A stretch of 63,765 nucleotides of DNA, counting the filler, from Sluysia triapertura (Eukaryota), in the NCBI GenBank assembly GCA_046118255.1. It is 5 parts of 5 records of this genome, joined end to end, with 100 filler letters (N's around TTAATTAATTAA, not from the genome) between each part and the next. Parts side by side here need not be neighbours in the genome. Positions count along the whole stretch, not along the records: positions 39,566 to 52,474 come from JBJNIA010073166.1; 4 more parts are not named here. The stretch is one strand, 5' to 3'. Of this stretch, positions 1-63,765 are shown one piece after another. Numbering within the stretch: position 1 is the first letter of the stretch; every line of letters begins with the position of its first letter. The notes under the pieces are model-generated. The model was not told where the DNA came from, made no database searches, and worked only from the letters and a program-made list of their open reading frames with translations. The position numbers were made by a program, and so were the translations under genes.

Positions 1-13811: not shown

Positions 13812-14052
13812 CTTTAGATAGAGCAGTCAAACGAGTCATTTTTGGTCGATTCTGGCTAATAATTGAATCAGTATCATCTTTTTGACTTGATCTATCAGAT
13901 TCACCATTTCCACTACTACTTATTGCTGGTGTTTTACTACGACTTTCAGTTTCATCTTCTTCATCACTACCTATCCAAAATGCTTCACCGTAAAAACTAT
14001 CTTCATCTGGAATGTGTGAATCATCGTCACAACTGTTGACTCCGTAAAATAC
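13812..14052 (-). other. Probable isolated exon of an unknown acidic/Ser-rich protein
   Basis: Open frame FYGVNSCDDDSHIPDEDSFYGEAFWIGSDEEDETE...LTALSK bounded by ttaacag acceptor and gtaaaa donor; flanking exons not resolved. Confidence 0.35.
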
Positions 14053-14496
14053 TGTTAAAATTATCTAGATTATGCTTAGATAAAGTAGTTGTTTAAATCT
14101 GAGCTTTTTTGTGATTACAAAAAAATACTATCACATAACTATCTGAAACTTGTTCAGTTTTTTACTTTTGATCTTGACAATTTTCATCAAACTCTTTCGA
14201 TTTTGGTAACACTGAATCCTTTATCAATTTCTTCGCCAACGATTTATTACTCATTAAATAAAAATCAGATCAATTATCATATAATATTATAATTAATTAT
14301 TAATTTGGACCGACTAAGTAAGATTCACAATTTCAATATCAAATAATTGAGTAAAAAATTTTTGTTAATAATATTGATATTTTTGGTTTTAAAAATTCTA
14401 TTGTTTAGCGTACCCAATTAGAGTCTCAGAAAGAATATTTAATAGTATGAACTTTGATTGGGTGGTGTGCAAGAGGCATTGATGCCAAATCGAGAC

Positions 14497-14594
14497 CGAT
14501 ACAACTGATGATTGACCATCATCAGTGTTGGAACTTTAATGAAAAATGTAACGTATTGTGTCAACACTGGTGATGGTAGCAACCAGGTTGATCG
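14497..14594. ncRNA. Candidate long RNA hairpin (pre-miRNA-like or MITE remnant)
   Basis: Arms 14515-14530 accatcatcagtgttg and 14562-14577 caacactggtgatggt pair fully with one G-U on the plus strand; the stem extends imperfectly to 14497/14594. Confidence 0.35.
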
Positions 14595-15277
14595 TCATTT
14601 AATTGACTTTATTTTAATTTATATTTTATAAAAATAATTTAATGTTTAATAGTACTAACAATAATAATAACAATAACATCAACGATAATACTGTTATTAT
14701 TATTATTATTATCATCAAACAACGCATAAACCTTGCTTTTTAAATAAAAGACACAAACTTTTCTTTCGAATTCTTTTATTTCTGACATATTAAAATACGA
14801 ATGAAAAATAAAAACTATTGGTATTATGCGAAGGAGCAACGGTAACGTGGTATACTGTGCTTCAGTTATCGTTACTGTTTCATTTCTGAAATTAATTTCT
14901 TTAAAGCTATATTAAATTTGTTTTTGAAGATAAAAGGAATGATTTACGTTGTAAGTGAAATGAAGAATGTTAGAATAGATTCTTCAGCTTTATTTAAAGT
15001 TTATAGTTGAAAACAAGATTTATGCATTGAATATAATGGTTTGAAAGACTTGTTAAAAGGTTATAGTTTATTCAATTTAAAGGACAATTACAAAATAAAT
15101 CTTGGCGTATTTACGATGTTGTAAAAATGTTGATAATGGTTATGTGTTGATTAAATAGGTTTGATTCGATGTTGTAACATAATGTTTTCTGTTTTAGGTG
15201 TTTGTTAGTGTTGTTGAATGGTGTTAATTTATTTGTGATTTACATATTGATTGAAAACATTGTCCGAATCCGAAATT

Positions 15278-16213
15278 TTAACACTGTATCATAATATTTT
15301 GAAACAGTTCTAACTGATAAACACTATTATAATAAACAAGATCACCAAACGAATCTTGAGAAATAGTTTCATCAGATAAGTTATTTATATCATGCCACAG
15401 TTTATTTAATTTACTTAAAGTATTAATCATTCCATCTACAACTACTTTAACTTCAATAGCATTCTTGTCATTAAAATCATTTATAAATTCAGGTGTATAT
15501 TCATCATCATAAGTTAGTGGAAATGATTTAATTGAATCATTATAAAAATAAAAACTATAAAATTTAACAGCACGAGGGTACATGTGTACATTATTAAAAA
15601 CAATATAATAAGTCAAGACATCATTAGTTAATCTAAAATCTAACGAATTAGCTCCATCAGTTAAAATGAGCGCTAAATCGTAATGACTATTAGGTTCAGT
15701 TTCTCGAATTTGGTACGAACGTTTTAATTTATTTCCTACATGATCATGTTCAACATTTAAAATATACGAGAACGGTTCTTCTAATAAACCATAATTTTGT
15801 ATTCAAGATTTTTCTGCATAATCTGACATCAACAAAAATTCATCATTATAGTCAGTAAGACATTCTGTACATCATCTTTTATTCGAAACAAACTATCGAT
15901 AGCAAACAATAATTCACTGTCTGACTTTTCATTACTATTTTGTCGCGGTATTTCTTGGGTAGCTAAGTGAACAGATTTAACCTTCTCGAAAGAAGTTTTT
16001 GCTTCATATTTCAAATCAGAATCACGCTTTCTATCTAATACCTTTTTCCTCTCTACCTTAGAACGTTCACATTTTAAAATACTACTAGTAATAACAGAAA
16101 CACGACCAAATTCAGGACTAACACAACCTTTACTTTCATCTAAATGAGCTTCACCACGTTTATCTGATATATAATTTAAAATATAGCGATTATCTAAAGT
16201 AAGGCCACGTTCT
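15278..16213 (-). pseudogene. Degraded coding sequence of unknown family directly downstream of the CHMP2A fragment
   Basis: Stop-free frame 15278-15802 (about 175 codons) and a second open frame about 15829-16213; no recognisable domain. Confidence 0.3.
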
Positions 16214-16596
16214 TTATCTGTGGATCCCTTTGAGCCTGATTTTTTTTGAATCAGAATTCATTTCAATACCCATTTCATCTAAAACCTGATTTATTAATCT
16301 TTCAGATTCTTGTTCGTCACCTCCTTCTCCAAGTACATCGTCGTTTGTATCTATCATCATTTCTCCTTTCATCTCTATCAAGTTTGATTCCTTTTCAAAT
16401 TCCGTCATTATTTTTTGTAACAGTGGCAAGTTCATAGATTCAGTCATACGTTGCATCATTTTCGTAACACCTTGCATAGCCTGGGCCATAGCATTTGTCG
16501 ATCGCAATATCTGTATTTTTAAGGAAACAGCCTGAATATTTGCTTTCATCAAAATAAACTTCTTGATATAATTCCTAGTTCTAACTAAATCTTTGA
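16214..16596 (-). pseudogene. CHMP2A: ESCRT-III CHMP2A/Vps2 internal fragment
   Basis: KDLVRTRNYIKKFILMKANIQAVSLKIQ...AMAQAMQGVTK...MNLPLLQKIMTEFEK...QVLDEMG is CHMP2A-typical; the N-terminal helix and C-terminal MIM region were not found nearby. Confidence 0.85.
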
Positions 16597-17017
16597 CTGG
16601 ACAATTTTGAAAAATTTTTTAAAATATTTTTTGAAATGACTGTCTATAACTCTAACCTTTGTTATGAACTTTCGTTAGTTCATATAAACAAAAATGCATA
16701 AAATGAAATAAAAATTGTAATTAATAACCTTGACGAAAAATCAAACACATAGTTCAAAATACAAAGTTTTTTAAAAAATTGCAACCTAAAATTATCAGCA
16801 TTAAAACAAAAATACGTAAAAATAAAATAAATAATAATAATTATAAATAGATTTTGTAAATAAAATGCTTTATCTACACATACACACATATATACACATA
16901 TATACATGCATATATGCAAATGTATTAATAGAAATGAAAATCCGGATATAACATCACAAAAGGTATATTATTGTTACAATATGCTACAGTGAAATAATTA
17001 ATAGTAATAAAACAAAA

Positions 17018-17097
17018 TCAATGTTTAGAATGACAAATCATGTTCGTTAATGAAGCTGAATAATTATAATTAGATTTAAAATTAATATTATGTTCCA

Positions 17098-17170
<73 letters not shown>

Positions 17171-20100
17171 TGTAGTAGTAGTAGTAGTAGTATTAATATT
17201 AGTATTATTAAACAATGATGATGACAAAGACGACGACGATGATGATGTTAATATAGAATTTGGTGAAGAAGATGATGAAGTAGTAGTGGTAGTGGTATTT
17301 GAAACTAATAATGAAGCTGTATTTGGAATGTATATTGAGTTATTTGATTTGGCTAACAAATCTATAAATAAAGTTGAATTTAAAAATGGAAAATTGGAAT
17401 AAACTGAATGGGTTTGATAAGTAGGTTGTTCATGAGAAGATATAGGCATTGTAGCTAAAGGAATTGTTTGTAAAATTTCTTCTGTACATGGACTAATAAT
17501 TGGCTTGATCATTAATATATTTGATGTTTTTGCTGTTTGAGGTATAGATGATAATATCGAACTTTTGGCATCAACCATTAAATTATCATCCGTATCCAAC
17601 TTTAGATTATGAACTGAAATTACAAGTTATAATTACTTTATACTTAAAATAAATAAATTATGCTTTAACACGTCATAATATTTAGTACAAGAAATATGTA
17701 TAAAATTAACTAAATATTATGGCGTATTAAAAAAATTTTGTTCTGTTTTATATTTTTTAACTAACCTTTAAATTATTAAATTGAGAAACCTCTATATAGA
17801 TTTTATTTGTTATATTATTTCAATTCATTGGTTATTTCAGTTGTAATGCATATCTCTGATGTCTTTTATTTTTAAAAATGAATTTTGAATCAATGTTATT
17901 TAACTGAGTTCATAGCTATATAATAAATCAAAATCAAGTGACATTTTAAACATATGCAAAGAATTGTGTTAAAAAATATATTGTTAATTAAAAATAGATT
18001 TTAAAAATTGTATGCTTCATGTACAATGCTGAGTGCCTTATGTTTTATCGACTTTATTATTTTAGAAAAATACACTAAATCAAATATTTTCAAGTTTATG
18101 TTGCATTATTTCTTGTCAAAACATAAAAAGAAAAAGATACAAAATAAATGAACTAATAACCTCATTTAGTTACTATAATTTAATTAAATTTATAATTTTG
18201 TTACAATACTGTACAATAATAAATTTAGTTTACCAATGATAATGCATTTCGAATGTGAATAAAGTGAATCACAAATACTTGAACTTAGTACAATATCAAC
18301 TTATTATTTTAAGAAAATGTCTTTAGAATATTATGTTTGATTTACAGTTCCATTTAAATTTCCAAATACTCATAATTATTAAATATGGTGAAATCTTTCT
18401 TACATTAAGAAATATTTTCGCAAATATTACAAAGTAGATTAAAATGTTTGTATTGTATTAACAGCACAGTATAAGATCAAAATTTTCAAAAAGATTTTAG
18501 TCTACTTTATACTTTCGAGTTTAAGGAATATATAATATACATTCTATCTTTGTTTTTCTAAAATTTTTTAAAATAATTTTATACCTTGATTTTGTAATAA
18601 CTTCTGGGTAAAGCAAAAAATAGATAGTTTGGTCTTATAGAATAAACAAAATAGTGCAAACAAAAATGTATTACTTGGTCGAAGTTCATACATCACAATC
18701 TTTCGTCAAACTTGTGATTTACAAGATATTACATGATTTATAAGACCATAACTTGTCAAAATGGTCAATAATTATAAATATTATGTCTAAGAAATTTATT
18801 AATAAAGTGTTCAGATGTCAAGAGAAATAAAAAAATCTAACCAAATGCATTAATTTAAAAAATAACGTTTTTATTACACTCACATATTCAATCTTATATA
18901 CTCATTTTCATGTTAAGAAAAATACCAAACATTAATGTATTCCATAGTTTAAATCATAACTTCATGTACATGTCTCATAACCATTTTTGGCTTAAAGGCT
19001 TTCTCTCATGTCCAAAATATAATTTGAATTAACGTCTAAAACAGTCAAACTCATTTATTGAATTTACAAATTACTTCGGTATGTGTATTTGTTTCTCTAT
19101 AAATTTACACAATTCTAGAAACAATTTAAAATTATTTTTAAATTATAGTCTCCAGATAATATCTTTTATTGTTATTAACACATTTAATTTATAATTACGA
19201 GTTTCAATACACCCATAATTCTCTCCTAACAAATACTTATTATTTAAGCCCGAATATATACATTAATTACGATCTTTCCGATCAAATATAAACTTTACTA
19301 TGATCTACGTGAATGTTAATTTTTTTATATCTGATCTACATTTAAATGCCGATTACTCACTAGATTTATTTCTGTCACTATTGTCTTCCACTGGAAACCT
19401 TTGCATAGCCGCCGCAGCAACTGCTTCTTGTCTTTCCACTTCCTCTACAGCTGCTAATAAGTGTTCCAATTTTTTTGGATGTGGGTAACTGATATTTAAA
19501 TGTTTTGGATTAGGCAAAGACATGCATTCATTAGTAATGGTATTCATATTAGGAGCTGTAATACTGGAACTACTTATTGTGGAACAAGATAATGAATCAA
19601 GTGTAAATGATGATGAACAAGTAGCTGATAAAGGAGAATGTAAATAATTTAGTTCGTGATTAGGATTAGTATTGTTTTGTTGTAGAAGAATATCAGTATT
19701 GGTATTGATATTGTTGTAATTACACGATTCAGCAATTGACTGTGGTATCATAAACAAAACATTCATGTCTTTGCATCTTGAAGAAATTTCACGTGACTCA
19801 GTTGTATGTACGCACTGTTCTAAAATATAAAAACAGTATAATTTGTTATTAAATATACAACAAACACTTACAGAAAATTCCATAATAAACTCATTTAAAT
19901 AAACGTAAATTTCGTACTTTCCCTAGACAGAATGTATTTTTCGATATTTTACGTGGCCATAAAATTTAGTGCCTTTAAAAATCAAGTTTCGATATCTAAT
20001 ATTCAGAAAATTAATTTTTGTGCTTTAAAACTCCAAAAATATAATCTTAATCTTAATAAAATAACATTTTCTAAGCTGTTACATGCATAAAGTAATTAAT

Positions 20101-22027
20101 GGATGACACATTAATGTAACAAAACATACTTAAGTGATACTATTATAAATCACTCTCAACTTTTGTGAGACAATTTAGGGAGTGCAAAGAAATGAATATC
20201 TTAATAGATAAAACATTAATTTATGCATCATAAATATCTAGTACATGCGAGCTCTTTGAAGAATTATTTGTGGCTCTAGATAAATTTAACCGAGTTGCCT
20301 TTTCATTTTTGTGTTATTATATCTTAAAAAAGTATTATCGTTCCGTATGTGTTTCAAAATGTCTTTTAAATTACTGAAAGACTAAGTGCAACGTTGTAAC
20401 ACATACCATTTCCGTCCAAATTAAGAATATGACTCATCGAAAAAAATACCTTTTTTGCATACTTTTTTAGTTGCGGCTGGAGAAAAATTTCAAATTATGA
20501 AAAATGGCTCGTACTATCAAGGAGCTATTATTATTATATTTTATCATTATCAATATTATTATAAATTATAGTATTTCTGACAGTTTTGTCATTATTATTG
20601 TACGTGATACTAAAAATAAGTTTTTCATTAATCATATAATTAAGATTTTGTTGCTCTCAATAATTATCAGATGATTAACAATTTAACAAACAGTTCTAGC
20701 ATATAACTTCAATTTAAATTTCCCAAGTTCTTATTAATAAAAAAATGTTTATTAATATTAATGAAATCTCTAAAGATCTTTTCAGTTTTTTAAGGTCTCT
20801 GACACTTTTCAACTTCATATTTAAAATTAAAAGTTTTCAAAATAGTATTAAGAAAGTCAAATAATTTTTTAGAATACCAAAATGTGTTACCTAAGTTATA
20901 GTACTTTCATTCAAAAATTAGCTTAGTATAATGAAGCATACAAAATGACAATCTAAAATATTTTAGTTATTAAAATCACGCGAACTCATTTGAATAAATT
21001 TATTATTATTATGTTATTAATATATCTTTATGTTAAATTTCATTGAACTTTTAAGTCTCCAAATAGTTAAAATAATTGAGTGTCTACTGCCAATATTGAT
21101 AAACAATGCTAATGTGGATGAAATTAAAATAGCGAAATATTATATTTGATTTGTACGCTTCAAAAAATTTGATATTTTTAATGTACATTTATTTAATATT
21201 AATATTAATTAATTAATGTTTAAATAACTTTATTAGTTACATAAAATTTAGAATTATTGCTTAGTACCATTAACAAATGGGCAGTACAAGAATATAAATT
21301 TTAAACCGCTTTGAAGAAAAATTTGAAGTTAAAAAATAGTTTTTTTATTAGTGTATACTTATCGAATATAAAATTATTAATAAAGAATATAAATCATCTA
21401 ATTTAGATAAAAACACTTTACGGTAAGATATTGAACATTCATAAGTAATGTTGGTTTAAGTAACTGTTCGGTTATCTAAAAATTATTAAACACCTGTATT
21501 GAAATTACAAATATAAGTTCACATTTTAAGAATTTTTTATTTAAACGTATGTACAATTTTAAACCACAAATTATTATTTTATATTTCTAAATAATTCTTA
21601 CCTGATTTATGAAAATTAAGCTTTAAATTATTGTAAAGTGTGCGTATTTCTTTCAATTCATTTTCCAATTTATTTATACGATCTTTCAATTCGCACACTA
21701 ATTCGGCTGTTGTTGATAAAATAGCTGCCTAATAATTGAGTAATAAAATAATACAACTTACTTTACTTAATTTTTCATTATCCTTACCAAAAGGCAAGAT
21801 TTTTCTCAAATTTTCAAAACCTGTATTAATACTCTTCATTCTTCGACGTTCATTATGATTTGCAATTTCTCGTCTCGCTCTTTTGTCAGCTTCACTACTA
21901 TGGTTACTAAATTTTTTATAATTTTTCCTTAATACAAATAAATTATAAATTGTTAATCTTACCTTTTGGAATTTTTACGTAAATCTTCAATGACAATCCT
22001 GTCTAATGAATTGAAACAACTACTCAT
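17018..22027 (-). CDS. TFAP4: AP-4 (TFAP4/cropped) bHLH-ZIP transcription factor; exons 22027-21963, 21927-21762, 21728-21602, 19819-19361, 17613-17018 (470 aa)
   Basis: RREIANHNERRRMKSINTGFENLRKILP...EKLSK|AAIL matches the AP-4 bHLH; all four GT-AG introns (35 nt, 33 nt, about 1.8 kb, about 1.7 kb) preserve phase, total 1413 nt; KKLEHLLAAVEEVE resembles the AP-4 C-terminal NLDTIVQAI motif. The last exon is least certain. Confidence 0.88.
17117..17170. repeat. (TTA)n microsatellite encoding poly-Asn in the putative TFAP4 last exon
   Basis: Direct trinucleotide run followed by (GTA)n encoding poly-Thr. Confidence 0.9.
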
Positions 22028-23499
22028 TTAGAATACTTTCAATATCAACAAGTTTATAAAATCTTTATTTCTAAAACTGTTACAAAAACAATTTTAAATT
22101 ACGAAGCATGATAATTTTACGTGAATATCTTTTTGGCAACGCATAATAATCAAAATAAATCAAATACATAATGCCATTTAAAAAAAATAAAATGCAAAAT
22201 TTTATATTTTAATTTTATTCTTTATAAGTGCAACTACATGAATTGTACTTTAATTTTAATCCCAAATTTTAATTTTATAAATTATATAGATTTTAGTTTT
22301 AATATCAGTTTTCAGACACCATATCATCTGACCCATGATGGCAAAATATTATTGGCTGGCACTTGACATAAAAAATCTATAAATACATTTTAACGTAAAA
22401 ATATTTAATGTAAACAGAAAAAAAATTTAATTGAATATTTCTATTAAATACTAAACTACAGATTATCTTTTGTTTAATTTATATATTCAGAGTCATGCTT
22501 TTTATGGTCTTTAATGAAAATATTAATTAAGTAAAACAAAATAGTCTAGAATTTTTAAATAAATTCATATTCAAATATTACTTTTGAAATTGTTTTTATA
22601 TATTACTGCATTTACACAATTTTATGAATTTACAAATATTTTTATGAATTAAATTAAAATTCTCAATAAAGAAATAAATATGATCTTAATTTAAATTATT
22701 GAATTTAGAAATATGCGCAGAAAATTTTTTAAGTCTATCATTTAATAGTAATATACGTGTGCTAGCATATTAAATTTTTTTCTATTTTTGATTATACATT
22801 TTTTGGTTCCAATGTTATCTTTTAATAGTAAATATTTTGAAAATAAATCAATAAGGCTATTTTTCATTAATAATGCATTTATTGTAGTATCTCACCTCAT
22901 AACTCACAAATTATAAAATGTAAAAACATTTAACATAAAAACATTCATCACATCTTAATTATGAGAACAATAATAATAAATTTTATCATTATAATTGTTT
23001 ATCATCATTATTAATGCTATATCATTATTATCAATATTTTATTTATCATTTTATTCGTCATCATTATTATCATATCGTTAACAAACAAGAATCAGATAAT
23101 CACTAGAATTCAAATTTAATTAGCGACACATTGTACTTGGATTAACTTCATCCATTAAATTAATGGACTTTAAGGTACACAATTAATTTCATACATTAAC
23201 TAATGGATTTTAAAAAATAGATTTAATATATTTTAAAAATATTAATAAAATTTAATGGACGGATAAAAATATTATAATTATAAATATAATTAATTGATAT
23301 ATTATGGAAAATTAATGGATTTTAGATTTAATTAAATGATATTCGCTAATGGAAAATTAACTGATGCATAAATAGTGAATAAAGAATTAGGAATAAAAAT
23401 TAGCGTACTCAGACGATTCTTTGAGTATAATGGACTATAGCAATTTAAAATTGTTAGACGGGTAGCTCAGTGGGTAAATTGTTTACTTATTTCATAGGT

Positions 23500-24354
23500 T
23501 CACTTCCACGGAAAATTACATTGCACTTATTGCTATTTCGCATATACACCTCCAGCAGATGCTCAACTATATCGTATGACATGCTAAATCTGCTAATCTG
23601 ATATTCCGGCCTAGTAAATGTTTCTATTTCCACAATATCCCTGATTCGACAAATCTTTCTGTCTTCATTGATGACACCCCAATTGTAAATCTATTTAGGA
23701 GTCCCATTTGGTGAACTTAAAAAACAAAACTTGAATGACCTTCTTGGGGAGAACCTAACAATGGTCCAAAAAATCAAAGACTCTAGTTTAAGTTGCAGAA
23801 ACAAATTTCTTATTTTTCGCAACTTTATTCATTCGCGCCTTCCATTTCACTTGTGCAATCAAAATATTAATACCCAAACCCTTAGTATTCGTCACCCACG
23901 ACAATCCATAAACCTCTCCCAATCTGTTGGATATGACGAAAAAAATAAACCATCTATTCAAGGTCTTCCTTGGATTGAAAAACTTCCCTTTAAACAATTC
24001 ATTTTTTATACATACAAAAATCACGGCGGTTTAAGCCTATATGTGCCAGAATATAATTTGCACCTTCCACCTATTTAACGGTCGAACAAACCTTGTTCGT
24101 ACCCTTGTCTTGCATGAAATTCTTTGCATCGCCAATGATAGATTAAATAAAGTCGAAAACTTTTCTGATGCTCTATCTTGGTTGAATGGCGGTAAGCCCA
24201 ATAAGCGTTCACGACTTCTGACATGGTGGGCAAAAATTCGACAATCTTTCTTCAATTTGCGTCGAAAATTGAATTTCTGCTAGCTTCTTTTACTGTGAGG
24301 ACCAAATAAAATTAAATATCAAATGCGACATCCTTGGTGAAAATGAAGTCATAT
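23500..24354 (+). mobile_element. Decayed non-LTR retrotransposon RT C-terminal half (R2/NeSL/RTE-like)
   Basis: LQQMLNYIV*HAKSANLIFRPSKC, IYLGVPFG and KNHGGLSL motifs in RT order with stops/frameshifts; cut by contig end. Confidence 0.7.
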
Positions 24355-24454
24355 NNNNNNNNNNNNNNNNNNNNNNNNNNNNNNNNNNNNNNNNNNNNTT
24401 AATTAATTAANNNNNNNNNNNNNNNNNNNNNNNNNNNNNNNNNNNNNNNNNNNN
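24355..24454. other. Artificial contig spacer
   Basis: N44-TTAATTAATTAA-N44. Confidence 0.97.
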
Positions 24455-25394
24455 ATAAAAGGGTTGTGTAAATATAAAATAAACTCTTTCATACAACATC
24501 TCATTAAGGGAGTTGTGTAATTTGCTTTTATCTTAACAACACCTTAATAAAAGGGTTGTGAAACGTAACTAAAATTATAAATCAGAGAAATTAATTTTAA
24601 TTAGTTGTTCGATATAAGATAAACTAAAGTTAATTTATCGCATAAGATAGCTAATTAATTTACTTAGTTTTTTAAGTTAAGTTTTAAATTCTAAAACCTA
24701 GTAATACGTCTCCAAGTTTGGTATAAAACGTATATACTAGGCGAACTGACCTTGCAGATAATTTGTTAAGTATAAGAAAAATACTAACATATATTAGTTT
24801 AAGCAATTGTAATATATCTTACGTAGTCTGAGTGATTTTTATTAATTTAAAATTCATTTTCTAAAGCTACACCTTAATACGGGTTGCGTAATTTGTAAAA
24901 TATAAAGCTTCATTTGAACAACACCTAGTAAAGGGTTGTAGCATCAAGTAATTAAAAAGTTAATATTCGAGATAAATTTTAAGTGAAAAGTTAGTTAAGT
25001 CTAAAAGAATTAAGAAAACCGAATAGTACGTCTCCAATTGTGGTATAAAGCGTATATATTAGGCGAACCGACTTCTCAGATAATTTGCAGTGAATAGATT
25101 TAAGTTTAGGGAAAACACTAGCATATTTCAAAATTATTATTATTATTAATTTAAAATTATTTTATTAGTATTTATTATTTTTATTTCACAATTGTTATCA
25201 TTATATTATTACCATTATGATCATTACTATTACGTCTGTTTAGGACCTGACAGTTGAAAGTACTCAACCGTTGGATATGGGATAAATAAAGATGTCTAAT
25301 TGGACGAATGAATTGAGTGTTGATGTAAGATAATAGGCAAAATATAATAAAACATTATTGAAGTGAGAATAAGGAAAATGAAAATATCTATAAT

Positions 25395-25985
25395 TATTTT
25401 AGGTTTTAAAGAGATTCAAAAAACTCTTGTAATATTTTGAGATCCTTGAAGGAACTTAAGATTATTTTAAATAACTTTCTGAAGCATAAAAGTTCATTTG
25501 AATTTGTATAAATTGCGACAATTGTAAAGTTCTAAGAATCTTTGAAAACTTAATAAGCTTTTACTCAAATTTTGTAATATGTATAAGGTCTTCTATTATC
25601 AATCAGCCAGATTAAATGTAAAAACTTTGCTGATAAATTTTCATAAAACTTAAAAACTGCTTAAATATAAATTAAGTAAAAATTTCATAAGAATATGTTT
25701 GCGATTTATATTTTTAAATCTTAACAATTTTGTTTTAATATATTTTAGGTTTTAAAGAGATTCAAAAAACTCTTGTAACATTTTGAGATCCTTAAAGGAA
25801 CTTAAGATTATTTTAAATAACTTTCTGAAGCTTAAAAGTTCCTTTGAATTTGTATACTTTGCTGATAAATTTTCATAAAACTTAAAAACTACTTAAATAT
25901 AAATTAAGTAAAAATTTCATAAGAATATGTTTGCGATTTAGTATAATTTGTATTTAATCTTAACCTTAACAATTTTGTTTTAATA
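25395..25985. repeat. Local tandem duplication (about 346-bp unit; second copy has an internal deletion of about 115 bp)
   Basis: 25395-25509 matches 25741-25856; 25624-25708 matches 25857-25940. Confidence 0.85.
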
Positions 25986-26110
25986 ATTGGTAGTATTTTA
26001 ATTTAAATATATTGACTTAGATATCCTTTAAAATTATTTCACGCATTGAGTTTGTTTTTTTACATTTTGTAATGCATTTTTATTAATCGATACGTTTTTT
26101 ATTTTTCAAA

Positions 26111-27375
26111 ATGGAAGTTGATGCATCTAATGTAAATGCCTATTCAAAAGCAGCTGGTGATATAAAAATTCTTACCGATATACTAGAATTGTTGTTTAAA
26201 AAATATGCTTATTTTAATATTTCTACGAAAATTTTGAATAATTTAAGAGAATTGGAACTACCTGACGGTATTTTTATTAATATTTATTATTATTTTTAGT
26301 TAAATCTCAGTTGTTTTATATCGTTTCGGCTGCAGTTAAGTTTACTCATTCAAATGATTTTTTAAGAGATAAACAAGATGAAAACAAAAACTTAATCTTG
26401 TTTAAGATATACAAAATTGATGAATTGAATTGTTGCTTTTATCATTTTAATAAATTGTTTGAGTCAAGTGAAGTGAGATTGGCCTGCATTAATTTTTGGA
26501 CTACGAAATATTTGTTAGATACATTAATTGAAATACCGAATCCACCTTCAAAATATTTACCTGAAAATGAGCTAAACAGACTTTGTGATTATGTTAGTAT
26601 GCTATTAATTGAAGAATGTAACATTCAACCTGTATCAACTCCTGTTACTATATGTGGAGATATACATGGACAGTTTTATGATTTACTTGAGTTATTTAAT
26701 ACAGGCGGTTCTATTGATAATACAAATTATATATTCATGGGGGATTTTGTAGATAGAGGATATTATAGTCTAGAAACATTAACTCTATTATTAGCTTTAA
26801 AAGCGAAACATCCGGAAAAAATCACATTATTAAGAGGTAATCATGAAAGTAGACAAATTACTCAAGTTTATGGCTTTTATGATGAATGTCTGAATAAGTA
26901 TGGTAATGCAGAACCGTGGAAAAGATGTTGTAAATTGTTTGATCTTATGGCTGTAGCAGCTATAATCGATGATAAGATTCTTTGTGTTCATGGGGGTCTT
27001 TCTCCAACAATTTCAACGTTAGATCAAATTCAATTATTGGATAGAAATCAAGAAATACCTCAGAAAGGTTCGTTTTGCGATTTAGTATGGTCCGATCCAG
27101 ACGATATGTTTCAAAATTGGCGTCCCAGTCCGCGTTGCGCTGGGTATTTGTTTGATGAATTGAACTCAATAGCTGACAATATTGTTGATTATGGTTACTC
27201 TTTCTTGTTTATTCAATGTTTACTAGTTATTTTGTTTTATTTAAAAACTTTATGCTTATTATATTTATATACAAATTTTATATTAATAAATCTCGTAGAC
27301 TATTTAGGCGTTTTAATTTCATGTTTATTCGTAATCATTTCGGGCCTTAAGCCCTTCTTGTTCAAATTTAAATAA
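26111..27375 (+). CDS. PPP6C: Chimeric, C-terminally truncated PP6 catalytic subunit-like gene; exons 26111-26267 and 26300-27375
   Basis: 32-nt GT-AG intron keeps frame; [73 protein letters not shown] and DLVWSDP are PP6-type; homology stops at SPRCAGYLF with no RAHQ or SAPNYC. May be a pseudogene. Confidence 0.75.
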
Positions 27376-30300
27376 AAATTAGTTAATTGTTTCATTTTAA
27401 TTAAATTTATCTTTTTAAAATTAAACATTTATAAAATAAAAATGCAAAATAAATTAATATGGCCCTCCACACTTTAATGAGTGATACTAACTTGATGCTT
27501 ATCATTAAAGTCAAGAGCTAGTTGATCCGACAGAAACACAAGATTGGTTTTATCAGACATAGGTAAGTGAGGTTTATGAATGAAACTCCCACGTTCCTCC
27601 CATTTATATGAAAGTGGATGTTTGGATATATTTAATTAAGTTTCTTCCTGAACGAATAAGATTGCGAATGAAGAAGGAATTTCACTAGCTTCAACTTGGA
27701 TCTTATTATCTGATGACAAATGGATTGTATATAAGGAAGAGAAGCTTTCAATTTTATCTGCAAAGGGATTTGATAAAATTTGTAATTTTAAGAATATTGT
27801 AATTTTAAGATTTCCTCTTGCTGCTGCTATTATAACCGGTTTGTGATCATTAGGATACCCATGTAGCGTATTAACAATCAATGGAGTTTGAATATTTCCT
27901 ACATGCAACAAGTGAATGATGAAAGGTGCATCAATCTCACACTTCAAAATATTCAGAGTAATATTAGACTTAAGAAGAGTAAAGCGGTCGATGCTGTTTT
28001 AGAAAGAGTATGTATTATTTATAATCTTTGCATGTGAGTGTGTCATTGTACCTGAATAGGAGGATATATTTCAACAAAAGAAAAGATTTATATATGATAA
28101 ATTAATCGTTAATTTATTTTCATATAATTCATATCAAATTGTACAATAACTCATGTAATTTAGGAAAATTAAAAAAATTAGTTTTAAGTATGATTTTTCT
28201 TGAAGAATGGATTTATCTTTCTTTTTTCGTCAATTTTGTATAAGCCTGCCTTATATAAACCTCTTATTTGTCTACAACATCGATTATGCTTATGAGATTT
28301 TGTTAAACCAGGAAGACAGTTAAGTGGTGTTTTTTAGACTGTTTTTAGTATTGAATTTAATTTTAACGTCTGATACCAATTTAATAGGTTATAGTCTTGA
28401 TACTGATTTAGTAGTTTATGTATTTGAGTTTTGTCGGAATTTAGCATAAAAGATTCGATGGCCGAATTCGACTTAAAGAATGTAACTTTAAAGTGAAATA
28501 ATTGAGTTACAATAACATTTATTAATTTATCTACTACACATTTAGAACTTGGCAAAGTATAGTAGTAAGGCGTCCTAACAGAATTGAAGTCGATAAAATT
28601 GTTGCTGATATATTGTTCATGTAATACTTTATAATGTATGCTCATATTATTAATTTAGATACATTTACTTTGACTTCAATTTTACATTTATATACATAGT
28701 AAAATAAATTATTAAAAGTCATAAAAAAAAGAAAAATTTTATTTTTTTACGATTTATAGCAAAAATCAAGCGTCTAAAATTTAAACATTTATTTGTCATC
28801 GCATTCGATTGGGTTGAATTTGTTGCTGCGTCTTTCCACATGTAATGAGCCTCGCTGCTGGGTAGATTATTTGAAATAAGCAACGTGGATGAATTGAAAG
28901 TTAAAAAAGTATTAGATTGATTATTTCGAATGAGTTTGTTGTTGGATTATTGTGAATGTCGAGTAATGTTTTTTGTGAATTAGTTAATGTAAATTGATAG
29001 TGTTGAATATGATTGTGATTTGGATGTTGTGGAAGTTTAATAAATTTTTCGTGGTTATGATTGTTGACCACCACACTGTATACTAAGATAAGTAGGTTGA
29101 GTAATAACTAATTCCTATATTTAAATGTTCTGTATAACGATATTTGACGAAATTTTCAAGCAAATAGGAATGGCGAAATTTCCCTTTATAAAATATTTGT
29201 ATTTCTTCATTCTTGTTCTGCATAAAGGACAAGTCATGTGTTCAGTTATGGCAAAGTGAAAAAGATTGATAAATACATTCAAAATGAAATTTATGCATAT
29301 ATGTTAGTGTTTTTGTGTAATGCTTATGTATTGATTTTTGGCAAATGGAACTTATAATGTAAATTAAAATTTAAGAAAATAAAAGATATAATTAGATAAT
29401 ATAATTTTATAAATTGGTATAAGTAATAAAACTTTAATAAAATAGAACTGAGTGTACTGTAAAAGTTACTCCTATATTCCTAAAGTAAATTAAAGATAAT
29501 GAGTAATAATTTTACAAGTTAGGTAACCAGTCAAACAGAGTTATTACTCATTCCTATACTTTTGGTGTTAATTACATTATAACTAAAATATAAATTCTTA
29601 ATTGATAATAAATTTATAGCTATAAAAATACAAGATATTATATACTGAATATACAAAATATAAAATAAATTTCATATTAATAAGGCACACGGTAATTTTA
29701 TTTCAGATTTTAAAGGTAGATTATTCTACCTGTATAGAATATTATTACTAATAAAAATAAACTTATATGAATAAAACTTACTATTTGAAAAGAAAATATA
29801 ACGATTAATATAGGCGGTTCAGCAGGATGGTGTACAGTAGAAATTGTTTACCTTTACTTAATCGATAATATATTGTGTTATTCGTTAACATCGAAGATTA
29901 ACGTCGAGTAGAATTCATAAGAATGAACAATTTATTAACAATAATTTCGTTTATTGTGTTAGTAATTTTAAGCGACTGTGAAGTCGTATTTTTATGAAAT
30001 AAAATGAAAACACTCTATAATATTAACTTACAAAAAATAGTTGTGCAGGTTCTAGTATCACGAAATTAAAATATTATTATTATATTCTCATTTTATTATA
30101 TTTTATGTGCACCTGCACCTTGACAGCTCCCTGGTAAATATTAATGAAATAAATGCTGGAAATGGGTTGAGTCTAATTTGAAAAACTGGTGAGACAATTT
30201 AGCTGGTGGAGGATTGTCAAAACAATTGAAATAAATCACACGAAATTGTCGTTACCGTTGCATTATAGTTTGTAAAAATGATTTACTTATTAGTGTCAAC

Positions 30301-31679
30301 ATGTTATGCACTATTTTTGATAATTATTACCTTAAAGGTCGTACCTTTGAATCATTTTTTGTACATTAAATATTTTAATAATTACTAATTGATAAAGTCT
30401 CTGGGTCTTTTAAAATGTTTATTATATTATTATTTTTTGTCTTTAATTTATTACGATTATTATTTTGGCAAATTTATTATACGTTATTCTATTATTAGTA
30501 TTTGTATTATTATTGCTAGATTATTTTATAACTATGGGTTCGCCTATAGTCTACTATTTATTTTCTTGTAAATGAACGTATCTATAGGATTACAAGTATG
30601 TAACTCGTCATACGTTTTTTCTTTAATAATCTTCTATTATTAATTAGTCACTTGTTTACAATCACTTGCCCTTTTGATCTTTCTTTGCTCTTTCTTTAAA
30701 TTATAAACAGTAGAATATGCCTTCCAAGTCTCCTAACTTTATTAATACAATTAGGTTACTAAAAAAATTAATAACGCAACTTCAGTATATAGATAATCAA
30801 TAAGACTCAAAAGTTTTTACATCAATAATAATATTAATAATAATAACACTGTTAACTAATTAAAGGAATCAAAAAACTCTTCCAAAAATTTTATTTCATA
30901 CTTAAAACCTAATGAGTATATTGTAATTTTAAAATTGATTTTGACTATCGTATTAGGATAGCCCAAAGATTTGAGTATTTTAAGAGTCATTGTATACTTT
31001 ACCTTTAAGTAAAATAAAACTTACGAATAAATTGAACAATTTTAAATGGGATGGTGTCATGTTTTGATAACTTGGATGGATTAGTTGACGTTTTAGAATT
31101 TTCGATTCCAGCGATAATTTTGCTGTATTTCACGACTAAAAATTTCCTTAACTAATGTACAGTAATAAACTATATAAATGCAACTAAACTCGCAATAACA
31201 ATAAATTTGAATAGATAAAAATATCCAAAATTTCGGAAAACTAATATGTCTATATACTATATTTAATAGAAATTAACACTAAATAATTAGCAATAAATTT
31301 ATAACAATATTAACAACACAATAATTTAATCAAGAAACCAAGGGTGACGTAACTAACAACAACCTCCACACAAAAAAATCTATACACAGTAAAAATTTAC
31401 AATTAATTAATTTACAGTTTTAATATTATAAACTCAAAATCAGTCGATTAAATATTCTTCAATGATTTTTGGGCAGGGAGCTTCTAAAAAATCAATTTTT
31501 ATGAATAACTTAAAAATCAAAATTAAAATAATAATCAAATATTTTATTTTAAAATAATTTAATAATAATCAAATGTTTCAAAATAATTTGGACACGTAGC
31601 CCCGAAAAATCAATTTTTATAAATAATTTAGTAAAAATTATTTTCCTAAAAATAAATAAAATAAACAAAATTGCAAGCA

Positions 31680-32420
31680 GCATGGAAATTAGTATGACTG
31701 TTCGATTTTTGAATTGTCGCTCTGATTATTGTGTTTCTGAGTTTCACAATCAAAGACTCACAAATCATCAAAACCTCTTTGATAATAGACCGACAATAAT
31801 AACTTTGACAATTACGTGGTACGGTCTGTCAAACTTTATTAGGTACAAAACACAAAAGCTTGATTAATTATCAAGAATAATTTTCTTAATTTTTATTTAA
31901 ATTACTTATCACCATAAAGTTACAACCAACAATTTCGTTAGCACACATAAAAATAATGAATTTAATTTTTGTTTCTAGAATTTAATTGATATTCGATTTT
32001 TCACGCCTAATTTTCTCAGAGAAAATGCTTAAGGTTCTTATTGTGAAACAAACTACTCTACAGATATTTCACACTCACTTATAGATTATCCTTTTTATAT
32101 CAATCATCTCACATTCAATTCATTATATTTTTATCATTCTAAGTATAAATTCCATAATTAAAAGTAATTAAAATTTGACTATGCTCAATATTAAGGCTTT
32201 CCTTCCACGAACTCGGTCAAACCATAAATACTTTAAAATTTAATAAAGTCTTTCTCATTCAAACGTTATTCACAAAAACGTACTTTTTCTTAATTAAGTT
32301 AATTAAGATTTTAATTAACTAATCTATTTTTAGACTTAATCTTATTTTATGTTTAAAGGTTTTATTAAGGTTCTAATATTATTTTCTAGTTTATAAGGTA
32401 CCTTTTTCTATTTCATATTA
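31680..32420. repeat. Dispersed repeat family A copy
   Basis: Aligns with 63131-63765 (e.g. tggtacggtctgtcaaa; aatattaaggctttcctt) and with 7600-7870. Confidence 0.85.
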
Positions 32421-35214
32421 AATATTACCATACTATGTTTATCCTTAATACCAATAACAATGATTGGTATTATTTCAAATACTTCAAAGATTTTAAGATT
32501 ACTCGTAATTTTCAAAAGCTTAATGAAATCGCAAAGGATCTCAAGGTTCACAAGTTCAATGACATCTTAATGCTTCTAAAAGTTTTCCCAACCCATCTCA
32601 AACTTCCGTGAAGTCTGAACACCCTATATAGAACTTCTTCAGTTATCCACATTACTATAAATGTTTTCATCTTCATAATTCTTATTCCAACAATATTTAT
32701 AATGTACTATCAATTACTTTCTCCTTTATTTTGTGGTTCTATATGTTTCTCACTCGTCTTCGGATCCATAGTTGATCCAAATAAATTTTTTTGATGTATC
32801 TCTACATGATGTTAACTTATTGTCCACAAATAAGTTACAGCATCTGTTTTCCACTAATAAATATTTTTAAAATCCTAAAAATATTATTTGTGTTACCAGT
32901 TATAATTCATTGTGAAAATTAAATGTTCATGAAAATTCTTGTAAGGATTATTAAAAGGTTTCATGATATTGTTATATTTATTATAAATATAGGTAACATT
33001 TTTCAAATTAAAACCTTGTTGAAGTATCATTATAATCACTATTGTAATATATAAATACTTTGTTTTTCAAAAATGATAATAAAACTTATGAAGTTTATTT
33101 TAAATATTAAAATCTTTGTTAAATTTGTATATTTGGCAAGAATTAGTGGTTTTAGGCAGTAATTATGATTCAAATTATTTAGATAAAAATTATTGAAAAC
33201 CTATAAAAATTTTCTCTTTCTAAAAATTTTTATTATAATTCAAATGATATCGGAAAACCCATCAGTAATTATTACAGTTAATGTGTTACGAAATGAGTCC
33301 TTTTAGAAATGTAAATCTAAGTTTAACAATTAACTAAAATCCATTTCCGAAAAGTATGCAGGCGTTTTCTGCGATTCACTTATGTAAAATAAATGTGAAG
33401 ATTGGTTCGCCTATAGTAAGTGTCTTAGATCGAATGGAAGGCACCCCTATAGGTTTTGGTATGTATGTGCGCAAGACTAATAACCCTGGTATATATTTAA
33501 TCTAAGGTTTATTATTCGACTTTAACTATTGATGGGCTATAGTTTATACTAATGCCTACGTGGTATTATTAATTCAAATTATCATACGTTCCGTTTAATC
33601 TTTTAAATGAACAATTACAGCTTTGATTTTTTCTTTATATTAACAGGGGATTCTTATTCTTTAATATTTTATTCGATTATCTTTAATTGAAATCGTATAT
33701 TTTCTTTGCAACAAACAACAGTATTGGCTAAATCAGTAACTAATGTATTAAATCAACAATAAATAACGATACACGATACATCCTCTTTTATACAATATTT
33801 CAAGCCGATAGTAATATTATGATACAAAATAATAAAATAAGATAAAATAGATGTATAATTAAAAGATCTTAACATATGTATAAAACATTATTATTATAAG
33901 AATTTATTCTTAATGCGCTTCAACGATTTCAGTGATATTTTGAAGCTAGCATTGAACTTGTTGCAAAAATAAAAATAATTTAAGCCTGATTTTCAACCTT
34001 CGTTAACACTCATATTAATAAAATTTACGAATTAACACAAAGTGATTTTAGAATTACCGGCAAACATTTCTTCACGAAGGATTTTTTCTGATAATGACAA
34101 TCTTGATTCAATACTCAATAAATTCCAATTTACAGCTTTCTCCAAATAACGTTGCCAGATTTTTTTAATAATTATAATCGATCAAATAGTCAGTAAATTC
34201 CAAGTAAACTTGTATTAATTTTTTATAAATCTTTATTAAAAATTAACACTCAACATGTTATCTCATTTTTAAAAAGTAATTTATTGTGTGAAGACGGCTG
34301 TCAGTCTGGATTTTTATATTAAAATGAAAATGGGCGTTACGTCATATATCGATTTACAAGATTTTACAGGCGTCACACATTAATTAATAATTAATTAAAA
34401 ATATGATAATAATTATTATATTATTTTTAATATAATGTATAACAATTGAACATAATTTTATAAAATTAGTAAACGTGAAAGCCATAAGTGCTATTATTAA
34501 AAGTAACATTTTATTTTAATTTATTTATTTTAATATCCGTATATTGCACGTACCTGTAAACTAAATGCCAGTTGAAGTTGTGATCGTAAAAATTATCGAC
34601 TTTATTTCGTATCAGGTTCAATGTGACTCAGATAACAGATTGTGTAAATAATAAATAATTAAATAATAATAATTTTTAATTTAGAATTATTTTTGGAATC
34701 TTTTCGTGATTTTAACTATATATTTTTTCTTCTTAAATGAATCCTTGTCGCTGACCTTTTATTTTTGTGAAAATTTTATTTTATTTCCCTTTATTTATCA
34801 AATAACTGTCAAAAATTAATATTTCATTTGCCTATTAGACTTAATACTATGATTAAACAAATTCGCTTGCACTTTATTGATGAAAAGAATGAGTCCGTTG
34901 AAAAATTTATTTATTTATTTCTCATGCAACAAATTTATATTGTTTTTAATAGTTTGAGCCTTAATCATGTTATTAAATAGTAAATTTGAAATGGATGTTT
35001 GAAAATGTAAAATTGAAATTTAAATGTATGATGAGCCTTCATGAATGATGAATAATGAATTAAATTTGTTAATAAACGAACAATAAATCAAATACTATAC
35101 GCAATTTAACGAATGTTTCATTAATGATGAATAATGAATTAAATGTAAATATTGTATGAACTATATTATAAATTAAACTAAATGTAATAATGAATAAAAT
35201 GAATGCATATTAAT

Positions 35215-36120
35215 ATAATAATTTATATTGCGCTCATACTTACTGCAAAATAAGTATTCAAAATCATCCACTATAATAACATAAATAACTTTACCTTTTT
35301 ATTAAATATTTCACAATCTTCCAGTAATTTGACATTATCTGGTAGCTGGTTGTATAGTTTTGAAAGCTAGCTTATTATCACTGTGGATTCTGTATGTTTA
35401 ATGAAATATTTATCTTGGTTGACAAATTTTTTATTATTTCTAAAAGATATTCAGGACCTCCATAATGTAAGCATTTGTAAATTATTGTCATGATTTTGAA
35501 TTCTATTCTTGCTTTTATTGCCAACCAATGTAATTCCTTAAGATAAGGTGTTACATGAGATCTTCAAACTTGGAAAATTCGTCTTGCTGCTTGATTAATT
35601 ATTAATTGTAATTTTTTTCACTTTTAGATATGAAATTGAGTACAATAAACCATTGTTAAAATTTATGTTGCTGGTTATCAATGAATGAACAATAAGTTTA
35701 GTTGTTTCTTTATTAATAAATTTTCGAATATGTGATACATTATTTAATTGATATTTACACTTTTCAACAATACAATTAATATTTTCTTCCATGTTCATTA
35801 TTGAATCCATAAACAGCCTATATTTCGTACTTTTTGCTTTTCATATAGTGTCTTACCACCTACAATTAACTCTGCTTCATTTATTTTGCTATTGTCGCTA
35901 TTTTTATTACTGAATATAAATTCAGATACTAGTTCTTCAGTTCTTTGAAGAGCATCTTCTGTTGTTCAGTACATATTTCACGTCAGCATATATATGGTAT
36001 TAAAACCATAGGTACATGCTTTACATGTACCTCATTTATATACATATACTTCTCATTATTCAATAAAACATAGTGCCTTCTTTCTTTCAAATATGATTTA
36101 AACCATTTTATTGCTCTAAA
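35215..36120 (-). mobile_element. 5-prime truncated, decayed L2/CR1-group LINE with RT remnant
   Basis: AIKWFKSYLKERRHYV, YHIYAD (degenerate YADD), IRKFINKETTKLIVHSLITS and LHWLAIKARIEFK; same family as 11810-12262. Confidence 0.85.
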
Positions 36121-36924
36121 TGATTTTAAAAATTATGTATATGTATTAAATACAATAGTAAAAATATATAAAAATGGTACAAAAATATGATAAACTAAAT
36201 ATACAACATACGATAAACGAAATATACAACTTGACAAGTAAATAAATTTTAAAGCCGGCGTCCCGAAAGCGCTGCGTCCAGTTGCTTCCTTGTAGCTACG
36301 CCACTTCGCTTATGGTACTTCATTGTAACAGCAATAATGTATACTAATAGAATATTTATGTGATTTTAGTTACTTTATTTTTAAGAATGTAATAAAATTA
36401 ATGAAATAATTTAATTTCATTAATTTATATTCTTCAATTGCTTAAAAAATTTTTACACTAAACAAAAATAAGCATTATATTTTTAAAATAATTTTTCCTT
36501 AAAATTAGGATACTGAATTTCTGACAATGATAATTGTTGATCCAGAATAAACTGCAATATCTCAATTTCAATCTCAATAACCTTTTCTGTAATATTATCG
36601 TATTCTAAAATTCTTTAAAAGTTGACAACCTGCCTTTTACTGTTAATAAAAAATACCTCGTTTTATAGTGCCATATTATAACCAAAGATTTTCATGATTG
36701 TATTCCATAGTAAGTTCTTCACAATTAATTGGTCAATTTTCCCTTTTTCTTTCTTTATCTTTTCATGGTATTTTGTATAATATTTCAAATTCTAAGTTTT
36801 TCTTAGGGTTCTTATTTTAAAATTTATTAATTTTACAATATTAATTAAGACTTATATCGATAAAAGTTGGGTATAATAAACTTAGGTTTTTGACTCTTCC
36901 AAAAATCACTATAATTTTTGGTAT

Positions 36925-37133
36925 TTAACTCTCCTTCTACAAGTCGGCTCCGATGAACCCGAGTGTAAATTTCACTAGTTATTTATTAGTAATATGTTAC
37001 ATGAAAATTGTTTCAACTTCCCGACTTTTTAATTAAATCTCTTTAATGAAAAAATTAACTTTGTTATTTTATGGGTTCAATGAACCCACATGGTATACAA
37101 TGCATACATACTTTTTTGGTAGACGGAGATTAA
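36925..37133. mobile_element. About 200-bp piggyBac-like MITE
   Basis: TTAA-ctctccttctac ... gtagacggaga-TTAA imperfect TIRs, with subterminal atgaaccc / gggttcaatgaaccc motifs. Confidence 0.5.
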
Positions 37134-37709
37134 TTCATGTTGTATAGAATCGTTAAAAATAACGTAAATTAATAATTTTAACTTAAAATGATTATTTCAA
37201 TAAATTAGAAAGATAAATTTAAACTTATTTGTTTATTTATATCCAAAACAAATTCAGAGTATAAAAATAAATCCATTGTGGTGTCATTAATCAATATACA
37301 TGAAATATAGTTCCGTAAAATAAATCTGAAACAAATAATACCAAATAAATTATTATTTCCGTCTCATTAAGTATTTAGAATTTTACTTTTTAGATTTCTA
37401 CTGATATGACATAACTAAGATTTTTGAGTCGTATGAAAGTAAAAAAATAACTTTATGTTTTGCCAAGCATAAATAAATAAATTACTCGTAAACAGTCGAT
37501 TCTTAAATCTTGCATTTAATAACATGTATAAAACAATGAACTTGTCACTTTTTGTAATTATTAATTGTGGCTTAAATTATCATAATTATTTTACTATTTC
37601 TGGTATTTGTAGTTTTTAAAAGCGTACAATTTCAGATGGTACAACTATTTATGAAGTGTAATATTATTAATAATTGTAAAGTTCTAAATTAAATTTTTTA
37701 TTATGTTAG

Positions 37710-37783
37710 GCACGATATACGAAGGTACCAACAATATTCAACTGAATACAATTGCAAAATGTTTGGAAGCAGAACTAAAATAG
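37710..37783 (+). pseudogene. ACADSB: Orphan terminal exon of short/branched-chain acyl-CoA dehydrogenase
   Basis: After a tgttag acceptor: (G)TIYEGTNNIQLNTIAKCLEAELK*, matching the recalled ACADSB C-terminus GTIYEGASNIQLNTIAK; upstream exons not seen. Confidence 0.75.
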
Positions 37784-38014
37784 ATATTTGGCACATTGTG
37801 ACAGTTAATCAGTTGCTAATAAAAATCCAAATCTCAATGTTTAAACTAGGTTTACATTCGATCTTAAAATCTAACATTTTATTATTGATGACTTTAATAA
37901 AACAAAATTTAAAACATTCGTAACAATATATGTATTTTGTATTTAATTATTGATTATTTGTTTATGGTTTTATAAATTCATTTCACTTAAATGATGAACT
38001 AAAAAATATTTACG

Positions 38015-38680
38015 ATTTTTTTGGTATTTATATAAGTGCCAGTTTCTTTCAAAGGAAAAATCAATGTATCCCTATTGCTATTCGATATAAGCTAGTTTTT
38101 TTACTAACTACAAACACATACTTTGTATATGAAAGATTAATCTTGAAGTACATTGTAAAGCATACTTCAGTCCCGTTAATCCAAAACATTTTTCCCATTA
38201 GAGTAAAATAATAAATATTCTACAAAATGTTGCTGCTATTTTGCAATTAAGCTATTCATTGATTATAAAGAATTTTTGGTTTTTGGTTTTTTATAATATG
38301 AATAAAATTAAAAAAGTATCGGATTTGATAAACATTGTTGGTAGTATGCTTAATATATAAATGTTGCATTCATTTAATATTAGTGTTCAAACATTTGTGA
38401 GTCTCATGTGTGTGGAGTAAGCAGCATGATTCAAGTAATTATGGCGAAAATGTCCAGCAAGAATTACAATAAATTATTTGATTCAGAAAATAGAGGCTTG
38501 GTTTAATGTCATATATTTGCGTCTTTAGATTATGTACAAATATAAAAAAATATAAAATTCTACAAACATAAGATTATTTTAGTTTTGCAAGTACGTCTAC
38601 TTTATGTTTTGTAGCTTAACTATTAATTAATTTTCTAATGGAAAATGTAAATAAATATATTCGGTGATGAAATTTGGTAG
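38015..38680 (+). pseudogene. Possible heavily decayed RhoGAP (ARHGAP20/TAGAP-like) domain
   Basis: Fragments in domain order: GIYISAS (cf. GIFRxSA), MLHSFNISV (cf. MxxFNLAV), LLINFLMENVNK/IFGDEI (cf. FLIENCxxIFGEEI); many disruptions. Confidence 0.35.
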
Positions 38681-39465
38681 AAAAGAGCTTGCCATTCGAT
38701 TTTGTAAAGTTTTAGTAAAAATTTAATGTTAGAAATGTTTTGGTTAAGCAGCTTAACCTCTCGAAAAATGTGTGTTTTTAAATTTCATCATATTCTACTG
38801 CCATTGATGCGTTTCAAAGTTTGAATAAGGTTTATTTGAAAGTCACTGAAATTTATGTATATTAAATAATACATTTATTCCTTGCAATGGTAGTTGGTGC
38901 ACATGTTAAAAATACAGTATCCATTTATTTGTCTTTGTTTTACGACATACCAGTAGTTCATTAAATTGTGGGTTGAAAATAATATTCAAAGTAGTACTAC
39001 TACTTTAGATTAAAGATCTTTTGTGCACATAAATGAAACTGATCGAATAATAATTTATTTGATGTATCATGAATATTTCTTGACAATTAATGGTTATTAA
39101 CAACAGAAAATAATCGCGGTTCCTGTAATTTTAGTTTTAGAACTTTAAAGATACTATTTAGACTCTCTTAGTCATTGATTTTATATAACCATAAAATTAG
39201 GTAAAATTCAAATATACTGATACTTATATTAAATTAAGTAAGAATGTTTTAACTTATTTATTCCAGAATGTAATAGTGGGAAATTGGTTCATCCTGGTAT
39301 CATTAAAAAAAGTTAATTTAGTGAAAAAATTTCCTTAGTAATGTATTTCTTGAAAGCAGTGAAGATCTCACAAATCTTTTTCCAAATTTTAGGTAATGAA
39401 CTTTTCAATTATAAATCCTATAGTAATGTAATGATAATATTAATATTAATATTAATATTAGTAAT

Positions 39466-39565
39466 NNNNNNNNNNNNNNNNNNNNNNNNNNNNNNNNNNN
39501 NNNNNNNNNTTAATTAATTAANNNNNNNNNNNNNNNNNNNNNNNNNNNNNNNNNNNNNNNNNNNN
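39466..39565. other. Artificial contig spacer
   Basis: N44-TTAATTAATTAA-N44. Confidence 0.97.
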
Positions 39566-39634
39566 TGGGTGACGTAAAATATGGGTGACGTAAAATATGG
39601 GTGACGTAAAATATGGGTGACGTAAAATATGGGT
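39566..39634. repeat. 16-bp tandem repeat (TGGGTGACGTAAAATA) x4 at contig start
   Basis: Four perfect copies plus a partial copy, read directly. Confidence 0.95.
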
Positions 39635-40612
39635 TCGACAATTAATAACAGAAAATCATCAATATCACGAAGTCAATTTATCCAATTATAAATGAGACAC
39701 CAAGTCATTTTTAATTTTTTTACTACCACGGCGAATAGCAAGTTTTTTATACCAAGCTCAACAACTTTACCACTAGCAAAAATTGTATTTCAAATAATAT
39801 ATGGCAAGAAATATTCAAGGTTCAAGCACGCTTTATTTACTGAACTAAGTTGAAAGTTAAATTAATGGATTCATCCATTTTAAATATGATGGTGCAATCA
39901 ATTTTAATTCTGAGTGGATATGGATTACATTCTATTGGTTTCTTACGTCCCATAATTCTGAATTTATTATTTACAATAATAACTAATGAATAATCTTTTA
40001 ATTTTCATATTTATTGTTTTGGCTTCAATTGTTTAAATTTTAAATGAATAATATCATCTAAAGCGTTTAATATTATTTAATTAATTAATATTTAACAGAA
40101 TGACATAAAAATGACTAAATGATTTCTTTGTACTTATTTATATATGCATAAATTTTTCTGTACATACGCATTAATAAAAACATGACTAAATTCTTTGTTC
40201 CATTTGTAACGATGTAAATATGTAACGATGTAAATTTGTAACGATGCAATGTTTAATATTTGTTAATTTAATAAATTTAATTTGATAATTTTAATTTAGA
40301 TTAATTAAAATTAATATTAGAATAAATAAATAGTTATAAGAAAAGTATTTATTATTATTATTAAAAAATATTATGTAATTATATTGTAAGTGTTTAATTT
40401 CAATTTCAACATGTAATTAAAAATGCAATTTCATGTAACAAATAATAATTATTAAATTAAATTGAAATTATTATTTAAAACAAAATTATTATTATTATTG
40501 TTTAAAAAAATAATGTAAAAACTTACATCATTGCTTATCATCTTTACAACGAAACATAGTAACAAGAAATACAACAAAAACAATGAGATTTCGTTTAAGA
40601 CTACGCAATTAT

Positions 40613-40745
40613 AACTGTTGGGGTAAAAAGGCCTAAAGTGCCATTTGGTAAAATTGACTATAATGAAATAAAATCGTTAGACGTGGCTGATAGCTCAGTG
40701 GTAGAACATCGAACTGCGCAGCAAGAGGTCCCGGTCAGTCCATTT
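40613..40745 (+). repeat. tRNA-derived repeat, copy with B-box deleted
   Basis: Near-identical to 50122-50268 but lacking gttcgatccccgc. Confidence 0.85.
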
Positions 40746-41520
40746 AAATGTTACATTCGCAAAGACCGAGCAATTTTTGCAATATTTTACTAATCTTCTA
40801 TAATAATTTGCCAATCCTAAAAACTTTATCTTTTTAACATTATTTGGTTGTAGAAACTTTACAACCTTTTCTATATTTCTTGGATTTGGTTTTATACCTT
40901 CGTGTGAAACTATATGTCCATAAATTCTACTTGTTCTTCTGCCCAAATACGTTTTTTTGGTTTTATTTTTAATCTTACCACTTCTAATCGTTTTAAAGTA
41001 TTGTTAAAGTGTGTTAAAATATTATTATATAGACCATTACATTTTTACAACCTGATAAAACAAAATTCATACATCTTTGAAATGTTGCTGGAGCACCAGT
41101 TAATCCACATAGCATCTTTTCACACTCATATAATTTGTCTCCACATGAAAAGCTGTTTTATGTTTATCTTTTTCTGCTATTTCAATTTGCCCCTAACCAC
41201 TTTGAAGATCTAATGTAGTAAAATATTTAGAATTTCGCAATTTATCCAACATTTCATCTATTCTTGGTAATGGAAATATGTTTTTTCTTGCAATTTTTTA
41301 ATTCTATAAAATCAATACAAAATCTCATAGTACCATCTTTTTTCTTAACTAATAACACTGGCGAGGAGAGTGGTAAAAACTTGGTCGAATAACTCTAGCT
41401 TTTTCATTGTTTCGATTTGATCTTTCATTTCTTGTTGGTTACACATAGGTATACGAAGTGGTTTCTTTCTGATAACCTTGTCTTCTAATAATGGAATTTC
41501 ATGTTTTATTATTACTGAAT
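40746..41520 (-). pseudogene. Ty3/Gypsy reverse transcriptase and connection remnant
   Basis: HEIPL, SPVLLVKKKDGTMRFCIDF, FPLPRIDEMLDKL, YFTTLDLQSG, GHIVSHEGIKPNP, FLGLANYYRRLV and FKWT; YxDD region not recognisable. Confidence 0.92.
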
Positions 41521-42059
41521 CACCTATATCATATTTGTTTTTGGCTATTGCCCATGGATATCGATAAATAACTTTGTATAGTAACTCCTTTTGGTCTTAT
41601 TTTTTATTTCTATTTCTTCATAATCTTCTTCATCATCGGTATCTATATTTCTTTGTAAATTAATATTGTTTATAATATATTTAATATTATTATTAAATTA
41701 TATTTGATACCAAATTTATTTGGTATAGCTTATTTATAGCTATAGTTTATTTATAGCTTACTATTTCTCCTAATTTCGTTCCTGCATATAACCATTTGTT
41801 TTCTTCTGCATAATTTATTATTCTTATTGGAATATTTCCATCGCGAATTCTACAAAGAGAATCTGCTATACAAATATTTAATTTTTCTTGTTTATTCTTT
41901 GAATCAATAAACGTTATTGGACCATTTCTGAGGCTATTTGTTTTAATTTGTACAATATATTCAGTTCTACTTAATATCCAATGATGTTCTTCTAATATAA
42001 CATCATCATCATCATCATCATCATCGACTGGTCGATCAGTATGACTATCCATTAATCTT

Positions 42060-42360
42060 GCTTTATTAAAGTCTTATAAGACTCATTTTAATTGTGATAA
42101 CACATCCATTCCTAATATCATAGTTCAGGACATTTTCTCATTACTCTACATTTAATTTCAATTTTATTATTTCCAATTTCACATAATACTTTTAAACCTC
42201 CGAGAATTTCGATTTCATCTCCTGTTACTCCTGTTAAATAAAAATGTTGTTTAGACAGATTATTAAGTTCTTTCGTAGTTAATTTTGATTCGCTTCGGTA
42301 TCTACCAATGCTAATTACATTCTTCCATTTACTTTCATATCTACCGTTGGTCTTCTTGCA
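42060..42360 (-). pseudogene. Retropepsin aspartic protease remnant
   Basis: RPTVDMKVNGRM*LALVDTEA (degenerate DTGA), LTGVTGDEIEILG and ILGMDVL. Confidence 0.85.
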
Positions 42361-42519
42361 CTATTATAATTATTATTTGAACAGATCATGTAAATCAAAT
42401 TTATTGATGGATATAGACTTTGTTTTAATTCATTTATTTCTTTTACTGTGTCAACATTAATTGTTTGTAATGCTATTTCTTCTGTTTGTTTTCTTTCTTA
42501 AGAGCATTTAATTGAGAAT

Positions 42520-44362
42520 GTGTATGATGATGTGTATAAAATGGAAAACACCCTATTATTAGTCTCCATGTAAGACCTGACATTTTGTATATACCTACCA
42601 CCGAAAATATCTGAGATATTATAAAGAGCGATAACTTTAATTATTATATATTCCGATTAATCCCGAATCTCGTCCTAGAACCAGAAAGCTTCCCCATATT
42701 TGCTTTAGTGTATTTTATGCAGCTTTCTAAAAATTATCCGGCCCTAATAATAATTCAAAGTTTATTTTACCATTGGTTTATCTACGATTTCTGTTAGGTG
42801 TTTTGACCTTTCGATTGGAAATAATATTTCATACCAAGCTGCTTGAATATCCTCATTTGAATATATTCCCGATCTTGAAATAGATATGAATTTTAATTTT
42901 GATTTCAATTCTGTTAATTGAATTATTTCTGGAGTTTAAACTTGACTCCTGTGGGGTAATGATATCCATAAATTATCATCAATTTTGTATTCTGGTGCCT
43001 TCACGTTGGAACAGTGTAATATTTTTAGTTTCAGCTTATCAGTTGGTACTATTATTCTTGTAACTGGTTCTAAATAAGTTGGTTGATTTTTGTATGTAAC
43101 TGGTAATTCATTGTACATTCATTTACTTGTCGGATTTGAACTTCAACTTTCTTACATTTATAAGTATATAGGACATCATCCATTAATCTACCAAATACTC
43201 CTTCTAACGGAAGTAATGGTGCTACAAGATCTAGGTTAGTAATTGCTACTGCTAATTTAGTACTTAAGATTTCTTTATTTAATTGACAATCCTTTGTTAT
43301 CATTGCTTGATAAACTTTTTCAAGCGACATCAATCCTAAATGGCAATAGAAATCTATTTTATTATTAAAGTATGTATTTAATTTCAAATTCTTTGTATCT
43401 AAACCTTTTTTAGCTTGAATTATTTTATTTTCAGACAAATAAATACCTTGGTAATTTGTTTCTGTAATTTTTTGACCATATCTAATTAGTGACTTTTTGA
43501 AAAAGTATTAATCCATCTTCTTCTTTATTCGCCATTAGTAATGTCGGTGTTTCCACTTCATTAAATCGTTTTCTTTGTGGTGAATCTAAATTATCTTTGT
43601 GAATTTGTTTTTTATTTATTTCTTCCTCTGCTAATTCATCATCGTATTGATACATAAATCCTGAAACTAAATTAAATTTGATTTGTGTTAAAAATATTAG
43701 ATGACATTGAAAATTCATATATTAGTGTTGATTCTCCAGCATTACAACTAGTTTGATCACTTTTACAAAATGGTCGTGACATCACAGTTCCTTTTTCTAA
43801 ATCAAAACTTTCATTGAAAGATCTTAGACTCACTACATATGTTTCTTGTGCTACACATTATTATAAATTTTCCCTTAGTGTTCTATCGAACCCCTTTCGC
43901 AAGTGCATCTGATAATACAATACCTGCAGTTCTTACATTATAAATTATTTTTACATTATTTTTAATTTTAAGTTTATCTCCTTTATTTAAACTAATATAC
44001 TCAGTTTCAAAAGCATCTCGACAATTACTTGGTAAAATCTTAAATGGTTTTAACACATTAGACATATCAATAATTGATAAGTGATTATGATGTCAACAAT
44101 GCCATATAACTACAGATCTTTTAACTAAACATTCTCGAACTAAAGTTATAACCAGATTTCCTTCTTGGTAAAAGTTTAGTATTCTCATATCTTTTATTTT
44201 AACTCTATTATGTTATGCTTCGGGACAATCTTCAGTGTCCAATAATGAAAATTTTCTTCCAATCTGTGGTTGACTACAATCAAAAGCTTTAATAGCATTT
44301 GTTTTATGGATTCCAAGTAAAGCTGATAGAACAATTATGGAAAGTATATTGTTGATTGACAT
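42520..44362 (-). pseudogene. Chuvirus (Jingchuvirales)-like class III fusion glycoprotein, env-like
   Basis: Signal peptide, then AFDC..FSLLDTEDC, CLVKRSVVIWHC*HHNHLSII (cf. YCGMHSHxS), CRDAFET, DCQLNKEIL, YTYKCKKVEVQIRQVNEC/YNELPV, YLEPVTRII, SGIYSNEDI..ILFPIE, IWGSFLVLG and a TM region; order matches recalled chuviral G; many stops/frameshifts. Confidence 0.85.
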
Positions 44363-44455
44363 TCCAAATTGTGGATTTATTTCATTTGACTTTCCATTAT
44401 TAGTAATAAATTTTGATATTAAGTTAAGTGGTTCTTCTTTTGTTTTTTCTTTAAT

Positions 44456-44731
44456 AATATTTTTCCATCCTCCTTGTTCTTTTATCCAGGTACTAAATTT
44501 CTTATCCATAAAATTTATAACACTATCTAATATTTCTTTATTTACCAATACAGCTTTATTACATTGGAACATTACATAGGCTATTATAATTTTAAGTCTT
44601 TCTATATTAATACCAGCATTAATTTGCTTTTTATTAATCTTTTGAGTTTTACCTTCCCATTTATCAATTAACTGTTGAATTCGATTTTTCATTCCTTCAA
44701 TTTCTTTAATCTGTTCAATTCTTTCTTCCAT
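44456..44731 (-). CDS. Bcl-2-like domain in frame with the glycoprotein signal peptide (part of ORF 44213-44731)
   Basis: BH2-like WIKEQGGW at 44465-44488, 40 residues after BH1-like GINIERL (cf. GVNWGRI), with amphipathic helices between. Confidence 0.6.
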
Positions 44732-45224
44732 GAGTTTAATGAATATTTCTTGGATTCTTGCTTCATTTGGTTGTTTTGTTAATCGATTTTCTTCTCTTAC
44801 TTTTTGTTCTCTTCATTTTCTATCTTTCTTAAATTCCCGATATCTCTCATGCGTATAACTCATAAAGACTTCTTCTTGTTTATTTTTGAATCGATTTGTA
44901 TCTTAATCTAATCCAGTGATGTATAATTCTCGTAAAATAGCATTATTTTCTTCATATGTTATCAATTTCGAGTAGTCATCATCTTCTTCGATACTAGATT
45001 CTTATCTTTTTCGTTCCTTCTTAAAATTCTTTCTAATACTTTTAGATTCTTCTTCATCTTCGTAATATTCATCTTCATGTTGATCTTCGTATTCGTTACA
45101 ATTTATTTGTCCTCTCTCATTTTTATTATTATCGTTAAACCTTACTTTCTATTAGGGCTTTGATATTTTTGTTGTTGAGGGCCCCTTACCTTAGAGAAAT
45201 CCTGACTAAAAGTGTTTTGCTTAA

Positions 45225-46260
45225 CTTACCACAATTTCTTGTAGAGTGCCTGTATTTATTACAATTATCGCAGTGTATTTCCCCGTCAATATTAGTTTGA
45301 GCCCTGTCATTATATCTATTCGGACTTTTACTTCGACCTCGATAATTATTTATATTTGTATTTGGTGGCTATATTGATGCTTGTCTCTGTTCGATTTCCT
45401 CTGTTATTCTGAAAACTTCTTGGCTGAAAATTATTTCCTCTAAAATTATTATTAAAATTTCTCGGATTACCCCTATAGTTAAAAATACCTCTGCGTGGAA
45501 GATTATACCTATAGTTACTATTATTTCTATCATAATTATTACTTCTATTATCATTATATTCATTATCATTATTATATTCATTATAACTTAAAGAATCATT
45601 CTTATTCGAAAAATTATTATCATAATTATTGTATCGATTATTAGAATTAATGAATTTATCTCTATTAATATTATTTCTTGTAAGTTTTGGGCTTTTGCTT
45701 TCACCATCACTAACATAATTAATATTATCTTTATTTTATTTTTATCTTCATCTTTATATGAAGAATTTTCTATACTTCCTAATTTTTTAACTAATTCTTT
45801 GAAAGATACTTCTTCGATTAAAGTGGCATAAGTTCTCAATTCAGGACGTAAACTACATTTTAATTTATCTTTTAAAATCATTTCTTTTTTGTCTTCAGCA
45901 ATCTTTGCGCATATGAATTCGTGAACAGTTTCATTAGCTTTTTGCTTTGTTAAATTTAACATTTTATTATAATATTTTCCCATGTCATCGTGGGAAATTT
46001 CCTCGGTAAATGCATTAACAAAAGAATTCCAAATTGCTTTATCTTGTTCATTTATGTCTTTATAAATCTGAATCGCCACACCAGTAAAGTAATTTTGTAT
46101 TCATTTAACTTTTTCTAATTTGTTCCATCCATTAGCTTCGGCAATTTTATAGTTCTTCCTCTGCTCCAGTAAATTTGCGCATATCTGGTAAAGCCATTAA
46201 AGGACGCATTTCTCTTGCTAATTGTGAAATGCAATCTCTAAATCATTTGGCAAAGCCATC
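45225..46260 (-). pseudogene. Ty3/Gypsy gag with CCHC zinc knuckle
   Basis: RKFTG, AEANGWNKLEK, YFTGVAIQIY, WNSFVNAF, KQKANETVHEF and LRPELR; N/R-rich linker; CDNCNKYRHSTRNC (CX2CX4HX4C) at 45231-45272. Confidence 0.88.
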
Positions 46261-49200
46261 TAGTTTCTTAATTTAGCTCTGTAATTGTCAAAAGGTATCA
46301 TTTGTTTAGCAATTTTATTCAAATCTTACAACTCTTATCAAGTTAGGATTTAATAATATGCTTTAATCTTTAAATCTTATAAAACTCTGAAATTAATTCG
46401 TATTAAATTAGTAATTACATATAAAAGTAGTCAAAACTTATAAAACTTATTCAATAATAAAAACTTATTCGCGTAAAATTAAAACTTATTCAACAGGTTT
46501 ATTATAAAACATGTAATCTTTTAGTTTATATATTTGTATATAAAACATATTCAATAATGACTTATTTGACTTAAGGGACAATAAAACTTATGGAATAATC
46601 ATTTATAGTCTTTAAAAATTATAGCAATTTATACAATTTATAGTTTAGGATACTTTTGCTTATCAAAACTTAATAGGGTTATTTTTATAATTTACTTTCT
46701 TTTATATTTTTATTTTATTTTAATGTATGTTTATGCTTCTGATCCTCACTTTTATTTATTTTAATAGTTTATATTTTGCTCGTGAATTCTCTATGATACT
46801 GAACTTACTCACTAAATGACCAGAACATAGATTTTGCAGCTAAAAATTAAGAAAAGATTTGGAGATTCATTGTAAACCTAGATGAGGATTGCAAGAGTTA
46901 ATAGATAACAAAACTTGGTTATGATACATAAAAGTCGTGATAGTTTATATAGGTTATATTAAAAAATTTCTTGTATTAATATTTAATAAACTTAGTTATA
47001 TGTTAAATCTTCTTGATTTATATATATGAAAAAATTCGTGATACTTGATATAATAATTTATTAGTTATTATGTTAAATTCTTTGTTAGATATATTATTTT
47101 GATTTTCTAGAAATTATTTTATTTTACTCTCATTTAATATTACTAGTTTATATTACTATATATTACAAAAAGCTAAAAGTAACAAATCTCCACATTAATA
47201 TAACTGATAAAAGATATAAGTAAAGCCAAACAAAAGTAGCAAAAATATTCCACATAATAGCAAAATTTTCACATATTTTAACTAACAAAGTTCTACAGTA
47301 TCTTAACTTCATGAAATGCTTTGCTTTTAGTGAAGGTCGAATGTTGAATATCACTTATGAAATATCACAGTCAAATATAATGTTAAAAATGATTTTTAAA
47401 AATTTATAAAAAGTATGATCGAAACTGTTAAAAGAAATTAAGGAAGAGTTTTATGAACAATTTAATGAAAATATAAAGTCACATACCCACATTGACAGTG
47501 TACGTAGAAAGAAAAACAAAAGCATTCATAACTTGCCAGCTAGCTTATGCTATTTTTCTTTTGATTAACAAATTTTATTAAAGCCTTTCTTTTTAATACA
47601 ACAAAATTATATTCACCCTCAAAATCTACAATTCACATTTTTAAATTCATGGTTCAATACAAACATTACCAAAATCATATCATTTTTCAACATCACACAA
47701 TTACTTTTTAGAACGTACCAAAACATAGACTATATTTATCTTCTTCACTTTCACTAAACCACGTTCTTTTCAACGCATTTTCAAGTCATAACCTCCAAAT
47801 ATTACTTTTAAAAATCCACATTATATTTTAAAATCCACATAAAACATTATGTTATTTCAAAATACGTAAATCATAAGCGTTCAACACTCAAACTCATCTT
47901 CAGTCAAAAACATTATTTAGTACTTAAAAGTTCACTTTAAACATCTCACACATTATGGTACAATATTAAAATTATACTCAAATTTAAAATTCCTTAAGGG
48001 TTTTAAATATGCTAAGAAATATTTTATGACAGAAAGAAAGTTCGTGTTAATTTTCAAAAATGAACTTATGCGTTTTATAATAATAGTAATAATAATAACA
48101 TTCTTGTTGTTATTATTGCTATTATCATTTTTATTTTTATTAATTTCAAATCACAATAATTCTGAATCAGTAATTACCACTATCAATGTTGAAAATGTGG
48201 GTTAATATGTACAAATTCTTGTCAACATTGATAGTGGTTCGTATGTCAATGCAAAAATAATTATTGTTATTATTGGTTGTCCAACCAGAGTGTACCTGAT
48301 CATTATTTTTATCACTCTGGTTGAACAACCAATCAAGACAATCTCGCATGTATAACTATGATGTTGTGTATTAGTGGTTTTTGGTGATTTTATATGTGCT
48401 GAAAAGTAGTCATAAATATTAGTAAATACAGTTACAATAACAATTTCATTATTTGGTGACAAAAATTTAATATCTTCTCTTTGGTAAAAACAATTAAAAT
48501 TATTGACTTGTATTTTATAATTAATAAGCAGTTATATTTTATTTTTAAATCGAAAGGATACAATTGACGAAACTCTTACGATCACATTGTTAAAGATAAA
48601 TAATTCAGATAAACGTTTTGTAAAACGAGCATCATCTCTAAACCATATTTCTCAATCAAACATACCTATAAACATTAACACGATGATTTCTACAACTGAG
48701 TCGGAAACTACCACTCCACAAAATGAATAACATGGTATTCAGGAAAGACGAAAATGTTTACATATCAATATTCCACAAGCATTTGATGAAATCTTCATTT
48801 GTTATATTTATGTATATGCTCTCTATTTTAGATTCAATGTTAATGTTTCAAAGGAATTTATTAATCGAAACTTAGAGCATTCCAATACTTCTGCAAATTG
48901 CTATGTAATTATGTTTAATGTTATGAAACGTGAGATTTTCAATTTCAGTATCACCACCACCGATTTCAATAATAATGTCAGATCAAACATCGATCACTAT
49001 ACCAATATATTTCCTCTATGTTATTGAGTTTTAAAAGCGAATGGATCAATTGAAAATTTAAATGAACATGCATTTTATAAATTTATGATGCTGTTGTGTT
49101 TAGAATTATTAAAAAATGATAGATGTATTTAGTCATGTTGAGGAAATCTATCTAAATCAAAGTTTAAAGTTCGCATCGATAATTGCTAATAAATTTGACA

Positions 49201-50121
49201 ACTACTCTTTTCCACGTAAAAAATGCTCGTGGCCTATGTTCGAAGCAAGAAAAATAATTATTAAACAAAATTATGATCAATGCTTTTGTCAAAAGAACGA
49301 TGTATACATTTCCAAGATTAATTTCAAACAAAGTTGTACGATTTAATGTATCCCAATTAGATATCGATTACAATTACAAATATAATGAAGAATTGGATAT
49401 ATTTCCTATATATTGATTCCTAGTTCCTGATAAACATAGTAATTTTAGTCATGAATCTAAGAATGTTTTGTATCCGCTGTCGGTTTCTGCCAATTCAATG
49501 CCTCATAACTATTTTTGTAATTCATTAGATTCGAATCAAAATAGAACAATAGTGATATAAATGGTAAGTTTGCAAAATTTGGACTTAAGTGCATCTATGC
49601 ACATACTGTTAATCAATTATCTAATAGTGGATTCGAATATATGACTAACATCAATCACGTGACTAGAATTACAAGTCTACTCGAATGCATAAGGATATCA
49701 ACTGCAGAAATATCTGGTAACGTCGGATCATCGGCTAATAATTCAGTAAATAAATTTTATATTTATTATTAAATTTTATTTTTATATTTATAATTTAATT
49801 TTTGTTTCATTTTTAGATAGTGGAATGTGGCTAATGAAGAGTACAATACAGAGAATTATCCATTTTAACATTCAAAAATTTAGATTTTTTGTGTCAAATA
49901 AAAATTTTAGCATTCATGTATTATTAGTTATTTTTTTTAACTTATAAAATCTTCGTTGTTATTAGATTATATAAAGTTTAAATTAAACATTATATATGTA
50001 AAAATTAAGATAGTGTAATTTAATTTAACATTTAAAATAAAGTTAAACTTTTTATTAAATTACTTTAAATTACTTGTCTTGTTTTATGTAAACATTTGTG
50101 TTTATACTTTTATAAGGAAAC

Positions 50122-50268
50122 AACTGTTGGGGTAAAAATGCCTAAAGTGCCATTTGGTAAAATTGACTATAATGAAATAAAATCGTTAGACGTGGCTGAT
50201 AGCTCAGTGGTAGAGCATCGAACTGCGCAGCTAGTGATCCCGGGTTCGATCCCCGCTCAGTCCATTTT
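50122..50268 (+). repeat. tRNA-derived repeat (tRNA-like core 50193-50264) with about 70-bp conserved 5-prime flank
   Basis: A box TAGCTCAGTGG, D stem GCTC/GAGC, B box GGTTCGATCC, T stem CGGG/CCCG, then TTTT; the anticodon stem does not pair, so it is not a canonical tRNA. Confidence 0.8.
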
Positions 50269-52474
50269 ATGAAGTCTAACACAACGATTAATTTTAAAAT
50301 TGTATATAAAAGAATAATCTTAAAAAGTAATGTATTAAGTATTCAAACTGCAAATAATCTGAGCCGAAATTTATTATTGAAAGAATTTTAATCAAAACAT
50401 TAAACATTAAGTTCTATAATGAAATTATCTATATGAACAAGTTATATTACCTTTCAATTTTAATTAGGTTTAATTATTCACTTATTTTAAATATTCATAA
50501 ACAACTTGATTCAGAAAACATCGTTTAACCTTATTCTCAAATGCCTATGTAATAATAAATTAAACATCAAACGTAACTCTTACCCTCTTATTATTAGAAT
50601 CAAGCAAAATTATGTGATACTTGTATTACTGTAAAATGTATGACTGTGCAATCTTGAATAATTTCGTGTCACTTAATATTAGATATCCAACAAATATAAT
50701 TTTAATATCAAACAAATTGTTAACAAATATAACCATCTACACAATAATTTTTATTATTGTTTTAGTTTTATTACAGGAAATAGTTACAATAACAATTAAT
50801 TAAAGTATGTATCGCTAATATTTATTATGAAATAAATCCTCTAAAGCATTTATAATATATTTCGTAATATTTCTGAACTAGGAAAAGCTTATCTTCCTTT
50901 TAAATACTTCAAATATTTCAATAATTGGGCATTCAGTAGTTGTACCTTTAAAAAACATAAATTTTTTTATTATCACTGTTTATGCTGTTAAAATATTATA
51001 TCTTAACATTTATTTTATAATCCGTTTATTGGATTATATTCAAGAATTTGTAATTTATCATTCTACTCTAGATTTTTGTAGTTATGAAGAAGTTATAAGG
51101 TTTTTATATTAACATAATTTATTCTAAAAGATAAATTAATTGAAAATATGGTACTGATTCATCTAATAATTTAGCAAACTTAATTTTTTTCTTAAAGTAC
51201 ATTAAGTATTACATTGTTCTTACAAAACAATCAATATTTATAATCCCTAGATAAAATAATTATATTAAATTTCGTTAAAATATTTTACCATTTATTATTA
51301 TTAATAAATAAAAGTAAGATTTATTAAAACAAGATTTTTATATAATTTATCAATAAATCAAACATTTTATTTAATTTTAATTTAAATAAAAATTTTCTCT
51401 CTAAAATATAATTTTTCTTTTAAATTAGACTTAATGATATACAAAAAAAATTATATATAAATTCATCTGTTAATTAAAAACTTCTCAAAATAATTTTAAT
51501 ACAAATTATTTGAAAAAACAATTTTGTTTTTTTATATTTAATATTGAATTTGATTTTTTAAATAAATTTTCTTTAAATCTATTTATTGTAACTTTTTACA
51601 GTATTGTTATATTTAATTTCTTTTTGTGAAATTTTAAAATACGAGAAATAAATTTAAAATATGTTTTAACGTTTATTTATTGCTGAATATTTAAACAGTT
51701 TATTACAAAATTTTGTAAAGAAACTATAAAAGATACGAACAATGTTTCCTAAATTGGCAATTTGTTATGGCTAATAAACTTAATTTTTTAATCATATTAC
51801 AATAACACAATTTATAATTCATAATTATAATATAATTTATTATAAATATGTATCATAAATATGCACTATAAGAAAAGCAAACAATTACTAACTAAAACGT
51901 AAAATTGAATATATTATATTTATTGCAAAAAAAGCTACATTTAGAGATAAATTATTGTTTATTACAAAACATTTATATAGAATTATGTTATTTAGAATCA
52001 CAACTACGAAATATTTATTTGTAGATAGATTATTGAATAATAACATTATGCTCTAAAGCAAATTCATTTGACTTTAGTTTATGATGACAGGATTCTGTAG
52101 GATTCTTTATATTTAGTGCGTATATTCATACCAGTCAAGATATTCACTTCCGCATATTTTTTACCTTCTTTACATAAGTAAAACTTAATGATATGGTCTT
52201 CTTGTAATTCGGCGATCTTTTCATTGAATTGTTGGATTTGTTTTTAGAATAAAGCTTAATTTAATGACATCGAAAGTGAACTGACAAAAATCGAATTTAA
52301 GATTTCTTCGATCAAAGAAATTCTTATTGTGAGAATAACAAGAGAATAAATGAAAAGTTTATTGTGAGTCCACCAACGTACTGGACTTACCGGTTATGGC
52401 CAGCCGTTGGATTTTACTATGTAAAGTGCGAAATTTACTTAACAAGATTAGTCTTATGTCTATCTCACTTCTGG

Positions 52475-52574
52475 NNNNNNNNNNNNNNNNNNNNNNNNNN
52501 NNNNNNNNNNNNNNNNNNTTAATTAATTAANNNNNNNNNNNNNNNNNNNNNNNNNNNNNNNNNNNNNNNNNNNN
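52475..52574. other. Artificial contig spacer
   Basis: N44-TTAATTAATTAA-N44. Confidence 0.97.

Positions 52575-52646
<72 letters not shown>
52575..52646. repeat. (TAT)n microsatellite at contig start
   Basis: Direct read. Confidence 0.95.
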
Positions 52647-53781
52647 GTTGAATTTCGACTTTAATATTTTGAGTTAGGTAAATGATTGTTTATCACCAAC
52701 ATCATTATTTTAGGATAATTTCTGGGTTTTCGGAAATTCGACGGAAATTATTGTTAAATTTTAATTACTAAAATGGGTCATATTATAACCGACTCTAAGA
52801 AACCAGCACAGATGGAAATTATGTGCAATTTCCAATTTTCTAGCAATTATCTAAATACTATATGAACAAACCTTGCTTTGCAATAAAACAACACTTAAAG
52901 ACTTTAATGAAGATTTTTCAGTAGAAATTGATTGAATTTTTATTTTTGATTTTTTGTATGGTTAGTTGACTCTCAAGTCCTTATACGTATTTGTTTGTAA
53001 TCTCATCTTTAGGTTTGAGTATTATATTGTAACCACAAATTTAAAATAATTTGATAACTTATTAAAATAACTTGATAATTTTGATAACTTATTACACCTT
53101 ATAAAGTATCTAAAGTGTGAATAAGTGGTATGAAATGTAAAATTCAGTTTTACAGAGTATCAAAAAAGTTAGGTACCAGTACAATTAACATAGTTCAAGG
53201 TTGGCTATCTGAGATCGTTGCACCCAGGCACTACGAAAGCATACAGATTCTTGATGAAGCAAATTGTCAAAATTTGTATCACCGAAGAAATAGGATGATG
53301 ATGTAATGTACATCAAGCTTATAGAAGTGTTTCGGACCTTTTTAAAAGTAAGACTTATTATCTTTTAATGTTTGTATCCGTTCATATTTCGGCATAATGC
53401 CTTTAATTAGTACATTTATAAGAGAATTAACAATCCGCTTAAGGCTTCTTATCTTAAAATAGTAAAAAGAGTAATAAAAATAAAATATAACAAAGATAAT
53501 AATAAAAAAGAAGATATTATGCATAGTTTCATTAATTAATTTAAAATTATAAATATAAGTTGATAAGAGGTAAGAAAATATAATTACTGTGCAGAGTACA
53601 TAAAGGTGTAAATATGCAATTATAAGTAGTTCGATATGAATTTTGATAATGAAGAGTTTGCATGTGATCCAAGTCTTACACAATTAAGAGCTCATCCGCA
53701 GGATTTTGGAATATAAAATAGTTAGGTGAGGTCGAATACTTAATGACAGAAGTCTTATGGCTTATGAAGATTTTGTAATTC

Positions 53782-53861
53782 TTAACACATTATGAGCGGG
53801 TATTCTTAAGTGACAGTACATAAAACGGGTACTAATACCCGCCCCGCTCATAATGTATTAA
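53782..53861. mobile_element. 72-bp piggyBac-type MITE (copy 2)
   Basis: TTAA-flanked; differs from 1811-1882 at two positions I could see; flanks are unrelated. Confidence 0.8.
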
Positions 53862-56800
53862 AATGAACCTTTTTTGAATTGATTTTAATAAGGTTCTGAA
53901 AATGAACCTGTGAGTTTACAAAATATTTTAATACGGTTCTTACGTCGAACCGGTAATTTGTAAAATTTTAAATGAACTAAAATGGAAGATCATATTTGTA
54001 CAAAAAATTTTATTATTCAAATAGTAAACACGTAAGAATAACAAATATACAATGGGGTTATAAGTATAATAAATTAAAACTGATTATTGAAGTATGATCA
54101 AAAATGATGATTTTAGTTAATATTTTAATGAGCTATCACTAAACGATAGCTATAAAAATGTTTTATAAGATTTTAAGTGGAATTTAGGTATGTAATATTA
54201 AATATCACTATAAAACTTATGTAAAATAAACTAACGATGGTATGAAACAATTATGTGAAGTCAGATAAAGTTTTTTTGAGCTGTGAATAGTCTCTCGAAG
54301 ATCTGGTAAAATTGTATATTGAAGATAGCTTCCTTGGATTTGTAACAAATTTAAAAAGATTTATTTGTGTAATTTTAACAAGAATTTGATGTTATTTATA
54401 TTAGGTCCATTGACCTTGGAAAGTAATTAAAAAAAGGTTATTATATTTTAATGTTTGAAATATTTGATTTTAAAACATATAATATTTAATATTTAATTAT
54501 TTATAATAATATTTAAAAATGATGATGACTTACCTATTTTATTCCAATTATTAAATAATTTTATTGATAATTAATCCAAATTAATTTTATTGATAATCCA
54601 ATTTTTTAAATAGCTAAATTGATACTTTTATTGATTTTTTATTTATTGTATGTTTGTTTTATAAATTATTCAGATTTGATTATTCAATTGTATGTTTCTA
54701 AATTTATTGTGTGAATTTATTGATTAAAACTAAATTTATTTATTGGTTATTGTGAACTAAACATATTTACATATTAAAACTAAATTCATGTGTGTTTCTA
54801 AATTTAATTGTAATTGATTGATTGTGTATTTACATATGTATTAAAAATAAAACTCAAAAAAAATTAATAAGTACTCATTAACCATAATAAAAATTTTAGT
54901 GACGATAATGAATGAAATAATGATGATGACAAAAATGACGTATTTTTCTTAAAATTTTTAAAATTAACAAAAATCTTACAAATATTTTAAACTTCTGATG
55001 AGATTTTATTGTTTATGTGAAAGGAAGTTCGATTTTACATTTTATAAATTTGAGTAAGATTTTATGTAATAAATATTAAAATTGCAAAAATTTCTATGGT
55101 CATGGTTCATGACACTGTTTATTTCTCTAGTTATTTTATTTGGTCTTGCGTTTCAGATTCCTCATCTGTATCAATTTTAAATATTACAAATTAAACGTTG
55201 AAATACACAGTATTTACTGTTTGAAAATCAATGTGAATAATAATATGGTAGGCAAATTATTATTATAGAACAATATTTACCGTCCGAAAATTTATGCACT
55301 AAGAAATTGTTTGTTGGCCATTTACTGTAGAAAAAAATTAAAATAAGCTGATGTCTAAAATATAATATAAGATAAAATTACTATATAAGGTGTTTTTGAC
55401 TATGAACATAACTTATATTGTCTATAAACACCTAAAGGAAGAAGTGGTGTTATCAAACCAAGATTACTTAATATAACAGCAAGTTTAGTGCACAGTATTT
55501 CGTTTTTAAATTAGCAATCTATAATTATGATTTCTTAATAAACTACTCGTTTTCGTATCAATTCCTTTCTTAACTCTTTGTTTTATTTGTTTTAAAAATG
55601 CATTACCTGATAATTAATTTGTGAAATCTTAACCATTTTTATTACAAGAAAATCATCTTGTATTTGTATATTATCTAGTACAGCTTATTCGTTATAATTT
55701 TTGTAAAATATCCTGATAATGTAGATTATCAAGTATCACTTCTACAAATGGCGGTTTAATATATTAAACTCACTAGTATGCCTTGAGGTCGTTTTTTATT
55801 ACACATGTGTACATCATCATAATGCTTAAGGCACTTGAAATATATTTGAAATTGGTTCTTAAATTTATGTTCGTCAATTGGTTATATGACTTAGACACTA
55901 AGATTTCTTTTTTCTTTGATAAGTATCAAAAAAGTGCTTAAGGAATTTTAAAATTAATCCACCGATTTAGGTCAGCAGGGATTACTTAGCAAAATACCTT
56001 TTTTATTCCTTTTATTTATATCAAGATCAAAAACAAAAAAATAGCAATTACAAATTATATATAAAACAAAATTATTACATTTTGAGAATTGATAGTAAAT
56101 CAAGCAGAAACGGTCCAATGTATATTTGTTGACTAGATAAATTTTGTTGTTCTTTACGATCAATAAATCTCGTTCACATATTTTAATTTCACGTATATGA
56201 TGAGCTTGGTCTTTAGCAACCTCTAAGGATTTCATATGACGCTTTAAATTGATCCTTAAATTGATATAAACTTTTACTACTATACTTTTTGAAACTGTCG
56301 AAAAACCTTCACTCGTCTTAATTACAAAATTTAAATTTTGTAGGGAACCATATATTTTCACATCAAAATTTTAAATATAATTTGTATTTAAAAATAGTTG
56401 AAATTTCTGTCATCCAAAAAGTTATTATGGGTAGATACATGTGTTGAACACAATTACAGTTTAGAATGTTATATGAACTTTGTTTACTACTCAGCCACAT
56501 CCGGATTATCATAAGATATAAGAATTTATAATTAAATAGATGTTCAATAAAGTTAAAAGGCAAATATATTAAATTTTGTTATTAGGATATATAATAAAAT
56601 TAGTAAAACCTCTTAATAGTTAGCTGTCATTTGAATTATATCACTACGATCCAAATTGTCATATTTAGAAGGCACTTCGCTTCTTAGTATTTTCAACTTT
56701 ACATGAATATTTCTTTAGCAAAATGAGACCTCCATGTTCCATGTAGCATGTTCCGATTGTAAATATTCTAGAATATATACAATTTTAAATAAATGCGCTA

Positions 56801-57419
56801 CGAAAGCATAACGTTAAGTATAATATTCATTTTTTTGAGTGGACATATTATCTGTAGAAGTGAGCAAATTTTGTAACTTAAGCACGGGCTGAATTTCAAA
56901 TAATTCGTCATCAATTTCGTTTCCCATTTTGATTACATCGATGTCTCTAATTTTAATCGAGTCCATTTGTCACTTAATATTTTATAACAACGTACTAAAT
57001 TTTCTGATTTTGTCATCTTTTAGTTTTAAATTAAGATTTCGTAATTTTATGAAATTATATATCTTTTTTTGATAAAATGCAGTAATTAATGTGTAAAGAT
57101 TATGACAATATTAGTTATAGAAGAGCAAATTCAAATAGCTAAAGAAAATGAAACATTAATAAAGGAACATCTTTGTTGTAGACTAGTTGTTTGAACAATT
57201 ACTACGTATGCTGAAAGAATCTTCAAAAGCTCCTCATCCTGAAAATTCTGATGACCAGAGAAATGTATAGATTAAAATTAGTTCTTATCTAATTGATATT
57301 TCAATCACTAATGTTATTTTTACTAATAAAAATAAAATATAAATTCTATTTTAAAGAATGATTAAGCTTATAATTCTTTTTATTTTGATTTTTCATAAAT
57401 AACAATTATTTGAATAAAT

Positions 57420-57830
57420 AGTGATATCATTATACCATTTTCTAAATCGAAACTTTCTTCAACGGATCTCTTGCCATGTAAGTTTACTGAATCACAACAT
57501 TATTGTATATTTTACCACACATGAAGGAATCATTCTCATACGCCCTTCCAATTTACCTATTATAAATAAGTTATTCATTTTTTATTAAGTTTATACCCTT
57601 TATTTAAATTTGTGGAATCATATTCAAACGCATCTCTACAAATAGAAGCTGTTAATTTAAGTGGTTTCAAAGCAGTTTATACATAAATAGTAGCAGTAGT
57701 TACTATTAAACGTTCAAGTCACTAGTTTCCTTAATAACTGTTCTATTTGGCCTGGATTTCGGACTCTAACATCTAGCATTGAAAACTTTTTCATATTTAT
57801 GATTGACTACGCTCATATGTCTTAATATTC
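57420..57830 (-). pseudogene. Second, more diverged remnant of the chuvirus-like glycoprotein gene
   Basis: IKTYERSQ/KFSMLDV, ALKPLKLTASICRDAFEYDSTNLNKG, GKIYNNVVIQ*TY and RSVEESFDLENG align to IKAFDCSQ/KFSLLDT, VLKPFKILPSNCRDAFETEYISLNKG, GKIYNNV and RSFNESFDLEKG of the 44-kb copy. Confidence 0.8.
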
Positions 57831-57935
57831 GCTAACAGCATTATTTATAAAGTTGATGGATTTAGAAAATTATATTACCAAGAGTAAAATAAACTTAAAG
57901 TGTTATGATTAATAATAATAATAATAGTAATACTA

Positions 57936-57966
<31 letters not shown>

Positions 57967-59929
57967 ATTGTTTTGTTTTATATCGAAGATGTTCTTTGTT
58001 GAATAAACAATATTTCTATTTTCTTATCAAAAAACATAACGAGGTTTTCATTTTTTTCTAAATTATTTAAGTTAGTTTTACTATATTAAAGTATATGTAC
58101 TACGATAATTTTAACTCTTCAACATTTGGGACCACTGTTTAGTTATTTATTACTACTTTTATTTTTAATTTATACTGACCCTAGTCTGAATATTCGCATA
58201 TCTTTATTTTTATGTATTATATATGCTTTATACTTTTTTAGCTGAGACTTTGCCTTTTTAACATAAGTGAAAACTTTGGAAAGTAAAAAATATACTAAGT
58301 CTAGATTAATTTTATTATTCCTTTTAATTATTTCCTTATCAGTTATTTTTGTCAAATCTATTAAAATTTTTCGAAGTGCACTTAATTGTGCTACATCATT
58401 TATTTTCTCCTTCTGAGCCTTTCTAGTCAGATTCACAATAAAGCCAGGTTTTATTATTTTATTTTATTAAAACATTAAAAAATCATTATTTTGTTAAAAA
58501 ATTATCATTAAGTTACGCCATAAAAAATTTTCCGTTTCATCAAATCACATATGGGCAACTATATGTGGCATTATTTTTTAATAACGAAATCGAATAACCA
58601 CAATCATTCATGAAATTTTCCGGAAGCGTATCAAATTACCTTTAGGTCTTTTGTATTGAATTACTATATTTACTTTGTTTATTAGTACCTCAATTATTTA
58701 AATCTATTAACTACTTAATGCATGATATTTTTCGACAAGAGAGTCAAAAAATGATCATTTACTTTAGCTTGGTTTTATAGAAAGGAAAAATGAGTTTTGA
58801 AATTAAAAAATGAGAAATTTAATATTAATTGAATAAAAAACTTTATTTGCTGTTTATTGATATTGTATAACATAGAATTAAATATGTTCGTTATGACCTA
58901 TGCTCGAGTTAACTCGGGCTTATGCATTAAGTGGTTAAAGAAATTTTCCTCAAGCGATCTAAGATTTTAATTGAATTCTAAATCTTAAATGATGTACTTA
59001 ACTTTTTTTCAACAGAATTAACTTCCACTTTAAAGATTACATCAACGAGGCTATTTATAAGTAACAAACAAACTAATTAAATTAAGACAACACAAAGTAA
59101 GAATTTGTAACACTAACGCAATTGCTAAATAAAAATTAAGCAAAATTCTTAAGTTAAATACCTGTAATGTATTGTTTAAAGAGTAATTTTCAATACATTC
59201 TAAATTTTTATTTAAATAAATTTATTACATTATTATTATTAAAAATCCTATTGGAGTGATAGGATCTATGATTAACTCTAGTTATAAAGTTTACAAAAAA
59301 CGAAGATTACAATCAATTCGTTATGATAAAATTATTAATACTTTTAAATGATCTCATTAAGGATTGTGTAAAAATTTATCTTTTTTAAATGAGTCTAAAT
59401 CCATTATATTTATTACTTATATTACACATCGCTTTACAATATTATTTTGCCTCGTAATAATATTTTATTGTCATTACTATTACTGTAATTAATGTAGTAT
59501 TAAGAATTTCAAATTTTATGCATAATTTTATGTGTGAATTTTATTAATCAAGTCAGTTGTTACGGAGGTTAGATCTTAACTTATTTCTGTTGGTAAAGAG
59601 TCAAGTGCAAACCTTAATAGTCAAATTGAATAAATTCCTAATTATCAATATTTAAAATAAATTAAACACTTATTTCGCTACATATTTACAAAACACATTC
59701 AATATAAATATACAATCCAGTAAAATGGACCGCATGTATTTTAGTATTAATTTTATTTTTAATTTAGGCATTGTACATATGGAATCAGTATTCACCTAGA
59801 AGAAATTTATATGCTCAATGTCCATGAAGTAATTCATTATGATTTATACTTGCTCCAAAAAGTTATCGATAGATTTGATGGATTGTGTAAAATATCGAAA
59901 TTAAGCCAAATCAGAGTATGTTATCATCT

Positions 59930-60013
59930 ATAGTCATCTATTGCCAAGAAGTTTTGGCTGCAGAAAGCATGAAACCGTCAAAACTGCAACTACATTTGAA
60001 TACTAAACATGGC
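59930..60013 (+). mobile_element. hAT (Buster/Charlie-type) transposase zinc-finger fragment
   Basis: CQEVLAAESMKPSKLQLHLNTKH matches the CxEVLxxESMKPSKLxRHLxTKH motif. Confidence 0.75.
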
Positions 60014-63000
60014 AGTTGAGGATGGGGATCGAGTTGAGGACATTGACCTTCGGAAAGTGTCACTAGTAAAATTTTGTTTTAATTATTTTGACTATTATTT
60101 TAACTATTTAAACTTTTTAGAATTATGTTCCAGCTATTGGCTCAAACTGATGACCAAGGATGCAATGGGAAAGATATTGCGAAATAACAGAACGGATAAT
60201 ATAATTCAAAAATTTATTAACAATCTTTTAAAAACTTCTAATATGTTAATAAATATTAGTTTTAGTGTATTTAATAATTCTTTAATTAATAGATGCATTT
60301 ATAATAATGAAAATCTTGTATATTTCAAAACAAAAGAAAATATGATATATTATATCGCCCTCGATAACCCTATACCAAGATATCAGTTCACATTTTAATA
60401 AGCCAACTTAAAGTGTCATCATGTAGATGTGTCAAATTCAAAGTGATCATAGACCTAGATAATGAAATAATATTAAGGGGTTTTGAGGTTTGTATTTTCA
60501 AACAGTTATAATAATTATTCAGCATTATCACCTAAAATAGCTCACACCCTAAATTGGTGACTAGAACCCAAAACCCTAAAGGGATAACACTCGTTAAAGC
60601 TAATTTAAATTATTTAATAGACGAAATAATTGGAAATGAACAAGTATAAAAAAATTGTAAGGAATTATATCGCAATACTATCTTATATTTTATAAATGTA
60701 TTAGGATGGTAATTACTTAGATTATGGTGCTTATGCTTACGACTTTCATTATTAATTAAACTTTCATGCTAATTTCAATTTTTATTTATTCTTTTGATTT
60801 GACTATTAGTTAATTTTTATTCATTTAATTTCATTAATCATTTTTTCTATATAATATATAACTGAATTAAGTTTTTTGATTTTGAATTTTAATGTACATC
60901 TTACGAAAGGAGTCTAATAATTTTCTAAAATTTTACAAATCTGTAATGCGTTTAAAATCAATAAATTACTTTTGTTATTACAATGGGTTTTGAAAGAAAT
61001 TAAATCAAAGCTAAATCATAGGTTAAATTATCCAGTAAAAAATAAAATTATATTATTGTTTATAAGTTATATTAAATAAAAATAATTTTTTTCAAGGACT
61101 AAATGTTATATTTCATTATCTTTCGAAGGATTTTTAAGACAGTAAAATTATTTCATTATTTGAAAGAACAATTGTGTAATAAATAAATTTAATAATTTTA
61201 ATAAATTTAAATTAAAAAAATTTATAGAATTTACAATGTATAATACATTTTAGAATTTTTATCGAAGAATACAATAATAGAATGCAAGTTATTTCTTTGG
61301 GTGAAAATTAAGAGAAATTTGTTACAGTTTAAAGAAGTGATCATTTAAATACTACTTCGTTTTAAAGATAATTTGCCAAATTTATTTGAAGCGAACATTG
61401 ATTACTTGAGGTTTTTGAAAGTTCGTAGAAATTAATCAAAACTATAAGTTAGTTTAGACTTTTTAATTTTATTTTTTTTGTAATTTTATAGAATATTGTG
61501 TACCATTAACTTCATTTTATTGGAACGAATATTTACACTACTTGAAGTAATATTTTATTATATACATTTTAAACTGGACAAATAGTCGAAAAAGCAATTA
61601 AAGTTACATGTATTGTTAAAAGACAATAGTCGACCATAATAAAGAAGTTTATGATGTAGCGTTTACCAAAACTGGTTAAGGACTTAGTATATTTGCTAGT
61701 GCTGGTGCAGATGCCTAGTGCTCATATTATACTTGAGTCATCTAGAACATAATTATGAAGATTCTAATAAATCTGCACTATTTATAATAGCATGAAACAA
61801 ACTTTTATTTAATTGTTTATGTTCTCGTTAATAATTATTAAAATAAATACATCAACTTAATCAAACTTTTAACTTATACTTGAATTTTTGTTCAAAATAG
61901 TGATTCTTAAGTCTAATTAAATTGATTTTAATAACAAAAATTTGTAATAATTTGTACATTTTGCTCGTGTTAAATTAAATTTGAAATTATCAATATCATA
62001 TGTTTTATCTTTATTTAAATTGAATTAAATACATTCTATTGAAAATAAGCTTCTTATTTATTAAGTTGCTCTTTCTACATTATTGTATGCATGTAAATTG
62101 ATAAATCATTGAGTATTAATCTATTTTTAGTTGCGAGTTTAAAATACTAAGTTAATTTCAAAAATTATAATGTCATTTCAGTTAAATTTTGACTGATGAA
62201 AATATGTAACACGTCACAGAGAGGTCACTGCGATTTTCGATTAATTTACCCCGTAACTTTTGCTTATTGAATTTTAACAAAAATATTTTATTCTTTATTC
62301 AAATGTAGTCGTTAGTGTAAGTTTTCTGGTTGGATTAACAACTGTTCTACAATTCTGTATCAATGAATTTTAACGACTAAATAAAAATTATCAAATATTC
62401 AGAAACATTAGCATAATACAAAATAAAAAATATGACTAGTATCGTTTTGCAATATTATATATTTTAAATTGTTAATGTGTTACTATTTGTGTTAATGTTT
62501 TAAAGATGTTTCATTTAGAGACATTAATTTGTTTGAAGCACATAGATTATGTAGTTTTGAGTATCTAGGTGAAGAACGGTAAAGATCATATTTATTCAAC
62601 TGAGATTAATGTATGATATTCATAAAGATTTGTAAACCAATCTATTATTTTACAATAGAACAAACCTAAACGAGAAAAGCAGTTTATGATATTAAGATCT
62701 CAATAGATGGATTACGAGTATTCTAAAAGTATGAATATACTAGTGTTTTATCTATGAAAACTTAAAACCTACACTAACAAAATAATTCTGGAGGTTAGTT
62801 AGACACTAACAATATCAATATCTGGAAAGTAATAATTATGCTACTTAAATATTTTTGGTCAACGTAACCAAGAATAATCACGATTACAATAAAATTTTTT
62901 GGCAAAGATACTTTTTTAAAACAGTAATATCTAAAGTAGAAATGTTTAGTATTTTGATAAAATAAATTGCTAGAGTGTTTCCCACAAAACTACTTTAAAA

Positions 63001-63119
63001 ATGGCTGAAAATCAAATTTAATAACTTGCAATAAAAATAGCACAGTATTGACTTATATTAAAATTAACTTCCCTTTAATAAAATCAATTGTTTACCTTAT
63101 TTTAAAATAATAAAAAATA

Positions 63120-63765
63120 AATAAAAACTTTACGCATGGATCTTCACAATTACATAATTGCGTCATTATTGTTATTGTGTGATAAAAATTTAGAAATCTT
63201 TATTTTATACTCATCATCCAATCAATTCCAAGTCTCACAACCAAACATTCTCTTACACAAATCATCCAAACCTCTTTGATAATCAAACCGACAATAACAA
63301 CTTTGTCAATTACATGGTACGGTCTGTCAAATTTTATTAGGTACAAAACATAGAAATCTGATTTATTATCAACCATCATTTTCTTTTAATCTACTCTACT
63401 CAGTCTATTTTTACTTAAATTACTTCTCACATTAAAATAACCATCAGCAATATTATTAACATACATAAAAATAATGAATTTAATTTAATTGATTTTTAAT
63501 TTTTCACACCCAATTTTCTAATGAAAAAATGTTTTAAGGTTATTATTCTCAAACGAACCATTTACAAACATTTCGAACCCACTTATAAATTCTCCTCTTT
63601 CATAGCAATCATCTCATATTCCATTCACCACATTTGCATTACTCTAAGTATTAAAAATTCAACATTCCGTAATTAAAAATTAATTAAAATTTGACTTTGC
63701 TCAATATTAAGGCTTTCCTTGCATGAACTCTGTCAAACCATACCTTCATCGAAAGGTCTTTTCAA
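63120..63765. repeat. Dispersed repeat family A copy, running off the window end
   Basis: Aligns with 10740-10936 and 31680-32230. Confidence 0.85.

Follow-up and report, generated by a model that had tools for sequence, protein, structure and literature searches.

On the minus strand of the window, by which we mean the whole stretch of 63,765 nucleotides analysed, lies a decayed and 3'-truncated copy of a Ty3/Gypsy element, likely from a flatworm. Its intact relatives encode Gag, likely a Bcl-2-like domain, a class III envelope glycoprotein (Env) and Pol in one frame. We put the probability of this reading at about 0.88. The parts follow one another as gag with a CCHC knuckle, Bcl-2-like domain, PF24664 glycoprotein, protease remnant and Ty3-type reverse transcriptase (RT). 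They extend over 5.5 kb from gag to RT, with one knuckle and one protease. The initial annotation had placed gag with its knuckle, glycoprotein, protease and Gypsy RT in this order on one strand, and both order and coordinates hold. It had also seen a full-length glycoprotein between gag and protease; the glycoprotein is borne out by PF24664 and by tblastn tiling, but the Bcl-2-like domain in front of it had been overlooked.

The layout is real and already published for planarian elements. The suggestion that it might be undescribed falls away, as the layout is in print in PMC6431247 and PMC13524379, which also describe exceptions to the rule that env lies 3' of pol. The copy itself matters little, as the fossil of an architecture already in print. 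Of greater weight is the family, in which an env held in frame between Gag and Pol implies that the polyprotein is threaded, unlike in retroviruses.

Gag, protease and reverse transcriptase in a broken copy

The gag remnant (45225..46260, minus strand) comprises a capsid region, an Asn/Arg-rich stretch and a zinc knuckle, and is frameshifted. It was recognised by tblastn with the gag regions of relatives, and positions 46151-45735 are matched by those of P0014, P0012 and P0034 (E 3.5e-8, 5e-6 and 4e-4). Pfam searches in three frames detected no domain in the gag region. The single CCHC knuckle, C-x2-C-x4-H-x4-C, can be read directly at 45231..45272 (minus strand). Translation of 44813..45143 (minus strand) gives an acidic/basic low-complexity linker with stops, which shares its frame with the Bcl-2-like domain.

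A single aspartic protease remnant is found at 42060..42371 (minus strand), with a Pfam RVP match of E 0.061 and ungapped matches to the proteases of L001, L002, P0006 and P0057. Its catalytic motif is degenerate, and the protease signal is weak when taken alone (35-41% identity to relatives' proteases over 23-34 residues at 42371-42261). A conserved domain in the spacer between protease and RT (41750..41980, minus strand) is 27-37% identical to five relatives and takes the position of the dUTPase-like domain of Burro; Pfam returned no dUTPase match in the spacer. The RT remnant (40735..41600, minus strand) ends in the connection region and has a degenerate catalytic motif. The Ty3 RT 4ol8 is the best of its three solved matches (E 2.6e-16), and by RT type the element belongs to Ty3/Gypsy. 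A pol of BEL/Pao type is ruled out, since the RT matches Ty3 and the RNase H and integrase domains of the relatives are of Gypsy type.

The sequence is free of N gaps from 39568 to 52467, and numerous stops and frameshifts break the copy. RNase H and integrase are missing from it, pol ending at about 40735. A tRNA-like repeat (40613..40734, plus strand) truncates pol there; it belongs to a 122-nt pair of 96% identity whose second copy lies at 50122-50264, with an Rfam tRNA match at 50193-50264 (30.6 bits). No LTR pair was found in the window, which is expected as the 3' half of the element is missing. The copy is dead and yields no working product itself.

Env as a standing part of the element

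The env remnant (42476..44292, minus strand) is of chuvirus-like, gB-type class III character and reaches from the ectodomain to a C-terminal transmembrane (TM) helix. PF24664 (Monjiviricetes_fusion) matches the unbroken ORF 43507-43073 with E 1.5e-14, and the N-terminal part of env, with stops read as X, with E 1.4e-15. Although the reading frame has stops and six frame changes, intact relatives tile it by tblastn from signal helix to C-terminal TM (44356-42476) at 27-60% identity. The best env identity in the searched sets is 53%, and no close relative was found there. The glycoprotein of Tacheng tick virus 4 (P0039), a chuvirus, is of the same PF24664 family and aligns in its N-terminal cysteine pattern, with 22-24% identity to env; it differs in that its gene is a free viral one whose signal is N-terminal, outside any retroelement polyprotein. 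The env of P0002, 50% identical to the window in mid-env, gave a model that matches herpesvirus gB (best E 8.3e-14), and every match listed was a herpesvirus gB. Judged through this modelled relative, the element's Env is predicted to be an HSV gB-like class III fusogen, and these two lines of evidence sustain the earlier assignment to chuvirus-like class III fusogens.

The same order is found in intact polyproteins. P0034 contains in one ORF a CCHC knuckle at 312, the glycoprotein at 532-1122, protease at 1217 and RT at 1533, followed by RNase H and integrase. L002 is an ORF of 3,703 codons with two CCHC knuckles, Ubl, glycoprotein, two proteases, RT, RNase H and integrase. Glycoprotein followed by protease in one ORF is also seen in P0003, P0004, P0006, P0008, P0011, P0012, P0030, P0043, P0056, P0057 and L001, and the full order of protease, RT, RNase H and integrase in P0006, P0008, P0034, P0043, P0057, L001 and L002. 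P0034 and L002, with gag, env, protease, RT, RNase H and integrase each in a single ORF, uphold the gag-env-pol Ty3/Gypsy lineage of the initial annotation, with env inside the polyprotein region. Nothing points to the splicing of env that it had considered, as intact relatives hold env in frame. To call env inserted is misleading, because the clade has env between gag and pol as its established layout.

Had a chuvirus glycoprotein gene integrated just once into an ordinary Gypsy copy, or were env part of an element nested there, the match of env to chuvirus glycoprotein (22% over 169 residues) and an isolated second env fragment at 55675-55430 would fit. However, mid-env is far closer to retroelement-borne envs than to free viral glycoproteins (42-53% versus 22-26% identity), and P0034 and L002, where the order is identical, largely refute such an event. 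The env start is moreover in frame with the Bcl-2-like domain upstream. Env and RT also share their close relatives. Over an RT piece of 49 residues the identity is 66-73% to P0006, P0008, P0057, L001 and L002 and 48-50% to P0034 and P0043, and mid-env ranks relatives in the same way (42-50% versus 30-31%); all RT pieces summed give 41-50% identity and do not separate the relatives. Branching in the env trees is mostly without resolution. The strand composition of env (A 0.41, T 0.31) agrees with that of gag, protease and RT (A 0.42-0.44, T 0.28-0.29), while the 3' flank has A 0.39 and T 0.40. This shared A-rich bias counts for env as a native part of the element, and we regard a one-off event as hardly credible.

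An assembly chimera joining two repeat families is scarcely more probable. The scaffold is of short-read style with N gaps nearby, and the family is of high copy number. In run X1, 19,914 contigs lie on the region, of which 15,472 are below 95% alike, so many diverged copies exist; none of the listed contigs spans the env-protease or the Bcl-2-env junction whole. The summed contig depth over gag and the Bcl-2-like part is about 1,600-15,000, far below that over most of env. Such unevenness would follow if sister families have env and RT in common, and intact relatives run collinear with the window across the junctions: gag, Bcl-2-like domain and env are matched in order by P0014, and the stretch from the Bcl-2-like domain through env and RT by L001.

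The Bcl-2-like domain and a possible topology

Inside a 199-codon open frame (44812-44216), about 470 nt (about 155 codons) after the knuckle, a helical domain was found at 44450..44760 (minus strand); it has a BH2-like motif, and its BH1 is degenerate. It sits directly before the glycoprotein signal helix in the same frame, and is likely of Bcl-2 type on the basis of profile comparisons. The Pfam PF00452 match (E 4.6e-4, 21 bits) lies under the cut-off of 31.4. Family profiles match Bcl-xL with E 1.6e-4 and 9e-5, and a profile built without the window protein recovers the window domain. When solved structures were searched with the two profiles, all 60 of the 60 matches listed were Bcl-2-family chains, mostly of one protein. 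The predicted model of the window domain has a pLDDT of 52.6; Foldseek with this low-confidence model gave nothing significant (top match BAX, E 1.2, TM 0.15), and an Atlas search pointed elsewhere (DUF4238, 0.91).

The domain is optional cargo, as many relatives do not have it. A BH2-like motif stands ahead of env in 9 of the 22 relatives with at least 100 residues upstream, and has been lost in P0002, P0056 and L002. Among unrelated relatives the domain is only 8-27% identical, and neither the window nor the relatives show an intact BH1 signature, so that an anti-apoptotic role is not assured. Some poxvirus proteins of Bcl-2 fold lack anti-apoptotic action and serve as immune modulators. The element may be as described and yet carry before env a Bcl-2 fold of this kind (a membrane/matrix-like adaptor or an immune modulator), or a domain that is not Bcl-2. 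The degenerate BH1, the loss of the BH2 motif, the divergence and the Foldseek result speak for this, whereas the uniform profile matches speak against it, as does planarian Burro1, which is reported at second hand to have a functional inhibitor of apoptosis belonging to a different type. We hold it to be a serious possibility, though not the favoured one.

Hydropathy indicates an internal hydrophobic signal helix with a predicted signal-peptidase site at the start of env (44293..44365, minus strand), where cleavage is inferred. The only hydropathy peak of P0001 lies at residues 150-168, and a comparable hydrophobic stretch precedes the ectodomain in the compared relatives. In the ancestor a single polyprotein would have been made. 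The helix that follows the Bcl-2-like domain would serve as its internal signal, threading the ectodomain into the ER lumen, and the C-terminal TM helix would bring the chain back to the cytosol; Env would then lie between a Gag and a Pol that both remain in the cytosol. Release of the parts would fall to signal peptidase together with the protease of the element. Host Bcl-2 proteins are tail-anchored on the cytosolic face. The spent signal helix would likewise leave the Bcl-2-like domain tail-anchored on that face, where it would likely delay the death of the host cell. The presence of such a domain beside env is noted in the literature, and no assay of it was found in the sources at hand.

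Relation to Burro, errantiviruses and the host

The giant Gypsy-like planarian elements Burro and GYPSM1 (Grohme 2018 and Jurka 2007, as cited in PMC6431247) offer the closest comparison. According to PMC6431247 (Arkhipova and Yushenova 2019), Burro encodes gag-BCL2-env-PR-RT in one ORF of about 4,900-5,100 codons, with MATH, BIR, ankyrin, SMC and Ubl cargo, two to three knuckles and a dUTPase-like domain between protease and RT. Shared with Burro are Gag with CCHC, the BCL2-like motif, the spacer domain, the single reading frame (here in relatives), env between BCL2 and protease, with Burro env matching fusion glycoproteins of mononegavirus type, and high copy number with decayed fragments in related species. 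The BCL2-like motif directly before env, a Burro trait, is found here at sequence level; the domain and the env start share a frame and the remainder is frameshifted. In contrast to Burro, this element is compact: it has a single knuckle and a single protease and lacks that cargo (Burro1 compared by description only). MATH, BIR, ankyrin and Ubl cargo gave no Pfam match in 46260-45000 or 44812-43811, and the Ubl region of L002 no tblastn match within the window. With giant size and this cargo absent, the element is Burro-like rather than Burro.

The compact layout (gag, short linker, Bcl-2-like domain, env, one protease) could mark a separate small lineage ancestral to giant Burro instead of a decayed or deleted Burro. 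The short distances from knuckle to Bcl-2-like domain and from env tail to the single protease (about 130 nt) would suit this, as would the lack of close relatives in the searched sets. But compact relatives already exist, P0012, P0030 and P0034 without the Bcl-2-like domain and P0014 with it, and internal deletions are possible in a dead copy; we consider a separate lineage unlikely. Still somewhat less probable is a wider proposal, by which the minimal ancestor of giant Burro is a compact lineage that was once abundant in flatworms of a group that may lie outside the dugesiids. The signal helix of its env would at the same time anchor a functional death inhibitor of Bcl-2 type in the membrane by its tail, coupling fusogen to survival factor. 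A compact member could help to show which parts arose first.

GAG-ENV-POL errantiviruses are described from flatworms, nematodes and bryozoans in PMC13524379 (Chary and Hayashi 2026); those of Platyhelminthes with an HSV/gB-type env include Smed_errantivirus_1 to 6, and in Schmidtea each family has 1-215 intact copies. The main text of that article has no match for Bcl and mentions neither Burro nor polyprotein. Part order, gB-type env and env family are shared with these elements, but the published copies are intact and the window copy is broken and truncated. P0007 matches the window env (E 2e-19) and, compared by eye along some 110 residues, is nearly identical to the env of Smed_errantivirus_1 in the supplement; through this comparison the window env appears to belong to the family of published Schmidtea element envs. 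The mosquito BEL/Pao elements with chuvirus glycoproteins (Dezordi 2020) are likewise LTR retroelements carrying a chuvirus-like class III glycoprotein, but belong to another superfamily, the RT here matching Ty3.

No close named relative was found for DcpS. PP6, a neighbouring host gene in the window, falls in a group of 12 rows with 6/6 named flatworms (support 97/99), in a tree that holds no other named spiralian (no named mollusc or annelid), and with such a tree a flatworm host is likely, not proven.

Order and state of the element

The initial annotation read gag, glycoprotein, protease and RT in this order on one strand. The order is real. The assembly is gap-free from 39568 to 52467 and all element parts lie on the minus strand; the annotation overlooked a Bcl-2-like domain before the envelope (env). 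Gag (46260-45225) closes with a CCHC knuckle (45272-45231). Three relatives match it through their own gag regions (E 3.5e-8 to 4e-4), although a Pfam scan of the gag region gave zero matches. An acidic linker leads to the Bcl-2-like domain (about 44760-44450), upstream of a hydrophobic helix (44365-44309) that adjoins the glycoprotein start. The glycoprotein reaches its TM region, down to 42476. What is left of the protease (42371-42060) comes next, then a spacer domain and finally RT (41600-40735), for which Ty3 RT is the top match among solved structures (E 2.6e-16).

The window copy is dead: env by itself changes frame six times and holds several stops, the motifs of protease and RT have degenerated, and pol is cut off at a tRNA-like repeat ahead of RNase H. 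No LTR pair was found in the window. The repeat is present at 40613-40745 and 50122-50264, with about 70 nt of common flank preceding the tRNA-like head. The end of the 40.7-kb copy has about 11 nt in common with the connection sequence of RT, suggestive of joining through microhomology.

The envelope as part of the element

Two separate glycoprotein pieces match PF24664 (E 1.5e-14 and E 1.4e-15), and the window env aligns with the glycoprotein of the chuvirus Tacheng tick virus 4 at 22% over 169 residues, in agreement with the chuvirus-like glycoprotein first described. Mid-env identity is 42-53% to retroelement envs versus 22-26% to free G. The AlphaFold model of the relative P0002 (mean pLDDT 66.7, with higher values for the ectodomain) matches herpesvirus gB in all rows shown (best E 8.3e-14, 9% identity). 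Env is thus a class III fusogen, as judged through this relative's model.

Env belongs to the element. The element's A-rich strand bias is also present in env. With the unbroken mid-env ORF as query, 535 candidates yielded three proteins, two of which have a protease after the glycoprotein. The frame holding the Bcl-2-like domain and the env N-terminus found 52 matches among 1.84 billion representatives. Among the 19 matches taken into the domain scan, P0034 carries knuckle, env, protease, RT, RNase H and integrase on a single chain, P0006, P0008 and P0043 span env to integrase, and P0011, P0012 and P0030 carry gag, env and protease. At the metagenome locus L002, a 3,703-codon ORF contains two knuckles, env, two proteases, RT, RNase H, integrase and a weak ubiquitin-like match; L001 resembles it, but its 5' end is open. 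P0034 and L002 bear out the gag-env-pol lineage suggested initially.

A 49-residue RT piece of the window shows 66-73% identity to P0006, P0008, P0057, L001 and L002 and 48-50% to P0034 and P0043, and mid-env orders the relatives alike (42-50% versus 30-31%). Congruence of env and RT is suggestive, because the gap fades when all RT pieces are summed (41-50%) and env trees mostly lack resolution. From sequencing run X1, which may come from the same source as the window, 19,914 contigs fall on the region, most <95% alike, which indicates many diverged copies; none of the listed contigs spans a whole junction.

Another piece of this env family, in a worse state of decay, lies at 55675-55430 on the minus strand. 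Its identity to relatives is 31-40% (E down to 2e-6), and its surroundings gave no match to gag or pol. P0006, an env-protease-RT-RNase H-integrase polyprotein, is deposited as Flavobacteriaceae MAG protein HBK71150.1 and probably stems from animal DNA that was binned as bacterial. The intact relatives L001 (2-10282), L002 (97-11208), P0008, P0011 and P0057 have two to several tandem aspartic protease domains and a TM-containing extension beyond integrase. The downstream ORF in L001 and L002 is presumably a 3'-5' exonuclease, by motif. In P0037 a related env follows an apparent BEL/Pao-type Cys-His region, which we take as gag-env order in another superfamily.

The Bcl-2-like domain and a possible membrane anchor

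The 199-codon frame upstream of env matches Pfam Bcl-2 at E 4.6e-4, under the curated cut-off, as do the relatives P0005, P0021, P0023 and P0026. Family profiles find Bcl-xL among solved structures (E 1.6e-4 and 9e-5); Bcl-2-family chains fill 60/60 rows shown, mostly one protein. A profile made without the window protein recovers the domain at 44716-44450. Of the 22 relatives with at least 100 residues upstream of env, 9 have a BH2-like motif there; the signature of BH1 has degenerated. An Atlas search pointed away from Bcl-2, and Foldseek on the low-confidence domain model (pLDDT 52.6) gave zero significant matches. The domain would likely be anti-apoptotic, with a non-apoptotic adaptor role as a serious rival.

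By its anatomy, the ancestor would have made a single polyprotein. The helix upstream of env would act as an internal signal that sends the ectodomain into the ER lumen. Pol would come back to the cytosol by way of the C-terminal TM of env. Both flanking helices exceed the hydropathy threshold in P0002, P0006, P0008, P0012, P0034, P0043 and P0056; in other relatives one or neither does. After cleavage, the signal helix may hold the Bcl-2-like domain at the cytosolic face of the membrane, much as a tail anchor does for host Bcl-2 proteins.

Published relatives and the host

The layout, which the initial annotation could not confirm as undescribed, is already in print (PMC6431247, PMC13524379); what stands out beyond it is the compactness of this copy and the idea of a tail anchor. 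Burro, the giant Gypsy-like elements of planarians, carry gag, BCL2, env, protease, a dUTPase-like domain and RT within one ORF. Arkhipova and Yushenova (2019, PMC6431247) present them as the first example of an env lying in frame between gag and pol; this env matches mononegavirus fusion glycoproteins, and Dugesia japonica is said to have fragments in decay. The Burro1 apoptosis inhibitor that was tested is, by a second-hand account, an IAP (PMC13465017). GAG-ENV-POL elements with gB-type env are described from Nematoda, Bryozoa and Platyhelminthes, and flatworms account for nine (Chary and Hayashi 2026, PMC13524379). P0007, among the window's best matches, is near-identical by eye to the Smed_errantivirus_1 env of that study. 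The window element works like Burro but falls short of it in size and cargo, and we therefore place it, as a decayed copy, among the flatworm GAG-ENV-POL gB-type errantiviruses.

A PP6 piece (26548-27159) groups with all 6 named flatworms in a 12-row group (support 97/99), separate from arthropods, vertebrates, a cnidarian and a sponge, in a tree of 24 of the 120 listed matches from which named molluscs and annelids are absent. Long unbroken host-gene pieces, some of them possibly captured cargo, encode the PP6 catalytic subunit, a Snf7/CHMP2-like protein, a DEAD-box helicase and DcpS (26281-27375, plus strand; 16214-16618, 8363-8746 and 5615-6607, minus strand). Three long overlapping frames at 2221-4219 (plus strand), strongly skewed in C and A and free of Pfam matches, are possibly a decayed mobile-element ORF.

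What the first reader, a model, noticed from the sequence alone, without database searches (positions are those of the whole stretch)
44213..44731. Bcl-2-like domain fused in frame to the envelope signal peptide in a retrotransposon
Seen: one uninterrupted ORF carries GINIERLKIIIAYV, then WIKEQGGWKNI 40 aa later, then hydrophobic ILSIIVLSALLGI, then the glycoprotein start IKAFDC. Established: Bcl-2 proteins have NWGR (BH1) and WIxxxGGW (BH2) at similar spacing plus a C-terminal membrane anchor; Bcl-2 mimics are typical of large DNA viruses, and I do not know them from LTR elements. Inference: signal-peptidase cleavage would release a tail-anchored Bcl-2-like protein and the fusogen from one precursor, coupling cell-death or immune modulation to envelope expression. 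The NWGR to NIER change may mean altered BH3 binding or decay.
Basis: partly seen in the sequence, partly recalled or inferred. Interest (0 to 1): 0.93.

Follow-up and report, generated by a model that had tools for sequence, protein, structure and literature searches.

The report
Bcl-2-like module in decayed retroelement
A broken copy of an envelope-carrying gypsy-type retroelement has a divergent Bcl-2-like domain in frame just before the signal sequence of its virus-type fusion glycoprotein; the layout is real and shared by intact relatives, but it was already described for the giant 'Burro' retroelements of planarians.

Summary
On the minus strand, 44731..44213 is one 172-codon ORF. It holds a BH1-position stretch, a WIxxxGGW (BH2-like) motif 40 residues later, a hydrophobic segment, and then the start of a Monjiviricetes-type fusion glycoprotein.

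Bcl-2 homology is supported:
- Pfam Bcl-2 gives E 4e-4, below its cut-off.
- A profile of eight relatives hits only Bcl-2-family chains in the PDB, best E 2.7e-5.
- A modest AlphaFold model of an intact relative has only Bcl-2-family proteins among its listed Foldseek matches.
- The module and the in-frame fusion recur in seven divergent relatives, two of them with long open glycoprotein frames. Two close glycoprotein relatives lack the module.

The novelty claim fails. Arkhipova and Yushenova 2019 (PMC6431247) describe planarian Burro/GYPSM1 polyproteins as Gag, Ubi/SUMO-like, BCL-2, an in-frame mononegavirus-like env, then PR and pol.

The window copy is dead. Its glycoprotein and pol are broken many times, pol is cut off within RT, and no LTRs were found. 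Release of a membrane-anchored Bcl-2-like piece by signal peptidase is plausible from conserved topology but untested.

Verdict: a compact new member of a known kind; low to moderate interest.

The parts
45591..46151 (-). gag-like region of the element (broken)
   Evidence: tblastn with the gag part of relatives P0006 and the L002 gag ORF gives outer bounds 45747-46151. There is an open stretch to 45591. The relatives' gag carries Retrotrans_gag and zf-CCHC.
44813..45590 (-). spacer between gag and the Bcl-2-like module: low-complexity and tandem-repeat-rich, with no domain detected
   Evidence: Pfam finds nothing in its pieces. TRF arrays lie at 45519-45585. Relative P0006 has an N/Y/R-rich low-complexity stretch at the same place. 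No ubiquitin-like match was found here.
44213..44812 (-). the finding's open frame: Bcl-2-like module, hydrophobic leader and the first 26 residues of the glycoprotein, ended by a stop (ATG at 44731)
44465..44614 (-). core of the Bcl-2-like module, from the BH1-position stretch (residues 40-53) to the BH2-like WIxxxGGW (residues 82-89, 44465-44488)
   Evidence: Pfam PF00452 matches residues 43-89. PDB BAX, BOK and Bcl-2-like-4 give weak hits over residues 56-99. The family profile aligns to Bcl-xL 123-198.
44294..44362 (-). hydrophobic leader (residues 124-146): a 13-residue hydrophobic core, then small residues at -3 and -1 before the conserved glycoprotein start
   Evidence: Kyte-Doolittle scan gives 2.86 over 13 residues and 1.86 over 19. 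The position is conserved in relatives, with the core ending about 8 residues before the [YF]DC motif in most of them. Alignment.
42491..44293 (-). Monjiviricetes-type fusion glycoprotein gene, broken: at least 5 in-frame stops and at least 4 frame changes
   Evidence: Pfam PF24664 hits pieces at profile positions 4-509 in several frames, best 53.4 bits. tblastn with P0002, P0003 and P0006 gives best E-values of 1e-55 to 4e-66, outer bounds, and counts only.
40737..42118 (-). 5' part of pol (region before RT, and RT). Heavily broken: at least 2 frame changes and about 25 stops within the aligned stretches. It is cut off within RT; RNase H and integrase are absent.
   Evidence: tblastn with the L001 pol protein covers only its residues 35-483 of 1515. 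There is a weak RVT_1 hit.
40613..40734 (+). partial copy of a tRNA-linked repeat abutting the truncated RT. It is not part of the element and marks its 3' break.
   Evidence: It is a 96% direct repeat of 50122-50243. The full copy carries an Rfam tRNA match at 50193-50264.

Best explanation
The region is a dead, 3'-truncated copy of an envelope-carrying Ty3/gypsy-type retroelement. It has the kind of layout described for planarian Burro elements: on the minus strand, gag, spacer, Bcl-2-like module, hydrophobic leader, mononegavirus-type fusion glycoprotein, then protease/RT.

Shown:
- The module is a divergent homologue of the BH1-to-BH2 half of cellular Bcl-2 proteins.
- It is in frame with the glycoprotein.
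- The same fusion exists in divergent relatives with long open frames. There the glycoprotein frame is continuous with, or directly adjacent to, the gag and protease frames.

Inferred for intact relatives:
- The whole is translated as a polyprotein, or as overlapping frames.
- The hydrophobic segment acts as an internal signal sequence that puts the glycoprotein ectodomain into the ER lumen.
- Signal peptidase cuts just before the conserved glycoprotein start. This leaves the Bcl-2-like module on the cytosolic face, held by that segment at its C-terminus, which is the topology of tail-anchored cellular Bcl-2 proteins.
- There the module could modulate cell death or ER and mitochondrial membrane physiology while envelope is made.

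In this window copy nothing of this can happen, because the genes are broken.
For: Sequence homology:
- Pfam Bcl-2 hits, sub-threshold but repeated, occur in the window ORF and in four relatives, at E 8e-5 to 2e-3 and always over the C-terminal half of the profile.
- The eight-sequence profile against the PDB gives Bcl-xL at E 2.7e-5, 27 bits, bias 0. All 60 listed hits are Bcl-2 family, aligned to Bcl-xL 123-198.

Conservation of the BH2-like motif across 8 sequences:
- W 7, Y 1
- I 6, M 2
- first G 6, Q 2
- second G 8
- W 7, L 1

Fold:
- The AlphaFold model of the intact relative's N-terminus has pLDDT 58 and pTM 0.45.
- Every listed Foldseek PDB match is a Bcl-2-family protein, with probability up to 0.99, 96-152 aligned columns and TM 0.36-0.50.

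Fusion and order:
- P0002 (748 aa) is the module plus a full glycoprotein (PF24664, E 7.5e-87).
- P0003 (1582 aa) is the module, the glycoprotein and several retropepsin matches (RVP and related families) in one frame.
- P0006 is gag, glycoprotein and protease in one frame.
- Contigs L001 and L002 show gag(+ubiquitin-like), module+G, proteases, ankyrin; in L001 RT/RNaseH/integrase follows, while L002 ends before pol.

Leader:
- The hydrophobic core has a conserved position, with small residues at -3/-1 in 8 of 11 sequences checked.

Literature:
- The same domain order, with BCL-2 directly before an in-frame env that hits mononegavirus fusion glycoproteins, is reported in Burro/GYPSM1 (PMC6431247).

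Decay of this copy.
Against: - No Pfam Bcl-2 hit reaches the gathering score.
- Both AlphaFold models are of low to moderate confidence, and no Foldseek E-value is below 0.045. The window's own model gave nothing significant.
- The BH1 NWGR positions are not conserved in any relative.
- Only the BH1-BH2 half aligns by sequence, and the N-terminal helices differ between copies.
- Two relatives with the closest glycoprotein starts (P0006, P0009) have no recognisable module, so the module is dispensable for glycoprotein expression.
- The hydrophobic core is only about 13 residues, typical of a cleavable signal peptide and short for a stable anchor.
- The spacer from BH2 to the hydrophobic core is some 25-50 residues in the relatives (39 in the window ORF), which from my own knowledge is longer than in cellular Bcl-2 proteins.
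- No LTRs were found and the host was not identified.
- No Burro sequence was compared directly.
Confidence: 0.75

Rival explanations
1. The Bcl-2-fold module is a structural membrane-proximal domain and not a cell-death regulator. After signal-peptidase cleavage it would tether the upstream Gag-containing part of the polyprotein to the ER membrane next to the glycoprotein, in a matrix-like role that promotes assembly and envelopment.
For: In relatives the module lies between gag and the glycoprotein, in the same frame or in overlapping frames. The BH1 groove motif is not conserved. The hydrophobic segment has a conserved position. From established knowledge, the Bcl-2 fold is a membrane-interacting helical bundle.
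Against: Close relatives do without the module. Burro elements carry other apoptosis and ubiquitin-related domains (BIR, MATH_TRAF_C, Ubi/SUMO-like), which favours host-pathway meddling (PMC6431247). No protease cleavage sites are mapped.
Confidence: 0.15
2. The 172-codon ORF is a host-retained (exapted) small tail-anchored Bcl-2-like gene. It has an ATG, the module and a hydrophobic tail, and it stops soon after. It is also the longest open frame in an otherwise ruined element.
For: It is the longest open stretch of the piece, at 199 codons. The ORF ends 26 residues after the predicted cleavage site. Several relatives are also short ORFs.
Against: - The frame continues to show glycoprotein homology beyond the stop, so the stop looks like ordinary decay.
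- With about 10 breaks in roughly 780 glycoprotein codons, one open run of this length is not remarkable (inference).
- The short relatives come from contigs of 1-4 kb, so many of them may simply be cut by contig ends.
- No exact copy is on record as a called gene.
- There is no evidence of expression or orthology.
Confidence: 0.04
3. The similarity to Bcl-2 is chance: a helical, lysine/glutamate-rich linker that happens to contain a WxxxGGW-like motif.
For: All Pfam hits are below the curated cut-off. Single-sequence PDB hits have E 0.24-1. The structure models are weak.
Against: Profile E is 2.7e-5 with only Bcl-2-family hits and no composition bias. Sub-threshold hits are independent and fall in the same register in five sequences. 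The listed Foldseek matches are all Bcl-2 family. Burro elements carry an independently published BCL2 annotation at the same polyprotein position.
Confidence: 0.05

Closest known systems
Burro / GYPSM1 giant gypsy-like LTR retrotransposons of planarians (Jurka 2007; Grohme et al. 2018; Arkhipova and Yushenova 2019, PMC6431247)
   Same: - Gag at the N-terminus.
- A BCL2-like motif immediately upstream of an env that lies in frame between gag and pol and resembles mononegavirus fusion glycoproteins.
- A ubiquitin/SUMO-like domain before BCL2 and ankyrin repeats, both seen here in relatives L001 and L002.
- Gypsy-type PR-RT-RNaseH-IN.
- Decayed copies with stops and frameshifts are reported in Dugesia japonica.
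   Different: - Burro's internal region is up to 25 kb with a polyprotein of about 4,900 aa. In L001, the one relative contig that reaches pol, gag start to pol end spans about 12.6 kb, and the window remnant is 5.4 kb.
- No MATH_TRAF_C, BIR, dUTPase or midasin-like domains were seen here.
- No ubiquitin-like domain is detectable in the window copy.
- No direct sequence comparison with Burro was made, and the host is unknown.
Cellular Bcl-2 family (Bcl-xL, Bcl-2, BAX, BOK): tail-anchored helical-bundle proteins
   Same: - Profile-level similarity over BH1 to BH2.
- A conserved BH2-type W...GGW motif.
- All-helical prediction.
- A hydrophobic segment C-terminal to the bundle.
   Different: - BH1 NWGR is not conserved.
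- The score is below the Pfam cut-off.
- N-terminal helices are unalignable by sequence.
- The spacer before the hydrophobic segment is longer.
- That segment is followed by a glycoprotein ectodomain and is not the C-terminus.
Bcl-2 homologues of large DNA viruses (for example herpesvirus BHRF1 and fowlpox FPV039, both among the Foldseek matches)
   Same: A mobile or viral genome carries a divergent Bcl-2-fold protein with weak BH motifs, presumably to handle host cell death.
   Different: Those are separate genes of DNA viruses. Here the module is a domain inside a retroelement polyprotein and is physically fused to the envelope leader.
Env-carrying Ty3/gypsy elements (errantiviruses, PMC13524379) and mosquito Pao elements with captured chuvirus glycoprotein (PMC7642597)
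   Same: An LTR retroelement that has acquired a viral fusion glycoprotein. In the mosquito case the glycoprotein is also of Monjiviricetes (Jingchuvirales) origin.
   Different: Errantivirus env is F-type or gB-type (abstract of PMC13524379), and in other gypsy-like elements env is a separate ORF (PMC6431247). No Bcl-2-like module is reported there: 'Bcl' occurs 0 times in PMC13524379.

Membership tests
Bcl-2 family (Pfam PF00452) | Score at or above the Pfam gathering threshold (31.4 bits) | tested here: not met
   The window ORF scores 21.3 bits (E 4e-4). Relatives score 19.0-23.6 bits.
Bcl-2 family (Pfam PF00452) | Significant profile-level sequence similarity to solved Bcl-2 proteins across BH1-BH2 | tested here: met
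   The profile of alignment A2 against PDB sequences gives Bcl-xL at E 2.7e-5. All 60 listed hits are Bcl-2 family, aligned to Bcl-xL 123-198.
Bcl-2 family (Pfam PF00452) | BH2 motif (W..GGW type) conserved | tested here: met
   Present in the window ORF and in seven relatives. Column shares are W 7/8, second G 8/8, final W 7/8.
Bcl-2 family (Pfam PF00452) | BH1 motif (NWGR type) conserved | tested here: not met
   At the positions HMMER aligns to BH1, the window has NIER and no column is conserved among the 8 sequences.
Bcl-2 family (Pfam PF00452) | Helical-bundle Bcl-2 fold | tested here: inconclusive
   The window model has pLDDT 50 and its best Foldseek E is 2.9. The intact relative's model has pLDDT 58 and pTM 0.45. 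All its listed matches are Bcl-2 family, with probability up to 0.99, but E is at least 0.045 and TM is 0.36-0.50.
Bcl-2 family (Pfam PF00452) | C-terminal hydrophobic membrane anchor | tested here: inconclusive
   A conserved hydrophobic segment follows the module. Its core is about 13 residues and it is followed by the glycoprotein, so it would be a C-terminus only after cleavage.
Bcl-2 family (Pfam PF00452) | BH3 binding or regulation of apoptosis | not testable with these tools
   No functional data are available.
Burro-like env-carrying gypsy retroelements | Env in frame between gag and pol | tested here: met
   The order gag, G, RT holds on the window's minus strand. Single frames gag-G-PR (P0006) and module-G-PR (P0003) exist in relatives.
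Burro-like env-carrying gypsy retroelements | BCL2-like motif directly upstream of env | tested here: met
Burro-like env-carrying gypsy retroelements | Ubiquitin/SUMO-like domain upstream of BCL2; ankyrin repeats | tested here: inconclusive
   In relatives, ubiquitin is weak (E 0.0034, below the cut-off) and Ank_2 scores 38.6-38.9 bits, above the cut-off. Neither was found in the window copy.
Burro-like env-carrying gypsy retroelements | Gypsy-type pol (RT, RNase H, integrase in that order) | tested here: inconclusive
   Met in relative L001. The window retains only the part up to RT.
Burro-like env-carrying gypsy retroelements | Giant size (internal region up to 25 kb) with MATH_TRAF_C, BIR and dUTPase domains | tested here: not met
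   In L001, the relative contig that reaches pol, gag start to pol end spans about 12.6 kb, and none of these domains appears in the Pfam scans.
Burro-like env-carrying gypsy retroelements | Sequence similarity to Burro/GYPSM1 itself; planarian host | not tested
   No Burro sequence is on hand, and fetching one was left out. The host is not identifiable. GC of 25% is merely compatible with an AT-rich animal genome.
Monjiviricetes fusion glycoprotein (Pfam PF24664) | Score above the gathering threshold (27 bits) | tested here: met
   Window pieces score 53.4 and 29.9 bits. Relatives score 292-320 bits.

The most novel reading that the evidence does not exclude
In this retroelement family one hydrophobic segment does double duty. 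It is the internal signal sequence of the envelope glycoprotein and, after signal-peptidase cleavage, the C-terminal membrane anchor of a Bcl-2-fold domain. Every envelope precursor made would then deposit one cytosol-facing Bcl-2-like molecule, possibly still joined to Gag, in the same membrane. This coupling is not discussed in the one paper held that describes the BCL2-env adjacency.
Probability: 0.35. Interest if true: 0.55.

Novelty: new member of a known kind. Interest (0 to 1): 0.3.

Why it matters
The finding confirms independently, and from raw sequence, that a lineage of envelope-carrying retroelements keeps a Bcl-2-fold domain welded to its fusogen. It also shows that compact relatives of the giant planarian elements share this core. 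This makes the module-leader-glycoprotein junction a defined object for descriptive study of how retroelements borrow host cell-death machinery. The basic fact is already in the literature and this copy is dead, so it adds a member and a topological detail, not a new kind of system.

Tried and rejected
- The search for homologous proteins with the module of P0002, with the window ORF, and with alignment A2 added only one weak protein, P0011, which has no Pfam hit.
- An exact look-up of the window ORF found no record.
- The AlphaFold model of the window ORF was too weak for fold search.
- LTR search: the only long direct repeat (122 nt, 9.5 kb apart) is a tRNA-linked repeat, not an LTR.
- A ciliate-type genetic code as an explanation of the stops was rejected. 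Frame changes are present as well, and relatives have long standard-code ORFs.
- Grohme et al. 2018 could not be read because it is not held.
- Host identification failed. All relatives come from unnamed metagenome contigs.

Full report
**Observation**

The finding's ORF is on the minus strand, 44731 down to 44213. It has 172 codons from ATG to stop, inside an open stretch of 199 codons. The quoted stretches are all there, in one frame:
- the BH1-position stretch at residues 40-53
- WIxxxGGW at residues 82-89, 40 residues after NIER
- the hydrophobic run at residues 129-141
- the conserved glycoprotein start at residue 147

**What the parts are**

Pfam gives Bcl-2 (PF00452) over residues 43-89, matching the C-terminal half of the profile. 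The score is E 4e-4 and 21.3 bits, below the 31.4-bit cut-off. Pfam also gives Monjiviricetes_fusion (PF24664) over residues 129-171, at profile positions 4-47. A single-sequence search of PDB sequences gives only weak hits (E 0.24-1), but eight of the nine are BAX, BOK or a Bcl-2-like protein, all over the BH2 stretch.

Downstream on the same strand, separately searched pieces in several frames continue the glycoprotein profile to about position 509, with a best score of 53.4 bits. Upstream lies a gag-like region. Further downstream lies a remnant of pol up to RT. The order on the minus strand is therefore gag, spacer, Bcl-2-like module, leader, glycoprotein, RT.

**State of this copy**

I give counts only, from tblastn against relatives.
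- Glycoprotein gene: at least 5 in-frame stops and at least 4 frame changes.
- pol remnant: at least 2 frame changes and about 25 stops inside the aligned stretches. It is cut off within RT, so RNase H and integrase are missing.
- gag: at least one stop.

No LTRs were found. The only long direct repeat (122 nt, 96% identity) is a tRNA-linked repeat. One truncated copy of it abuts the broken RT. This copy cannot express the precursor.

**Relatives**

An exhaustive HMMER search of 1.84 billion representatives found nine proteins. Seven align across both the module and the glycoprotein start, and each has the BH2-like motif.
- P0002 (748 aa) is the module plus a complete glycoprotein (PF24664, E 7.5e-87).
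- P0003 (1582 aa) is the module, the glycoprotein and several retropepsin matches in one frame.
- P0006 (1352 aa) is gag with a zinc knuckle, the glycoprotein and a protease in one frame, but without a recognisable module.
- P0009 also lacks the module.

The contigs come from unnamed ENA metagenome assemblies. They show gag plus a weak ubiquitin-like match, then module+G, then several proteases and ankyrin repeats; in L001 a gypsy-type RT/RNase H/integrase follows, while L002 ends before pol.

**Is it Bcl-2?**

- Four relatives repeat the sub-threshold Pfam hit in the same register.
- A profile of the eight sequences (A2) against PDB sequences finds Bcl-xL at E 2.7e-5 with no composition bias. 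All 60 listed hits are Bcl-2 family. The alignment runs from BH1 through BH2 (Bcl-xL 123-198) and puts the window's NIER at the NWGR position.
- The BH2-like columns are conserved: W 7/8, second G 8/8, final W 7/8. The BH1 columns are not conserved.
- The AlphaFold model of the window ORF was poor (pLDDT 50), and its fold search found nothing significant.
- The model of the intact relative's N-terminus was better (pLDDT 58, pTM 0.45, core helices 70-78). Every listed Foldseek match is a Bcl-2-family protein, including Trichuris BCL-2, Bcl-2, Bcl-xL, Mcl-1, BAX, BHRF1 and FPV039. Probabilities reach 0.99, but E-values are 0.045 or higher and TM is 0.36-0.50.

I conclude that homology to the Bcl-2 fold is well supported for the BH1-BH2 half and likely for the whole domain. 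A conserved BH3-binding groove is not shown.

**The leader**

The hydrophobic core keeps its position in the relatives, ending about 8 residues before the [YF]DC motif in most of them. Its 13-residue hydropathy is 1.7-3.3. Small residues sit at -3 and -1 in 8 of the 11 sequences checked. This fits a cleavable internal signal sequence.

After cleavage the module would sit on the cytosolic face, held by this segment. That is an inference, not a result. The core is short for a stable anchor.

**What is known**

Arkhipova and Yushenova 2019 (PMC6431247) describe the planarian Burro/GYPSM1 polyprotein. Its order is Gag, MATH_TRAF_C, Ubi2/SUMO-like, BCL-2, an env that hits mononegavirus fusion glycoproteins and lies in frame between gag and pol, then PR, dUTPase and RT. 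BIR and ankyrin domains are also present. The paper credits the BCL2-like motif to Grohme et al. 2018 and notes decaying copies in Dugesia japonica.

A survey of env-carrying gypsy elements (PMC13524379) reports only F-type and gB-type env and never mentions Bcl. I found no paper that discusses the double role of the hydrophobic segment.

**Placement**

The family here shares Burro's core layout but is much smaller. It lacks several Burro domains in the scans made. Direct similarity to Burro, and the host, could not be tested. I therefore file it as a new, compact member of a known kind.

Pieces were searched apart.
- I did not scan the viral contig collection, and I fetched no Burro, mononegavirus or chuvirus comparator.
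- Slip: the script printed the bounds of open stretches on the minus strand, which I used as references for piecewise searches. They are not repeated here.
- Slip: in my private reasoning I recalled a short BH1-region stretch of a cellular protein from memory and named the places of two in-frame stops. I used neither for anything and stopped.

Noticed in passing
window 50122-50264 (+) and 40613-40734 (+): A tRNA-like sequence (Rfam tRNA, 30.6 bits, just above the cut-off; not called by ARAGORN) has about 70 nt of conserved upstream sequence. A 96%-identical partial copy lies 9.5 kb away and abuts the truncated RT. It is either a tRNA-derived SINE or a duplicated tRNA pseudogene.
   Followed up: partly
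L003:1-4371 (-) and L003:4597-8655 (+): The metagenome contig carries two head-to-head copies of the same gag-glycoprotein-protease frame. This is either an inverted duplication or an assembly palindrome.
   Followed up: no
L001:11271-14964 and L002:7961-14612: Relatives carry two or three retropepsin-like domains in series, plus ankyrin repeats between the glycoprotein and RT. Their gag ORFs carry a ubiquitin-like stretch. All of these are accessory domains inside the polyprotein.
   Followed up: partly
contig of P0005 (ENA ERZ27313623, no DNA available): A 248-aa ORF (module, leader and about 55 residues of glycoprotein) is followed directly by a zf-CCHC gag and a full gypsy-type pol. This could be a nested insertion or a different gene order. 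It could not be examined.
   Followed up: no
window 42001-42025 (-) and 45519-45585: A (CAT)8 run encodes eight aspartates at the start of the pol remnant. Short tandem arrays lie in the gag-module spacer, matching the low-complexity N/Y/R-rich stretch at the same place in P0006.
   Followed up: no
window 39566-39634: A perfect 16-nt tandem repeat (4.3 copies) sits at the very edge of the piece.
   Followed up: no
L001, L002, L003: Three related elements from one metagenome sample differ widely in GC (43%, 36%, 29%). This suggests several host species or very different ages. L003 is closest to the window in GC and in the glycoprotein start.
   Followed up: no
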